Source: Candidatus Parcubacteria bacterium (GTDB lineage: Bacteria; Patescibacteriota; Minisyncoccia; UBA6257; JAPLYJ01). From it: a DNA stretch of 50,699 nucleotides. Every line of letters begins with the position of its first letter. Position 1 is the stretch's first letter. The position numbers and the translations under genes are program-made. Shown here piece after piece: positions 1-50,699 of the stretch. Under the pieces are notes generated by a model that worked only from the letters and a program-made list of their open reading frames with translations, made no database searches and had not been told where the DNA came from. The stretch spans positions 1-50,699 of the forward strand of contig JAPLYJ010000046.1 of the NCBI GenBank assembly GCA_026395655.1, in the 5' to 3' direction.

Positions 1-1005
1 CAATTGGACATTAGCGTCTGAAATGGTTTTTTTCAAACATTCTATAGATCTTTCTACTAAGTCTCTAGTCAATTCTTCCATTTTAGAACGAGTCAACTTC
101 ATGGCTAAATGTTTAGGTCCATCAGAGTTTGATGTGATAAATGGTAAATTGATTTCTGTCTCTAAAACAGTAGAAAGTTCACATTTACCTTTTTCTGCAG
201 CTTCTTTAATTCTTTGTAAAGCTAAAGTATCTTTAGAAAGATCAATTCCGCTTTCTTTTTTGAATTCTGAAATAACCCAATCAATAATTCTTTGGTCAAA
301 ATCATCACCACCTAAATGTGTGTCTCCGCCTGTGGCTAAAACCGTAATGTTTTCACCTGATCCGCCAGATCCGTCAGAAACACCTATCACTTCAATCATG
401 GAAACATCTAAAGTACCTCCACCAAAATCATAGACTACTAATTTAGCGTTATTTTTTTTATTAAAACCATAGGCTACAGCTGCAGCGGTAGGTTCATTCA
501 AAATTCTTTTTACTTTAAAACCGGCAATTTCACCTGCGTTTTTAGTAGCTTGTCTTTGAGAATCATCAAAGTATGCTGGTACAGTAATGATAGCTTCTTC
601 AATTTTTTCTCCGATTCTTTCTTCCGCATCTGATTTTAATTTCTGCAAAACCATGGCTGAAATTTCTTCTGGTTTATAATATTTATCTCCCATCTTAATT
701 TCTACACCACCTGAAGACGATTCTTTCAATTGATAGGGTAAAAGATTTTTGTCTTTAATAACCGTAGCGTCTTGAAAGCGTCTGCCAATTAATCTTTTTG
801 CTGAAAAAATAGTATTTTCCGGATTAGTAATAGCTTGTCTTTTAGCTAAAACTCCTACCAAACGTTCATTGTTTTTTGACATGGCTACAACTGAAGGAGT
901 GGTGCGAGCACCTTCTTTGCTCTCTAAAACTTTAGGTTGGCCACCTTCAAACACTGCTATCTCTGAATAAGTTGTACCTAAGTCTATACCTAATATCTTG
1001 CTCAT
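1..1005 (-). CDS. dnaK: Molecular chaperone DnaK (Hsp70), N-terminal 335 codons; the 3' end runs off the left edge of the window
   Basis: Hand translation from ATG at 1003-1005 gives [26 protein letters not shown]. Further on it gives [13 protein letters not shown], an Hsp70 signature. It is absent from the ORF track because no stop lies inside the window. It follows grpE. Confidence 0.95.
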
Positions 1006-1021
1006 ATTTTTAATTATTTAA

Positions 1022-1516
1022 TTATTTTTTTATTTCTCCTGCTGACACTTTGACCTTAGCTGGTCTAAGCACTTTACCATTATAGCTATATCCTTTTTGC
1101 AATGTTTCTACTATTTTTCCAGGTTCTAAATCGCTAACTATTTCTTCTATGGCTTCGTGTTCTTTAGGATCAAACATTGTCCCATCAGATTTTATTTCTT
1201 CCAAGCCTTTCTTTTTTAATATTGATTCTAATTGCGATTTGATTAAATAAATACCTTTATCTGTTTTACCTTCTTGCAATTGATCAGAGGACAGAGCTAA
1301 ATCAAAACTATCTAAAACAGCAATCAATTCTTCCATCCATATCTCATCATTAATTCTGACTACGTTTTTCAATCTAGAAATTTCTTCATTTTTGTAATTA
1401 AGAAAATCTGCTCTTTCTCTTTGCCAACCAGATTTGTATTCTTCTGACAATTTTTCTAAATCTATTACTTCTTCCGGGCTTTCCTCTATATTTTCTTTTT
1501 TTATTTCTTCTTCCAT
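1022..1516 (-). CDS. grpE: Nucleotide exchange factor GrpE
   Basis: 164 aa. Acidic N-terminus, then a conserved GrpE core (RERADFLNYKNE ... FDPKEHEAI ... KGYSYNGKVLRPAKVKV). Sits between hrcA and dnaK. Confidence 0.9.
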   Translation of the reverse strand: MEEEIKKENIEESPEEVIDLEKLSEEYKSGWQRERADFLNYKNEEISRLKNVVRINDEIWMEELIAVLDSFDLALSSDQLQEGKTDKGIYLIKSQLESILKKKGLEEIKSDGTMFDPKEHEAIEEIVSDLEPGKIVETLQKGYSYNGKVLRPAKVKVSAGEIKK

Positions 1517-1525
1517 ATTTTTTAA

Positions 1526-2224
1526 TTATTTAATTAAATTTCTAGCTGTATGTAATAAAGTAATGTTATCCTCGCAAAGCATTCTTTTGGGTCCGGCTAA
1601 GCCTATCAAACCGTCATCTTGATCAAAGGGAGCTATCATAACAGAAATATCAGCTGTTTCAAAAAAAGGATTGTCTTGCCCTATAAAAACAAAAACCTTT
1701 TGATCATTTGATTGTATTTTTAAGTTTTTTATCTTTTCGTCTATCTCTTCTATGCCTTTAGCTATTTTCTCCCATTCTCCTTCTGGCTCTAATAAATATT
1801 TTAATCCTGATTTGGATAAATCATCAGTTTGATCCCAATAGCAGAAACTAAATGTCTTTGATCTTTCAGACAACCAATCTGTAATTTTTTTTAAAGAAAA
1901 CCTTCTGCGAGCAATTGTTAAATTCTCTATCTCTGCGAAAAACCTGTTTTCAATTTCATCAAAAATATTTTCATTTAAAAGAATTTTTTCTAGAAAAACA
2001 TGCCAAGCTTTATCCGTAGGTAAACGACCTGAAGATGTATGGGGTTGTTCCAAAAAGCCTTGTTGTGTTAAATCAAAAAAATAATGTCTAATCATGGAAG
2101 AACTTAAAGGTACACTCTTTTTTTCTAAAATCTTAGAGCCTACTGGTTCCCCTGTTTTTAAATATTGTCTGATAACAGCTTCTAGGACTTCGAATTCCCT
2201 ATTAGCCAAATTAATATCTTTCAT
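1526..2224 (-). CDS. hrcA: Heat-inducible transcription repressor HrcA (short form, 232 aa)
   Basis: N-terminal winged-helix signature (TGEPVGSKIL ... LSSSMIRHYFFDLTQQGFLEQPHTSSGRLPT). A CIRCE operator lies immediately upstream. Confidence 0.85.
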   Translation of the reverse strand: MKDINLANREFEVLEAVIRQYLKTGEPVGSKILEKKSVPLSSSMIRHYFFDLTQQGFLEQPHTSSGRLPTDKAWHVFLEKILLNENIFDEIENRFFAEIENLTIARRRFSLKKITDWLSERSKTFSFCYWDQTDDLSKSGLKYLLEPEGEWEKIAKGIEEIDEKIKNLKIQSNDQKVFVFIGQDNPFFETADISVMIAPFDQDDGLIGLAGPKRMLCEDNITLLHTARNLIK

Positions 2225-2249
2225 ATATTTTCTTGTTCCATTTTACTCA

Positions 2250-2276
2250 TTAGCACTCTAATGTCAAGAGTGCTAA
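2250..2276 (-). promoter_or_regulatory. CIRCE operator (HrcA binding site)
   Basis: TTAGCACTC-TAATGTCAA-GAGTGCTAA is a perfect match to the consensus TTAGCACTC-N9-GAGTGCTAA. It lies about 26 nt upstream of the hrcA start. Confidence 0.92.
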
Positions 2277-2402
2277 TGGGAAAAAACGTTTTTTACCCAT
2301 TTTCCCCTCTTATCCCCAACTAAACCACAGCTTTAACCCCTTTTAGCTGTTGCCAATTATTCTATCTATGGTAAGATGTAAGGAAGTAAATTAAAAAACA
2401 AT

Positions 2403-3311
2403 ATGCAAATTTTCAAAAACAAGATTACTTGGATGGACATGGTTTCTCCTTCTGAAGAAGAATTAAAAGAAATCAAAGAGAAATATCAAATTCATCCTCT
2501 CATCTTAGAAGAGTTAAAAGTACCTTCCGCTCGTGCTAAAGCAGAAATCTATGATCATTACATTTTTTTAGTATTACATTTTCCTAATTGGAATCCTGTT
2601 ACAGAAACATCAGAACCATTCGAATTAGATGTGGTTTTAGGTAAAGACTTTATCATCACCGCTTCTTTCCAACAACAAGTAGAGATGAGACAAGAACTTT
2701 TCGAAAAAGTAGCTTACGTTGATTTTGAAAAAAAATATTTAGATGAATCTCCTATCGAACTTTTTTCTTTCATTGTTAATAATTTTTTAGATTTTACCAT
2801 GCGCCAAGTCTGTCATATTGATCAAAAGATAGGGAAAATTAGTAGTCAACTTTTTTCTGGATCTGAAATGAAACTTATTAAAGAAATTGCTCACATTAAA
2901 AGAGATGTTCTGGATTTCAGACGTATCTATCGCTGGCTTAAAGAAATTTTAGATTCACTTTGCCGCATAGGTCCTAGAATGTTTGGAGAAAAAAGCAAAG
3001 TATATTTTGATGACTTAGCCGGAGAAAGCTTAAAAGTAGAACATACCATTGAAAGCTTTGCTGATACCATCGAATCATTGGAAGCTACTAACAATTCTTT
3101 AATTGAAAATCATATTAATGTTTTGACCAGAACCTATACCATTATTTCCTTCATTACCTGGCCTACCTTGTTAGTTATCGGTACTTTTCAAATGAATGCC
3201 GTTAACATTCCTATAACAGGATTGCCCTACGATTATTTTATCATGATAGCGTTAGCCTTCATCCCTTCTATAATCTTATATCTTACTCTTAAAAGCAAAA
3301 AACTATTTTAA
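2403..3311 (+). CDS. CorA-family divalent cation transporter-like protein
   Basis: 302 aa. Soluble N-domain plus two C-terminal TM helices. The loop motif reads FQMNAVNIP where canonical CorA has YGMNF..MP. Confidence 0.7.
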   Translation: MQIFKNKITWMDMVSPSEEELKEIKEKYQIHPLILEELKVPSARAKAEIYDHYIFLVLHFPNWNPVTETSEPFELDVVLGKDFIITASFQQQVEMRQELFEKVAYVDFEKKYLDESPIELFSFIVNNFLDFTMRQVCHIDQKIGKISSQLFSGSEMKLIKEIAHIKRDVLDFRRIYRWLKEILDSLCRIGPRMFGEKSKVYFDDLAGESLKVEHTIESFADTIESLEATNNSLIENHINVLTRTYTIISFITWPTLLVIGTFQMNAVNIPITGLPYDYFIMIALAFIPSIILYLTLKSKKLF

Positions 3312-4757
3312 ATGTTAATATATAATTCTCTCAGCCATAAAAAAGAAGAATTTATACCTGTTGATAATACGGTTAAACTTTATAGTTGTGGTCCTACTGT
3401 TTACAGCTACGCTCATATTGGTAATTTGAGAACTTACGTTTTAACAGATTGGCTTAAACGTGTTTTGATATACAATGGTTACAATTTAAAACATGCCATG
3501 AATATTACTGATGTTGGGCATCTAACTTCGGACGCTGACTCAGGCGAAGACAAAATGGAAAAAGCAGCTAAGGAACAAGGTAAAACAGCTTGGGAAATAG
3601 CAGAACATTACGCCCAGGTTTTTTTCTCTGATTTAAAAAAACTCAACACTTTGCCAGCTGATATTATTGCTAAAGCTACAGATCATATTCAAGAAGATAT
3701 TGCGTTAATTAACGAATTAGAAAAACAAGGATTCACATATCGTACTTCTGATGGTATATATTTTGATACATCAAAATTTAAAGAATATGGAGTATTAACA
3801 GGTTTGTCTTGGGAACAATTGAATAATTCTTTAAAGGGTGGTGCTCGTATAGAACTATCTGAAGAAAAAAAGAATATCACTGATTTTTCCTTATGGAAGT
3901 TTTCCCCTGCTAACGAAAAAAGACAAATGGAATGGCCATCTCCTTGGGGCGTTGGTTTTCCCGGATGGCATATAGAATGTTCTGCCATTAATCTTAAATA
4001 CTTAGCTGATGCTTTTGAAAATGATATATTCTACCCTGAAAAAGCTAAAACCATTGATTTCCATACAGGTGGCATCGATTTATTACCCATACATCATACC
4101 AACGAGATTGCTCAGGTAGAACCTATTACACACAAACCTTTTATCAAATATTGGGTTCATGGTGAATTTTTGATTATCAAAGGCGGACGTATGGCTAAAT
4201 CAGAAGGAGGTGGTCTAACACTTTCTACTCTTATTGAAAAAGGATATGATCCTTTAATTTACAGGTATTTTCTCTTAAACGCTCATTACCGCACTAAGAT
4301 GGAATTTGACTACGAAGGATTAGACGCAGCTAACAATTCTTTAAGTTCTTTAAGAGAACTTGTGTGGAATTTAAAAAACAAAAATGATGTTTCTACTGAT
4401 TTAGATCTTTCAAACTATCAAAAAGATTTTAAAGAAGCTGTCAATGATGATTTAAATTTACCTAAAGCTCTTTCTATTGTTTGGACAGCCATCAAAGAAT
4501 ACAAAAAACAACCAGAACAATATAGTAGCAAAAAAACATTAACAATGATTTTAGATTTTGATAAAGTTTTAGGTTTAGATTTAGATAATTGGCAACCTGC
4601 AGAAATTCCTGAAGAAATTAAAGATTTAGCAGAAAAAAGAAATCAATTAAGATTAGAAAAAAAATATGCTGAAGCTGATGAAATTAGAATACAAATTGAA
4701 AAAATGGGTTATAGCTTAAAAGACAATGGAAGTACAATAGATATACAAAAAATATAG
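3312..4757 (+). CDS. cysS: Cysteine--tRNA ligase
   Basis: 481 aa. Class I aaRS HIGN motif (AHIGNLRTY), a KMSKS-like RMAKS, and a WPSPWG..GWHIECS zinc/cysteine pocket. Confidence 0.95.
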   Translation: MLIYNSLSHKKEEFIPVDNTVKLYSCGPTVYSYAHIGNLRTYVLTDWLKRVLIYNGYNLKHAMNITDVGHLTSDADSGEDKMEKAAKEQGKTAWEIAEHYAQVFFSDLKKLNTLPADIIAKATDHIQEDIALINELEKQGFTYRTSDGIYFDTSKFKEYGVLTGLSWEQLNNSLKGGARIELSEEKKNITDFSLWKFSPANEKRQMEWPSPWGVGFPGWHIECSAINLKYLADAFENDIFYPEKAKTIDFHTGGIDLLPIHHTNEIAQVEPITHKPFIKYWVHGEFLIIKGGRMAKSEGGGLTLSTLIEKGYDPLIYRYFLLNAHYRTKMEFDYEGLDAANNSLSSLRELVWNLKNKNDVSTDLDLSNYQKDFKEAVNDDLNLPKALSIVWTAIKEYKKQPEQYSSKKTLTMILDFDKVLGLDLDNWQPAEIPEEIKDLAEKRNQLRLEKKYAEADEIRIQIEKMGYSLKDNGSTIDIQKI

Positions 4758-6179
4758 ATGGCTTACCCTGAAAAAAAACAAAAACCCAATATATCATTAC
4801 CTCCTGACCGTGTGCCTCCTCAGAATATTGAAGCTGAAGAGTCTGTTTTAGGCGCACTCATGATAGACAAAAATGCTATTACCAAAGTAGCTGATTTGCT
4901 TTTAGCTGATGATTTTTACCGTGGTAGCCATCAAAAAATATATGAGATTGCTTTAGAATTATTTTCAAAAAATGAACCCATTGATATTTTAACTGTTTCC
5001 AATAGATTAAAAGAAAAAGGATCTTTGGAAACCTGCGGTGGATCTAGCTATCTTACTTCTTTAGTTAACAAAGTACCTACTTCCAGTAATATTTTACATT
5101 ACGCAAAGATTATTCATCAGAAAAAAGTTTTAAGAGATTTAATTGGCGCCTCATATGAAATTGCAGAATTAAGTTGGCAAGAATCTGAAGACATTGATAC
5201 CTTGTTGGATCAAGCAGAAAAAACAATTTTTAGTATTTCCCAGAGATCCATACGCCAAGAATTTACACATTTAAAAGACGATCTTACTAAAGCTTTTGAA
5301 AGAATTGATCAATTAAACAAAGGTGGAGACTTATTAAGAGGTGTACCTACTGGTTTTAGAGGCTTAGATAACTATCTAGCAGGTCTTCAAAAATCAGATG
5401 TTATTGTGTTAGCTGCCAGGCCATCTTTGGGTAAAAGTTCTTTAGCTTTAGATATTGCTAGACAAGCTGCTGTAAAAGAAAATATCGGCGTAGGTATTTT
5501 TACTTTAGAAATGTCTAGGGAACAAGTCACGGATCGTTTGATTGCAGCTCAATCAGGCGTTGATTTATGGAAAATCAGAACAGGTAAAGGCTTAGATGAC
5601 CAAGGTGAAATAAATGATTTTACATTATTACGCAGTGCCATGTCTATTCTATCAGAAGCCCCTATCTATATAGATGACGCTTCTTCTCCTTCTGTTATCC
5701 AAATGAGAGCCATGGCTAGGAGACTTCAAACTCAAGCTAACTTAGGCCTTATCATCGTAGATTACCTTCAATTAGTTAATTCTAGCATGCGAACAGACAA
5801 CATGGTTCAACAGGTAACAGAAATCTCAAGATCTTTAAAGGCCATGGCTAGAGAATTAAATGTTCCTGTATTAGTTTGTTCTCAGCTATCTAGGGCTGTG
5901 ATGCAACGTTCTCCTCAGATCCCCCGTCTTTCTGATTTACGTGAGTCAGGTTCTATCGAACAAGACGCTGATGTGGTACTATTTATTTACCGTAAAGACA
6001 GAGAAAAAGAATTTGGCGAAGCAAATGCAGAAGACAAAAATATCGCTGATATTATCATTGCCAAACACAGAAACGGTCCTGTAGGTCAAACTAAATTACG
6101 CTTTAACGAACAAATTACTAGTTTTAGAGATCTAGAACCTAACGAAGGATACAGCGAAGATACTACTTATAGCGAATAA
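4758..6179 (+). CDS. dnaB: Replicative DNA helicase DnaB
   Basis: 473 aa. N-terminus reads PPQNIEAEESVLGALMID. Walker A is ARPSLGKSS. Also LSDLRESGSIEQDADVV. The start abuts the cysS stop. Confidence 0.95.
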   Translation: MAYPEKKQKPNISLPPDRVPPQNIEAEESVLGALMIDKNAITKVADLLLADDFYRGSHQKIYEIALELFSKNEPIDILTVSNRLKEKGSLETCGGSSYLTSLVNKVPTSSNILHYAKIIHQKKVLRDLIGASYEIAELSWQESEDIDTLLDQAEKTIFSISQRSIRQEFTHLKDDLTKAFERIDQLNKGGDLLRGVPTGFRGLDNYLAGLQKSDVIVLAARPSLGKSSLALDIARQAAVKENIGVGIFTLEMSREQVTDRLIAAQSGVDLWKIRTGKGLDDQGEINDFTLLRSAMSILSEAPIYIDDASSPSVIQMRAMARRLQTQANLGLIIVDYLQLVNSSMRTDNMVQQVTEISRSLKAMARELNVPVLVCSQLSRAVMQRSPQIPRLSDLRESGSIEQDADVVLFIYRKDREKEFGEANAEDKNIADIIIAKHRNGPVGQTKLRFNEQITSFRDLEPNEGYSEDTTYSE

Positions 6180-6182
6180 CAA

Positions 6183-6204
6183 AAAACTCCTGAAAAGGAG
6201 TTTT
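6183..6204. terminator. Weak bidirectional hairpin between convergent dnaB and rplU
   Basis: AAAACTCC-TGAAAA-GGAGTTTT inverted repeat flanked by A/T runs. The stem is AT-rich. Confidence 0.45.
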
Positions 6205-6514
6205 AAATATCTTTTACTTCAATCTGCATAAACTGTTGACGATGACCTTGTTTCTTGCGAAGCCTAGTTTTGTTGTGATAGTGATAAACAATGATTTTAG
6301 CACTTCTACCTGATTTTAATATTTGAGCTTTAATAGAAACGTCTGCTAAATAAGGTTGACCTATTTTAACCTCTTTCCCATCATCTAAAAGTAAAACCTT
6401 ATCAAATACAACTTCTTCTCCTTCTTGAGCTGTTTTAATCTTTTCTATTTTTAAAATTTTACCAGGATTGATAACATATTGTTTTCCCCCAGTTTCAATG
6501 ATTGCTGTTTTCAT
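6203..6514 (-). CDS. rplU: 50S ribosomal protein L21
   Basis: 103 aa. MKTAIIETGGKQYVINPG ... HRQQFMQIEV is typical of L21. No rpmA follows it. Confidence 0.9.
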   Translation of the reverse strand: MKTAIIETGGKQYVINPGKILKIEKIKTAQEGEEVVFDKVLLLDDGKEVKIGQPYLADVSIKAQILKSGRSAKIIVYHYHNKTRLRKKQGHRQQFMQIEVKDI

Positions 6515-6555
6515 GTAAGAATGATATTAACAAAAAAGGGTTATTTTGTCAAAAA

Positions 6556-6894
6556 TTATCTATTAATTAAAAAATATCTAAAAACAATCATGAAAATCAT
6601 TAAACTGATTAAGACATTAACCCATAAGAAATTCTGGCATAAAAAAGAATCTTTTTTCCTAAGATATATAGACAACAAAATATTTAATAATATGAAAAAT
6701 GAACCTATAGCAGGTAAATAGAAAATTTGAAAACTACTTCCTAAGAAATCTACCCCAGAAGGACTATAATGCAAAATTACAGATAAATGATCATAGTTAT
6801 TGCTATAAACTAGATATGATAAAAAAAAGCTAGCTAGAAGCAACAAGCCGATAATTAAGTATGTAATGATAATTGTTTTTTTGTTAAAAATCAT
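6556..6894 (-). CDS. Hypothetical small integral membrane protein (about 3 TM)
   Basis: 112-aa ORF. Hydrophobic segments, same strand as and upstream of rplU. No recognisable family. Confidence 0.45.
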   Translation of the reverse strand: MIFNKKTIIITYLIIGLLLLASFFLSYLVYSNNYDHLSVILHYSPSGVDFLGSSFQIFYLPAIGSFFILLNILLSIYLRKKDSFLCQNFLWVNVLISLMIFMIVFRYFLINR

Positions 6895-6925
6895 ATTATT
6901 TAAACTCTATCATTTTTTTAATAAT

Positions 6926-6954
6926 AAAAAAAGGGCGGGGATGTTTTCCCGCCC
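6926..6954 (-). terminator. Rho-independent terminator downstream of the 97-aa ORF
   Basis: On the minus strand: GGGCGGG-AAAACATC-CCCGCCC followed by TTTTTTT. Confidence 0.85.
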
Positions 6955-6968
6955 GTTTAATTTTTAAT

Positions 6969-7262
6969 TTACTCTACTTGGCTAATGGTCCACTTTGTGC
7001 CGAAGTGATCCAAATTCAGCCAAATCACTGAACCACTGACCTTGAGTGGACCAATCCACTCTAAATCAGTAATTGCATCTTCACAATAACGCGACGCTAT
7101 ACGACGCCAGACCAAGGCCTTTGTTGTATCCTGGTCTACATCACAGCGTGGTGATCCCGATTCTCCCAAAGAAATGTAATTATCTCTATCGGGATACTTT
7201 ATAAAAGTTTCCACCATTCTACTATAGCTGAGCCAATCATTGATAGCAGAAATAATGTTCAT
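6969..7262 (-). CDS. Hypothetical 97-aa soluble protein (no recognised family); higher G+C than neighbours
   Basis: ORF preceded by GAAAGGAG about 8 nt upstream of the ATG and followed by a strong terminator. Composition is atypical for the window. Confidence 0.6.
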   Translation of the reverse strand: MNIISAINDWLSYSRMVETFIKYPDRDNYISLGESGSPRCDVDQDTTKALVWRRIASRYCEDAITDLEWIGPLKVSGSVIWLNLDHFGTKWTISQVE

Positions 7263-7290
7263 CTTCTTTCTCCTTTCACTCTCTTGGATC

Positions 7291-7314
7291 GTTTGCTCTT
7301 AATAGAGCAAACGT
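7291..7314. repeat. Perfect 10-bp inverted repeat with 4-nt loop between the two island genes
   Basis: CGTTTGCTCT-TAAT-AGAGCAAACG. Confidence 0.8.
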
Positions 7315-7361
7315 CCATATTAAAATCAATAGAATCAATCCAACAATTAAAAGTGCGACAA

Positions 7362-7541
7362 TCATTGTTGGTCATTCCGGTTGATCATGTAATATGCTGC
7401 TATGATCAATATAATCCCAAACAACCCAATTGCTATCCGACCATCTATTACCCATTCGGTCGAATACATGGTTAGCAAGAACATCCCCGCTCCTATCAAA
7501 AATACTAAGAGCCATGAAAAGATGAAAAATTTTCCTTTCAT
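7362..7541 (-). CDS. Hypothetical 59-aa two-TM membrane protein
   Basis: The internal ATG at 7539-7541 is preceded by AAAGGAGGAAAAAAA. Product starts MKGKFFIFSWLLVFLIGAGMFLL and contains GLFGIILIIAAYYMI. The longer track ORF (to 7562) would translate the RBS itself. Confidence 0.55.
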   Translation of the reverse strand: MKGKFFIFSWLLVFLIGAGMFLLTMYSTEWVIDGRIAIGLFGIILIIAAYYMINRNDQQ

Positions 7542-7578
7542 TTTTTTTCCTCCTTTTTTCAATGTTCCAATTATTTAT

Positions 7579-7607
7579 ATCATACAACTTTTTAATAATT
7601 ATAGCAA
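7579..7607 (-). promoter_or_regulatory. Candidate sigma70 promoter for the two-gene island
   Basis: Minus strand TTGCTA-17 nt-TATGAT. An overlapping extended -10 (TGCTATAAT) is also present. Confidence 0.4.
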
Positions 7608-7651
7608 GATATGAAAAAACACCATTTTTAATGATGTTTTAACATATTATG

Positions 7652-7726
7652 TAGCGCATGCGGGATTCGAACCCGCGTTTCATCCGTGAGAGGGATACGT
7701 CCTAGGCCAGGCTAGACGAATGCGCC
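7652..7726 (-). tRNA. tRNA-Glu (anticodon CUC)
   Basis: Hand-folded cloverleaf: acceptor GGCGCAT/ATGCGCT (G1-U72), D-arm TCGTCTAGCCTGG, anticodon stem TATCC/GGATG with loop CTCTCAC, T-arm GCGGG-TTCGAAT-CCCGC. CCA is not encoded. Confidence 0.88.
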
Positions 7727-7773
7727 TAAATCAAGTATCAAATTAACAAATTTGAAGATGATTGTAAATGAAA

Positions 7774-8994
7774 TCAAGCCTTAATCTCTTCTACTATCTG
7801 TTCCATATGCATTCCCCTAGAACCTTTTATCAAAATCACATCACCTTCTTGGATATAGTTTTGAATCATTAAGCAAGCTTCTTGAGAGGTATTAAACCAA
7901 CAAATCTTGTCTTTTTCCATGTGATTTTTTTCAGCTTCATCATAGGCAAACTTCATCTTAGGTCCTATAGCAAAAAAAGCATCTGCGTATTGAAAAACAT
8001 TTTGGCCTATCAATAGATGCGCTTCTTCGCTGTATTCTCCTAATTCTAACATATCACCCAAAACAACAATCTTGCGTTTGGCTTGTATTTCTTTTAAAGT
8101 TTCCAAAGCTAAATTCATAGAATCTGGGGATGCGTTATATGTATCATCTAAAATCCAACTGTTTTTGATCCCTGAAATGATATTTAAACGTCCAGGAGGT
8201 GGTTTAAAATTAGACATGGCTTCTGCAATTTCAACTAAATTTAAATTTAAAGCTGCGCCTACAGCAGCGGCTGCTGACAAGGCATATGCATTAGCTTTGC
8301 TAATAACACCATTTAATATTACAGGCACAAAGCTACCCTTATATCCCAAACGAAAAGAAATACCAGATTGTTTTAAATCTTTAGCTTGTCTAAATTTGTA
8401 ATCTGAAATTTTTAAAGATGAATTATCAAATCCAAAAGTAATCACTCCTGCCTTTGTTTTATCTTTTAAATCAAAAACAGATTCATTGTCCCCGTTTAAT
8501 ATGGCAAAACCATCTTCGGGTAAATTTTTAATTAACAATGATTTTTCTTTAACTAATTCTTCCCTATTCTTAAATTGAGCAATGTGAACGGGCATTAAGC
8601 CTATTCCTGTTAATATCCCTATCTTAGGTTTAATTAATTGCGAAAGATATTTTATATCATTCGGTTTATCAGCTGCCATTTCTAAAACTAAAACTTCGGG
8701 ATATTCTTTGTCTTTAAAAATTAAATTTAAAAAAGCTTTAAAAAAATTCCCCAACCAGATAAAAACATTACGTCTAGCATCTTTACCCCCTATCACGGTC
8801 AAAGGTACTCCTATTTCCGTGTTCAAATTAAGATAGTTAGCACGAACACGATAATATTTTTTTAAAATTAGAGCTACAGCTTCTTTAGTAGAAGTCTTAC
8901 CAAAACTACCTGTAATGCCTATCACTAAGGGATGGTATTTTTTTAAAGTTTTGATGGCTAAAAAAGATAAAACAATTTGTATGATTTTTCTCAT
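7774..8994 (-). CDS. murF: UDP-N-acetylmuramoyl-tripeptide--D-alanyl-D-alanine ligase (MurF-like Mur ligase)
   Basis: 406 aa. P-loop GITGSFGKTSTKE, DDTYNASPDSM motif, dcw-cluster context. Confidence 0.8.
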   Translation of the reverse strand: MRKIIQIVLSFLAIKTLKKYHPLVIGITGSFGKTSTKEAVALILKKYYRVRANYLNLNTEIGVPLTVIGGKDARRNVFIWLGNFFKAFLNLIFKDKEYPEVLVLEMAADKPNDIKYLSQLIKPKIGILTGIGLMPVHIAQFKNREELVKEKSLLIKNLPEDGFAILNGDNESVFDLKDKTKAGVITFGFDNSSLKISDYKFRQAKDLKQSGISFRLGYKGSFVPVILNGVISKANAYALSAAAAVGAALNLNLVEIAEAMSNFKPPPGRLNIISGIKNSWILDDTYNASPDSMNLALETLKEIQAKRKIVVLGDMLELGEYSEEAHLLIGQNVFQYADAFFAIGPKMKFAYDEAEKNHMEKDKICWFNTSQEACLMIQNYIQEGDVILIKGSRGMHMEQIVEEIKA

Positions 8995-9001
8995 ATATCA
9001 A

Positions 9002-10759
9002 TTAATTTTTCAAATTATCAGGAGAAAGATTGTAGTAATTTATTAGATAAAAAGCTAAATCATGAAATACGTAAGTAGCAGTATCTGATGACGAAGCTGC
9101 TTTAGGGTCATCTAGCTTAACCATAATTAAAAATTTAGGATCTGATGCTGGGAAAAAACCCATGAAAGATTGTATGGTTCTTTCAGAATATTTTTTGTCA
9201 TCAGGCACATTAGCTGTACCTGACTTACCAGCAATTTGATATCCTTTTATCCCAGCGCTTTTAGAATATCCATTGTCTACTACCTTAACCATCATCTCTG
9301 TTAAAGTTTTTGCAGTTTCTAAAGAAATAATCTGTTCTGCTTCTGTTTGGTTAGCTGGGGAAATATTCCCTTTGTCATCCATAGTTTTTTCTACAATAAA
9401 AGGTGTCACTAATTTTCCACCGTTCGCTATGGTAGCATAGGCTCGAGTTAAAGACATCGGGCTCATACTAATACCTTGGCCAAAAGAAGCATTAGAAAAA
9501 TATATTTGTCTCTCGTCTCGTTTTTCTAAATATAATTGCCTGATATCTCCGGTAATTTCATTAGGTAAGTCTATACCAGTTTTTTCATGAAATTTAAATT
9601 TTTTTAAATATTCTTTGTAAGCTACATTACCGATGAGCTTTTGAGCATAGACAATGCCAGTGTTGATAGATTTCTCCAAAATTATATTCATGTCTACATC
9701 ACCGTAAGCTTTTTTAGCAAAATTAGTAATAGGATGACCATCTACTACTACAGAGCCACTATCATAAAATTTTGTTTCCGGTGTAAGGTTTTTATTTTCT
9801 AAACCAATGGCCATGGTAATAACTTTTAAAACAGAACCTAATTCAAAACGACCCTCTACGGCGTTATTTTTAAAAAGGCTATAATCTTCAACCGCGTTAT
9901 AATTATTTAAATCAAAATTTGGTTGATTGGCTAAAGCTAGAATACGACCGGTCTTTGGTTCCATGATAATCACTGATCCGCTATTAGCTCCCCATTTTTC
10001 TAAAGATTTTTTCAATTCTTCTTCAGCTTTGAATTGAATATTTTTATCAATAGTAGTTATCAAAGAAGCACCAGGCAAAATAGGATCTTCAATGGAAAAA
10101 ACAGATCTAATTAAGCGCCCTACTCTGTCTTTAACGCCTTCGAATTTACCAGATTTACCAGCTAGCACTTCGTCATAATATTTTTCTAAACCATACCTCC
10201 CTGTAGTTTTTTGATCTTGAGTTTGGGCTACAAACCCAATGACTTGGCTAGCAGTTTCTCCTAAAGGATAATAGCGTAATGTATATGATTCTTCATGGAT
10301 GCCTTTTAATTTTAAAGCCATAATTTGATCAACAAAAGATTTGTCTGATATTTTTTTTACCAAAATCTGATATTGAGAATTACGCTGATTAAATTTATTA
10401 ATAAGATCATTTTCAGGAATATCTAACAGAGGAGACAAAACCTTTGCGGTATTTATTGGATCCTCTATTTCCTTAGCAGAAACGAAAATATTAAAATATT
10501 TTTTATTAATAGCTACAGGTATACGTTCCTGACCTTTGTCTTGAAAATATATCATACCCCTCTCTGCTTCTAAAGTTTTAACCACAGATTGAGATTCCTG
10601 AGCTTTAACTGTGTATATAGCACTATCTTTTATCTGTAAAACAAAAAAACGAGCGGCTAAGACGCCGGCGATTGAAAGGAAGAATAGACTGACAAGTAAC
10701 AGCCTTCGATGATAGCTTTTCTTATTGCTGTAAGCCATATCCTTGAGCCAGATTAACAA
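9002..10759 (-). CDS. ftsI: Penicillin-binding protein 2 / FtsI-type transpeptidase
   Basis: 585 aa. N-terminal TM. Transpeptidase motifs SxxK (GSVLKV), SxN (KSINTG) and KSG (GKSGTA). The start may instead be the ATG at 10738. Confidence 0.85.
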   Translation of the reverse strand: MLIWLKDMAYSNKKSYHRRLLLVSLFFLSIAGVLAARFFVLQIKDSAIYTVKAQESQSVVKTLEAERGMIYFQDKGQERIPVAINKKYFNIFVSAKEIEDPINTAKVLSPLLDIPENDLINKFNQRNSQYQILVKKISDKSFVDQIMALKLKGIHEESYTLRYYPLGETASQVIGFVAQTQDQKTTGRYGLEKYYDEVLAGKSGKFEGVKDRVGRLIRSVFSIEDPILPGASLITTIDKNIQFKAEEELKKSLEKWGANSGSVIIMEPKTGRILALANQPNFDLNNYNAVEDYSLFKNNAVEGRFELGSVLKVITMAIGLENKNLTPETKFYDSGSVVVDGHPITNFAKKAYGDVDMNIILEKSINTGIVYAQKLIGNVAYKEYLKKFKFHEKTGIDLPNEITGDIRQLYLEKRDERQIYFSNASFGQGISMSPMSLTRAYATIANGGKLVTPFIVEKTMDDKGNISPANQTEAEQIISLETAKTLTEMMVKVVDNGYSKSAGIKGYQIAGKSGTANVPDDKKYSERTIQSFMGFFPASDPKFLIMVKLDDPKAASSSDTATYVFHDLAFYLINYYNLSPDNLKN

Positions 10760-11153
10760 TGTTAGGGTCTAAGTATGATAAATCTTTTTCTATTAGAGGT
10801 GCAAAACCATTGTTCTGTGCCCAATTTTGTATTTGTCCGCCAGAGATAGAAGCAACTAATTGTTCACGTAAAGAAGAATTTTCTTCACTGACTTTTTGAA
10901 TTTGAGTTTTTAAACTTGTAATCGTGTAATCTACTGATACAGCGTTAGTAACGACATAGACGTAAACCAAACCTAACAAAAATATAGCAATGAAAATCAA
11001 ATAGCTAGCTTTGATACTACCTAATAAATGTCGGTGAGATTTTAATCTACCAGAATTTGTAAATCTACTTTGATAGCCATAATTATTAGACCATGAAGTA
11101 GTCTGTGTTTTATACTTATTTGATTTTTTTTGTTGATAGCTAATGACTGTCAT
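10722..11153 (-). CDS. FtsL-like cell-division membrane protein (hypothetical)
   Basis: 143 aa. Single TM followed by a coiled-coil-like segment. Sits in the canonical ftsL position between rsmH and ftsI. Confidence 0.5.
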   Translation of the reverse strand: MTVISYQQKKSNKYKTQTTSWSNNYGYQSRFTNSGRLKSHRHLLGSIKASYLIFIAIFLLGLVYVYVVTNAVSVDYTITSLKTQIQKVSEENSSLREQLVASISGGQIQNWAQNNGFAPLIEKDLSYLDPNIVNLAQGYGLQQ

Positions 11154-11166
11154 CTTTTTAATATAT

Positions 11167-12054
11167 TTACAATTTAATGGCGATACGTAACTTAGCTGAA
11201 CGAGACCTAAAATTGTTTGATACCTCTGACGCAGCTGGAGTAATCGGTTTTTTATTTAAAATTTGGAGATGGCCCGCTTTCGCTTGCTCGCGAAAGTAGT
11301 TTTTAATAATCCGATCCTCCAGCGAATGATACGCTATCACTGCGATTTTCCCTTGCTCTTTTAGAAGGCTTAAAGCCTTGGGGATGGCCTGTTCTAAAAT
11401 TTGCAATTCGTTGTTAGTAGCAATGCGCAAAGCCTGAAAAGTGCGCGTAGCTGGATGAATTCTTCTGTGTTCGTAATTCAAAGGTGTGGAGTGTTTAATG
11501 ATATCTATTAAATCAAAAGTGGTAACTATTGGTTTTCTTTGTCTGAATTTAGTAATTGCTTGAGCAATACTATATGCATATTTTTCTTGACTGTAATTCC
11601 TAATCAAATCAGTTAAAGCTTCTAACGAATATGTGTTAACAATTTCAGAAGCAGTTAAACCTTCTTTACCAAAACGCATATCTAAAGGTTCGTCTTTTAA
11701 AAAACTAAATCCTTTACCTGATTCTTCTAAAGATTCTGAATTGAGTCCTAAATCAAATAAAATGCCATCTACTTTTTCAAAACCGTTCTCTTTGGCTATT
11801 TGATCTATTTCTGAAAAATTAACACAAACTGTTATTAATCTTTTTTCTAACTCCGTACCTTTTATTTTTAACAATAATTTTGATATCAACCTTTCATCTA
11901 AATCTAGTGACAAAACTCGGCCATTAGGTTTTGTTTTTTCTAAAATAGCCAAGCTATGCCCTCCTGCTCCACTAGTAGCGTCTATATAATCCTGATTAGG
12001 TTGAGGATCAAAGTATTGTAAAACTTCTTGTAAAAGAACTGGAATATGACTCAT
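11167..12054 (-). CDS. rsmH: 16S rRNA (cytosine1402-N4)-methyltransferase RsmH (MraW)
   Basis: 295 aa. MSHIPVLLQEVL ... DATSGAGGHS ... GILFDLGLNS ... IAYHSLEDR. Confidence 0.93.
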   Translation of the reverse strand: MSHIPVLLQEVLQYFDPQPNQDYIDATSGAGGHSLAILEKTKPNGRVLSLDLDERLISKLLLKIKGTELEKRLITVCVNFSEIDQIAKENGFEKVDGILFDLGLNSESLEESGKGFSFLKDEPLDMRFGKEGLTASEIVNTYSLEALTDLIRNYSQEKYAYSIAQAITKFRQRKPIVTTFDLIDIIKHSTPLNYEHRRIHPATRTFQALRIATNNELQILEQAIPKALSLLKEQGKIAVIAYHSLEDRIIKNYFREQAKAGHLQILNKKPITPAASEVSNNFRSRSAKLRIAIKL

Positions 12055-12057
12055 AAG

Positions 12058-12495
12058 CTAAATGCCCAAATCAGACAGTTTTTCAGCGATATCAGTTGAT
12101 TCTTTTTCAGTTTTAAGTTGATAGCTCTGCCAAGCATTTTCGTCCCAGATTTCCAAACGATTAAATAAACCTGTCATAACAGTTTTTTTAGATAAGCTTG
12201 CATATTTTCTTAAATAATCAGGAATTAAAATACGGCCTTGACTGTCCAAGGTTAATTCCATAGCTCCAGCTAACATTAATCTGGAAAAAGCTCGAGAATT
12301 AGCTTGGCTTAAAGGCAAGGCTACAATTTTTTTCATAAGAATTTCCCACTCTTGTTGTGTAAATAAAAACAAACAATTATCCAGACCACGAGTTAAAACC
12401 GCACCGCCTGATAAATCTTTTCTAAATTTAGCAGGTACGGCCAAACGGCCTTTCTGATCTATACTATATTTATATTCTCCAATAAATGAAACCAT
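12058..12495 (-). CDS. mraZ: Transcriptional regulator MraZ
   Basis: Two SpoVT/AbrB-like halves (DQKGRLAVPAKFR and DSQGRILIP). I place the start at ATG 12493-12495 (MVSFIGEYKY). The track ORF starts at a GTG that lies inside the upstream GTGGATAA repeat. Confidence 0.88.
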   Translation of the reverse strand: MVSFIGEYKYSIDQKGRLAVPAKFRKDLSGGAVLTRGLDNCLFLFTQQEWEILMKKIVALPLSQANSRAFSRLMLAGAMELTLDSQGRILIPDYLRKYASLSKKTVMTGLFNRLEIWDENAWQSYQLKTEKESTDIAEKLSDLGI

Positions 12496-12524
12496 GTTTT
12501 TTATATAGATAGGTTTTTGTTTAT

Positions 12525-12570
12525 CCACAGATAAAAGGGCTTATCCCCACCTTTATCCACAATTCCCCAC
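12525..12570 (-). promoter_or_regulatory. Phased GTGG(G/A) direct repeats upstream of mraZ (putative MraZ operator)
   Basis: Minus strand reads GTGGGGAATT-GTGGATAAAG-GTGGGGATAA, three boxes at exact 10-bp spacing. A fourth GTGGATAA lies 22 bp further on. Confidence 0.55.
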
Positions 12571-12667
12571 CTGCGCCCATTATATATCTTTAAACATACT
12601 TAAGTCAACCACTAATAGGGTTTTTAAAAAATAAAAAAGCATACCCATTTTAGATAGCAAATAAGCC

Positions 12668-12701
12668 AAAAAATACCCCATGATGAAAATCCATCATGAG
12701 G
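12668..12701 (-). terminator. Rho-independent terminator after tyrS
   Basis: Minus strand CCTCATGATGG-ATTTT-CATCATGGGG followed by TATTTTTT. Confidence 0.6.
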
Positions 12702-12727
12702 TATACACAGGTTATCCCCTTTTAGCT

Positions 12728-13912
12728 TTATTCCACTTTTATAAAATATCGTTTTCCCTTCTGAATAACAGAATTTTTTGAAACTACAATTTCAGAAGAA
12801 TCAATCACTTCATCATTAATCTTAATACTTTTTTGATTAATCAATCTTCTAGCTTCACTTTTGCTATCTGCTAATTTACTTAATATCAAAACATCAATAA
12901 TATTTTTACCAGCTAATTTATATACAATAATTTCATCAGGTGTTTCTTTTTTTTGAAAAACAGAAACAAAATATTTTTCAGCTTCTAAAGCTTCTGATTC
13001 GCTCCAATACGTTTTAACTATTTCTTTTGCCAAAATCATTTTAATATCACGAGGATTTGTTTTCTCATTTTGCAATTCTTTTTCAAAAGCTTTTACCTCT
13101 ACCATGGGTAATCGAGTACAATGTTCAAAATATATAATAATTAAATCATCAGGTATGCTCATAACTTTACCAAACATCTCAGGAGGTTCATCTACAATAT
13201 TAATAGTATTGCCCCAGCTAGAGCTCATCTTACGACCATCAGTACCTAAAATTAAATTACCCATAATAATATCTTGGGGTTCTTGGTGATAATAAGATTG
13301 CAAAGTACGACCAGCTAACAAATTGAAACGCTGATCTGTGCCGCCTATTTCCACGTCTGCTTTTATCATCACGCTATCATACCCTTGCATTAGAGGATAA
13401 AGTAATTCTCTAAGAGATACGCGCTTACCTTCGTCGTATCTTTTTTTAATATTTTCTCTAGACATAAATTCAGCTAAGGAAAATTGATCAGCTTGCGGCC
13501 CTATCTCTAAATAACCTAATTTATTCAACCACTCTGAATTAAATCTTACTTCCAATTTGTTTTTGTCTAATATCTTAGAAGCTTGCTCAATATATGTCTG
13601 CAGATTCTTTTTAACTGTTTCTAAAGGCAGCATGGGTCTTTCTGCTGATTTATCAGAAGTATCCCCTACTAAAGCAGTAGCATCACCGACAATAAAGATT
13701 ACTTTGTGGCCTAAATTTTGAAAATCTCTTAATTTTAAAAGTGGTACTGCTCTACCTAAATGTATATTAGGGCTAGTAGGATCTATGCCCAATTTAACAA
13801 TCAATTGTTTACCAGAATTTAATCTTTCTACTAAGTGTTTAGCATCAATAACTTCATTCACCCCTCTAGTGATTATTTCTTGTATGAGATCTTTGTTTTT
13901 TGAAATAGACAT
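12728..13912 (-). CDS. tyrS: Tyrosine--tRNA ligase (with C-terminal S4-like domain)
   Basis: 394 aa. GIDPTSPNIHLGR (HIGH-type motif), KMSSS, and a C-terminal SKSEARRLINQKSIKIN S4 fold. Confidence 0.93.
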   Translation of the reverse strand: MSISKNKDLIQEIITRGVNEVIDAKHLVERLNSGKQLIVKLGIDPTSPNIHLGRAVPLLKLRDFQNLGHKVIFIVGDATALVGDTSDKSAERPMLPLETVKKNLQTYIEQASKILDKNKLEVRFNSEWLNKLGYLEIGPQADQFSLAEFMSRENIKKRYDEGKRVSLRELLYPLMQGYDSVMIKADVEIGGTDQRFNLLAGRTLQSYYHQEPQDIIMGNLILGTDGRKMSSSWGNTINIVDEPPEMFGKVMSIPDDLIIIYFEHCTRLPMVEVKAFEKELQNEKTNPRDIKMILAKEIVKTYWSESEALEAEKYFVSVFQKKETPDEIIVYKLAGKNIIDVLILSKLADSKSEARRLINQKSIKINDEVIDSSEIVVSKNSVIQKGKRYFIKVE

Positions 13913-13929
13913 ATTTTTTTATATATTAC

Positions 13930-14006
13930 TGGTGGGCGTATCCCGGCTCGAACGGGAGGCCTTACGGATGTGAACCGTACGCTCTAACCAGCTGAGCTAT
14001 ACGCCC
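13930..14006 (-). tRNA. tRNA-Val (anticodon CAC), CCA encoded
   Basis: GGGCGTA acceptor pairs with TACGCCC. D-arm TAGCTCAGCTGGTTAGAGC. Anticodon stem TACGG/CCGTA with loop TTCACAT. T-arm TCCCG-TTCGAGC-CGGGA. 3' end ACCA. Confidence 0.9.
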
Positions 14007-14127
14007 CTTTATATATTTAATATTATACAATATTTTACAAAAAGGCAAAAGGACAAATTAATTATAACCTTATATAAAAGTCTTAAAAGTTGTATAATTA
14101 AAATTAATAATCCTTAATAAGATAAAT

Positions 14128-15030
14128 ATGTTTTTCAAATTTAAAGTATCAAAATTAGCTAATTTGTATTTTTTTATTTCCAACCTTAGCGCTTGGTCTC
14201 CTTATACTTACAAAAAAGATTATAACAATTTTTGGATTGAAAAAACGGGTCCACTTACTAATCAAGAAATAATAGCTTTAACAGATTTTAAGGAATTACA
14301 TCTAAAATATCCCTATGGGCATTCATATCTGGGTAATTTATTCACAAATGAAAAAAATGATTTATCAAAAATTTCCCAAACATTACCTTTAATTGATCAA
14401 AAAATCCTTATACAAACTTTTGAATTATTAGAAACAAGATTTGAAAAAATTTGGAGTATTGAAGAGCCACTCCTAAAAGAGTGGAAAATATTATTAGAAA
14501 AATATTTTGCAGATTTAAATCTCAAATATATTTTTGAGATTTTAGAAATTCTATACGATGTTAAAATAGATTATTCTCAATCAATGGAAGTATTTATTTT
14601 ATTTTCAACTCCAGACAGAACTGGTGGAGAAGCAAGTAATGGTCCAAATAAATTAACATTAAAAATTTCTAGATATGATAAAAATAGAGTTTCTCACGCA
14701 ATAGGAATCATTCTACATGAAATCATTCACTTAATTTTTGAAAAAAAGACTTTTTTCCCAATGATATTTCAAAATGTGAGAGATATTGATAAACAAGTTC
14801 ATTTAATAAAAGAGACTGCCGCTTCTTCTTTGTTCCCTAAAGGAATACTCGGATATCTTTTCTTAAATAATCCCATAGCCACCCAACTTTTACCACAAAT
14901 AGATCAACAACAATCAAAACTATGCATAGAACTTATGCAAAAATATGTAGATAATAAATATAAGCTAGACAATAATTACATTAAACAAATAATTAAAATA
15001 TTATTAAAAAAATACCCCTCTGGTTTATAA
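14128..15030 (+). CDS. Hypothetical protein with a single HExxH zinc-metallopeptidase-type motif
   Basis: 300-aa ORF on the rare plus strand. HEIIH at nt 14716-14730. No other recognisable domain. Confidence 0.55.
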   Translation: MFFKFKVSKLANLYFFISNLSAWSPYTYKKDYNNFWIEKTGPLTNQEIIALTDFKELHLKYPYGHSYLGNLFTNEKNDLSKISQTLPLIDQKILIQTFELLETRFEKIWSIEEPLLKEWKILLEKYFADLNLKYIFEILEILYDVKIDYSQSMEVFILFSTPDRTGGEASNGPNKLTLKISRYDKNRVSHAIGIILHEIIHLIFEKKTFFPMIFQNVRDIDKQVHLIKETAASSLFPKGILGYLFLNNPIATQLLPQIDQQQSKLCIELMQKYVDNKYKLDNNYIKQIIKILLKKYPSGL

Positions 15031-15058
15031 AATTTTTAATTTATAAACACAGAGGGGG
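15015..15058. terminator. Bidirectional hairpin terminator between the convergent HExxH gene and the peptide gene
   Basis: CCCCTCTGGTTTATAAA...TTTATAAACACAGAGGGG is a long inverted repeat with a one-nt bulge. It overlaps the stop codon of the plus-strand gene. Confidence 0.65.
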
Positions 15059-15069
15059 TTACATTCTAC

Positions 15070-15225
15070 TTAATTAGACCAAGGCAAATCCATGTCCGAC
15101 CAATCTCGACCATCATCCCATTCATCCCAGTTATCCCAATCTAAAGTAGATGAGACTTGATCATTGGCAGAGGCGCATTCATAACGAGCAATAGCACCTT
15201 CTAGAGCTGAACATATGGTAGGCAT
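15070..15225 (-). CDS. 51-aa candidate RiPP precursor peptide with a Trp/Asp-rich C-terminus
   Basis: ATG at 15223-15225 lies 1 nt after the rSAM stop (TAAAATG). AGGAGG lies about 8 nt upstream. Product: MPTICSALEGAIARYECASANDQVSSTLDWDNWDEWDDGRDWSDMDLPWSN. The 84-aa track ORF is an upstream read-through into the rSAM gene. Confidence 0.65.
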   Translation of the reverse strand: MPTICSALEGAIARYECASANDQVSSTLDWDNWDEWDDGRDWSDMDLPWSN

Positions 15226-15226
15226 T

Positions 15227-16312
15227 TTATTTACCTCCTTTCTTAATAGATTTAATCTTTTCACGTAGAAAACTAAAAATTTCTCTACGCGTTGCACAAT
15301 AATAATATTCTCCTGATAATCCACCTATACGATGTTGTGAACAACCGTTATGACACGCATTAAACCAAGAACATTTTAAACAACTAGTGGGATAATCGGT
15401 TATTGCTTTTTTATAATCGTAATGTTTATTTCTCCTAAAGATCTCTTTTATACTTTCCTTACCAATATCGCCAAGACGAAATTCTTCAGAACAAGAAAAT
15501 CTATCACATGGATACACATTGCCATTAAAATCCACGCAAAGATAGCTAGAACAAGTACCATTAAATATGCAAAGTTTTGCACGTTTACCTAATACCCCTG
15601 CAACAAAATTATCTATCTCGCGAATGCTTAAATTCTTATCATTTCTGGCTATCCATAATCCTATGAGTGTCTTTAAGAAATAAGTTAACTCTTGTGGTTC
15701 TAAATATTCAGCGGATAAAATATTGTTTTTTTCGTATATATCAAAAATAGGATTTATTCCCCAATTATTGATATTTAGATCATCTACAAAAAAATGAAAG
15801 TCTTTTTGTATACTTACCAAATTCTTTTTGCTTATCGTCTGAATAAAACCCAAAGGAACTTCGTGAGATCTAAGTGTCTTAATACCACGTATGGTATTAT
15901 TAAAAGATCCTTTGCCATTAGAATACTTTCTGAATTTATTATGTGTTTCTTCACAACCATCCAGGCTTACTCCTACCCTAAATTTATGACTTTTAAAAAA
16001 TTGTGCCCAATCATCATTTATGAGAGTCGCATTTGTCTGAATAGAATTTTTAATCACCATATTAGATCGATTGTATTTGTTTTGAAGTTTTATTATTTCT
16101 TCAAAAAAATCTAATCCAGCTAATAACGGTTCCCCTCCATGCCAAATAAATAATGCTGTTTTTTCTGGAAAATCTAACACATCTTTAATCAGTTTATCAA
16201 GTAAATTTAAACTCATAACTGCATCTATTGTCTGATCCGTTCCTCTATAAAAACAATAACTACATTTTAAATTACAAAAATTACCAACTATCTTAGCTAT
16301 TATAGTTACCAT
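15227..16312 (-). CDS. Radical SAM / SPASM-domain peptide-modifying enzyme (anSME-like architecture)
   Basis: CNLKCSYC (CX3CX2C) at nt 16253-16276. GGEPLL motif. C-terminal SPASM signature CX9GX4C (CSSYLCVDFNGNVYPC), then CX2CX5CX3C (CLKCSWFNACHNGC), then a distal Cys. Start placed at ATG 16310-16312, which is preceded by AAAGGAGGAAACAA. Confidence 0.88.
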   Translation of the reverse strand: MVTIIAKIVGNFCNLKCSYCFYRGTDQTIDAVMSLNLLDKLIKDVLDFPEKTALFIWHGGEPLLAGLDFFEEIIKLQNKYNRSNMVIKNSIQTNATLINDDWAQFFKSHKFRVGVSLDGCEETHNKFRKYSNGKGSFNNTIRGIKTLRSHEVPLGFIQTISKKNLVSIQKDFHFFVDDLNINNWGINPIFDIYEKNNILSAEYLEPQELTYFLKTLIGLWIARNDKNLSIREIDNFVAGVLGKRAKLCIFNGTCSSYLCVDFNGNVYPCDRFSCSEEFRLGDIGKESIKEIFRRNKHYDYKKAITDYPTSCLKCSWFNACHNGCSQHRIGGLSGEYYYCATRREIFSFLREKIKSIKKGGK

Positions 16313-16439
16313 TTGTTTCCTCCTTTTTGTGTGCTCCTTAAATATGCAAAACGACGGATATAAAGCCATCGTTAGTATTGTCAATGAGCTCCTGTATATT
16401 TGAAAAACTATTTTATTAACAGTCTCCCTATTTACTTAA

Positions 16440-16468
16440 ATTATAGCAATCTTAAACCATTCTGTCAA
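16440..16468 (-). promoter_or_regulatory. Consensus sigma70 promoter of the rSAM-peptide operon
   Basis: Minus strand TTGACA-17 nt-TATAAT (both hexamers perfect), about 120 nt upstream of the rSAM start. Confidence 0.6.
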
Positions 16469-16571
16469 TATCATGTACACTGAATTCAACCTACAGGCGC
16501 AACGCCTTGATATTACTTTATTTATCAAAGTGTTGCACTTACTTATTGAACTAACTACTGTTTTTTCCTAC

Positions 16572-16600
16572 AAATTAAAAATCCCGCTCTCGCGGGATTT
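16572..16600 (-). terminator. Rho-independent terminator after rplL
   Basis: Minus strand AAATCCCGC-GAGA-GCGGGATTT followed by a T-rich tract. Confidence 0.8.
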
Positions 16601-16613
16601 AATCAAATCTACC

Positions 16614-17012
16614 TTATTTTATTTCTATCGCAGCACCAGCTTCTTCCAATTTCTTTTTCATTTCCTCAGCGTCTTTTTGAGGAATATTCTCTTTAACAGG
16701 TTTTGGTGCACCATCTACTAAATCTTTAGCTTCTTTTAAACCTAAACCGGTTAATTCACGTAAAGCTTTGATAACCTGAATTTTAGCTTGACCACCATCT
16801 TTTAAAACTACAGTAAAGGCAGTCTTCTCTTCAGCAGGGCCTCCTTCAGCGGCTCCACCAGCTGCAGGACCTGCAACCATCTGAGGCATGGCTGAAACAC
16901 CAAACTTTTCCTCTAAAACTTTGACTAATTCAGACAACTCTAACACAGTTAAACCTTCTATCTGACTCACGATATCTTCGTACTTACTGGGTACTTTTTT
17001 TTCTTCAGACAT
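16614..17012 (-). CDS. rplL: 50S ribosomal protein L7/L12
   Basis: 132 aa. Ala/Gly/Pro hinge and a C-terminal [28 protein letters not shown]. Confidence 0.95.
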
Positions 17013-17031
17013 ATTTTTTTTATTATTTAAT

Positions 17032-17550
17032 TTATTTTTTAGTTTTGATAGCTTCTAAAACGTAGACCATTTTGTTAATTTGACTCTGCCAAATCCAAAC
17101 AAAATTTCTTAAAGGAGAAGATATGCCTCCTACCACACGACCTAAAAGAATTTCTCTGGTAGGTAATTTTGCTAATGTTATTACTTCTTCTTTAGTAATA
17201 AATTTGTTATCTATCACTCCGCCTAAAACTGAAACCTTGTCATTCCTAGCAGCAAAAGCCCATAAGGTTTTAGCTGCAGCTAAGATATCCCCTTTTGATA
17301 TCAGCATGAATAAGGAACCATTAAAATTACGCACATCCTTCATATTAAAATCTTTTTGAGATAAAGCTAGGTTAGCTAAGGTCTTTTTTACTACCTGTAC
17401 TTTAGTTTGAGATTCTTTTAATTTTGGTTTTAAAGCATTTAAATGGTTCATGGTTAAGCCATGAAAACCCAAAAAGTATATGCCCTTAGCACCATCTAAC
17501 TCTTGTGAAAGATCTTTTACGATATCTGTTTTTTGTTTTTTGGTTAACAT
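17032..17550 (-). CDS. rplJ: 50S ribosomal protein L10
   Basis: 172 aa. Immediately upstream of rplL. L10-like N-domain. Confidence 0.88.
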
Positions 17551-17567
17551 ATTTTTTATTTAAAATT

Positions 17568-17591
17568 AAAAAACTGCGGCAAAACCCGCAG
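17568..17591 (-). terminator. Hairpin plus U-tract just upstream of rplJ (terminator of the upstream gene and/or L10-leader attenuator)
   Basis: Minus strand CTGCGG-GTTTTG-CCGCAG followed by TTTTTT. Confidence 0.55.
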
Positions 17592-17675
17592 AAAAATATA
17601 GTATATACCTAGTTAGGTCTTAATGTCATATGACAGCCTAAGGTCTGCGGATATATCTAAGCCAATACTAACAGA

Positions 17676-19496
17676 TTAACGTTTTTTGTCAATGGTTATG
17701 AATTTTCTAAAAATAGGGTCTTTTTCAGCGCTTTTGACCCTTGCTACGTATTTTCTGATATCTTTTATATCCATTTTAGGGTCAAGATATATATCTAAAA
17801 CTTCTTGAGCACATTTATTAAAAATTTTAAATCCTTTAGAAATATTTTGTATCTGCCAAAAACCTTTTTTAAAAACAATGATATTTTCTTTTAATAAATT
17901 GCGTATTAAAAAAGCACCTACATAATAATACTGGTCCCAGCTGCGAGCATTCTTACCAGACTCATTAAAAGTATAATTTAAAAGCGTACCTATCTTAGCT
18001 AAAAATTGATATTGAGGATTAAATAAATGTGGGTTGGCAGAAAGCAAAATTTTCATACCTACAGTTTCTGCTTTTAATTCATCTAATATTTCTCCCATTA
18101 GATTATCCTTGGAACCTAATCCTATTTTTTTTCTAATTATTAAATTACCATCAGAAGGTATAACCATATGCCCTAACTCATGTAAAGCTGTTTCTATTAA
18201 TGCAGCATTTTGATATGACACCGGTGATATTTTTTGATTAAAAAATTTTAATAATAATGGTCTTTCTTCGTGATTGCTCCAAGATTCGATTATATTATCA
18301 TGTAAAATAATTTGATCAGCATTTGATTCCCCTGGGGTAGGCCAATGTAAATTAGGACCAAAAGCGTAAGGTTGATAGTTAACAAAAATCTGAGGTATTT
18401 TATTGTCAAAATCATGTGTTAATGTATCAGAAATATTTTGAGCAATAGCTCTTAAAACTTTTAATTTTTTTTCTTTTTCAATCAAATTTTTAAATCTATA
18501 CCCTATCCTGAGTTCCACGTCTACCTTGTGCGCTTGGCTAGCTACCGAAGAGTTATTCTGAGATATCACCATTAAAGGGCATCTCTGATTTAAAGCTACG
18601 CCTTTTTGATTTAAATTTTGATATTTTTTATAAACATCTATTGGTTTTTTTGATTCACAACCGTAAGCTTCTGACATAGTAGTAAGATATGTTGGAAGCA
18701 AAGAATATGATTGTGGTAATTTTTTGCTATTAACCAATTTTTTTGCTTTCAAAGACAGTAAACGCATCTCTTTAATTAAATCAGGCCATTCTTGTAAAAA
18801 AATAGATTTATATGGCAAAACAATTATTTTCTTTTTTTTAATATCATATATGTCATATAAGTATTCTAAACCTAAAGATTCTGATAGGTTAGTAGGCAAA
18901 GAACCATTAATCTGGTCTGCTAATTTAATTTGTTTGAGATATGCAAAATCTATCTTATTTCCTAAACAACCAGATATCTCATTTAAAAAAACAATTTCTG
19001 CGCGTTTCATTTCCCATTTTTTAAAAATAGATTCTGGCATATATGTTAACCAAATGTCTAATAATTGGATATTCATTTGTTGACGCCAAGAGGATAACAT
19101 TAATAGAAAATGCCAAACCTCAGGTAAATCAAACCTTATCGATTCTAACAAACCTAAATGATTAAGTTCGTCTTTGCAATCATACTGTTCTACTAATTTG
19201 ATAACAACGGATTTGATTTTTTTCTTTTTCATCAATATCAGCCATTTCTTTTTTTCTTTTTCAAATTCAGGTTCTACGTTTTTTTGCCAATATAAATGTA
19301 TTGATTGTTTAACTAAAAAAAATAAATCTTCTGGTTTTTTAGCCAATGTCCATGTTTTTTCCACAACAGTTTGTTTAAAAAAATCTTTTTCTAAAAAACT
19401 TGTTTTTTTCTTAAAAACATTAAAATCAAACCAAGAATTTACCTGATATGTACTTACATATTGAAAATGATCCCCAAAATGATTTTTGTTTGCCAC
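17676..19496 (-). CDS. Hypothetical 606-aa protein with HELGH zinc-metallopeptidase motif and downstream ELKAE (possibly M49/DPP III-like)
   Basis: HELGH at nt 18168-18182. A second acidic motif DELKAETVG lies about 30 residues later. Apparent GTG start. Confidence 0.55.
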   Translation of the reverse strand: MANKNHFGDHFQYVSTYQVNSWFDFNVFKKKTSFLEKDFFKQTVVEKTWTLAKKPEDLFFLVKQSIHLYWQKNVEPEFEKEKKKWLILMKKKKIKSVVIKLVEQYDCKDELNHLGLLESIRFDLPEVWHFLLMLSSWRQQMNIQLLDIWLTYMPESIFKKWEMKRAEIVFLNEISGCLGNKIDFAYLKQIKLADQINGSLPTNLSESLGLEYLYDIYDIKKKKIIVLPYKSIFLQEWPDLIKEMRLLSLKAKKLVNSKKLPQSYSLLPTYLTTMSEAYGCESKKPIDVYKKYQNLNQKGVALNQRCPLMVISQNNSSVASQAHKVDVELRIGYRFKNLIEKEKKLKVLRAIAQNISDTLTHDFDNKIPQIFVNYQPYAFGPNLHWPTPGESNADQIILHDNIIESWSNHEERPLLLKFFNQKISPVSYQNAALIETALHELGHMVIPSDGNLIIRKKIGLGSKDNLMGEILDELKAETVGMKILLSANPHLFNPQYQFLAKIGTLLNYTFNESGKNARSWDQYYYVGAFLIRNLLKENIIVFKKGFWQIQNISKGFKIFNKCAQEVLDIYLDPKMDIKDIRKYVARVKSAEKDPIFRKFITIDKKR

Positions 19497-19692
19497 AATA
19501 TTTTAATATTACTAAACAAATCTATAATCTGTTTAAACTTATCTTAACAGGAATCTTTAAACTTGGAAAGTGTTGTTTACAGCACAGTTCTAAATTACAA
19601 CGATTCACAGATAAATATAAAATAATTTGCTTGCATCCCAGCAACTAGGCAATTTATTAAAAATCGGATATAATGAGGTTATAAAGATATCT

Positions 19693-20361
19693 ATGCTTAA
19701 CCAAAGATCAAAATATCTACAAATAGCTTTCAACCGTTCTCTTGATGAAGTAAAAGATATGATTGCAAGGCTTCCTGCTTCTGACAAGATAATTATTGAA
19801 GCAGGAACTCCTTTAATCAAAAGATACGGAAAAAGAGGTATAACGGCATTAAAAAATTGGTGGAGCGAGAAAATACGAAAACCTGGATATATTGTTGCCG
19901 ATTTAAAATGTATGGATAGGGGCTCGAGGGAAGTTGAAGCTGTGGCTGAAGCCGGTGCCTCTGCGGCCACTTGTTTAGGATTGGCACCAATAGAAACTAT
20001 CGATGAATTTATTAGAGAATGTGAGAAGGCAGGTATTGACTCAATGATTGATATGATGAATATAGAATTTTCTTTTGAAATTTTACAAAAATTGAAAAAA
20101 CTCCCTACTGTAATTGTTTTACATCGTGGTGTAGATGAAAACGAAAAAAACAGAGAAAAACAAATCCCATATGATCAAATCCACCGTATAAAAGGAACTT
20201 ATGGAAAAGTTTTAATATCTGTTGCTGGCGGGGAAACACCGCGTGATGTTATAAGAACTTTTTTTAATGATTCTGATATAGCGGTTATCTGGCGTCCTTT
20301 TTACGAAGCACCAACAAATACTGCTAATTTAGCACAAGAATTTTTAAAATTGGTAAAATAG
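19693..20361 (+). CDS. 3-hexulose-6-phosphate synthase-like protein (OMP decarboxylase suprafamily), paralog 1
   Basis: By eye it aligns along its length with HPS/KGPDC: YLQIAFN.., IIEAGTPLIK, VADLKCMD (DxKxxD), AGASAATCLG, SVAGG. Start placed at ATG 19693. The track ORF starts at 19627. Confidence 0.68.
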   Translation: MLNQRSKYLQIAFNRSLDEVKDMIARLPASDKIIIEAGTPLIKRYGKRGITALKNWWSEKIRKPGYIVADLKCMDRGSREVEAVAEAGASAATCLGLAPIETIDEFIRECEKAGIDSMIDMMNIEFSFEILQKLKKLPTVIVLHRGVDENEKNREKQIPYDQIHRIKGTYGKVLISVAGGETPRDVIRTFFNDSDIAVIWRPFYEAPTNTANLAQEFLKLVK

Positions 20362-20366
20362 AAATT

Positions 20367-21314
20367 ATGCAAATCCAAAATAATAAAAAAAATAATCTAA
20401 TTAGTTTAATATTTATTGCTCTTTTTATTGTATTCTGTATTAATCCGATTTTAGGTATAATTCTGGTAATTGTACTTATTATATCTTTTAGAATAAAATT
20501 TAAATTTTCAACTACCAATCTATCTAATTATCAACAAATAATAGCTAAATCTCGTAGTAATGTAACAGAAAATAACTTTAATATTGGCTCAGAAAATCTA
20601 ATATCAGACGAACAACCTGTTATACCAATTAAATTTCCCATCTTTACATCTAGTCCAACAAGACTAAAAAAACGAAAAAAATATCTTCACATAGCCCTTA
20701 ACAGCACTCTTGAAGAAGCTAGGGAGATTATTTCACAACTTCCGATTTCAGATAGAATTCTAATCGAAGCCGGAACGCCTTTAATAAAAATATATGGAAC
20801 AGATGTTATTTCGCAAATAAAAGGAATGACACCTGCTGGAACTTACATAGTAGCTGATAATAAATGTGCTGATTTAGCTACGCGCGAAGTAGAAATGATG
20901 GCTAATGCCGGTGCCAATGCCGCAACCTGTCTTGGAGTTGCCCCAATTGAAACTATTGATAGTTTTATTGAAGAATGTCAAAAATTCAATATTGATTCAA
21001 TAATTGATATGATGAATGTTGAAAGCGCTCTCTCGGTTTTGAAAAAATTAAAAAAACCCCCCAATGTAGTAATGTTACATAGAGGTGTTGATGAAAGCGA
21101 ATTTTCAAAAGAAAAACAAATCCCCTATTATCAAATAAAACAAATTAAGGGAAATTACGATATTTTAGTGGCTGTAGCTGGGGGCGATACCATAAGGGAA
21201 ATACAGCGGGCAACTTTTAATGACGCAGATATTGTTGTTGTTTGGAAAAATTTTTACCAACCTAGTGCAGAAACAGCTCAATTAGCTGAATCATTTTTAA
21301 AAGAAATCAAGTAA
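20367..21314 (+). CDS. Membrane-anchored 3-hexulose-6-phosphate synthase-like protein, paralog 2
   Basis: N-terminal roughly 45 aa are hydrophobic (LISLIFIALFIVFCINPILGIILVIVLIISF). A roughly 60-aa linker follows, then a domain closely matching paralog 1 (YLHIALN, LIEAGTPLIK, VADNKCAD, AVAGG). Confidence 0.68.
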   Translation: MQIQNNKKNNLISLIFIALFIVFCINPILGIILVIVLIISFRIKFKFSTTNLSNYQQIIAKSRSNVTENNFNIGSENLISDEQPVIPIKFPIFTSSPTRLKKRKKYLHIALNSTLEEAREIISQLPISDRILIEAGTPLIKIYGTDVISQIKGMTPAGTYIVADNKCADLATREVEMMANAGANAATCLGVAPIETIDSFIEECQKFNIDSIIDMMNVESALSVLKKLKKPPNVVMLHRGVDESEFSKEKQIPYYQIKQIKGNYDILVAVAGGDTIREIQRATFNDADIVVVWKNFYQPSAETAQLAESFLKEIK

Positions 21315-21320
21315 ACTTTT

Positions 21321-21584
21321 TTATTGAAAACAATATTTATTTCCTTTCTGAATATCATTCAAATCAACATTGCTCAAAAGCAAACCAGCAGGCATATCAT
21401 TGGTTGTTAAAGAATCCATAGACATATTTCGCACTTCAATAACAAGTATTTCAGATTGTTTTCCATTAATAATACTTCTCATTCCTTTCTTAATAACACC
21501 TTCAATAGCTTTACCTGTGGCAATTATTCCTCTGCCACGTATAGAAAAAACACCCTCTACCTGAAATGTAGCTTGGTTTACCAT
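21321..21584 (-). CDS. Stand-alone EF-Tu domain II-like beta-barrel protein (87 aa)
   Basis: FQVEGVFSIRGRGIIATGKAIEGVI and AGLLLSNVDLNDIQKGN parallel [23 protein letters not shown] and [17 protein letters not shown] of the tuf gene in this same window. It starts 2 nt after the SPFH gene. Confidence 0.6.
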   Translation of the reverse strand: MVNQATFQVEGVFSIRGRGIIATGKAIEGVIKKGMRSIINGKQSEILVIEVRNMSMDSLTTNDMPAGLLLSNVDLNDIQKGNKYCFQ

Positions 21585-21586
21585 TA

Positions 21587-22366
21587 TTATTTTGGCTTGA
21601 CTGCTTGAGATATTGCCTTAATCCCCTCAAACACTTCAACTGGCAAGGCGAAAATAACTGTTTTTGATGGATCTGGATTTATTTTTTCAATTGTCTGTAA
21701 AGTTCTCATGGATAGACCACCTGGAGTAGAACTGAGAACTTGAGCTGCTTGAGCCAAACGTTCAGAAGCTTGAAATTCACCTTCTGCTCTAATAATAATA
21801 GCACGTCGTTCTCTTTCAGATTCAGCTTGTTTAGCCATAACACGTTTCATATCAGCTGGTAATTCGATATCTTGTATTTTTATATCTGTAACTAATATAC
21901 CCCATGATTGAGTAGCAGCTACAACAGTTTTTTGAATTTCTTCTGCTATTTTCTCTCTTTCTGAAAGCAAAGAATCAAGCTCAATACCACCAATGACATC
22001 TCTTAAGGCAGCTTGAGCGTATTGAGAAACTGCTAAAGTATAATCTTTAATATTTAAAATTGCTTTTTCTGCAGATTGTACTTGAAAATATACAACCGCA
22101 TTAATGCCAACGGGAACATTATCCTTGGTAATTACTTCTTGTTGCGGAATGTCTGTAGTTGTAATACGCATATCAATTTTTATCATTCGTTGAAAACCAA
22201 TAAAAATCCAAGTCATTCCTGGTTGTCTTGTGCCTGTATATTTTCCAAGCGTCAATACAATACCACGATCATATTGATCTATAATCCTTAAACCAAAGAG
22301 GATAAAAAAGACGGCAATCCCAACTAACCAAATTAAAATCATTCCCATAGCTTTTGTATAACACAA
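21587..22366 (-). CDS. SPFH/band-7 (stomatin/prohibitin-like) membrane protein
   Basis: N-terminal TM. EVITKDNVPVGINAVVYFQV, ALRDVIGGIELDSLLSERE, AERERRAIIIRAEGE. The start may be one of the internal Met codons (MGMILIW). Confidence 0.88.
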   Translation of the reverse strand: MCYTKAMGMILIWLVGIAVFFILFGLRIIDQYDRGIVLTLGKYTGTRQPGMTWIFIGFQRMIKIDMRITTTDIPQQEVITKDNVPVGINAVVYFQVQSAEKAILNIKDYTLAVSQYAQAALRDVIGGIELDSLLSEREKIAEEIQKTVVAATQSWGILVTDIKIQDIELPADMKRVMAKQAESERERRAIIIRAEGEFQASERLAQAAQVLSSTPGGLSMRTLQTIEKINPDPSKTVIFALPVEVFEGIKAISQAVKPK

Positions 22367-22486
22367 GTTTTTATCATGATTAAATCTTGTGTATTATTTA
22401 ATTATTATTCGACTAATATCATTATACTATATCTAACAAAATTGAACAATATCTACCTACAAAATAATCAATCAAAAATCAAATTT

Positions 22487-22562
22487 TGGAGCCAGCGGTG
22501 GGATTCGAACCCACGACCTACGCGTTACGAGTGCGTTGCTCTACCAACTGAGCTACGCTGGC
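22487..22562 (-). tRNA. tRNA-Thr (anticodon CGU), CCA encoded
   Basis: GCCAGCG/CGCTGGC acceptor, TAGCTCAGTTGGTAGAGC D-arm, loop CTCGTAA, T-arm GTGGG-TTCGAAT-CCCAC, 3' end TCCA. Confidence 0.88.
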
Positions 22563-22569
22563 ATACAAG

Positions 22570-22641
22570 AGCGGTGGAGGAGATTCGAACTCCCGACCTT
22601 CTCCTTGGGAAGGAGACATTCTACCGCTGAACTACCACCGC
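22570..22641 (-). tRNA. tRNA-Gly (anticodon CCC)
   Basis: GCGGTGG/CCACCGC acceptor. Anticodon stem TCTCC/GGAGA with loop TTCCCAA. T-arm GGGAG-TTCGAAT-CTCCT. CCA is not encoded. Confidence 0.88.
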
Positions 22642-22643
22642 AC

Positions 22644-23030
22644 CTATTTTGAAGTTTTGCCTGTTAGATTCTGCCACATTTTTGTCAGGCTCGTCAACAA
22701 AGACTGATACCAGGCTTTTTTCTTTAAAAAATCCTCTGTAGAAGTAATTTCTTTCAGGGGTACTATAATTACCAACTTCTCCCCTGTTTTAATCATGCCT
22801 AGATTAAGCCTGGCTTCTTCTTCTAAAATACTTTCTTTACCTTTAGTCTGAATTTCATTTTTTAGAGCTTCTTGTTCTTTTTGCAAATTAATAATTTTTT
22901 CTTCTAAACTGCGTTTTTCTAAAATTAAAATTTGGCGTTTTTTAAATTCACGACTAAAAACATAGCCTAGGCCTAAAACAATGATACAAGCTAAAAATAT
23001 TAATAATATTTTGCCTAATTTGTCTTTCAT
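22644..23030 (-). CDS. Septum formation initiator family protein (FtsB/DivIC-like)
   Basis: 128 aa. N-terminal TM, coiled coil, and the family-typical EEEARLNLGMIKTGEKLVII. Confidence 0.7.
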   Translation of the reverse strand: MKDKLGKILLIFLACIIVLGLGYVFSREFKKRQILILEKRSLEEKIINLQKEQEALKNEIQTKGKESILEEEARLNLGMIKTGEKLVIIVPLKEITSTEDFLKKKAWYQSLLTSLTKMWQNLTGKTSK

Positions 23031-23034
23031 GTTT

Positions 23035-24837
23035 TTAAGAACGAGTTTTTAAAAGTTTGAGAAAAATTTCACTGTCAATATGCAAATCAGATTGTTCTAA
23101 AAGCCTTTTTTTACCTTTTTTCTGTTTTTTCCAAAGTTTCATCTTACGAGTACGGTCTCCACCATATAAATGGGCAGTGACATCTTTTTTTAAAGCGCCG
23201 ATAGTTTCTCTGGCAATAATACGACCAAAGCCTTTAGCTTGAATAGCTACCTGATAATTCTGCTGAGGTAAAATTTCTTTTAAGGTTTTAACCAATAGTC
23301 TCGCTTCTGATTCTACTCTTTCGTACGGTATCAAACGAGACAAACTTTCAAAAGTTTTATTAGCTAATAATATCTCTACCTTTTCTATTTGAGTAGCTCT
23401 ATACCCACTAATTTGATAACTCATGGAAGCGTAACCACCGGAAGCTGATTTTAAATTATCATATAAATCTCTTAAGATTTCTGTAAAAGGTAATTCGTAA
23501 TTTAAAGCCAACTTATCTAAACCAATATTTTTAGAAGTAATCTGTACAGCTCTATATTGATTTAAAAGTTTTAAAATATTACTTAAATATTGCGGCGGTG
23601 TAATAATCTCTAAATCAGCAAAAGGTTCTTCTACTTTTTCTAATTTATCTGAAGAAGGAAAATCAGCTGGGCTGATAACAATATATGGGTCTTGCCCTTT
23701 AAGATATATCTTATAAGGTACTAGAGGCAATGTAGTAATAATTTTTAAACGATATTCTCGAACTAATCTCTCACGAGTAATTTCTAAGTGCAACATACCT
23801 AAAAAACCTAAACGAAAACCCTTGCCTAAGACATCACTATTTTCCGGTTCATAAAACAAGCTAGCATCATTTAATTTTAATTTTAACAAAGCGTCTCTGA
23901 ATAATTCATAGTCATCAGCACTTTCAGGATAAAAACCAGCAAAAACCATGGGTCTTGGCTCAGCATATCCTGTTAAAGGTTCTGTTAAAAATTGCCCTTG
24001 TTTGTCTTTTTTGTCTGTTATAGTATCACCTACCCTAACAATTGTCGGGTCTTTTAACCCAGTAGCTACCCAACCAATAGAACCAGCTGACAAACTATCA
24101 ACTTTTATTAACTCAGGATTAAATACTCCTACTTCTAAAACTTCTATTGATTTATTCTGAGCCATAAAATACACTTGGCTGTCTGCTTTGATGTTGCCAT
24201 CAAAAACACGGACATAGGCAATAATGCCTTTATATGGATCATATTTAGAATCAAAAACTAAAGCTTTTAATGGTTTGTCAATTTCTCCTTTAGGACTAGG
24301 TATTTTAGAAACAATAACACTTAATAGCGATTCTATATTAGTTTTTTTCTTAGCAGAAACCATTAAAATTTCTTCTGGTTCAATAGCTAACAATTCTGAT
24401 AATTCTTGACGTCGACTTTCTATATCACTAATAGCTAAGTCTATCTTATTTAAAACTGGAATAATTTTAAGATTTTGTTTCAAAGCTAAATCTAAATTAG
24501 TAATGGTTTGGGCTTGAATACCTTGGGTAGCATCTACTAATAAGATAGCACCCTCTACGGCGGCCAAAGATCTGGAAACCTCATAATTAAAATCTACGTG
24601 ACCTGGAGTATCAATTAAATTAAAAATATATGATTCTCCGTTTTCTTGCCAAGCCATTTTTACCGGATGCATTTTAATGGTGATACCTCTTTCTTTTTCT
24701 AAACTCATTTTATCCAAAAATTGTTCAGAGAGTTTGTCTTTGCTGATAGTATGAGTGACTTCTAAAAAACGATCAGCTAAAGTTGATTTGCCGTGATCTA
24801 TATGAGCAATAATACAAAAATTTCTAATATGGTTCAT
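23035..24837 (-). CDS. lepA: Translation elongation factor 4 (LepA)
   Basis: 600 aa. IRNFCIIAHIDHGKSTLADR, DTPGHVDF, NKID, and a LepA-specific C-terminal domain. Confidence 0.95.
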   Translation of the reverse strand: MNHIRNFCIIAHIDHGKSTLADRFLEVTHTISKDKLSEQFLDKMSLEKERGITIKMHPVKMAWQENGESYIFNLIDTPGHVDFNYEVSRSLAAVEGAILLVDATQGIQAQTITNLDLALKQNLKIIPVLNKIDLAISDIESRRQELSELLAIEPEEILMVSAKKKTNIESLLSVIVSKIPSPKGEIDKPLKALVFDSKYDPYKGIIAYVRVFDGNIKADSQVYFMAQNKSIEVLEVGVFNPELIKVDSLSAGSIGWVATGLKDPTIVRVGDTITDKKDKQGQFLTEPLTGYAEPRPMVFAGFYPESADDYELFRDALLKLKLNDASLFYEPENSDVLGKGFRLGFLGMLHLEITRERLVREYRLKIITTLPLVPYKIYLKGQDPYIVISPADFPSSDKLEKVEEPFADLEIITPPQYLSNILKLLNQYRAVQITSKNIGLDKLALNYELPFTEILRDLYDNLKSASGGYASMSYQISGYRATQIEKVEILLANKTFESLSRLIPYERVESEARLLVKTLKEILPQQNYQVAIQAKGFGRIIARETIGALKKDVTAHLYGGDRTRKMKLWKKQKKGKKRLLEQSDLHIDSEIFLKLLKTRS

Positions 24838-26411
24838 TTTTTTAATTTCAATCTATTAAAAATCAAATTTTTAAAATTAGCTAAATCTTCTAAACCTAAT
24901 TTTTTTCCTATCATCCAAAAAGCAAATAAAGCTAAAGATCCAGAAAGGATAGCTTGTAAAAACAAGCCTTTAACTGTATTGGTACCAAAGATAGGAGCTA
25001 AAAGATTTAACATAAGATATCCCACAACACAAGCGAAAAACGAACTTACACATATTTTTAAAATAGGTTGGATTAATTCTCTTACAGACCAAAATTTTAA
25101 TTTGCGTTTTAACATGACAAACATGACAAAAAAATATAAGGTATTAGTTAAAACATATGCCCAGGCTAAACCTATCACCCCAAAAGATCTGCCTAAAATA
25201 AAACACAAAATAGCACCTAAGCTATAACTTAAAAGTGCACCCACAAAAGGTTTAATGCTTTCCCCTCTACTGAAAAACACCCTAACGAACAAATAACTCA
25301 AAGATTGAAAAATCAAAGCCAAAGTTAAAATAGATAAAACAGCTATTGTATTCTCTGTAGCAGACCAATCAAAGCGACCATACCCCAATAACAACCTTAC
25401 GATTTGAGCTCGAAAAACTAAAAACAAACCAGATAAAGGAATGATGAAAAAAAGAATCTGTCTGATAGTATTATTTAAAATTTGTTTAAAAGCTAAATCA
25501 TCTTTGTCAGCAAAAAGTCTAGAAAAAACAGGAAAAGACGCAGAGACAAAAGAAAGAGTAAAGATAACATAAGGGAAACCTTGAATGTTGTTAGCTAAAC
25601 TAAAAACACCCAAACTACCTGCTACCATAAAACTAGCAGCAAAAGTTAAAACTAAAAAATATCCCTGATTAATTAAAATACTTAAAGTACGAGGTATCAT
25701 TACAAAAAACATCTGTTTTAAACCTTTGATAGAATCTGAGAAATCAATCTTAGATGGTAATTTTAGATGGAAATAAGAAGGTAGTAATATCAATAAATTT
25801 AAGATAGCACCCAAGATAACTCCGTAAGCTAATCCAGATAAACCAAAGCGAGGGTAAAAAAAGATGATCCCCGTAATAATTCCTAGATTATACATAGCTG
25901 GAGCCAAAGCAGTAGCTACAAAAAGTTTAAAAATTTGTAAAACAGAACTAATAATGGCAGAAAAACCTAAAATGATAGGTTGAATCATCATTAATCTAGT
26001 TAAATTCACAGCTAAAGAAATTTTTTCAGAATCAAACCCGGCTAAAAGATTTTTTAAAATAGGTTCAGCAAAAATGATTAAAAGTGCAGAAACTAAAATC
26101 ATGAACAAACCAAAGAGAATAAAAATAGAAGACAAAAGAGAACCAGCTTCTTCTTTTGATTTTTTTAAATGCGCAGTAAAAATGGGAATGAAACCAGCAG
26201 AAATTGCCCCCATAATAAAAATACTGTAAACAAAATCCGGTATACGAAAAGCGGCATAATATATATCTAACTGACTACCTACTCCTAATCTGCTAGCAAA
26301 CAAAGAATCACGCAATACTCCTAGAATACTACCAATAATGGTAAAGCCAGCCAAAATTAATGCTCCCCCACCGATAGTTTCCGAACGATGATTGATAAGC
26401 TGTTTAATCAT
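24834..26411 (-). CDS. murJ: Lipid II flippase MurJ (MviN)
   Basis: 525 aa, polytopic. The N-terminal RDSLFASRLGVGSQLDIYYAAFRIPDF is typical of MurJ. Confidence 0.85.
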   Translation of the reverse strand: MIKQLINHRSETIGGGALILAGFTIIGSILGVLRDSLFASRLGVGSQLDIYYAAFRIPDFVYSIFIMGAISAGFIPIFTAHLKKSKEEAGSLLSSIFILFGLFMILVSALLIIFAEPILKNLLAGFDSEKISLAVNLTRLMMIQPIILGFSAIISSVLQIFKLFVATALAPAMYNLGIITGIIFFYPRFGLSGLAYGVILGAILNLLILLPSYFHLKLPSKIDFSDSIKGLKQMFFVMIPRTLSILINQGYFLVLTFAASFMVAGSLGVFSLANNIQGFPYVIFTLSFVSASFPVFSRLFADKDDLAFKQILNNTIRQILFFIIPLSGLFLVFRAQIVRLLLGYGRFDWSATENTIAVLSILTLALIFQSLSYLFVRVFFSRGESIKPFVGALLSYSLGAILCFILGRSFGVIGLAWAYVLTNTLYFFVMFVMLKRKLKFWSVRELIQPILKICVSSFFACVVGYLMLNLLAPIFGTNTVKGLFLQAILSGSLALFAFWMIGKKLGLEDLANFKNLIFNRLKLKK

Positions 26412-28383
26412 TAACCTTAACTAAATCTATTGATATATTCGTATCTTGAGTAAGTAAAAAATCTTTTAAGTAATCAGAATTAGATATTTTCCAAGGAGCT
26501 CCTGATTGAATTTTCATATGGAATTTAACAGCGCTATCTAATCCAGATTGTTTTTGAATAATTAATTTATATGAATTATTAGATGATATGAGCGTAAAAG
26601 GCAATCTATACTTATAGGTTAAAATCTGAGTTTCAGTGGGTTTTGTTATCAACCAATTAGCGGCCACAAATTTTCCAAATTCATGATAATATCTAGAATC
26701 AGTTTCAGAATTAATAGCAGCCATGTTTTCTCCTTGAATTAAAAGCGGATCTTCTTCAAATCCTTTTTTATCATATGCTATAGCTGCGATACGATATGGA
26801 TTAGTACTACGGCTTTTAACTTCTAAAATTTCAGAACCTTCTGGTAAATAAACTCTAAGATATTGAGTATTATTAACCGCACCTTTAATATTTTTTGCAT
26901 CATTAGTTCTAAAGATAGTTAAAGTATTGATAATGCTACCATCTAATTGAATTTCTGATTCTAAATTAATAGTTTGCTTAATTAAAGCATCTGTTTTTTC
27001 GCTCCCCACATTAGTATTAACAACATTGAGATAATCTTGGTTAGCTGAAATTGGCAAAATATTATTAGCCATGCCATTTTGCATTAAAAGATTTTGCAAT
27101 TCTGCATCTTTAGAATATATTTGAATATCTTTATTTTTCAAGCTAGCTAACAAGAAAGGCAAAATATCTTGATCTGTTTTTTGTTCTGTATTAGTTTGAG
27201 ATAATTTGATAACAAGATTTTCTAAAAACAAAGCAAAAATTCCTTTGCTATCTGACAAAGTTTTTCCTTGATAAAAATTATTAGCTAAAAAAGCATCAAA
27301 ATTATTACTATCTATTGACCCTTGTTCTAAAGACAAGAAAATTGGACCAGATAATTCTAAGATTTTTTTAATAACTTTAGCATTAAGACTGATAACATTA
27401 TTTGTTCGAAGGCTTAAACCAGCGCTTTGAGCAAAAGACAACATTCTTTCTCCGGAAGCAGGATAATCAGAAAACCAATTAACATCATGAAATAGCCAAG
27501 AGGAAGAAAGACCTTTTAAAGCTAAAGGTGGTACTACTTTTTTAGTCATCTTAGAATCTAATTGATATACATCTTTAATTTCAGAATTTATGATCTTTCC
27601 TGAATCTAGGGATACCCAGGCATAGGCACCGATGTATCCTCCTGTAGGTTTAGAGGTGTTAGGATCTTGAATTAAAATTAAGCTTTCTGAAACACCGTTA
27701 TAACCTAAAACATTACCCATCACTTTAAGATCACTTAATGTATTACCTTCTGTTCCTGTCTGATCTACGTCCAAAAGACTCTTTAACATTTTAAAATTTT
27801 CTGTTAATTGATCAAAACTAGAAAAATCTAAAGATTGCATCTTGTCTAAATTCCCTTTGAATTGATCCGCTACGCTACCAATATCTTCTGAGTTAGCTTG
27901 CTCTATTCCTAAAAAAGCCAATGAAGCTGTTAAGTGCTGCCAAAAAGGTTTTTTAACTTGAGTTTTTTGAGTAGTTGATAATAAAATATCAGAGCTAGCA
28001 TTAAAATCTCCTTTTTCAAAACTGCTAATAGCTGTAGCTACATTTTTCTCTACTGATTGTTTTTCTGTTTTCGCCAAAGACGCTTGATTACTTACCTGTA
28101 TCTGTCCTGCTATTAAAACAAAAGCCATAAAGAATAAAGATAGAACGATAACAGCTTTTGGTAAAAAAGAAGGTTTTTTTTCTTTTCCAACATCTTTAAG
28201 ATATGATATTTGATTTAAAGAAAAATCAGATTCTTGAGCCCTATCTGCAAGCTGACGTAAATTTACAACTGTAGGTCTTAATTTCAATTTAACCTCATCT
28301 TCCCAAGTCAAAACAGCTGGCCTGATATCATAGGCCATTTTCCAAACGTTGTTCCTCTTAACTGTTTTTGTTTTTCCTTTCAT
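26404..28383 (-). CDS. DUF4012-like membrane-anchored extracytoplasmic protein
   Basis: 659 aa. One N-proximal TM. KPTGGYIGAYAWVSLDSGKI resembles the conserved PTGGFIGS block of DUF4012. Overlaps the murJ start by 8 nt. Confidence 0.55.
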   Translation of the reverse strand: MKGKTKTVKRNNVWKMAYDIRPAVLTWEDEVKLKLRPTVVNLRQLADRAQESDFSLNQISYLKDVGKEKKPSFLPKAVIVLSLFFMAFVLIAGQIQVSNQASLAKTEKQSVEKNVATAISSFEKGDFNASSDILLSTTQKTQVKKPFWQHLTASLAFLGIEQANSEDIGSVADQFKGNLDKMQSLDFSSFDQLTENFKMLKSLLDVDQTGTEGNTLSDLKVMGNVLGYNGVSESLILIQDPNTSKPTGGYIGAYAWVSLDSGKIINSEIKDVYQLDSKMTKKVVPPLALKGLSSSWLFHDVNWFSDYPASGERMLSFAQSAGLSLRTNNVISLNAKVIKKILELSGPIFLSLEQGSIDSNNFDAFLANNFYQGKTLSDSKGIFALFLENLVIKLSQTNTEQKTDQDILPFLLASLKNKDIQIYSKDAELQNLLMQNGMANNILPISANQDYLNVVNTNVGSEKTDALIKQTINLESEIQLDGSIINTLTIFRTNDAKNIKGAVNNTQYLRVYLPEGSEILEVKSRSTNPYRIAAIAYDKKGFEEDPLLIQGENMAAINSETDSRYYHEFGKFVAANWLITKPTETQILTYKYRLPFTLISSNNSYKLIIQKQSGLDSAVKFHMKIQSGAPWKISNSDYLKDFLLTQDTNISIDLVKVND

Positions 28384-28427
28384 ATATTAACCATACATAT
28401 TTTACTATTTTTTCATAAAAAAACAAA

Positions 28428-28455
28428 TAAAAATCCGCTCTAAAAATTAGGGCGG
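28428..28455 (-). terminator. Terminator after RNase P RNA
   Basis: Minus strand CCGCCCTAA-TTT-TTAGAGCGG (one mismatch) followed by ATTTTTATTT. Confidence 0.55.
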
Positions 28456-28848
28456 ACTAGATTAAGTCTATAAGCCGAATTCTGTACCCCAAAGGGCAAT
28501 GGTTATCTATCTAAGGTTTGCGTTACCACAAACCTCATGCGAGCGTAATGGCTCTTGCACCCAGTAAGGATTTAGCCGTTTCATTCTCCGTTTCAATATA
28601 TCCGGAGATTAACCCTTTTTTGCAAAAGGATCTTTCTGTCTTTTCAAACAGAAACGTCACTGTTCGCACCTCTACCCCATTTTAAAACCTAATTGTTACC
28701 AATTAGGTCATTTCCCTAACCAAAAAGTTAGAGAGTAAACAGGATGGCGGCTGTTAGCCGTTACTTTTTTATCTTGGAATAAACCAAGAGAGTGTTCGGA
28801 CTTTCCTCTTTTTGAATTAACAAAAAGCAACCATTCAACTTAACCTAA
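28456..28848 (-). ncRNA. rnpB: RNase P RNA (bacterial type A-like); ends approximate
   Basis: Minus strand contains the universally conserved P4 strands GAGGAAAGTCCG (28797-28808) and ACAGAATTCGGCTTA (28471-28485). A P3-like hairpin is CTTTTTG-TTAATT-CAAAAAG. P1 pairs GGTTAAGT with ACTTAATC. The surrounding 490 bp has no ORF. Confidence 0.85.
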
Positions 28849-28871
28849 TTATATTATACCATAAAAAACAT

Positions 28872-29288
28872 TTATAGCAAACGAGCGCTGTCTCCGTCAA
28901 GAGCTTTATTAACTAAACGATCTGCCCTAGTATTTTTTTCCCTAGGAATATGTAAAAAATTCAAATGTGGAAAATCAAATTTTAAATTCCAAACTTCTAA
29001 AAAATATGGTTGAAGATCGTGTTCTAGAATTTTATATTGTCCAGTTAATTGCTTAACTACTAACTCAGAATCCATATGAACTATTACTAAAGTATCTTTT
29101 AATTTTTCTTTACCTAACAAAGATCTGGTTTTTTTTAAAGCCAAAATTGCTGCTTGATATTCAGCTACATTGTTTGTAGCTTTCCCAATACATTGAGCAT
29201 ATTCTTTTTCCCCTACCACTACCCCTATAGCTGCTGGTCCAGGATTACCCCGAGAGCCACCATCTGCATATACTTTTATTTCTGTCAT
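28872..29288 (-). CDS. rnhA: Ribonuclease HI
   Basis: 138 aa. VYADGGSRGNPGPAAIGVV, NNVAEYQA, DSELVVKQ, REKNTRADRL (DEDD catalytic pattern). Confidence 0.85.
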   Translation of the reverse strand: MTEIKVYADGGSRGNPGPAAIGVVVGEKEYAQCIGKATNNVAEYQAAILALKKTRSLLGKEKLKDTLVIVHMDSELVVKQLTGQYKILEHDLQPYFLEVWNLKFDFPHLNFLHIPREKNTRADRLVNKALDGDSARLL

Positions 29289-29289
29289 A

Positions 29290-29862
29290 TTAATTTTCTT
29301 CCATTATTTTTTTAAAAACTCGATATGTTGCTTTGGCGTCACTAAGCGCATTGTGGCTTATTCCCCTATCTAAGCCTAAATACGCACTAATTTCACTTAA
29401 ACTAAAAGTCTTAATCTTATCTTCGTCGTAATATTTATAAAAAAGCATTGATTTTAAATCCATACGATGATAATAAAAAGCAGGCAAAGGATGCCCAGCT
29501 TCAGTAAAAGCTTTTTCCAATCTAGCCCAATCAAAAGAAAAATTCTGACCAATCAAAATATCCCCTTTGCATTTTTGTTCTAAAATATTTAAAGCGTTAG
29601 GTAAAGTGATGGCGTCTTTCCAAGCTTCATCAGTATATCCAGTAATTTCCAAAGCAAAAGGATCTGCGTCTTCCATATGACGAGGTTTAACTTTCATCTC
29701 AAATTCTTCTACTATCTCCCAATCTTTTTGGCTTACCCTCACTACTCCAATTTCAATAATCTCATGATTTAATTCTAAACCCGTGGTTTCAATATCTAAA
29801 AAAGCCAAGACACGCTCTCTTACTGGTTGACCATTTTTAATATCAGGATCAATGTTTGGCAT
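29290..29862 (-). CDS. DEDDh 3'-5' exonuclease (DnaQ/epsilon-like)
   Basis: 190 aa. FLDIETTGL (ExoI), GQNFSFDW (ExoII), HNALSDA (ExoIII). Confidence 0.8.
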   Translation of the reverse strand: MPNIDPDIKNGQPVRERVLAFLDIETTGLELNHEIIEIGVVRVSQKDWEIVEEFEMKVKPRHMEDADPFALEITGYTDEAWKDAITLPNALNILEQKCKGDILIGQNFSFDWARLEKAFTEAGHPLPAFYYHRMDLKSMLFYKYYDEDKIKTFSLSEISAYLGLDRGISHNALSDAKATYRVFKKIMEEN

Positions 29863-29871
29863 TTTAATTAT

Positions 29872-31050
29872 TTAATTTAAAGCTTCTAACCCAGGTAATT
29901 TTTCTCCGGAAAGATATGATAACATGGCACCTCCTCCTGTGGAAACAAAAACATTTTCAGATTCTAACAATTCTCCAGACAAATTCAAGCTAGAAACTGT
30001 TTCTCCCCCTCCTAAAATAGCATAGATTTTTTTGTTTTCATAGATTGATTTAAAAACAGCTTCTGTCCCTAACCTAAAATAAAGTTCTTCTATTTTTCCC
30101 ATGGGACCATTAAAAAGCAAACTTAGACTGGATAAAATAATTTTGTTGTAATCTAAAATAGTAGCTTCTCCAATATCTAAAATATTATCTGTCTCTAAAA
30201 TAAATTCTGATTTCTTATTTTCAGTTAATCCTTCAATGTTTTTTACTTTAACATCAACAGGTAAAACAATATTTTTAAATCTTTGTAAATAATCTTTAGC
30301 CACTGATATCATTTCTGGCTCATAATAGGATTTACCAATTTCTAAATCTTTAGCTTTTAAAAAAGTGTTAGCTACTCCCCCACCTAAAAGTACAACATCC
30401 GCAGAATTAGCAAATTTTTCTAAAAGAGGTAGTTTGTCTTTAATTTTCGCTCCGCCTAAAACAAAAATAAAAGGATGATCTTGGCGTAACATTATTTTAT
30501 CTAAATTTTCTTTTTCTTTGAGCATTAATAAACCAGGATATGATGGTAAAAACTTAGTAATCGCACACAAAGAAGCAGCCTCTCTATGAGAAACAGAAAA
30601 AGCTTCATTAATGTATATATCAGCTAAAGAAGCCAATTTCTGAGCAAATTCCTGGTCATTTTCCTCTTCACCCAAATAAAAACGGATGTTTTCTAACATA
30701 CATAAAGAATTTGAAGGAATAGCTGATATTTTTTCTTTTAAAATATCTGTTTCTTTTTCACAGTCATCTGAAAAAAAATTCACTTTACGTTTCATTTTTT
30801 CACCCAAATATTCCGATATTCTTTTTAAGCTAAAATCAGGATTATTCTTGTCTTCTAATTTAGGACGTCCTAAATGACTAATTAAAATAATCTGAGAAAC
30901 ACCTTTTCCCAATAAAAAATCAATGGTAGGAATAACTTTTATAATGCGAAAATCATCTAGCAAGCTACCATCTGTATTAAAAGCAACATTAAAATCAACG
31001 CGCATTAAAACCTTTTTACCTTGTAAATCTAAGGACAATAAATCTTTCAT
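29872..31050 (-). CDS. pgk: Phosphoglycerate kinase
   Basis: 392 aa. VLMRVDFNV, SHLGRPK, GGAKIKDK, STGGGA. Confidence 0.93.
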   Translation of the reverse strand: MKDLLSLDLQGKKVLMRVDFNVAFNTDGSLLDDFRIIKVIPTIDFLLGKGVSQIILISHLGRPKLEDKNNPDFSLKRISEYLGEKMKRKVNFFSDDCEKETDILKEKISAIPSNSLCMLENIRFYLGEEENDQEFAQKLASLADIYINEAFSVSHREAASLCAITKFLPSYPGLLMLKEKENLDKIMLRQDHPFIFVLGGAKIKDKLPLLEKFANSADVVLLGGGVANTFLKAKDLEIGKSYYEPEMISVAKDYLQRFKNIVLPVDVKVKNIEGLTENKKSEFILETDNILDIGEATILDYNKIILSSLSLLFNGPMGKIEELYFRLGTEAVFKSIYENKKIYAILGGGETVSSLNLSGELLESENVFVSTGGGAMLSYLSGEKLPGLEALN

Positions 31051-31826
31051 TATTTAATTTCGTAAGTAATAGTTACAGTAGCACTAACTTCTGATTGACC
31101 AGTTAAAACTGGGGCTGTTGTTGGCACTGGCGCTGATTCTGAAACGTTGGAACCTCCGCCCATGCTGTCATATTTGGTATAAGGTAAATTATCATAGCTT
31201 TCAGAGATATTGATAATATTACCTAAACGTATCCCTGTTTGTTGAGACAATAATTTGGATCTTTCTTGAATTTTGTTAATAGCTTTAATTTTAGCTTCAT
31301 TTTTATATATCTCAGAATCATCAATACCAAAATCTAAATTAGAAATCTCATTGATTCCTGTACCACTTAAGCCACCAACAATCACATCAATTTTTTCAAA
31401 GTCCCTAATTTTAACCATAACCTGCTGGCGTAATTCATAGCTAATTATTTTGGGAGAGCAAGTCTTTTTTTCAGATCCTTTTTTCTGACACCAGGTATAG
31501 TCATATTGGGGATTCAAGTTATAAGCTGAAGTTTGAATATCTTCTTCTAACACTCCATTGCCTTTTAAAAAATCTATGGCTTTTTTCATTTTTAAATTAT
31601 TTTCTTCCTGGAGCTTGTTAAGATCACTACCATCATTTATTACAGATAGATACACTTTAGCAATATCCGGCTTGGCATAAACCTGACCAGAAGCGCTTAT
31701 AGAAATAGTACGTGTAGGATAATTTTTATTCTGAGCTTGGGTAAGATTATAATACCCCCAACAAGTAGCTGCAAAAATCAAAGCTACCATCAAAATACCC
31801 CCTATAACACATAAAACGTTTTTCAT
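31050..31826 (-). CDS. SIMPL/DUF541-family secreted or membrane-anchored protein
   Basis: 258 aa. N-terminal TM/signal sequence. The ASGQVYAKPDIAKVYLSV start of the SIMPL fold. Confidence 0.65.
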   Translation of the reverse strand: MKNVLCVIGGILMVALIFAATCWGYYNLTQAQNKNYPTRTISISASGQVYAKPDIAKVYLSVINDGSDLNKLQEENNLKMKKAIDFLKGNGVLEEDIQTSAYNLNPQYDYTWCQKKGSEKKTCSPKIISYELRQQVMVKIRDFEKIDVIVGGLSGTGINEISNLDFGIDDSEIYKNEAKIKAINKIQERSKLLSQQTGIRLGNIINISESYDNLPYTKYDSMGGGSNVSESAPVPTTAPVLTGQSEVSATVTITYEIK

Positions 31827-31854
31827 ATTTTTAATATATATTATTTTTTAAATT

Positions 31855-32491
31855 TTAAAATATTTGTAACATTTTTTTAATATCTTCTATATCCACTCCA
31901 GCAGATCCTATCAACGCTCCTTCAATTTCAGAATATATTAAAAAATCTAGAATATTTTTGCTAGATACAGAGCCACCGTAGATAGTTAGATATTCTTTAA
32001 TGTTAGCTTCTTGCAATAAATTACGAATATATTTAATTACTACCAAACTATCTTTAGGTTCGTCAGCTTTACCAGTGCCAATCGCCCAAACTGGCTCATA
32101 GGCTACAATTAATTTAGCTTCTGGAAAATCACGCATTACTAATAAGCCTGCGTCTAACTGTCTTTTAACTACGTTTTGCGTAAAATTGTTTTGTCTCTCT
32201 TCCCATGTCTCACCTACACATAGTACAGGCGTAAGATTGTTCTCTAAAACACGCCTCATCTTATCGGCTACCATTTTACATTTCTGCTGTCACTTCTCCG
32301 GTAAAAGCCCCAGGCTTAGAAGCTGACACATCTTGGCTAGATAAATCAAAATCTTTTATGGTAGTTAAAAAAACATATGGAGGAGCTACAACTATTGGTG
32401 TTTTAAATTTTTGATATTCTAAAATCAAATTAGAAACTTCTGTTTGATTCAGTACCTTAGCTTTCCAATTAAAAATTAATAATTTAGGCAT
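31855..32491 (-). pseudogene. tpiA: Triosephosphate isomerase, disrupted (two ORFs, 32276-32491 and 31855-32274) and lacking the GHSERR segment
   Basis: The N-fragment has FNWKA and GAFTGEVTAEM, then TAA. The C-fragment is offset by 1 nt and resumes at VADKMRRVLENNLTPVLCVGE..AYEPVWAIGTG..YGGSV. About 26 residues, including the catalytic His loop, are missing. Confidence 0.7.
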
Positions 32492-33501
32492 TATTTTATT
32501 TTTTTGTTTTTCCATTGTTTTAATCTAAAAGCTGCTTCTGTGGGATCTAAACCGCATATTTCCATGCCTGTACCTAACTCAAATCCAGCTGGTAATTCTG
32601 TTCTAGGATAGATAACTATATGCCAATGGTAATATTTATGCGAATCATTAGTAGGTACGGTCTGAATCATAATATTGTAATCTGGATCTGATAATTCTTG
32701 GTATAATCTAGATATAGCATCATATAAGACTTCTGCTAATTGATTTAAATCAGGCATCTTCAAAGACCTAAAATCAGATTGATGTTTTTTAGGGTAGATA
32801 GCTAATTCGTAGGCATTACGAGAAATAAAAGGTGCTATGGTAATAAATTTATCATTTTGAAACACTACTCTCTTATTTTCTTTTTTCTCCCATTTAAGCA
32901 TTTCACAATACGCACATTTTTTGTTTTGGTTATAGAACCATTTAGTTTTTTCCATGATACGAGAAACATCTGGAGGTATGATAGGTAAAGAAATAATCTG
33001 ACCATGAGGATGAGTCATGCTCGCCCCAGCAGTAGGACCATAATTGATAAAACACATAACATATTCTGTGGTTCTTTCTTTAGATAAAGCTATAGACCTT
33101 TGTAAAAAAGCTAAAAGCATTTCAGAAACAGCGTTCTTACCTAATTGATACAAAGATTTTTTGTGATCCCTAGTTATAACCACCTCACAATGACCAGAGC
33201 CTTTTAATATCTTATAATCTCCAATTTTATAACTTTTAAAATCAGTAGGAAATAAAGCTGGGTATTTGTTTTTGATAACCATCAAAGACCAATCCCCTTT
33301 GATTTTAGGTTTAATAATCATCAAGGGTTCCCCGTGCCCTGTAGCCACAGGATCTTCAAAAGGGCATTTTTTAATAGGAGAATGTTTTCTAATTTTGTTT
33401 TTTAAAATACCTTTAGGTCTTTTTGACCTATTTTGGGCAACAATTACCCATTCATTAGTTAATGGGTCCCGCCTAATTTCCGAAGGTATTTGTGTTTCCA
33501 T
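32491..33501 (-). CDS. galT: Galactose-1-phosphate uridylyltransferase-family (HIT superfamily) nucleotidyltransferase
   Basis: 336 aa. CPFE near the N-terminus. HPHGQI (HxHxQ) active site. Two half-barrel repeats. Confidence 0.78.
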   Translation of the reverse strand: METQIPSEIRRDPLTNEWVIVAQNRSKRPKGILKNKIRKHSPIKKCPFEDPVATGHGEPLMIIKPKIKGDWSLMVIKNKYPALFPTDFKSYKIGDYKILKGSGHCEVVITRDHKKSLYQLGKNAVSEMLLAFLQRSIALSKERTTEYVMCFINYGPTAGASMTHPHGQIISLPIIPPDVSRIMEKTKWFYNQNKKCAYCEMLKWEKKENKRVVFQNDKFITIAPFISRNAYELAIYPKKHQSDFRSLKMPDLNQLAEVLYDAISRLYQELSDPDYNIMIQTVPTNDSHKYYHWHIVIYPRTELPAGFELGTGMEICGLDPTEAAFRLKQWKNKKIK

Positions 33502-33574
33502 ATATTTATATTATAACCAAAGAAAAACAAAAAAACAAACGTAAAAACGTTTGCAAATATTTGCATTTAATTAA

Positions 33575-33985
33575 TCATTTTTTAAATCTTACCTTATCTA
33601 AATATGACTGCAGAATAATCAAAGCTGCTGTTTGATCTATCAAACCTATTTTTTTAGATTTCTGATTTAACCATTTGTTTTTTGCTTCCTGCGTACTGAA
33701 AATTTCATTTTCAAAAAAAACAGGTAAATTTAATTTTTCTTTTAATATATTCCCAAATTTCCTAGTTAAAACAGATTGTTCAGTTTCTTTTAAATGTGTA
33801 TCTAAAGGTAAACCTATCACAATACTTTCAAATTTTTCTTTTTCTGATATTTTTAATATTTCTGATATTACAAAATCAATATTTTTGTTAATAATACAAC
33901 TTAAGGGAAAAGCCATATAATTTACATCATCACCTTTAGCTAACCCTATTCTTTTTAAACCATAGTCTATACCTAAAAATTTCAT
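33575..33985 (-). CDS. ruvX: YqgF/RuvX putative pre-16S rRNA nuclease / Holliday junction resolvase-like
   Basis: 136 aa. FLGIDYGLKRIGLA, IVIGLPL, DQTAALIILQSYL. Confidence 0.82.
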   Translation of the reverse strand: MKFLGIDYGLKRIGLAKGDDVNYMAFPLSCIINKNIDFVISEILKISEKEKFESIVIGLPLDTHLKETEQSVLTRKFGNILKEKLNLPVFFENEIFSTQEAKNKWLNQKSKKIGLIDQTAALIILQSYLDKVRFKK

Positions 33986-33987
33986 TT

Positions 33988-34752
33988 TTAAATTTTGGTA
34001 GCAATCTGAGCAGCTCCTTTAGTAATGATTATCGTATGTTCAAAATGAGCTGCAGCTAGATTATCAATCGTAACAAAACTACCATCTGATTTTTGTTTGA
34101 TGTTGGGGTTAAGAAAAGTCACCATGGGTTCTATCGCTAAAACCATACCAGGCTCCAATTTTAAGCCTGTGTTAGGCCTACCGTAATTAAGTACGTCTGG
34201 ATCTTCGTGCACGCCATATCCTACGCCATGCCCTATCAAATCTTTGATAACCATGAAACCCTGACTGTTAACATAGCTCTGGATAGCATATCCAATATCA
34301 CCTAATCTATTACCGGCTCTAGCTACCAAAATAGCTCTGGCTAAAGCTGTTTTAGTCACTTTGATTAATTTTAAAAGCTCTGGCTTTACTTCTCCAATAG
34401 GCCAAGAAGCGCTCATATCTGTATAAAAATTCTTGTATTCCATACCAATATCTAAAGAAACAATATCTCCTGATTTTAATATCATTTCTTTTTTAGGTAC
34501 GCCGTGAACAATAATTTCATTAGGAGAAACACACAAACCAGCTGGGAAAGATTGAGAAGCAAAATCAGGTTTATAATGCAAAAAAGATGGTCTCCCACCA
34601 TAATTTAAAATCAAACTTTGAGCTAATGTATCCAACCTGTCAGCGCTAACACCTGGTTTTAATTCTAAAGAAAGCTCGTCTAAAACACGAGCCAGCCTTC
34701 TGCCGCCCTCTTTAATGATTTTAATTTCTTGCGGCTTTTTAATGGTAACCAC
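33988..34752 (-). CDS. map: Methionine aminopeptidase type I
   Basis: 254 aa. VHGVP, DIVSLDIG, GHGVG, LAIEPM, FEHT. Confidence 0.93.
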   Translation of the reverse strand: MVTIKKPQEIKIIKEGGRRLARVLDELSLELKPGVSADRLDTLAQSLILNYGGRPSFLHYKPDFASQSFPAGLCVSPNEIIVHGVPKKEMILKSGDIVSLDIGMEYKNFYTDMSASWPIGEVKPELLKLIKVTKTALARAILVARAGNRLGDIGYAIQSYVNSQGFMVIKDLIGHGVGYGVHEDPDVLNYGRPNTGLKLEPGMVLAIEPMVTFLNPNIKQKSDGSFVTIDNLAAAHFEHTIIITKGAAQIATKI

Positions 34753-34756
34753 GAAT

Positions 34757-35431
34757 TTATTTTTTTAAAAGATTAAGCTTTTTTAAAGTTTCTTTAAAAA
34801 TCTTATCAATACTCCCTTCCCCGCTGATTTCTATCAGATTGCCTTTTTTGCGATAATATTTAACTGCTGGTAAAACTTGTTTTTCAAAAACTTTAAAACG
34901 ATTGTTTATCGTAGATACTTTATCATCTAACCTTCTTACTAATTTACCTTGACACCTAGGACATTTTTTAATTTCAGGATTAAAATACAAAGAAACAGGC
35001 ATATTGCATTTCTGGCAGACTCGCCTTAACAACATTCTTTTTTTAGCTTCAGACAATCTTACTTTCAAATATATGACTTTGAGGTTTTTTCTACCTAACC
35101 AAAAAAGCATATCATCTAAGATTTCAGCTTCTAAAACAGTACGAGGGTTACCTTCTGTGATGATACCTTGATTTAAATTTGTATTTTTTAAAAAATCAAA
35201 CCATAGGTTTACTACCAACCAAGTAGGCACTAATTCACCTGCTTGCATGGTCTTAGAAATCTTTTGAGCAAAATATCCTTTTTCTTTGATCAATTGTCTC
35301 AAAGCGCCACCACAATCTATTTTTTTTAATTTTAAAAAAGAGGCCAATAAGGCCGCTTGAGTACCTTTACCAGAACCCGGTGGGCCTAAGTAAAAAAAAT
35401 TAACAACTTTTGTCTCTTTAATATTCTTCAT
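34757..35431 (-). CDS. adk: Adenylate kinase (zinc-lid type)
   Basis: 224 aa. P-loop GPPGSGKGTQ. Lid contains CQKC...CPRC. Confidence 0.9.
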   Translation of the reverse strand: MKNIKETKVVNFFYLGPPGSGKGTQAALLASFLKLKKIDCGGALRQLIKEKGYFAQKISKTMQAGELVPTWLVVNLWFDFLKNTNLNQGIITEGNPRTVLEAEILDDMLFWLGRKNLKVIYLKVRLSEAKKRMLLRRVCQKCNMPVSLYFNPEIKKCPRCQGKLVRRLDDKVSTINNRFKVFEKQVLPAVKYYRKKGNLIEISGEGSIDKIFKETLKKLNLLKK

Positions 35432-36689
35432 ATTCTCGCATTAATAATTGAGCTTTAATTTGGCTTAAAGTTTCCAAAGCTACAGAGACCATGATTAAGA
35501 TAGATGTACCTCCAATAGTCAAAGTAGAGATACCAGTAGCGCCTTGAATCATCATGGGAACAACAGCGATCAAGCCTAAGAAGATAGCGCCAAACAAAGT
35601 AATTCTTTGAGCAGTTTTAGCTAAATAAGTTGCTGTCATTTGACCAGGACGATATCCGGGGATGAAACCTCCATTTTTCTGTAGATTTTCAGATATCATT
35701 TTTGGTTCAAAAGTAATACTGGTATAGAAAAAAGTGAAAATAAAAACCATTAAGAAATACAATATGCCATAAATCCATTGATTGTTAAAAATACCAGCTA
35801 AAGATTGACCAAAATGCATAATAGTAGGGTTAGAAGCAGCTGAAAGCATCTGTCCTATTGTAGAAGGTAAAAGTAGGATAGACAAAGCAAAAATGATAGG
35901 GATAACACCTGCATGATTGACTTTTAAAGGTAGAAATGTGGATACACCACCATACATTTTAGTGCCTCTCACCCTTTTAGCATATGACACAGGTATTTTT
36001 CTTTGCGCTTCTGTCACGTAAACTACTCCAGCAATGATAATCAAAGAAGAAACAATAAATGCTATCAAACCTAATAATTTAGTAGGATCAAAGGTAGCAA
36101 AGGTCTGACCAAATAAACGCGGTAACTCAACCACGATACCGGCAAAGATAATTAAAGAAATACCATTACCCATTTTTTGTTCAGTAATTAAATCACCCAG
36201 CCAAGTTAAGAACATACTAGTAGCAGTAATTAAAACAATATCTTGTACCCAAGCTAAAGGTGAATTGAAACTGATAATTCCTTGAAATCGTAAAAGGTTT
36301 AAAAAACCAATACCCTGAATGATAGCCATGGGTACAGCTAAATATTTAGTAAATTGTTCAAATTTAGTTCGTCCAGATTCCCCTTCTCCGTAAAACATTT
36401 CTTTGATATTGGGAAAGACCATGGTTAAAAGCTGCATGATAATAGATGCAGTAATATATGGTGCTACACCTAACATACCAATAGATAGTTTGTCTAACGC
36501 ACCACCAGAAAAAATATTAAGCAAACCAAAAAATTGATTGCTTTCAAAAAATGCTTTTAATTTAATAGGATCTACATCAGGCAAAGGGATAACTGAAAGT
36601 AAACGGAAAACAATCAAAAGACCCACAATGATAAACACGCGGCGTCTTAAATCTTTTACCAAAAATAGTTTTCCTAATAGTTTAAACAT
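35418..36689 (-). CDS. secY: Preprotein translocase subunit SecY
   Basis: 423 aa. 10-TM pattern, GVAPYITASII, position after rplO. Confidence 0.95.
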   Translation of the reverse strand: MFKLLGKLFLVKDLRRRVFIIVGLLIVFRLLSVIPLPDVDPIKLKAFFESNQFFGLLNIFSGGALDKLSIGMLGVAPYITASIIMQLLTMVFPNIKEMFYGEGESGRTKFEQFTKYLAVPMAIIQGIGFLNLLRFQGIISFNSPLAWVQDIVLITATSMFLTWLGDLITEQKMGNGISLIIFAGIVVELPRLFGQTFATFDPTKLLGLIAFIVSSLIIIAGVVYVTEAQRKIPVSYAKRVRGTKMYGGVSTFLPLKVNHAGVIPIIFALSILLLPSTIGQMLSAASNPTIMHFGQSLAGIFNNQWIYGILYFLMVFIFTFFYTSITFEPKMISENLQKNGGFIPGYRPGQMTATYLAKTAQRITLFGAIFLGLIAVVPMMIQGATGISTLTIGGTSILIMVSVALETLSQIKAQLLMREYEEY

Positions 36690-36692
36690 TTT

Positions 36693-37136
36693 TTATTTTT
36701 TAGCTGATTCGATTGTTCCGCCTGATAGCTCTAAAAACTTTTTAGCAGAATCAGTTACTAAACATCTTGCTATATAAAACTTCTTATTAATCTGTCTGTC
36801 TCCTAAAATTTTAATAGCAGCTGTTCTATTTCCTTTCCTGTAAATTAATCCTGCTTTGACCAATACTCCTGGATTAATATGGCTACCACTAGGAAATTTG
36901 CTTTCCAATACAGACAATTTAACTATATCATATTTTTTTGCTCTTTTAGCAAAACCCAACCCTCTTTTTTTAGGAATACGCATGATTAACTCCCTAATAG
37001 CAGGTTTGATTTTAGCACCAGCTCTGGATTTCTGACCTTTTTGGCCTTTACCGCTATAAGAACCACGTTTACCACCTCGTCCTATTCTCTTGGTTTTTTT
37101 ATACTTATAGCTAGATTTTAAAGTATGTATCTGCAT
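36693..37136 (-). CDS. rplO: 50S ribosomal protein L15
   Basis: 147 aa. RIGRGGKRGSYSGKGQKGQKSR. Confidence 0.93.
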   Translation of the reverse strand: MQIHTLKSSYKYKKTKRIGRGGKRGSYSGKGQKGQKSRAGAKIKPAIRELIMRIPKKRGLGFAKRAKKYDIVKLSVLESKFPSGSHINPGVLVKAGLIYRKGNRTAAIKILGDRQINKKFYIARCLVTDSAKKFLELSGGTIESAKK

Positions 37137-37144
37137 ATGTTTAG

Positions 37145-37609
37145 TTATACTGATTTAAGATGGCTTAAAGCATTTAAAGTAGCTTGAGCGTTATTTATCT
37201 GATTAGTACTAGTGCCAACTATTTTAGCGCTAACATTGTTATAGCCTGCTAGAAATAATACTTCTCTCACAGCTCCGCCAGCTACAATACCTCTACCTTT
37301 AACTGCAGGTTTAATAATTACCTTACTAGCTTTAAATTTACCTAAAACATTATGTCTAATAGTACCATCGAAAATAGAAACTTTAACAAAATGTTTTTTA
37401 GCATCAGAAACAGCTTTATCAATAGCCTGAGAAACATCAGCACCCTTAGCCAAACCTACTGCCACTTTGCCTTTCTTGTCACCCAAAAGAACAGCAGCTC
37501 TAAAACTCATGCGTTTGCCTCCAGCAACTACACGAGTAACACGCCTGATTTCTAAGGTTTTTTGATCGTATTCTGATTTTTCAATTTTAGAGAATTTCTT
37601 TTTTTCCAT
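37145..37609 (-). CDS. rpsE: 30S ribosomal protein S5
   Basis: 154 aa. RVTRVVAGGKRMSFRA, GRGIVAGGAVR. Confidence 0.94.
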   Translation of the reverse strand: MEKKKFSKIEKSEYDQKTLEIRRVTRVVAGGKRMSFRAAVLLGDKKGKVAVGLAKGADVSQAIDKAVSDAKKHFVKVSIFDGTIRHNVLGKFKASKVIIKPAVKGRGIVAGGAVREVLFLAGYNNVSAKIVGTSTNQINNAQATLNALSHLKSV

Positions 37610-37617
37610 ATTTTTTA

Positions 37618-37971
37618 TTATATCTTGCCTGCTACCCTAAATCCTTCAGCTATATTTTTCACTCTGCCATGATATTTATACCCAGAACGATCAAAAACAG
37701 CTGTATCAATTTTAATTTTTTTAGCTTTTTCAGACAGAAGTTTGCCTACCTCTAAAGCTAAACCAACTTTTTTTGCTTTGGTTTTAATTTCTAAGTCAGA
37801 AGCAGAAACTAAAATTTTACCAGTCTCATCATCAATTAATTGAGCATAGATATGACTGTTGCTTCTAAAGACAGACAAACGAGGCTTAGATTCTGATCCT
37901 GTTATTTTAGCTCTAACCCTTTTTTGCCTTCTTGTTTTTAATATTCTTTTTTTACTGTTTAAATTAACCAT
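37618..37971 (-). CDS. rplR: 50S ribosomal protein L18
   Basis: 117 aa. RLSVFRSNSHIYAQLIDD, FDRSGYKYHGRVK. Confidence 0.93.
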   Translation of the reverse strand: MVNLNSKKRILKTRRQKRVRAKITGSESKPRLSVFRSNSHIYAQLIDDETGKILVSASDLEIKTKAKKVGLALEVGKLLSEKAKKIKIDTAVFDRSGYKYHGRVKNIAEGFRVAGKI

Positions 37972-37981
37972 ATAATTGATT

Positions 37982-38524
37982 TTATGATGAGCTAGCTACT
38001 TTTTTACCTGATTTCCTTCTAATAATTTCATCAGAATATCTTATCCCATTACCTTTATATACATTAGGTTTACGCTGAAAACGCACTAAAGCTGCAAATT
38101 GACCAACAGACTCTTTATCCAAACCAGCAACAACTACTGTGTTTTTTTCTGTTTTAACTGATAAATCTTTAGGAATATCTAATTTTACAGAATGGGAATA
38201 TCCGATATTTAAAATTAATTCTTGACCTTGAACTTCTACACGATAACCTACGCCTTCTACCTCTAACCTTTTTTCAAAACCAGAAAACACTCCTTGCATC
38301 TTATTTTTTAAATGAGCCACAGTTGTACCCCACATGGTATTGCTTTCTAAGGTAAGTTTTTTAGGAGATACCCTAAAATCTTTTTCTGAAATTTCTAGAA
38401 TAAAATCATCAGATATTACATATGACAATTCACCCTTAGGGCCTTTAATTGTAATGTTGCGACCTTCTTGAGTAAAGGTCACACCTTCTAAAAAATCAAT
38501 TGGTTTTTTACCTAATTTTGACAT
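37982..38524 (-). CDS. rplF: 50S ribosomal protein L6
   Basis: 180 aa. MSKLGKKPI, GVGYR, YKGNGIRY. Confidence 0.93.
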   Translation of the reverse strand: MSKLGKKPIDFLEGVTFTQEGRNITIKGPKGELSYVISDDFILEISEKDFRVSPKKLTLESNTMWGTTVAHLKNKMQGVFSGFEKRLEVEGVGYRVEVQGQELILNIGYSHSVKLDIPKDLSVKTEKNTVVVAGLDKESVGQFAALVRFQRKPNVYKGNGIRYSDEIIRRKSGKKVASSS

Positions 38525-38528
38525 ATAA

Positions 38529-38921
38529 TTACCAAATTTCCATTAATATTTCTCCACCGACTTTCTTTTTCTTTGCTTCTCTGTCTGTTAAAAGACCTAA
38601 AGGAGTAGACAAAATCATACGACCTAAACCACCTTGAAGAGGATGTAATTCTTTATACGGCATATACACTCTCTGACTAGGTTTAGAAATTCTTTTAATC
38701 TCACTTATTTTAGGAGATCCATCTTCTTCGTATTTTATAACTAATTCCAATGTTCTATCAATTTTGCGTCCTAATTTGTTTACGGCAATTAAAAATCCTT
38801 CTCTCACTAATATTTCTGCAATATCTAATTTCATTTTAGAATATGGCAAATTAGTGGTCTTTTGTTTAACCATTTGAGCGTTGCGTATTCGAGATAACAT
38901 ATCGGAAATAGGATCAGACAT
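38529..38921 (-). CDS. rpsH: 30S ribosomal protein S8
   Basis: Start placed at MSDPISDMLSRIRNA (ATG 38919-38921). The longer track ORF overlaps rpsZ. Confidence 0.92.
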   Translation of the reverse strand: MSDPISDMLSRIRNAQMVKQKTTNLPYSKMKLDIAEILVREGFLIAVNKLGRKIDRTLELVIKYEEDGSPKISEIKRISKPSQRVYMPYKELHPLQGGLGRMILSTPLGLLTDREAKKKKVGGEILMEIW

Positions 38922-38937
38922 ATATTTAAATATTATT

Positions 38938-39123
38938 TTACCAACTAGATTTTTTAGCTCCAGGAATTTCTCCCCTAGAAGCCATTTCTCTAAAACAAAT
39001 ACGACACAAACCAAAGTCTCTAATATACCCTCTCTTACGTCCACAACGGAAACATCTCCTCACCAGGCGAGAAGCAAATTTGATCGGTTTTTTAGATCTT
39101 GCAATAACAGATGTTTTAGCCAT
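38938..39123 (-). CDS. rpsZ: 30S ribosomal protein S14, zinc-binding type Z
   Basis: 61 aa. [20 protein letters not shown]. Confidence 0.93.
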
Positions 39124-39124
39124 A

Positions 39125-39682
39125 TTATTCTTTTTTTAAAGGAAAACCTAATAGTTTAAACAAACTAATAGCCTGTTCTCTCTTGGCGGCATTAGTAATA
39201 AAACTGATCTCTAAACCAAAAGGCTTACCTGAAACTTCTTGAGACACTTCTGGAAATATATTATGTTCTTTAATACCATAATTCAAATTACCTCTTTCAT
39301 CAAAATTTTTCAATGGTATGCCCCAAAAATCACGCATACGAGGTAAAGAAATATTAACAAAACGTTCTATAAAATCTTCTTTGCGAGTACCCCTTAAAGT
39401 GATCATTAAGCCTACTGGAGTACCTTCTCTTAATTTAAAACTAGAAATAGATTGTTTAGCATTTCTAATAGACGGTTTTTGACCAGCAATAGCAATTAAA
39501 GCACGTTGAACTCTTTCTAAATAATCTTTGCTATTTGATGGATTAGTAGTCATAACCTTACCTATTCCAGCATTGATTATTACTTTGGTAATCTGAGGTA
39601 CTGCATGAACATTTTTAAAACCCCATTCTTTTTGCATGGCAGGAATTACGTTCTTTTTAAATTTTTCAGCAAAAGTAGTCAT
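39125..39682 (-). CDS. rplE: 50S ribosomal protein L5
   Basis: 185 aa. Operon position and a conserved L5 core ([21 protein letters not shown]). Confidence 0.93.
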
Positions 39683-39687
39683 ATATG

Positions 39688-39993
39688 TTAAATTTTACTA
39701 CCACATTTTTGGCAAACACGATATTTAGTATCTCCTTCTATTTTAAAAGATATTCTAGCTGGACTGTTACAATTTTTACAAAAAATCATGGCATTAGAAA
39801 CATTTAAGGAACGAGGTACATTAACTACTTCACCCTTAGAACCTTCTTTTTTAGGTTTCTGGTGTTTTTTAAATAAATTAATACCTTCTACGATTATCCT
39901 GTTCTTTTCTATAAAAACCTGCAAAACTTTGCCAGTTTTGTTTCTGTCTTTGCCTTTGATGATAATAACATTGTCTCCTTTTTTGATTTTCAT
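39688..39993 (-). CDS. rplX: 50S ribosomal protein L24 (with C-terminal Cys4 ribbon)
   Basis: 101 aa. KIKKGDNVIIIKGKDRNKTGKV (KOW). C-terminal CKNC...CQKC. Confidence 0.92.
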   Translation of the reverse strand: MKIKKGDNVIIIKGKDRNKTGKVLQVFIEKNRIIVEGINLFKKHQKPKKEGSKGEVVNVPRSLNVSNAMIFCKNCNSPARISFKIEGDTKYRVCQKCGSKI

Positions 39994-40001
39994 ATATATT
40001 A

Positions 40002-40370
40002 TTAAACAATTTCAGGAGCTAAGGTAATAATCTTATCAAAACCTTTTTCCTTGATTTCTCTAGGTATGGGCCCAAAAATACGACCACCAATGGGTTCCAT
40101 CTTGTCATTGACTAAAACCACGGCATTCTCATCAAAACTGATATATGAGCCATCTGTACGCCTGTAGGACTTAACCTGTCTGACAACAATAGCTTTAACC
40201 ACGTCTTTCTTTTTAACTGTTTTCCTAGGTTCAGCTACTTGAACAGAAGTCATGATCAAATCGCCTAATCTAGCATACCTTCTTCTGGTACCCCCGCGTA
40301 CTTGAAAACAGCGAACAACTTTAGCTCCGCTGTTATCTGCCACTTTTAAAATAGTTTGTGGTTGAATCAT
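40002..40370 (-). CDS. rplN: 50S ribosomal protein L14
   Basis: 122 aa. MIQPQTILKVADNSGAK. Confidence 0.95.
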   Translation of the reverse strand: MIQPQTILKVADNSGAKVVRCFQVRGGTRRRYARLGDLIMTSVQVAEPRKTVKKKDVVKAIVVRQVKSYRRTDGSYISFDENAVVLVNDKMEPIGGRIFGPIPREIKEKGFDKIITLAPEIV

Positions 40371-40380
40371 ATGCTTTTTA

Positions 40381-40647
40381 TTAAGATAAACCGATAATTA
40401 GCCATTTTTTTTCTTTAGACAATGGTCTCACTGCTCTGATCAATACCTTGTCTCCAGTATGATATTGGTTTTTAGGATTTTCAGCTTTAAAACGTTTAGT
40501 AGATTTATAGTATTTGTGATAGCGAGGATGTAATTTCAAGTTAGTTACTAAAATCACAGCCGTGCGAATCATCTTATCAGAAACCACCTCACCTTTCAAG
40601 ATGCGATGTTTTTTAGGTATTATTTTTTTAATAGGTAATGTAGTCAT
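40381..40647 (-). CDS. rpsQ: 30S ribosomal protein S17
   Basis: 88 aa. GEVVSDKMIRTAVILV, HPRYHKY. Confidence 0.92.
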   Translation of the reverse strand: MTTLPIKKIIPKKHRILKGEVVSDKMIRTAVILVTNLKLHPRYHKYYKSTKRFKAENPKNQYHTGDKVLIRAVRPLSKEKKWLIIGLS

Positions 40648-40650
40648 GTT

Positions 40651-40839
40651 TTAAATATTTTTTTCTTTTAAAACTGTTAAAATTCTAGCAATATCTTTTC
40701 TGGTACCATGTACCGATTTAATATTTTTCACTTTACCAGCGATTAAATCAAAACGTAAGTCACGTAATTTTTTACGACTTGTTTCTAGAATAACTGTTAA
40801 TTCTTCTCTCGTTTTTTGTTTTATTTCTTCAATATCCAT
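40651..40839 (-). CDS. rpmC: 50S ribosomal protein L29
   Basis: 62 aa. Operon position and a helical L29 pattern. Confidence 0.88.
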   Translation of the reverse strand: MDIEEIKQKTREELTVILETSRKKLRDLRFDLIAGKVKNIKSVHGTRKDIARILTVLKEKNI

Positions 40840-40844
40840 ATATC

Positions 40845-41261
40845 TTATTTTTCTGATTTAACAACTCTAACTTTAATAGGTAATTTATACGAAGCCATTT
40901 TAAAAGCCTTTTTGGCTATTTCTTCAGAAACACCATCAATCTCAAAAAGTATGCGTCCAGCTCTAACAGGAAAGACATAATGATCAACGGCACCTTTACC
41001 TCCACCTAAAGTTACCTCTGGTGGTTTTTTAGTAACTGGTTTATCAGGAAAAACTCTCATCCAAATTTTACCGCCTTTTTGCATGATACGCATGATAGCT
41101 CTTCTACAAGATTCTAATTGTCTGCTGTCTATCCAAGCAGAACCTTCAGCTTTTAAGCCATAGGTACCATAATTTAAAGACACTCCTCGAGTATCAAAAG
41201 CCCTTCCGCGATTGCGGCCTTTGTTCCATTTTCTGTGTTTTACTTTCTTAGGTATGAACAT
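40845..41261 (-). CDS. rplP: 50S ribosomal protein L16
   Basis: 138 aa. MFIPKKVKHRK, RIMQKGGKIWMRVFPDKPVT. Confidence 0.94.
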   Translation of the reverse strand: MFIPKKVKHRKWNKGRNRGRAFDTRGVSLNYGTYGLKAEGSAWIDSRQLESCRRAIMRIMQKGGKIWMRVFPDKPVTKKPPEVTLGGGKGAVDHYVFPVRAGRILFEIDGVSEEIAKKAFKMASYKLPIKVRVVKSEK

Positions 41262-41273
41262 ATTATAAAATTT

Positions 41274-41939
41274 CTAAAATTTTTCTCCTTTATAAATCCA
41301 AACTTTTATTCCCACTGAACCATACATGCAAAAAGCAGTAGCAGTACCATAATCAATATCAGAACGTAAAGTAACTAAAGGTAAACGACCTTCTTTAAGC
41401 CATTCTGCTCGAGCAATTTCTGCTCCATCTAACCTGCCTGAAACCATGACTTTAGCACCCATAGCTTCTTTGTGCTGCATGATTTTAGCTAAATGATTTT
41501 TTAAAGTTCTACGATATGGCATTCTTTTTTCAATGTCTTCTGCAATATTTAAAGCTACAACTGGGGCTGATATCTCTGGTCTGCGGATTTCTTCAATGTT
41601 AATATTTAAATTAATTAAATTCTTGTCTGCATTGATAATTTGTTTTTTGCTTTTCATTAAATAGCTAACCAATGCTTTTCTTAAATCATCCACGCCAGAA
41701 CCGCCTCTGCCAATAATTAAGCCTGGCCTAGCTGATTTTAAATTAACGGTAACACTTTTATTGGTTCTTTCAATTTCAATAGCTTCAATCTTAGCAGCTT
41801 TAAGTTTTTTTGAAAGAAAATCCCTAATTTGCATATCTTCTTGCAAATATCTTACGGTATGGCGTTTATTAAACCACCTGGAAGTCCAATTCTGGTTAAT
41901 GCCTAATCTAATTGATTTTGGATTTATTTTTTGAGCCAT
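41274..41939 (-). CDS. rpsC: 30S ribosomal protein S3
   Basis: 221 aa. MAQKINPKSIRLG, KH domain GLIIGRGG, GRLDGAEIAR. Confidence 0.94.
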   Translation of the reverse strand: MAQKINPKSIRLGINQNWTSRWFNKRHTVRYLQEDMQIRDFLSKKLKAAKIEAIEIERTNKSVTVNLKSARPGLIIGRGGSGVDDLRKALVSYLMKSKKQIINADKNLINLNINIEEIRRPEISAPVVALNIAEDIEKRMPYRRTLKNHLAKIMQHKEAMGAKVMVSGRLDGAEIARAEWLKEGRLPLVTLRSDIDYGTATAFCMYGSVGIKVWIYKGEKF

Positions 41940-41944
41940 ATATT

Positions 41945-42466
41945 TTAGATAGCTTTGCGACTAAATATTTTTTGTTTGTGACCTGTTAATTTACTAGTTT
42001 TATTCTGATTTCTATCTTGTCTATTTTTTAAAATATTAATATTTTTCGTTTTTTCATCTTTTATATCTTTGTTCTTTTCCACATTGCTTTCTGGCATCTT
42101 TGAAAAAGATGATTTAATAGTTTTTTTAGAATCTGATAATTCTCTTAAAATTAAAGTAACATGAGATGATCTTTTTAAAATAGGAGACGCTGAACCTCGA
42201 GCTCGGGGCATAGACCTTTTTAAAGATGGACCTTGATCTACTTTGATTCCTGAAACATATAAATTTTCAGGATCAAGTTTAAAATTATGTTTAGCATTAG
42301 CTATAGCTGATTTTAAAAGCTTGCTAATAGGTTTGGCTGATTTACCTGGTAAAAAATTAAGCTGAGCCAAAGCCTCTTGAGCTGTCATTTTTTTAATCAA
42401 TCCAGCAGTCAATCTGACTTTCCTAGGAGATATCCTGATATATTTTAAGATGGCTTTAATTTCCAT
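41945..42466 (-). CDS. rplV: 50S ribosomal protein L22 (with about 60-aa Lys/Asn-rich C-terminal tail)
   Basis: 173 aa. IRISPRKVRL, PRARGSASPILKRSSH. Confidence 0.92.
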   Translation of the reverse strand: MEIKAILKYIRISPRKVRLTAGLIKKMTAQEALAQLNFLPGKSAKPISKLLKSAIANAKHNFKLDPENLYVSGIKVDQGPSLKRSMPRARGSASPILKRSSHVTLILRELSDSKKTIKSSFSKMPESNVEKNKDIKDEKTKNINILKNRQDRNQNKTSKLTGHKQKIFSRKAI

Positions 42467-42475
42467 TTCTGTATA

Positions 42476-42802
42476 TTATTTTTTTGGTTTATTAACCGGA
42501 GCAGGAGCAACATTAGCTGTAGCCTTAGCTTCCAATTCCCTCTGCATACGACCTCCATGTTTGATAAATTTACGTGTGGGAGAAAATTCCCCTAAATAAT
42601 GCCCTACCATTTCTTCTCGAATTTCTACATTAATAAAATTCTTGCCATTATGCACCGCAAAAACAAAACCCACCATCTCAGGAGCAATCACTGCATCTCT
42701 AGCCCATGTTTTAATAGGATTTTTGTCACCCAATTTTAACAAACCAACTTTTTTGAGTAATTTAGGGTTTGTATTAGGTCCTTTTTTTAGAGAACGAGAC
42801 AT
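42476..42802 (-). CDS. rpsS: 30S ribosomal protein S19
   Basis: 108 aa. [25 protein letters not shown]. Confidence 0.94.
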
Positions 42803-42870
42803 ATGTGTTAACGATTTTTTTAATTAATATATTTTATCTTTTCCAAGCTAAATTGTCAATAAAAATGCCA

Positions 42871-43704
42871 TTATTTTCTCTTTTTCTTAACCCTTCTTTT
42901 AATGATAAGATCATTAGAATATTTTGTTTTTACCCTAGTTTTGTGTCCTCCTGTAACTTTACCCCATTTAGTTTTAGGTCTCTTAGTACCTCTTTGAGTA
43001 CGACCTTCTCCACCACCATATGGATGATCTACAGGATTCATGGCTGTACCTCTTACTGTAGGTCTAATTCCTTTTCTACGATTACGACCCGCAATACCTA
43101 TACTCACAATGCCATGTTCAACGTTTGATAAACGTCCATAAGAAGCATATCCAGTGTTGATAACCTTTCTTACTTCTGAAGAAGGCATACGCAAATGAGT
43201 GTGTTTGCCATCTTGAGCTAAAACTTCAGCGTAAGAGCCAGCGCTACGGATTAATCTGCCTTCAGTCATGGGCATGGTTTCCACGTTATGCACTGAGCTA
43301 CCTACAGGAATATTTTTTAACATGAGCCTATTGCCTATTTCTAAAGGAGCTGATTCAGCACAAACAATTTCTTTTCCTACTTTCAAATCAGAAGGAGCTA
43401 AAATATATCTCCAATCTCCATCTCTGTATGATACTAAGGCAATGAAAGATGTGCGGAAGGGATCATATTCAATAGAAACTACCTTAGCAGGAACATTCAT
43501 TTTGGCTTGACCAAATTCTATTTCCCTATAAAGCTTTTTAACACCTCCGCCTTTATGCCTGGAACTAATTTTTCCATGGCTACGACCAATACCTCTTTTC
43601 CAAGATCTTGTTAAAGGTTTAAAAGGCTCTCTTTTTGATAAAGAACTATAATCAGCTACTTGCTGCATCCTTCTAGATAATGGTGTTGGTTTATATTGTT
43701 TCAT
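42871..43704 (-). CDS. rplB: 50S ribosomal protein L2
   Basis: 277 aa. GRNRRKGIRPTVRGTAMNPVDHPYGGGEG. Confidence 0.95.
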   Translation of the reverse strand: MKQYKPTPLSRRMQQVADYSSLSKREPFKPLTRSWKRGIGRSHGKISSRHKGGGVKKLYREIEFGQAKMNVPAKVVSIEYDPFRTSFIALVSYRDGDWRYILAPSDLKVGKEIVCAESAPLEIGNRLMLKNIPVGSSVHNVETMPMTEGRLIRSAGSYAEVLAQDGKHTHLRMPSSEVRKVINTGYASYGRLSNVEHGIVSIGIAGRNRRKGIRPTVRGTAMNPVDHPYGGGEGRTQRGTKRPKTKWGKVTGGHKTRVKTKYSNDLIIKRRVKKKRK

Positions 43705-43706
43705 GT

Positions 43707-44084
43707 TTACCTGGAGCCTAAATTAATTTTTTGACCCTCTTTTAAGGTAACGATAGCTTTTGATATTTTCTGAGGTTGTCTTATAATCCTACCTCTGTAT
43801 TTAATAGCATTGCTTTTAATTTTTAAAATATTTACGTCTTTAACAGAAACGCTATATGATTTTTCGATAGCTTGCTTAACCATTGTTTTATTAACATTGC
43901 TATTGATGATAAAAACGTATTTGCCACTAGGTTCCATGAGTGTGGCTTTTTCACTGTAATGAGGATGACGCAAAACCTGCCAAGAAATATCTCCGGAAGA
44001 AGAAACAACATGAGATTTTTTAGCTTCTATTGGTTTTACAACCTCATCTGTTTTTTTAATTTTTTTTGAAAAGATAGCAGACAT
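43707..44084 (-). CDS. rplW: 50S ribosomal protein L23 (N-terminally extended)
   Basis: 125 aa. VLRHPHYSEKA, then an L23 fold. Operon position. Confidence 0.88.
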   Translation of the reverse strand: MSAIFSKKIKKTDEVVKPIEAKKSHVVSSSGDISWQVLRHPHYSEKATLMEPSGKYVFIINSNVNKTMVKQAIEKSYSVSVKDVNILKIKSNAIKYRGRIIRQPQKISKAIVTLKEGQKINLGSR

Positions 44085-44088
44085 GTAT

Positions 44089-44715
44089 TTACTTTAATAA
44101 TTTTTTATTTAAAATTTCCCAACCGGATTCTGTAATAATCAAATACTTTTTATCTAATAGTGAGACTACATCTAATTGGTCAGCGGGGAGAACTGTTAAA
44201 TACGGTAAATTGCGACCAATTCTAAAAAGATTTTTTTCACCACCAGTAGCTAAGATTGCTGAAGATGGTTTTTTCTCAAACATTGAATCTAAAATTTTAC
44301 CAATGTCTTTAGTTTTGTTCATCTCTAAAGGAATATTTTCTAAAATCAAAAGTTCTTGATCTTTCAATTTAGAGCTTAAAACCATTTTTAAAGCTTTTAA
44401 TTTAGCTTTTTGATTTATTTTTTTAACATAATTCCTTTCATTGGTAGGTCCAAAAGTCACACCACCACCTTTCCAAATTGGAGATCTAATAGATCCATGG
44501 CGAGCCCTACCTGTGCCTTTTTGTTTCCAAGGTTTTTTTCCTCCACCAGCAACTTCACCTCTACCTTTGGCATGAGCGATATTTTTGCGTCTAGAGGAAA
44601 CCATACCATTGTAAACAGTATAGATTAAATTGGGGTTAATTTTTGTCCCCCAAACAGCAGGAGCTGTTACCTCTTTTTCTTTTTTGCCTTTAATATTGTA
44701 AGTCTGTATCGTCAT
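44089..44715 (-). CDS. rplD: 50S ribosomal protein L4
   Basis: 208 aa. KPWKQKGTGRARHGSIRSPIWKGGG. Confidence 0.94.
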   Translation of the reverse strand: MTIQTYNIKGKKEKEVTAPAVWGTKINPNLIYTVYNGMVSSRRKNIAHAKGRGEVAGGGKKPWKQKGTGRARHGSIRSPIWKGGGVTFGPTNERNYVKKINQKAKLKALKMVLSSKLKDQELLILENIPLEMNKTKDIGKILDSMFEKKPSSAILATGGEKNLFRIGRNLPYLTVLPADQLDVVSLLDKKYLIITESGWEILNKKLLK

Positions 44716-44717
44716 GT

Positions 44718-45344
44718 TTATTTACCAACTATTTTTAACAAATCTCCTTTTTTACCAGGTAAAGCACCTGAAACTAGGATGAGATTTTCTGCTAGATCTA
44801 TCTGTAATATTTTTAAATTTTTAACAGTAATTTGATCTCCGCCCATGCGTCCTGCCATCCTTCTGCCTTTGATAACATGCTGAGGATGGGTACCGCCAAT
44901 AGAGCCTGGGGCTCTTTCACTGTGTTTAGTACCATGAGTTTTATTGTGCCCATGAAAACCATATCTTTTTACTCCGCCTTGGAAACCTTTACCTTTAGAA
45001 ATTCCAGTAACATTTACTTTTTCACCTTCGGTAAAAACAGAAACATCAATCTTGTCCCCTGCTTTAAATTTTTCTAAATCATTTTCAGATACAACAAATT
45101 CTTTTAGATGACGGATTAAAATATCTGATTCTGGTAAAGCTTTTTTCAAATGACCTTTTTGAGGTTTTTTCAATTTTTTAATTTCCCCTGTCCCAATTTG
45201 TACAGCAGTATATCCATCTTTTTCTTGGTTTTTAATCTGAACCACCGTATTAGGTTTAGCTTCCAAAATAGAAACCGGTTTTACTCGGCCTTCAGTGTCA
45301 AAAATCTGTGACATCCCTATTTTTTTACCTAGAATAAATTTCAT
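44718..45344 (-). CDS. rplC: 50S ribosomal protein L3
   Basis: 208 aa. GKKIGMSQIF, GKGFQGGVKR. Confidence 0.94.
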   Translation of the reverse strand: MKFILGKKIGMSQIFDTEGRVKPVSILEAKPNTVVQIKNQEKDGYTAVQIGTGEIKKLKKPQKGHLKKALPESDILIRHLKEFVVSENDLEKFKAGDKIDVSVFTEGEKVNVTGISKGKGFQGGVKRYGFHGHNKTHGTKHSERAPGSIGGTHPQHVIKGRRMAGRMGGDQITVKNLKILQIDLAENLILVSGALPGKKGDLLKIVGK

Positions 45345-45363
45345 ATATGTATTTTGTTGGCAA

Positions 45364-45386
45364 TGAAAAACTGGGCAAGGGCCCAG
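45364..45386 (-). terminator. Terminator-like hairpin between rpsJ and rplC (possible attenuator)
   Basis: Minus strand CTGGGC-CCTT-GCCCAG followed by TTTTTC. Confidence 0.5.
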
Positions 45387-45437
45387 CTTCCATGACTTTC
45401 CTAAAACTGGACTTTTAAAGGAAACTACTGGTATATT

Positions 45438-45770
45438 TTACATTTTAATTTCTACGTCTACTCCGGCTGGCAAATTCAAATTAGTTAAAGCTTCGATAGT
45501 CTGAGCATTAGGGCTCATAATATCTATCAACCTTTTATGCGTTCTAATTTCAAATTGCTCTCTGGCATCTTTTTTCACAAACGTAGATCTGTTAACTGTG
45601 TATTTACGATTTTCAGTTGGTAAAGGAATAGGTCCTATCACCTCACTACCGTGACGTAAGACCGTTTCAATGATCTGTCGGCAAGAATTATCAATCAACT
45701 TATGATCATAAGCTCTTACCTTGATCCTAATCCTTTGTTTAAGTTCTTGTTTAGCAACTGTAGCTTTCAC
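45438..45770 (-). CDS. rpsJ: 30S ribosomal protein S10
   Basis: 110 aa. [25 protein letters not shown]. Apparent GTG start. Confidence 0.93.
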
Positions 45771-45786
45771 CGTAAAATTTTATTAA

Positions 45787-46986
45787 TTAACTAACAATTT
45801 TAGATACTACGCCAGCTCCGACTGTTTTACCACCTTCACGAATAGCAAATTTTTGTTTTTCTTCTAAAGCAACTGGAGCTACTAATTTAACTTTAATTTT
45901 AGCATTGTCTCCAGGCATAACCATTTCTACGCCTTCTGCTAAAGCAACGTCACCAGTGACATCAGCTGTTCTGATAAAGAATTGAGGTTTATAACCTGTG
46001 AAAAATGGCGTATGGCGACCACCTTCTTCTTTGGATAAAATATATACCTCAGCTTCAAAGTCTGTATGGATAGAAGAAGCGCCTGGCAAAACCACATCTT
46101 GACCACGCCTGACATCTTCTTTTTTAATACCACGCAAAAGTAAACCAACGTTGTCTCCAGCCCTACCTTCGTCTAATGTTTTGTTAAACATTTCTACGCC
46201 GGTAACTACTGTTTTGGTAGCTGGCTTAAAACCAACGATTTCTACTTCGTCATTAGTGTGAATAATACCTCTTTCAATCCTACCAGTAACTACTGTACCA
46301 CGTCCTTCAATTGAGAAAATATCTTCTACAGGCATTAAGAAAGGCTTGTCAATTTCACGAACAGGTTCTGGAAAATATGCATCTACTTTATCCAAAAGTT
46401 CAAAAATTGGTTTTAAAGCTTCATCATCAACATTTTTAGCATCTAAAGCTTTTAAAGCAGAACCCCTAACAAAAGGAATCTCATTACCAGGAAAACTATA
46501 TTTTGTTAAAAGTTCTCTAGTTTCAGCTTCTACTAAATCAACCAATTCAGGATCGTCTACGATATCTACTTTGTTTAAGAAAACTATCATAGCAGGGACA
46601 CCAATCTGACTAGCTAAAAGAATGTGCTCTCTAGTTTGAGGCATGGGACCATCTGCAGCTGAAACAACTAAAATAGCTCCATCCATCTGAGCAGAACCTG
46701 TAATCATATTTTTGATATAATCGCTGTGCCCTGGACAATCAATATGAGCATAGTGCCTCTTCTCTGTTTCGTATTCAGAGTGATGAACATTAATAGTAAT
46801 TCCGCGTGATTTTTCTTCAGGTGCTTTATCAATCTGATCTACGGATAAGGCCACTTTAGCCATACCTTTCATGTTTAAAGCATGAGAAATAGCGGCTGTT
46901 AAGGTAGTTTTGCCGTGATCAATGTGCCCGATAGTACCAATGTTCATGTGTGGCTTACCACGAACAAATTTTTCTTTTTCTGCCAT
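45787..46986 (-). CDS. tuf: Translation elongation factor Tu
   Basis: 399 aa. [22 protein letters not shown]. Confidence 0.97.
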
Positions 46987-47055
46987 ATTTTTGTTTATTT
47001 TTTTTAATTTAATTAGGCTTCGACTTGTTTAATTTTTAATTAATTGAGTAATACG

Positions 47056-47084
47056 ATAATATAAAAAAAGCGCGTTTTTGTCAA
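47056..47084 (-). promoter_or_regulatory. Candidate internal sigma70 promoter upstream of tuf
   Basis: Minus strand TTGACA-17 nt-TATTAT in the fusA-tuf spacer. Confidence 0.5.
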
Positions 47085-47102
47085 ATGGCAAGCTAAAATT
47101 TA

Positions 47103-49211
47103 TTATTTAGCTCTTCCGGCAATGATAGTCTCAGCTACATTGCGAGGTACTTCCTCATAAGAATTAAATTCCATGTTATAGCTACCTCTGCCTTCGGTCA
47201 TGGAGCGAACTTTGGTAACATAGCCAAACATTTCCTCCAAAGGCACCAAAGCATCAATAATTTTACATTTAGCTCTGTCTGATATCTTTTCTATCTTCCC
47301 TCTTTTAGCATTGATATCACCAATAATATCTCCTAAAAATTCTTCTGGCACATTTACTTCTACTTTAACAATGGGTTCGATAATAACAGGGTTGGCACTT
47401 TTGACAGCATCTTGAAAAGCCATGGCACCAGCAATTTTAAAAGCCATATCAGAAGAATCTACATCGTGATAAGAACCATCATATAAAGTGACTTTTAAAT
47501 CTTTAACAGGATATCCAGCAATCACACCTTTTTCCATAGATTCTTTTACTCCTTTTTCTACAGGAGAAATAAATTCTTGAGGAATAACTCCACCTTTGAT
47601 AGCATTAACGAATTCAAAGCCTTGGCCTCTTTCTAAAGGTTCTACTCTTAACCAAACATGTCCGTATTGTCCCCTACCGCCTGATTGCTTAATATACTTA
47701 CCTTCAGCCTCAGCCATTTTTTTAATAGTTTCTTTGAAGGCTACCTGAGGTTTACCAGTATTAACTCCTACATTAAATTCTCTTCTTAAACGATCTACTA
47801 AAATATCTAAATGAAGTTCTCCCATGCCAGCAATAATTGTTTCCATAGTTTCTTGATTAGTTGTCACTCTAAAAGTCGGATCTTCTTCTGATAATTTGTG
47901 TAAAGCCAAACTAATCTTGTCTTGATCTGATTTAGTTTTAGGTTCAATTTTAATAGAAATAACAGGTTCTGGAAAAACAATTTTTTCTAAGATAATAGGA
48001 TGATTTTCATCGCATAATGTGTCTCCAGTAGTAGTATTTTTTAAACCTACTGTGGTAGCAATATCTCCAGCATAGATATCATCAATTTCTTCTCTTTTGT
48101 CTGCAAACATTCTTACCAAACGGCTGATTCTTTCTTGCCCACCTTTAGTTACATTATAAATATAAGAACCTTTGGTTAATTTACCAGAATATACTCTAAA
48201 ATACGTCAAACTACCTACAAAAGGATCAGTAGCAATTTTAAAAGCTAAAGCAGAAAAAGGTTCATCATCAGATGATTTTCTTTCAATTTCGAAATCAGTT
48301 TTAGGATCTAATCCTTTAACAGGAGGTAAATCTAAAGGAGAAGGTAAATATTCTACCATGGCATCTAAAACAGGCTGCACTCCTTTGTTGCGAAAAGAAG
48401 CACCACAAAAAACAGGCACCATTTTACCACCAATAGTAGCTCGTCTAATAATTTTTCTTATCTCTTCTTCGTCAGGTTCTTTGCCATTTTCTAAATATTC
48501 GTTCAATGCTTTTTCATCCTGTTCAGCTACAGCTTCTATCAATAACTTATGATATTTATCAGCTTCAGACTTATTAGAATCACTGATTTCAGTTATTCCC
48601 ATATTTTGACCTTGTTCACCATCAAACCTCACTTCTTTCATGGTAATTAAATCAATCACACCTTCGTGCTTGTCTTCTAAGCCAATGGGGATATTCAAGG
48701 CCACAGCATCAGAAGTTAACCTTTCTTTGATAGAACCAAAACTGAATTCAAAGCTTGCCCCCAATCTATCCATTTTATTAATAAAGCAAATTCTAGGTAC
48801 TCCAAACTTATCAGCTTGGTGCCATACTGTTTCTGATTGTGGCTCTACACCAGCGACACCATCAAAAACTACAACAGCTCCATCTAAAACACGTAAAGAA
48901 CGTTGTACCTCTGCGGTAAAATCAATGTGTCCTGGAGTGTCAATAATATTAATCTGACATTCATATTTTTTGTCTTTTTGGCGATAAGAAGGAATCCAAT
49001 AACAAGTAGTAGCAGCTGAAGTGATAGTAATACCTCTTTCCCTTTCTTGAGCCATCCAATCCATAATGGTATCACCATCGTCAATTACACCAATTTTGTG
49101 AGCTGCACCAGTATAAAAAAGAATCCGCTCTGTAGTAGTAGTTTTGCCGGCATCAATGTGTGCAATGATACCTGTATTGCGCATTTTATCTAAGGGAAAA
49201 TTTCTAGGCAT
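47103..49211 (-). CDS. fusA: Translation elongation factor G
   Basis: 702 aa. [26 protein letters not shown], full five-domain length. Confidence 0.97.
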
Positions 49212-49290
49212 GTTTTATTAAAAATATTTTTTAAAATTAATATAAATCTTGGACATAAAAAAAGGACTACCCCTTTCAGTTTTAAAAACC

Positions 49291-49758
49291 TTAGAAACTG
49301 AAGTGAGCAAAGGCACGGTTAGCTTCTGCCATACGATGGGTATCTAATTTTTTCTTAATAGCTGTACCTTCATTCTTAGAAGCAGCTATCAATTCCGCAG
49401 CTAATTTCTTAGCTATGGGTTGACCTTTTTTAGATCTAACAGCATTTAAAATCCAGCGGAAAGCTAAAGTCATTCGTCTTTCAGCATTAACTGGTGTAGG
49501 TACTTGATAGTTGGCACCACCTACTCTTTTACTTTTGACCTCCAAAGCAGGACCTACATTTTCCAAAGCTAAATCAAAAATCGTAATAGGATCTTGTTTG
49601 GTTTCTTCTTTGATAATATCCATGGCTCGATAAAAAGCAGCTAAAGCTACTGATTTCTTGCCTTCTTTCATTAAATGGTTAACAAATTTAGTTGCTATTG
49701 AACTTTTATAAATAGCATCTGGTTCGTAATTTCTAATTATTCTATGTTTCCTTCTCAT
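49291..49758 (-). CDS. rpsG: 30S ribosomal protein S7
   Basis: 155 aa. MRRKHRI..., VKSKRVGGANYQVP, RAFAHF. Confidence 0.94.
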   Translation of the reverse strand: MRRKHRIIRNYEPDAIYKSSIATKFVNHLMKEGKKSVALAAFYRAMDIIKEETKQDPITIFDLALENVGPALEVKSKRVGGANYQVPTPVNAERRMTLAFRWILNAVRSKKGQPIAKKLAAELIAASKNEGTAIKKKLDTHRMAEANRAFAHFSF

Positions 49759-49761
49759 ATA

Positions 49762-50178
49762 TTATTTTGCTTTAGGTCTTTTAGCTCCGTATTTACTTCT
49801 TTGTTGTTTTCTGTTCTCTACTCCACCAGCGTCATATTTGCCTCGTACTACGTGATAACGCACACCAGGAAGATCTTTAACACGACCACCACGTAACATA
49901 ACCACAGAGTGCTCTTGTAGATTATGCCCTTCTCCGGGAATGTAAGCTGTGACCTCCATGCCATTGGAAAGCCTAACCCTAACTACTTTTCTTAAAGCAG
50001 AATTAGGTTTTTTAGGTGTAGTAGTAAAAACCTTTAAACAAACTCCCCTTTTAAAAGGTGACGAAAAAAGACTAGATCTATTTTTTTTAACATTAAAACC
50101 ATGATCAAAAGCTGGAGCTTTGGTTTTTTTGCTCTTAGATTTTCTTTTTTTCTTAGTTAATTGATTTAAGGTGGGCAT
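49762..50178 (-). CDS. rpsL: 30S ribosomal protein S12
   Basis: Start placed at MPTLNQL (ATG 50176-50178). [28 protein letters not shown]. The longer track ORF extends upstream into the promoter region. Confidence 0.93.
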
Positions 50179-50215
50179 ATAAAAATTTAATATGTATTGT
50201 ATATTACTGGAAAAT

Positions 50216-50244
50216 ATATTAGCAAACATATCATATACTGTCAA
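50216..50244 (-). promoter_or_regulatory. Candidate sigma70 promoter of the str operon
   Basis: Minus strand TTGACA-17 nt-TAATAT, about 35 nt upstream of the rpsL start. Confidence 0.5.
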
Positions 50245-50274
50245 ATAAAAGACGAAGGCTAACACCTCCGTCGT
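50244..50274 (-). terminator. Hairpin terminator upstream of the rpsL promoter
   Basis: Minus strand GACGGAGG-TGTTAG-CCTTCGTC (one G-U pair) followed by TTTTATTT. Confidence 0.55.
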
Positions 50275-50309
50275 TTAGACATCTATATACGAACAAATTG
50301 TTTTTTAAA

Positions 50310-50486
50310 TTAAGGAAACAATTCGTAAGCTTGCTTGAAGTGAATCAAATACAATATAAAATACCAAGCTAAACTAGAAAAAATGCACCCTGCTATAAAA
50401 CCAGACAAAGAGGAAGCTAAAATTTTCCCTATCTTATACTTGAAAGTCCTTTTTTCATCAGAGATGAAATCACGTTGAATGCCCAT
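50310..50486 (-). CDS. Possible 58-aa small membrane protein (hypothetical)
   Basis: Hand-read ORF MGIQRDFISDEKRTFKYKIGKILASSLSGFIAGCIFSSLAWYFILYLIHFKQAYELFP, followed by the hairpin terminator. It falls below the ORF-track length cutoff. No homolog recognised. Confidence 0.3.
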   Translation of the reverse strand: MGIQRDFISDEKRTFKYKIGKILASSLSGFIAGCIFSSLAWYFILYLIHFKQAYELFP

Positions 50487-50699
50487 GTTTTTTAAAATTA
50501 TTTTTATATTTTAAAATCGACTTATTAATATACTTATATTATATTCTTTTATAATTATCACGCATCACATCATATAAAATGACACCATGCGGATACTGGT
50601 TAAATCATATAAAAAGACACCCAAATATGATAGATTGCCGATAACAATTAAAGGCAAATATCATATATGAACATACAATCAAAACAACAATATATGGAC

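Follow-up and report, generated by a model that had tools for sequence, protein, structure and literature searches.

In the triceptide systems (XyeB/XncB, GrrM/OscB, FxsB, YhhB, HtkB, HaaB and ChlB) a radical SAM (rSAM)/SPASM enzyme of ~360-380 aa, which lacks an RRE, adjoins a short precursor peptide whose C-terminal core contains repeated Omega1-X2-X3 motifs, where Omega1 is aromatic, X2 can be any residue and X3 is the cross-linked one. W-x-N and W-x-K rings are known experimentally in these systems, and in xenorceptides Trp-C6 is linked to C-beta on WVN and WSK motifs (bioRxiv 10.1101/2024.12.16.628070). The dynobactin and darobactin maturases are likewise rSAM/SPASM enzymes that resemble anaerobic sulfatase maturases (anSMEs) and act on Trp-containing cores; dynobactin itself contains a Trp-Asn Csp2-Csp3 link (PMC10288494). 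It should be emphasized that, for cyclophane synthases such as DarE, the closest full-length likeness is to anSME although the chemistry is different (PMC10288494). A precedent for the pairing of a cyclophane-forming rSAM enzyme with a HExxH protein is provided by ChlBH (PMC12636437).

Here we describe a cassette of three genes, encoding an RRE-less rSAM/SPASM enzyme, a 51-aa peptide and a HExxH protein, in a 50.7-kb stretch of Patescibacterial DNA (the window). The cassette shares with the triceptide systems the size and type of the enzyme, the short adjoining precursor and the repeated core motif. It differs from them in that X3 is predominantly Asp, the leader motif, AIxGALxR, is distinct and the host belongs to the Patescibacteria. 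The XYE clusters have a Gly-Gly leader, a PCAT/HlyD transporter and an aspartic protease, all of which are missing from the cassette. Similarly, darobactin and dynobactin are derived from WNWSKSF or WN.N.HSYRF cores, rely on a DarBCD-type exporter and are found in Gram-negative Proteobacteria, whereas none of these features is present here. The data described below strongly support the view that the cassette is a RiPP pathway.

Organization and conservation of the cassette

The features of the locus are as follows.

14128..15030, plus strand: HExxH-motif protein of 300 aa, convergent, third gene of the cassette; putative metal-dependent leader peptidase or tailoring enzyme
15070..15225, minus strand: precursor peptide of 51 aa (translation; homologs P0121, 98%, and P0122, 86%)
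15073..15144, minus strand: core region of the peptide, LDWDNWDEWDDGRDWSDMDLPWSN, with five W-x-(D/N/E) triads (translation)
15184..15207, minus strand: leader motif ALEGAIAR (translation; family consensus A-I/L-x-G-A-L/I-x-R)
15227..16312, minus strand: rSAM/SPASM maturase of 361 aa without an RRE (Pfam Radical_SAM and SPASM)
15234..15239, minus strand: AGGAGG ribosome-binding site of the peptide, 8 nt before its ATG (direct reading)
16440..16468, minus strand: sigma-70-type promoter TTGACA-17 nt-TATAAT with TG extension (TGnTATAAT), matching the consensus at 12 of 12 positions

The promoter is located 128 nt upstream of the ATG of the enzyme gene, just downstream of the rplL terminator (16600..16579), so the private operon proposed in the initial annotation does indeed have a perfect promoter of its own. 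A search of Rfam with the 128-nt leader RNA revealed no family and no riboswitch, the only match being to a neighbouring tRNA, and the leader folded only modestly better than shuffled sequences (z = -2.2). The coding sequence of the enzyme, which is preceded by AGGAGG 6 nt before the ATG, specifies 361 aa, the same length given by gene callers on identical or near-identical contigs. At the enzyme-peptide junction, AAA GGA GGT AAA TAA A ATG, the stop codon of the enzyme (15229..15227) is followed by one spacer base and then by the ATG of the peptide (15225..15223), while the AGGAGG of the peptide sits within the final codons of the enzyme gene. The peptide gene is thus translationally coupled to the enzyme gene (TAA-A-ATG); direct reading of the sequence upholds both the one-nucleotide separation (TAAAATG) and the separate ribosome-binding site that had been reported. 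The enzyme and the peptide had been viewed as a two-gene system. The pair is real, but this extent was too narrow, as the third conserved gene on the opposite strand had been overlooked.

Conservation of the cassette was evident in two samples. In the enzyme-first sample of seven homolog loci (L009, L090, L092, L093, L175, L176 and L177; ~45-62% identity) a 49-70-aa ORF containing the leader motif and a Trp/acidic core was positioned right behind the enzyme in all seven cases, and a convergent ORF of ~299 aa with a HExxH motif was present in six. The third-gene-first sample consisted of 69 distinct metagenome loci, 58 of which were long enough to be judged; the canonical peptide and/or enzyme were found in ~38 of the 58. 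At least four further loci contained a sister rSAM enzyme with the peptide upstream and H/Y/W-x-D cores, indicating that the trio of enzyme, peptide and HExxH protein outlasts changes in gene order. In ~11 of the 58 loci the HExxH gene had neither the enzyme nor the peptide nearby, so that the link between the HExxH family and the cassette is not a strict one. The classification of the third-gene-first loci was checked by hand, as long stop-to-stop frames and off-consensus leaders hide peptides from regular expressions. A control set comprised 80 generic anSME-like loci, with identity to the enzyme of no more than 35%, taken from among the matches listed in the contig scan with an enzyme alignment; a Trp-rich ORF was nearby in only 1 of 79 of these loci. 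Retention of the small ORF beside homologs of the enzyme had been singled out as a check on the RiPP proposal, and the ORF accompanies the enzyme in every enzyme-first locus and is found in most third-gene-first loci.

Relatives keep the peptide ORF at the 98% and 86% identity listed above, and between close relatives the pN/pS of the peptide ORF (0.19) is similar to that of the enzyme (0.17). The peptide ORF therefore evolves under purifying selection, with the core more constrained than the leader (2 nonsynonymous versus 4 synonymous changes). The initial view of the locus as an rSAM-RiPP system is thus reinforced by a conserved ORF, a shared leader motif, a W-x-(D/N) core and purifying selection.

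An anSME-like clade apart from the sulfatase maturases

The SAM cluster of the enzyme is bound by a CX3CX2C motif (C13, C17 and C20), and, as this motif begins at residue 13, there is no space for an N-terminal RRE. The SPASM cysteines are C248, C254-x9-G264-x4-C269, C311-x2-C314-x5-C320-x3-C324 and C339. The three SAM-cluster cysteines and the eight auxiliary-cluster cysteines are all invariant in 32 family members. Both the RRE-less N terminus and the complete SPASM signature noted in the initial annotation therefore hold. Neither an N-terminal nor a stand-alone RRE was found; anSME and ChlB, which also lack an RRE, can be aligned with the enzyme from one end to the other, and no recurrent extra gene is present. 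Indeed ChlB, whose crystal structure holds the leader region of its substrate, aligns over almost the whole length of the enzyme, and neither protein leaves space for a separate RRE domain.

The best NCBIfam model for the enzyme is that of anSME, TIGR03942, with a score of 297.5 bits, which is below the cut-off of 349.45 bits and is the top TIGR03942 score among the 32 family members. DynA is second (238.5 bits; cut-off 450), followed by DarW, DarE, GrrM/OscB, AmcB and YhhB. The scores and cut-offs in bits are 174/650 for DarW and 167/650 for DarE, and the enzyme is also under the cut-offs of XyeB (165/310), GrrM/OscB (147/425), FxsB (131/445), YhhB (96/450) and AmcB (94/370). None of the 32 clade members reached the NCBIfam cut-off of a cyclophane synthase or of TIGR03942. 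The AF2 model of the enzyme (pLDDT 90.8) displayed TM scores of 0.85-0.87 to anSMEcpe and 0.85-0.86 to the triceptide synthase ChlB, which shares 23-24% sequence identity with the enzyme, while PqqE was a distant fold match (TM 0.56). The best sequence match in the PDB was also anSME (207 bits, 32% identity; PDB 4K36-39). By sequence and structure, therefore, the closest family is anSMEcpe/AtsB (TIGR03942; TM 0.87), which has the same three-cluster architecture. A search with PADLOC gave only a generic similarity of the rSAM core to viperins (52 bits), and a role in defence was therefore rejected.

It could be argued, from the anSME-like fold and from the anSME equivalog as the top NCBIfam match, that the enzyme is a conventional anSME and that the small ORF is spurious or has nothing to do with it. 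However, all 32 members tested score under the equivalog cut-off, and the peptide ORF, which is translationally coupled to the enzyme gene, is conserved and subject to purifying selection. Furthermore, the sulfatase motif C/S-x-P/A-x-R-x4-TG is absent from the window and, apart from matches within the rSAM gene, from 91 related loci, whereas 31 of the 80 control loci contain it. The matches to the motif in 10 CPR loci proved spurious, as they fall within the rSAM gene (C-T-A-H/N-R-x-G-G-x-S-G). In contrast to the anSMEs, the clade has no sulfatase partner in the loci examined and is linked to a Trp-rich peptide in all the enzyme-first loci. Members of the clade share at least 40% identity with one another but no more than 34% with sulfatase-linked anSMEs. 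The explanation that the enzyme is a conventional sulfatase maturase is thus close to refuted, and the check proposed at the outset, on grouping with such maturases, places the enzyme outside them. The enzymes form an anSME-like clade that is specific to the Patescibacteria and is separate from the sulfatase maturases.

The equivalents of anSME Tyr24 and Asp277 are retained as Y22 and D270, both invariant, but these residues and the three [4Fe-4S] motifs do not discriminate anSMEs, as the same features occur in cyclophane synthases. Invariant residues specific to the clade are H58, R271, R342, N187, N251 and N322. Two of these lie beside anSME active-site positions, with H58 replacing Q64 and R271, located beside D270, replacing F278. 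These changes fit an acidic substrate.

Peptide motifs and the candidate cross-link

The peptide, MPTICSALEGAIARYECASANDQVSSTLDWDNWDEWDDGRDWSDMDLPWSN, matches no model in Pfam or NCBIfam, in agreement with the original impression that it belongs to no named family. Its final 24 residues contain 5 Trp, 9 Asp/Glu and 1 Arg, and thus the acidic, Trp-studded C-terminal half that first drew attention to it is borne out. The core contains the triads W30-D-N, W33-D-E, W36-D-D, W42-S-D and W49-S-N, which are the presumed cross-linking sites. In an alignment of 30 distinct family peptides the leader motif is kept across the family, and R400 of the fused alignment is invariant; the motif is presumed to be the recognition element for the RRE-less enzyme. 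With respect to the 107 Trp residues in the 30 distinct cores, position +2 is Asp or Asn in 70%, and Asp, Asn, Glu or Gln in 85%, while +1 is variable, with Asp the commonest X2 residue (42%), and +3 is another Trp in 43%. Asp/Asn is the commonest X3 residue of the triads, but X3 is not always Asp or Asn, and some family cores contain only two Trp. In other cores (L128 and L144) Tyr, Phe or His stand in for Trp while the x-D is kept. The cores are strongly anionic, with a median net charge of -5. The triad pattern conforms to the way in which triceptides are defined, Omega1-X2-X3 (PMC11499958). These data establish which genes make up the cassette, that they are conserved, that the enzyme and the peptide occur together with the HExxH protein, and that the triad motif recurs in the cores.

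The enzyme and the peptide are, very probably, a maturase and its substrate. With respect to the chemistry catalysed, we judge the chances to be about even that it generates three-residue cyclophanes through a link from a Trp carbon to C-beta. The following route, which we favour, is inferred with regard to where and how the residues are joined, what the leader motif does, how the HExxH protein acts and what becomes of the product. The A-I/L-x-G-A-L/I-x-R motif of the 51-aa precursor would be bound directly by the RRE-less anSME-like enzyme, which would reductively cleave SAM to yield a 5'-deoxyadenosyl radical. The radical would take a beta-hydrogen from the Asp or Asn (sometimes Glu, Gln or Lys) at position 3 of the triad, and the resulting carbon radical would attack the indole of the Trp two residues upstream. 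The product would be a three-residue cyclophane containing a triceptide-type Csp2-Csp3 cross-link, with a change of -2 Da per ring, and up to five rings could form in the 51-aa peptide. The HExxH protein would then process the modified peptide, most likely by removing the leader or, alternatively, through ChlH-like tailoring of Asp/Asn.

The same precursor and maturase could, however, generate a different cross-link, such as a C-O-C ether (like that of darobactin ring 1), a C-N bond (like that joining His and Tyr in dynobactin), a Trp-Trp bridge from one triad to the next (i to i+3), or a bond to C-gamma or C-alpha instead of C-beta. The similarity of the enzyme to the DynA, DarW and DarE models (167-238 bits) is in accord with this proposal, and the spacing between successive Trp residues, which is 3 in 44 of 77 cases, would also suit Trp-Trp bridges. 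There is precedent for such diversity, as DarE alone forms both ether and C-C links (PMC10288494), and WprB is reported to join Trp-C5 to Arg-C-gamma (PMC11851443). Against these alternatives, the strongest positional constraint is Asp/Asn at +2 from Trp and not the next Trp; triads that stand alone (GWGD, NWED and PWSN, for example) are common; the darobactin-type W-x-W spacing of 2 is absent from the spacing table; and the cut-offs of DarE and DynA are not reached. We view a different cross-link as unlikely.

It is also conceivable, but distinctly improbable, that the enzyme modifies the peptide without introducing a cross-link, through an anSME-like two-electron oxidation, epimerisation, or beta-oxidation of Asp, Asn or Ser toward products of the formylglycine or aminomalonate type. 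Such a mode of action would reflect the position of anSME as the best HMM and PDB sequence match, and the correspondence of Y22 and D270 to anSME Y24 and D277. Aminomalonate, derived from peptidyl Ser by over-oxidation, has been reported as a side product of the rSAM enzymes in cyclophane pathways (PMC12186529). The peptide family alignment, however, contains no conserved Cys/Ser-x-Pro/Ala-x-Arg site, and oxidation alone leaves unexplained the feature that is conserved, an aromatic residue with Asp/Asn two residues on. In addition, the flanks of the anSME active site are changed, and invariant, in the clade (H58 and R271), while full-length likeness to anSME is misleading in cyclophane synthases (PMC10288494).

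The HExxH protein and possible fates of the product

The HEIIH motif of the third gene (14716..14730) and the codon for the invariant E229 (14812..14814) were verified by translation. A word-indexed search with the protein identified only 4 relatives, and the family, consisting of 513 representative clusters, emerged from an exhaustive HMMER search. H197, E198, H201, E229, P237 and G239 are invariant in 55 family sequences. No Pfam or NCBIfam model matched the protein above its curated cut-off, although weak SprT-like matches were observed in 21 of the 55 members, together with weak, local astacin-like similarity. In the AF2 model (pLDDT 94.8) strands spanning residues 152-179 are followed by a helix (185-216) that contains H197-E198-x-x-H201 and then by a second helix (220-233) displaying E229. 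The predicted structure thus has a gluzincin-type layout, in which a sheet precedes the HExxH helix and the Glu that would act as the third ligand is on the next helix. Neither Foldseek nor a profile search revealed a significant match in the PDB (library to April 2026).

The HExxH protein is most likely a metallopeptidase that removes the leader. It may instead be an Fe(II)-dependent tailoring enzyme, similar to ChlH, PflC or BpmH, which hydroxylates the beta-carbon of Asp/Asn in or next to the rings, or cleaves the backbone oxidatively; we consider this somewhat unlikely for the third gene. In ChlBH the triceptide rSAM enzyme is fused to an alpha-KG-dependent HExxH domain that adds hydroxyl groups to Asp and His once these are enclosed in a cyclophane, and this domain is zincin-like and was formerly annotated as a metallopeptidase (PMC12636437). 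The systems thus have in common a cyclophane-type rSAM enzyme, a HExxH protein with a zincin-like core, and aromatic motifs containing Asp. Furthermore, H197, H201 and E229 could form a 2-His-1-carboxylate site, and the abundance of Asp at X2 and of Asp/Asn at X3 would supply substrates for such an enzyme. Unlike the ChlBH/FxsBH-type proteins, however, the HExxH protein described here is separate, convergent and 300 aa in length, with no detectable relation to IPR026337/TIGR04267. Indeed none of the 55 members matched the NCBIfam HExxH-hydroxylase models of this type at E <= 1, there is no fold match in the PDB, and a HExxH motif with Glu on the next helix is the classic gluzincin layout. Many Patescibacteria are anaerobic fermenters that lack a TCA cycle, and thus a step dependent on O2 and 2-oxoglutarate would be awkward beside an O2-sensitive rSAM enzyme.

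No exporter is encoded near the cassette, and in the loci examined it has no recurrent neighbour, whether a transporter, an immunity gene or any other, which is atypical for secreted RiPPs. These features bring to mind the PQQ pathway (PqqA/PqqE/PqqF), in which an rSAM/SPASM enzyme likewise joins an acidic side chain to an aromatic ring, as would be the case here, and which has a metalloprotease partner and no exporter. By analogy, the cassette might make an intracellular small molecule or cofactor used throughout the lineage, and not a secreted, antibiotic-type peptide. The rSAM enzyme would cross-link the triads and the HExxH enzyme would excise or tailor the units, such that each precursor would yield several copies of a Trp-Asp/Asn-derived compound. 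This possibility, which we consider very improbable, would explain why exporter and immunity genes are missing, why the genomic setting is a housekeeping one, why variation at X2 is tolerated and why hundreds of minimal genomes have kept the cassette. In contrast with the PQQ system, however, the cassette lacks PqqD/RRE, PqqB and PqqC, and its cores are variable and contain multiple motifs instead of a fixed E-x-x-x-Y.

The Patescibacteria (CPR), whose genomes are tiny, account for a sizeable part of bacterial diversity, and most reports find few or no biosynthetic gene clusters in them. One survey detected zero such clusters in its Patescibacteria MAGs (PMC11613949). The initial annotation regarded RiPP biosynthesis in a genome of this type as unusual; while the pathway itself is supported, its supposed rarity within the CPR is not, as the cassette is widespread in the Patescibacteria, occurring in hundreds of clusters. 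In the literature searched we found no paper that links CPR/Patescibacteria to cyclophane or triceptide RiPPs or that describes the peptide, although the sequences may sit in published similarity networks. The cassette may have been overlooked because it lacks an RRE and a neighbouring ABC transporter, the two features used as filters in large rSAM-RiPP surveys (PMC10288494).

The cassette appears to specify a family of modified peptides that has not been described before, in organisms credited with hardly any such products. For RiPP enzymology it provides an anSME-like clade that probably acts on anionic Trp-x-Asp motifs, a new leader motif that would be read by an RRE-less enzyme, and a confidently modelled HExxH protein without a structural relative in the PDB. 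As its three genes are small and clonable, it also offers a concrete handle on the chemistry of the CPR. The wide retention of such a compact peptide-maturation cassette in tiny genomes implies a function that is worth the cost, with host interaction, signalling, metal binding and antagonism all plausible roles.

Organization of the cassette

The radical SAM/SPASM enzyme, its 51-residue peptide and a convergent gene encoding a 300-residue HExxH protein lie in a window of 32.5% G+C, which is one complete contig (50,699 bp) from a Candidatus Parcubacteria MAG, and are surrounded by housekeeping genes (mraZ/mraW/PBP/Mur ligase, tyrS, rplJ/rplL, lepA, murJ and ribosomal proteins).

Features of the cassette and its boundaries
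16600..16579, − strand: rplL terminator, preceding the enzyme promoter
16468..16440, − strand: perfect extended sigma-70 promoter, downstream of the rplL terminator
16312 (ATG) to 15229..15227 (TAA), − strand: enzyme ORF, 361 aa, with AGGAGG ahead of the ATG
15239..15234, − strand: AGGAGG of the peptide, inside the final enzyme codons
15225 (ATG) to 15070, − strand: peptide ORF, 51 aa, beginning one base past the enzyme stop
14128..15030, + strand: gene for the HExxH protein
13930..14006, − strand: tRNA-Val (anticodon CAC) between tyrS and the HExxH gene, the cassette boundary on that side

These positions bear out the initial annotation, which had described the coupling of the enzyme stop to the peptide ATG, the peptide's own AGGAGG and a private operon. 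Because the promoter comes after the rplL terminator, enzyme and peptide form a separate transcription unit. The 128-nt leader of the enzyme mRNA (16313..16439, −) is predicted to form two hairpins slightly more stable than the folds of shuffled sequences (z = −2.2), and matched no Rfam family. A defence-system reading found no support in PADLOC.

Adjoining rplJ is a 606-aa ORF (17676..19496, −) with an HELGH motif at residue 439 and no match in Pfam, NCBIfam or PADLOC; judged by sequence, the neighbourhood may encode another metalloprotease-like orphan. Two side-by-side paralogous OMP-decarboxylase/HUMPS-family genes (19627..21314, +; 244 and 315 aa) may encode ribulose-monophosphate-type enzymes, which are often noted in CPR (Patescibacteria) genomes.

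Conservation and core motif of the peptide

The peptide, MPTICSALEGAIARYECASANDQVSSTLDWDNWDEWDDGRDWSDMDLPWSN, matched no curated Pfam or NCBIfam model, in keeping with its placement outside the named families, and its C-terminal half is indeed acidic and studded with Trp, the last 24 residues holding five Trp and nine acidic residues and the peptide five aromatic-x-(D/N)-type triads. The peptide recurs at 98% and 86% identity on independent contigs, and in each case the enzyme gene comes first, then the peptide, then the 300-aa ORF in convergent orientation. Comparison of the window with the 86% relative gives a pN/pS of 0.19 for the peptide, 0.17 for the enzyme and 0.26 for the 300-aa ORF, and constraint on the peptide is greater in the Trp/Asp half than in the N-terminal half.

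Enzyme relatives form a very large set at 43–50% identity, with one at 62%, and those that are named belong to Parcubacteria, Pacebacteria, Wolfebacteria or the ‘Patescibacteria group'. Conservation of the small ORF beside such homologs was evident in all seven loci picked by the enzyme alone (L009, L090, L092, L093, L175, L176 and L177), where an ORF of 49–70 aa lies at or just past the enzyme stop. All seven ORFs share an A-I/L-x-G-A-L/I-x-R motif in their N-terminal part, which RPxNDLP often follows, and a C-terminal acidic Trp-rich core (for example GWDDQWGNWDDLGGGDPGWGD, NWPDWDNGPDFPNWEDIGG, WQQWGDWDNGHADS and DWDTNWDKWDD); six of the loci also carry a convergent ORF of ~299 aa homologous to 14128..15030.

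Across 30 distinct peptides, with D and N together accounting for 30% of core residues, the position +2 from Trp is D/N in 70% and D/N/E/Q in 85% of 107 Trp, while +1 varies (D, G, E, S, P or Q) and 43% of +3 positions are taken by the next Trp; a Trp–Trp spacing of 3 is the commonest (44/77). In some cores Tyr, Phe or His replaces Trp with x-D kept, as in NYDDFVDFPD (L144) and HWDNYDDHVDFPD (L128). The enrichment of D/N at +2 and the retention of x-D in these cores thus identify aromatic-x-(D/N) as the repeat unit, and this is the pattern, Omega1-X2-X3, by which triceptides, RiPPs with three-residue cyclophanes, are defined (PMC11499958).

A Trp-rich ORF stood beside the enzyme in only one of 79 anSME-like control loci, L031 (3540..5098), from a Thermoleophilaceae MAG outside CPR. 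There a 127-aa ORF containing the motifs W-T-D, W-V-D, W-E-N and W-D-D immediately precedes a radical SAM/SPASM gene that scores best with the DarW model (272 bits, cut-off 650); the HExxH gene is absent, and the locus is probably another uncharacterised Trp-peptide system. One Patescibacteria contig, L090, carries a second candidate RiPP unit (756..3068) 1 kb upstream of its cassette, comprising a 38-aa ORF (MEEAIVKEEFESAEIKVHQENVSLKIGIHPVGTDDPPG), a 476-aa radical SAM/SPASM protein, whose long N-terminal extension may be an RRE (RiPP recognition element), and a 220-aa ORF. Two distant cassettes were also seen. L035 (3971..5533, a Saccharibacteria MAG) has an enzyme at 33% identity, a fragmentary HExxH-family gene and a basic 54-aa ORF ending PWDKGHWANRK, and in L085 (3992..6578) the enzyme is accompanied by a 40-aa ORF with the C-terminus SHENHPPFDNSDDHVP and by a 340-aa HExxH protein encoded in the same direction.

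Separation of the enzyme from sulfatase maturases

Pfam assigns Radical_SAM and SPASM domains to the enzyme. The cluster motifs that had been read from its sequence, CX3CX2C (residues 13–20) and a complete SPASM set (C248, C254-x9-G-x4-C269, C311-x2-C314-x5-C320-x3-C324 and C339), are invariant in 32 relatives. Its leading NCBIfam model is anSME (297.5 bits, cut-off 349.45), followed by DynA (238.5, cut-off 450) and then DarW, DarE, GrrM/OscB, PapB, AmcB and YhhB; no cut-off was reached by the enzyme or any of 32 clade members. By sequence the closest solved structures are anSMEcpe (207 bits) and the triceptide synthase ChlB (66 bits), and the predicted model (pLDDT 90.8) resembles both to the same degree (TM 0.85–0.87 and 0.85–0.86, respectively). 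Since the alignment with ChlB, whose structures contain the leader region of its substrate, covers nearly the whole length, neither protein has room for a separate RRE domain, as had been proposed for the enzyme.

It could be argued from the anSME score that the protein is a genuine sulfatase maturase and the small ORF unrelated, a reading we regard as very improbable. The clade is tight (identity ≥40%, median 53%), and shows ≤34% identity to 24 sulfatase-linked anSMEs. The window contains no sulfatase signature motif, and in 91 cassette loci the sole regex matches fall within the radical SAM gene itself, whereas a motif lay nearby in 31 of 80 control loci. The equivalents of anSME Y24 and D277 are kept as Y22 and D270, but an invariant His replaces Q64 and an invariant Arg replaces F278, alongside further clade-specific polar or basic residues. 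These anSME residues are active-site positions in anSMEcpe, and the invariant Arg adjoins the catalytic Asp. Cyclophane synthases such as DarE are likewise closest to anSME over their full length and differ in chemistry (PMC10288494).

The HExxH partner and a proposed pathway

The HExxH protein had no Pfam or NCBIfam match at curated cut-offs and no significant fold or sequence match in the PDB. An exhaustive profile search recovered 513 representative clusters, every one about 290–350 aa long and 362 of them at E ≤ 1e-10; H197-E198-x-x-H201, E229, P237 and G239 do not vary among 55 members, of which 21 show weak SprT-like similarity, and there is local astacin-like similarity. In the AlphaFold model (pLDDT 94.8) a small sheet is followed by a long HExxH-bearing helix and then the E229 helix, a predicted layout that is that of a gluzincin.

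Used as metagenome bait, the protein retrieved 80 loci, 69 distinct and 58 long enough to judge. About 38 of the 58 contain the canonical enzyme and/or peptide, most convergent and four codirectional, and at least four more (L139, 1505..3100; L145, 2751..4300; L157, 2253..3597; L159) a sister radical SAM protein that scores lower with the clade HMM (215–350 bits). A further five are ambiguous, and in 11 neither partner lies nearby. The sister gene directly abuts the HExxH gene, and its precursor, upstream of the enzyme, differs in leader (LPxPIQ...) and is rich in His/Tyr/Trp-x-Asp in the core, as in SSHDHVYDHYSDQPAYEDVHDHWSDSN. The three genes thus stay together even where gene order and leader sequence change. 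No fourth gene (transporter, RRE protein or immunity-like gene) recurs at these loci.

On one contig (L096, 193..5255, and L111) two complete paralogous cassettes, each an HExxH gene with convergent enzyme and peptide, stand in tandem with cores RRWGDSWTKFPKE versus DDQWDGEWTEWEDVNYP, which looks like the diversification typical of natural-product-like systems. A NUDIX hydrolase gene, absent from the window, lies immediately upstream of and codirectional with the HExxH gene in L175 (4800..5258, 10-nt gap) and L177 (4895..5392), and two genes away in L092 (7759..8238); its presence may reflect an accessory role or be coincidental.

We propose that the leader motif docks onto the RRE-less enzyme, whose 5'-deoxyadenosyl radical would take H off the C-beta of the X3 Asp/Asn; the resulting radical would attack the Trp indole at i−2, and re-aromatisation would yield a three-residue cyclophane and a mass shift of −2 Da at each triad in turn. 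In xenorceptides, WVN and WSK motifs carry rings that join Trp C6 to C-beta (bioRxiv 10.1101/2024.12.16.628070), and dynobactin has a Trp–Asn Csp2–Csp3 ring (PMC10288494). A cross-link of another type (ether, C–N or Trp–Trp) seems unlikely, and oxidation or epimerisation without a cross-link rather improbable.

After cyclophane formation the HExxH protein would act, most likely as a metallopeptidase that cuts off the leader. That it is instead a tailoring oxygenase is possible, though less likely. In ChlBH a triceptide radical SAM enzyme is fused to an HExxH domain, formerly annotated as a peptidase, whose actual activity is Fe(II)/2-oxoglutarate-dependent beta-hydroxylation of Asp and His within pre-formed cyclophanes; HExxH enzymes related to that domain perform backbone cleavage, oxidative or hydrolytic (PMC12636437). 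The CPR protein is not detectable by sequence as a member of that HExxH family, but the parallel of cyclophane radical SAM enzyme, HExxH protein and Asp-containing aromatic motifs is striking.

The cassette is thus a conserved maturase and precursor operon with a conserved partner protein, of an already known kind, the radical SAM/SPASM RiPPs, and probably of their triceptide class. The literature searched contained no description of it, and some of its sequences may sit unremarked in published similarity networks. With neither an RRE nor an adjacent ABC transporter, it lacks both features on which two large radical SAM RiPP censuses were filtered (PMC10288494). Features that appear to be previously undescribed are the clade to which the enzyme belongs, the motif in the leader, the W-x-D/N cores with their anionic character, an HExxH partner that is a separate protein of orphan fold, and the distribution across the Patescibacteria.

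Follow-up and report, generated by a model that had tools for sequence, protein, structure and literature searches.

The closest described precedents for Trp-anchored rings come from radical SAM/SPASM peptide maturases. Two examples are OscB, which links Trp C7 to the C-beta of Asn or Asp, and XncB, which links Trp C6 to the C-beta of Arg or Asn; both reactions are established for motifs of the form aromatic1-X2-X3 (PMC11002830; defined in PMC11499958). The triceptides and their 3-CyFEs (XncB/XyeB, OscB/GrrM, MscB/FxsB, YxdB, HaaB, YhhB, HtkB, ChlB) resemble the system reported here in several respects. Their peptides carry several repeated aromatic1-X2-X3 units, with Trp-x-Asn/Asp as OscB and Trp-x-Asn/Arg as XncB motifs (PMC11002830, PMC11499958), their enzymes combine radical SAM and SPASM domains and employ no separate RRE protein, and Phe or Tyr may replace Trp. 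A second group, comprising DynA, DarE and DarW, also acts on Trp-initiated cores and uses C-beta hydrogen abstraction to produce Trp-linked rings. Dynobactin carries a ring from Trp C6 to the C-beta of Asn at i+3 and a His-Tyr C-N link, and darobactin contains a fused bicycle of an ether and a C-C bond (PMC11002830, PMC9055067); DarE forms this pair of bonds on the sequence W-N-W-S-K (PMC9055067). The anSMEs (TIGR03942; PDB 4K36-4K39), which make formylglycine, likewise attack a side-chain C-beta hydrogen and are the family closest in sequence and in solved structure to the enzyme described below, which they also match in length.

The window, which here means the whole analysed stretch of 50,699 nucleotides (50.7 kb) from a Candidatus Parcubacteria bacterium, contains a compact module in which a radical SAM/SPASM gene is followed by a 51-residue peptide gene and faced by a convergent gene for a HExxH protein (Table 1). 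Patescibacteria are uncultured bacteria with tiny genomes. The neighbours of the module are rplL, rplJ, the HExxH protein and tyrS, and no transporter or immunity gene lies within it. A functional tie to the adjacent ribosomal protein genes was rejected, because the genes on its flanks change from genome to genome and because a terminator-like hairpin and a promoter-like site part the module from rplL. The latter site agrees with the sigma-70 consensus at 12 of 12 positions, the sole perfect match in the region, and is to be read as a consensus match alone.

Table 1. Features of the module and its surroundings, in window coordinates
Feature	Position (nt)	Strand	Remarks
HExxH-containing protein gene, 300 aa	14128..15030	+	convergent; unannotated family; candidate zincin-type leader peptidase
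HExxH, residues 197-201	14716-14730	+	
Glu229	14812-14814	+	
Precursor peptide gene, 51 aa + stop	15070..15225	-	ATG 1 nt past the radical SAM stop codon
Core, five Trp-x-(Asn/Glu/Asp) units: WDN WDE WDD grd WSD mdlp WSN	15073..15138	-	predicted cross-link sites
Leader motif A-L-E-G-A-I-A-R, residues 7-14	15184..15207	-	conserved
Radical SAM/SPASM peptide-maturase gene, 362 aa from MVTIIAK	15227..16315	-	
Shine-Dalgarno sequence AGGAGG	15234..15239	-	within the 3' end of the radical SAM gene, 8 nt 5' of the peptide ATG; read from sequence
Promoter-like site TTGACA-17-TATAAT, TG before the -10 element	16440..16468	-	about 125 nt 5' of the radical SAM start codon
Terminator-like hairpin, 9-bp stem, 5 GC pairs, T-rich tail	16579..16600	-	just 3' of rplL
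rplL (L7/L12)	16614..17012		

The minus-strand translation of 15324..15070 reads ...KMPTICSALEGAIARYECASANDQVSSTLDWDNWDEWDDGRDWSDMDLPWSN up to the stop codon, with the peptide beginning at the ATG at 15225 and the stop codon of the radical SAM gene at 15229-15227. Translational coupling links the peptide gene to the enzyme gene. Its core, WDNWDEWDDGRDWSDMDLPWSN, is followed immediately by the stop codon at 15072..15070, and translation of 15138..15073 bore out the preliminary description, which had read residues 30-51 of the 51-aa ORF as W-D-N W-D-E W-D-D G-R-D W-S-D M-D-L-P W-S-N, with Asn, Glu or Asp two positions after each of the five Trp. A claimed content of 11 Asp/Glu in 23 residues was too high; residues 29-51 hold nine, and 11 is reached only if two Asn are counted. 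The ORF is annotated as a gene in two further assemblies (98% and 86% identity), and the two core replacements in the 86%-identical orthologue, R40P and M45L, fall neither on a Trp nor on a +2 position. The ORF is a real gene, given its AGGAGG site, its annotation in the two other assemblies and its homologues behind radical SAM genes of 44-62% identity. In the whole window it is the single ORF that combines the leader with a Trp tail. The peptides gave zero matches against NCBIfam at E<=10, and therefore fit no curated NCBIfam model, nor was there a match in Pfam.

Peptides of 49-70 aa lie directly behind radical SAM homologues of 44-62% identity at eight other loci (L003 and L084-L090), each with different neighbours; L003 is the closest distinct relative, with an enzyme 62% identical to that of the window. 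The pair of enzyme and peptide, often accompanied by a convergent HExxH gene, recurs in Patescibacteria genomes and metagenomes amid unrelated flanks, and some genomes (L092) hold two different pairs. Among 45 loci with at least 1.5 kb of downstream DNA in a metagenome scan that started from the HExxH protein, 30 had a convergent radical SAM gene (38% identity or more), and a Trp-rich peptide followed the enzyme in nearly all cases where the contig covered the 3' end of the enzyme gene and the sequence downstream. The matches listed included more than 120 clusters of radical SAM proteins with identities of 43% or above. Searches by phmmer with the 51-aa peptide are blind to distant relatives, known members of the family scoring just 2-34 bits. 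A profile scan of genome contigs seeded with the radical SAM alignment picked up the generic motifs FIWHGGEP and CNLRCxYCF and returned, among the matches listed, only ordinary anSMEs of Clostridia and similar bacteria (27-34% identity). These loci were reused as a negative control, and none of the 80 (513 kb) contained a Trp-rich leader-type peptide.

Comparison of 29 peptides yielded the leader consensus A-I-x-G-A-L-x-R, in which the individual residues occur in 27 (A), 21 (I), 23 (G), 23 (A) and 19 (L) sequences; the final R, found in 29/29, is no independent evidence because the search pattern demanded it. When the 25 core residues of the window peptide were shuffled, 141 of 20000 permutations placed all five Trp in W-x-[DNE] context (p about 0.007), and the two pairs of Trp spaced by three residues are insignificant on their own (2847/20000 shuffles). 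Across 32 non-redundant peptides, 80 of 100 core Trp stand in W-x-[DNE] (32.4 expected) and Trp recurs at +3 in 38 cases (9.3 expected), neither count being attained in any of 5000 shuffles. These counts are not independent events, some of the sequences being kin, but the pattern nonetheless spans clearly divergent subgroups. The preferred third residue is Asp or Asn, not Glu, as position +2 is occupied by D46, N29, Q8, E5, H4 and K3 (of 99), and position +3 by W38, G15, Q7, V6 and others, with Asn rare. The motif is directional and reads W-x-[DN]: Trp without an aromatic residue at +3 still have D/N at +2 in 45 of 54 cases, whereas D/N precedes Trp without an aromatic residue at -3 in just 10 of 49, and a [DN]-W reading was dropped on this count. 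Phe or Tyr substitutes for Trp in some members (e.g., WPN..FDNYDDFVDFPD in L090), as expected under the aromatic-x-X rule.

Each peptide contains one to seven units, usually two to four back to back, a W-[GD]-D-W-D-[DN] block is often found at the centre, and most cores are strongly acidic, with a net charge of -3 to -13. The preliminary description had noted that the first three units are contiguous and that the peptide ends right after the fifth. Both observations hold in the window, and the second also in its close relatives; the strict three-residue periodicity is not kept across the family, where 0-12 residues follow the last unit and a zero tail is confined to the window peptide and its close relatives. 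The homologues do retain the W-x-[D/N] motif and the three-residue Trp spacing.

The enzyme carries Radical_SAM (PF04055) and SPASM (PF13186) domains, the CX3CX2C motif CNLKCSYC at residues 14-21 and the full SPASM Cys set (C249, C255, C270, C312, C315, C321, C325, C340), and it has no N-terminal RRE-type extension. Its best HMM is anSME TIGR03942 (E 1.4e-88) and its best solved structure anSMEcpe 4K36/4K37 (E 3e-60), the triceptide synthase ChlB giving just E 2e-17. The highest-scoring characterised peptide maturase is DynA (NF041298; E 1e-70), which shares the domain architecture and aligns over profile positions 10-354 of 356; the score of 238.5 bits is about half of the cutoff of 450, and the best E-value among 36 relatives is 2.3e-74. 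Further models also remain below their cutoffs, namely DarW (174 vs 650), DarE (167 vs 650), PapB (162 vs 340), QhpD (97 vs 453) and the 3-CyFE models GrrM/OscB TIGR04261 (165 vs 310), AmcB NF041718 (147 vs 425), YhhB NF041707 (131 vs 445), XyeB TIGR04496 (97 vs 450) and FxsB TIGR04269 (94 vs 370). No curated 3-CyFE cutoff was reached by the window enzyme or the 36 relatives. By its sequence, the enzyme thus falls outside every curated family and belongs to an anSME/DynA-like clade of its own. The curated 3-CyFE, StrB and DarE families do not include it.

The third component belongs to a family of 597 representative clusters at 50% identity, counted by a full HMMER scan, which was used for the family size since a word-indexed search with the same alignment gave 5 proteins. 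Across 37 diverse members, H197, E198, H201 and E229 vary hardly or not at all. In the AF2 model (pLDDT 77.5), strands at 152-181 are followed by a helix at 185-205 with the HExxH motif and a helix at 220-235 with E229. Foldseek comparison of the model with the PDB gave nothing significant (the best match was an M61 peptidase, E 0.46), nor did sequence-profile searches of the PDB, and the similarity to SprT-like proteins, seen in 12 of the 37 members with E 0.0012 at best, and to Wss1p (E 0.11) stayed below threshold. The motif, the predicted topology and the SprT/Wss1 similarity make the protein a candidate leader peptidase. It is a frequent and not an obligatory partner, because about one third of the HExxH genes have no adjacent radical SAM gene and none lies within 4 kb at the enzyme-seeded locus L084.

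Because a real gene stands behind the radical SAM gene and its relatives share the units, the peptide most likely serves as substrate for ring-forming, peptide-modifying enzymes of a family not described before. We consider it probable that the Trp-rich region is the core of a RiPP precursor and that the system represents an undescribed, Patescibacteria-wide family of the triceptide type. The view that the Trp-x-X repeats follow the substrate logic of radical SAM/SPASM cross-linking enzymes gains support from the coupled gene, the conserved pair and the maintained motif. In the proposed mechanism, the leader would dock the peptide onto the enzyme, and the 5'-deoxyadenosyl radical would take a C-beta hydrogen from the Asp or Asn (or Glu, Gln, Lys or His) at +2. 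The resulting carbon radical would add to the indole ring of the Trp that stands two positions before it, and re-aromatisation, in which the SPASM auxiliary clusters would accept the electron, would give a three-residue Trp-to-C-beta cyclophane, with a loss of 2 Da per unit. Up to five rings could form in the window peptide, with the first three adjoining one another. The HExxH protein would then probably remove the leader and release a small, rigid and strongly anionic peptide. Compared with known triceptide systems, the enzyme is nearer to anSME and DynA, the host is a member of the Patescibacteria, a novel HExxH protein often accompanies the pair and the peptide family has no NCBIfam or Pfam model.

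The same precursor and enzyme could also form another linkage, such as a DarE-type ether from the aryl oxygen to C-beta, a DynA-type bond from Trp(i) to C-beta(i+3) or a C-N bond, a reading that we regard as unlikely. It draws on the scores of DynA, DarW and DarE (238, 174 and 167 bits), which lie above those of all triceptide-synthase models (<=165), on the DynA architecture of the enzyme and on the precedents of DarE and dynobactin. Ring size and bond type are unreadable from homology, because the peptide maturase nearest to the enzyme, DynA, joins Trp to i+3 and also makes a C-N bond. Every one of these HMM scores is, however, far under the family cutoff, and position +3 is not a conserved sp3 donor (W38, G15, Q7, V6), whereas D/N occupies +2 in 75 of 99 cases. 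Cores of the WNWSKSF or WNSNVHSYRF type and DarBCD transporter genes are missing at the window locus, and the 50-80-residue N-terminal extension of DarE and DarW is absent from the Patescibacteria enzyme. The dynobactin and darobactin cores are single, short and basic, in contrast to the repeated, contiguous and polyanionic cores found here.

It is rather improbable that the product is a peptide-derived cofactor, released by PQQ- or mycofactocin-like excision of a modified Trp-Asp unit, or a metal-binding polyanion rather than a secreted natural product. The module is minimal in a way that would suit such a role, consisting of enzyme, peptide and putative peptidase with neither transporter nor immunity gene, it is kept in many small Patescibacteria genomes beside housekeeping genes, and the acidity and the common central block of the cores would be in keeping with it. 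The units nevertheless differ widely in number, spacing and flanks, whereas the modified residues of cofactor precursors (PqqA, MftA) are, to our knowledge, invariant. Two different enzyme/peptide pairs in some genomes, as in L092, are more typical of diversifying natural products.

A genuine anSME that makes formylglycine, with the small ORF being unrelated or oxidised on Ser or Cys, is very improbable. In addition to the HMM and structural similarity, both auxiliary-cluster Cys sets are shared, and the equivalents of anSMEcpe Tyr24 and Cys276-Asp277 are conserved. All 36 members tested fall short of the TIGR03942 cutoff, however, the best score, that of the window enzyme, being 297.5 against 349.45. 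An ORF with a sulfatase signature was found in none of 90 Patescibacteria loci (the window and 89 others), as opposed to 19 of the 80 control anSME loci; instead of a sulfatase, a dedicated co-transcribed small peptide accompanies the enzyme. The target motif [CS]-x-[PA]-x-R occurs in only 1 of 29 peptides, on which ground a sulfatase-motif target in the leader was dropped, and Ser and Cys positions vary among the peptides while W-x-[DN] is kept.

The chances of ranthipeptide- or QhpD-type thioethers, running from C5 and C17 in the leader region to Asp or Glu side chains, are equally slight. There are two Cys in the window peptide along with many Asp/Glu, as in the stretches CSALE and CASAND, and the enzyme shows some similarity to PapB, which forms Cys-to-Asp thioethers, and to QhpD, both scores being far under the cutoffs. 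Yet 15 of 29 homologous peptides are free of Cys, among them that of L003, in which the leader Cys of the window peptide are missing, and Cys falls within the Trp segment in only 2. Thioethers were accordingly dropped as the family reaction. That the ORF encodes an unmodified small acidic protein or arose by chance is hardly credible: the insignificant periodicity in the window alone would allow it, but the ORF keeps its place behind radical SAM homologues over deep divergence together with leader and directional core motifs, has a Shine-Dalgarno site and translational coupling, and differs from its 86%-identical orthologue at positions that spare Trp and +2.

Searches combining Patescibacteria or Parcubacteria with cyclophane, triceptide or RiPP radical SAM terms showed the family to be undescribed in the searchable literature, a body of work that leaves subscription papers mostly outside, and an earlier listing in a sequence network is possible. 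In the literature searched, essentially no characterised natural products were attributed to the Patescibacteria (Candidate Phyla Radiation). A bolder extension of the triceptide reading, put forward tentatively and with more doubt than confidence, is that an anSME/DynA-like clade largely restricted to Patescibacteria turns runs of contiguous Trp-x-Asp/Asn triplets into a ladder of adjoining Trp-anchored rings, possibly with an undescribed linkage or ring pattern. Together with a new zincin family it would form a minimal pathway kept in ultra-small episymbiont genomes, and the product might be a lineage-wide functional molecule (a cofactor, a chelator or a host-interaction factor) and not an occasional antibiotic.

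The module is compact and experimentally tractable, made up of one enzyme (about 360 aa), one peptide (about 50 aa) and a candidate peptidase. If the chemistry were an ether, an i+3 or a C-N bond instead, a very simple repeat substrate would be undergoing a new type of reaction. If the predicted cyclophane chemistry is true, the enzymes would be a new clade of cyclophane synthases, a bridge between anSME, DynA and the triceptide synthases, whose substrates would offer up to four ring-forming units in a row, and the family would provide a first handle on which peptide these symbionts invest in.

The 51-residue precursor peptide is encoded right behind a radical SAM/SPASM (rSAM) gene, its ATG lying one base past the TAA stop of this gene and 8 nt downstream of an AGGAGG motif. 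Farther upstream are rplL and rplJ, and because a terminator-like hairpin and a promoter-like site separate rplL from the rSAM gene, the rSAM-peptide pair looks like a transcription unit of its own. On the other side, a third gene coding for a protein with an HExxH motif is followed by tyrS, mraZ and rsmH. The G+C minimum of the window (28.5% at 14001-16000 versus 30-36% elsewhere) covers the peptide gene, the 3' part of the rSAM gene and the HExxH gene.

Features of the peptide locus and their positions in the window
Feature	Position	Strand	Details
Precursor peptide ORF	15225 (ATG)..15070	minus	51 aa by translation of 15324..15070: MPTICSALEGAIARYECASANDQVSSTLDWDNWDEWDDGRDWSDMDLPWSN
Peptide stop codon	15072..15070	minus	translation
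Peptide core, residues 30-51	15138..15073	minus	WDN WDE WDD GRD WSD MDLP WSN
Radical SAM/SPASM gene	16315..15227	minus	362 aa; PF04055 + PF13186; CNLKCSYC at residues 14-21
Terminator-like hairpin	16600..16579	minus	directly after rplL, before rSAM gene
Promoter-like site	16468..16440	minus	TTGACA-17-TATAAT, TG before TATAAT; 12/12 sigma-70 consensus match; ~125 nt upstream of rSAM start codon
HExxH-protein ORF	14128..15030	plus	300 aa; downstream of and convergent to peptide gene

Translation reproduced letter for letter the Trp-x-(Asn/Glu/Asp) units that the preliminary description had read in residues 30-51, and the precursor ORF was the sole match when the whole 50.7-kb window was searched for the leader-plus-Trp pattern. 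The 11 Asp/Glu claimed for the core were a miscount: residues 29-51 contain 9, and 11 are reached only when two Asn are added. In shuffles of the window peptide alone, its five W-x-[DNE] units out of five Trp gave p ~0.007 and the three-residue Trp periodicity was not significant. In a large protein collection the peptide has just two close copies, 98% and 86% identical to it; the locus of the latter, which was inspected, has the gene order of the window, and its core shows, besides three synonymous changes, the replacements R40P and M45L, both outside the Trp and +2 positions.

The rSAM protein has 2021 relatives in the protein collection at E <= 1e-20, the best 120 of which are 43-62% identical to it and, where the source is named, all come from Patescibacteria lineages (Parcubacteria, Pacebacteria, Wolfebacteria). 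Directly downstream of the rSAM gene, a small same-strand ORF of 49-70 aa was present in 7/7 relatives inspected on contigs. Examples are the peptides of L003, whose rSAM is 62% identical to that of the window (...LSLEGAIVRLQNEVSNEQALIAASDDWDTNWDKWDDIDEGTSLDLPWPNDGSV), and of the loci L088 (...KAVSAALARL...GWRNWEDWDDYENSGAWREEGPERV), L087 (...SAIKGALDRM...DWKNWPDWENETDFPNWENIGGTPPR), L089 (...EAIAGALSRM...FGDWDDWDNGHSDGPSD) and L090 (...NAVLGALKRI...NWPNTYPFDNYDDFVDFPDATPPK). The genes flanking the pair differ in each inspected genome; a convergent homologue of the third gene, coding for ~295-300 aa, was found in 5/6 distinct long loci.

It is the comparison of the family and not the single window peptide that carries the argument for the motif. 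The leaders of 29 aligned peptides share the consensus A-I-x-G-A-L-x-R (A 27, I 21, G 23, A 23, L 19); the search pattern demanded the final R, whose count is therefore no independent evidence. Core statistics were obtained from 32 non-redundant peptides with 100 core Trp, using shuffles confined to the Trp-containing segment. W-x-[DNE] was observed 80 times versus 32.4 in shuffles and Trp at +3 from Trp 38 times versus 9.3 expected, values reached in 0/5000 shuffles each, but counts that overstate the number of independent events because many peptides are related; the aromatic-x-[DN] rule is present in visibly different subfamilies. Homologues thus keep the Trp spacing, and three residues, the strict period noted in the window, is the commonest distance between successive Trp (38/68 pairs). 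The third residue of the unit is mostly Asp (46) or Asn (29), followed by Gln (8), and Glu, which had been listed on a par with them, is rare (5), as are His (4) and Lys (3). The middle residue, at +1, varies (D, G, E, P, Q, S). The motif is directional, W-x-[DN], since Trp residues without an aromatic at +3 still have D/N at +2 in 45/54 cases, but those without an aromatic at -3 have D/N at -1 in just 10/49. Period-3 aromatic runs of three or four occur in 18/29 peptides and runs of at least two in 27/29, with Phe, Tyr and occasionally His replacing Trp in some, and the number of aromatic-x-[DNEQ] units per peptide varies from 1 to 7. Only the window peptide and its near relatives stop abruptly after the last unit; the other peptides continue for 2-12 residues. 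The large sub-family of L129-L155 peptides has a near-invariant C-terminal W-x-[DQE]-W-x-D-W-[DN]-N-G-H-[AST]-D-[SG]; the Gly-His conserved behind the final triplet may mark a further site of recognition or modification.

An independent metagenome scan was seeded with an alignment of the ~300-aa HExxH proteins (A2), neither with the rSAM nor with the peptide, and returned 79 loci, 45 of which had at least 1.5 kb of DNA past the 3' end of the HExxH gene and were scored for a partner. In 30/45, a convergent rSAM gene was present that shares 40-48% identity with that of the window, and a Trp-rich acidic peptide lies right behind it in nearly all of those where the contig reaches far enough. The third gene is a frequent, not an obligatory, partner, because 15/45 loci have it without an adjacent rSAM or peptide, and in the rSAM-seeded locus L084 it was not found; the solitary genes also mean that its product may have a role beyond the module. 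Solitary metagenome copies include L091, L097-L100, L115, L138, L143, L150 and L160; in place of an rSAM, L091, whose HExxH protein is the nearest relative (60% identity), carries a second HExxH paralogue in tandem that seems to be split. Immediately upstream of the module, L084:756-3068 carries a second, unrelated RiPP-like gene set of a 38-aa ORF, a 476-aa rSAM/SPASM protein and a 220-aa ORF without Pfam match. The HExxH gene adjoins an extra radical SAM gene of 417-428 aa without SPASM domain in L086:6479-7765 and L090:6748-8001, and a NUDIX hydrolase gene in L087:6300-6758 and L089:6395-6892; the window has neither of these two genes. Upstream in L106 lies another rSAM, which is less similar (32% identity). 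Outside Patescibacteria, the loci examined show a sign of the HExxH family only once: a Firmicute MAG (Fermentithermobacillaceae) has a homologous fragment with an in-frame stop at L048:1367-1861 (172 aa aligned at 27% identity, E 4e-16). The fragment precedes an ordinary anSME-like gene by ~1.1 kb, and its locus yielded no Trp-rich peptide.

The HExxH protein of the window matches no Pfam or NCBIfam model. Clustered at 50% identity, its family counts 597 representatives with E <= 1e-3, of which 400 have E <= 1e-10; each consists of a single domain and is roughly 290-350 aa long. H197, E198, H201 and E229 are invariant in A2; in 37 diverse members H201 and E229 remain so and H197 and E198 nearly so. 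An AlphaFold2 model (pLDDT 77.5, pTM 0.78) places three strands at 152-181 before a helix with HExxH (185-205) and a helix with Glu229 (220-235), an order that we take to be that of a gluzincin-type catalytic core, given established zincin topology. Foldseek of this model against the PDB gave no significant match (top, M61 aminopeptidase, E 0.46), a PDB profile search with the family gave Wss1p at E 0.11, and sub-threshold Pfam SprT-like matches cover the strand-plus-HExxH region in 12/37 members (best E 0.0012). The modelled protein is a candidate zinc metallopeptidase and plausibly the leader peptidase.

Three-residue cyclophane-forming enzymes of the rSAM/SPASM class link an aromatic ring carbon to the C-beta two residues downstream in aromatic1-X2-X3 motifs (PMC11499958). 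OscB joins Trp C7 to C-beta of Asn or Asp, and XncB joins Trp C6 to C-beta of Arg or Asn (PMC11002830). Their substrate logic is that of the present family, aromatic-x-Asp/Asn with a free middle position, and since this rule matches OscB/XncB and not DynA, cyclophane-type steps are proposed. Gene context and comparison support the earlier reading of the Trp-x-X repeats as rSAM/SPASM substrates, and by analogy the system is triceptide-type in its working logic. The leader would guide binding to the rSAM, a hydrogen would be taken from C-beta of the +2 residue, the radical would add to the indole of Trp, and oxidation and re-aromatisation would proceed through auxiliary clusters. Up to five rings could form in the window peptide, of which the first three would adjoin one another; sequence does not fix the bond type (C-C or ether), the indole position or even the ring size. 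In the last step the leader would be cut off, perhaps by the HExxH protein.

At the level of function, the product is possibly a cofactor or chelator, a reading opposed by the variable peptide cores and by L092:683-4734, where one HExxH gene (2474-3391, +) lies between two different pairs, one with rSAM 3634-4734(-) and peptide 3480-3641(-), ...DDQWDGEWTEWEDVNYP, the other with rSAM 800-1990(-) and a peptide of 36 aa at 683-793(-) that is unusually basic, MRRKCEAIKGALSRLKNAKGVSFRRWGDSWTKFPKE. That the same enzyme and peptide form DarE- or DynA-like linkages is a serious alternative, if a rather improbable one. DarE introduces a Trp-O-C-beta ether and a Trp-Lys C-C bond into WNWSK (PMC9055067), and dynobactin contains a bond from Trp C6 to C-beta of Asn(i+3) plus a His-Tyr C-N link (PMC11002830). 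An i+3 rule like that of DynA does not fit because +3 after Trp is not a conserved donor here. In the NCBIfam search with the window rSAM no family cutoff was reached, and DynA ranked second (238.5 bits, cutoff 450), before DarW (174/650), DarE (167/650), the cyclophane synthase GrrM/OscB (165/310), PapB (162/340), AmcB (147/425), YhhB (131/445), XyeB (97/450) and FxsB (94/370).

The top score belonged to the anaerobic sulfatase maturase (anSME) model TIGR03942 (297.5 bits, cutoff 349.45). The nearest solved structure is anSMEcpe (4K36/4K37, E 3e-60), residues aligned with its Tyr24 and Cys276-Asp277 being kept; ChlB, a triceptide synthase (9GM3), comes next at 2e-17, and then an entry titled 'Radical SAM domain protein' (5WGG) at 4e-12. 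A genuine anSME is nonetheless unlikely: TIGR03942 scores lie below the cutoff in all 36 relatives tested, a C/S-x-P/A-x-R target occurs in only 1/29 peptides, and a sulfatase-signature ORF lies near 0/90 Patescibacteria loci, window included, versus 19/80 ordinary anSME loci (513 kb) taken as negative control, in which the pattern search found no Trp-rich peptide of the window type. Cys-to-Asp/Glu thioethers of the PapB or QhpD type are ruled out as the family reaction, as leader Cys is absent in 15/29 peptides, which also speaks against modification confined to the N-terminal Cys; an extra, window-specific modification may occur.

The rSAM and its 36 relatives fall outside each curated cyclophane, darobactin/dynobactin, anSME and ranthipeptide model of NCBIfam, and the peptide family matched no curated NCBIfam or Pfam model. 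The accessible literature yielded no paper that connects cyclophane or triceptide chemistry to Patescibacteria or Parcubacteria; published sequence networks may include the clade. The reaction logic is known, and the chemistry expected here is not surprising to a RiPP specialist; the enzyme clade, precursor family, partner protein and host lineage are new. A compact module that combines predicted contiguous ring-forming repeats with an uncharacterised candidate zincin partner is conserved across Patescibacteria. It is accessible to co-expression and would rank with the first peptide pathways to be defined in these bacteria.
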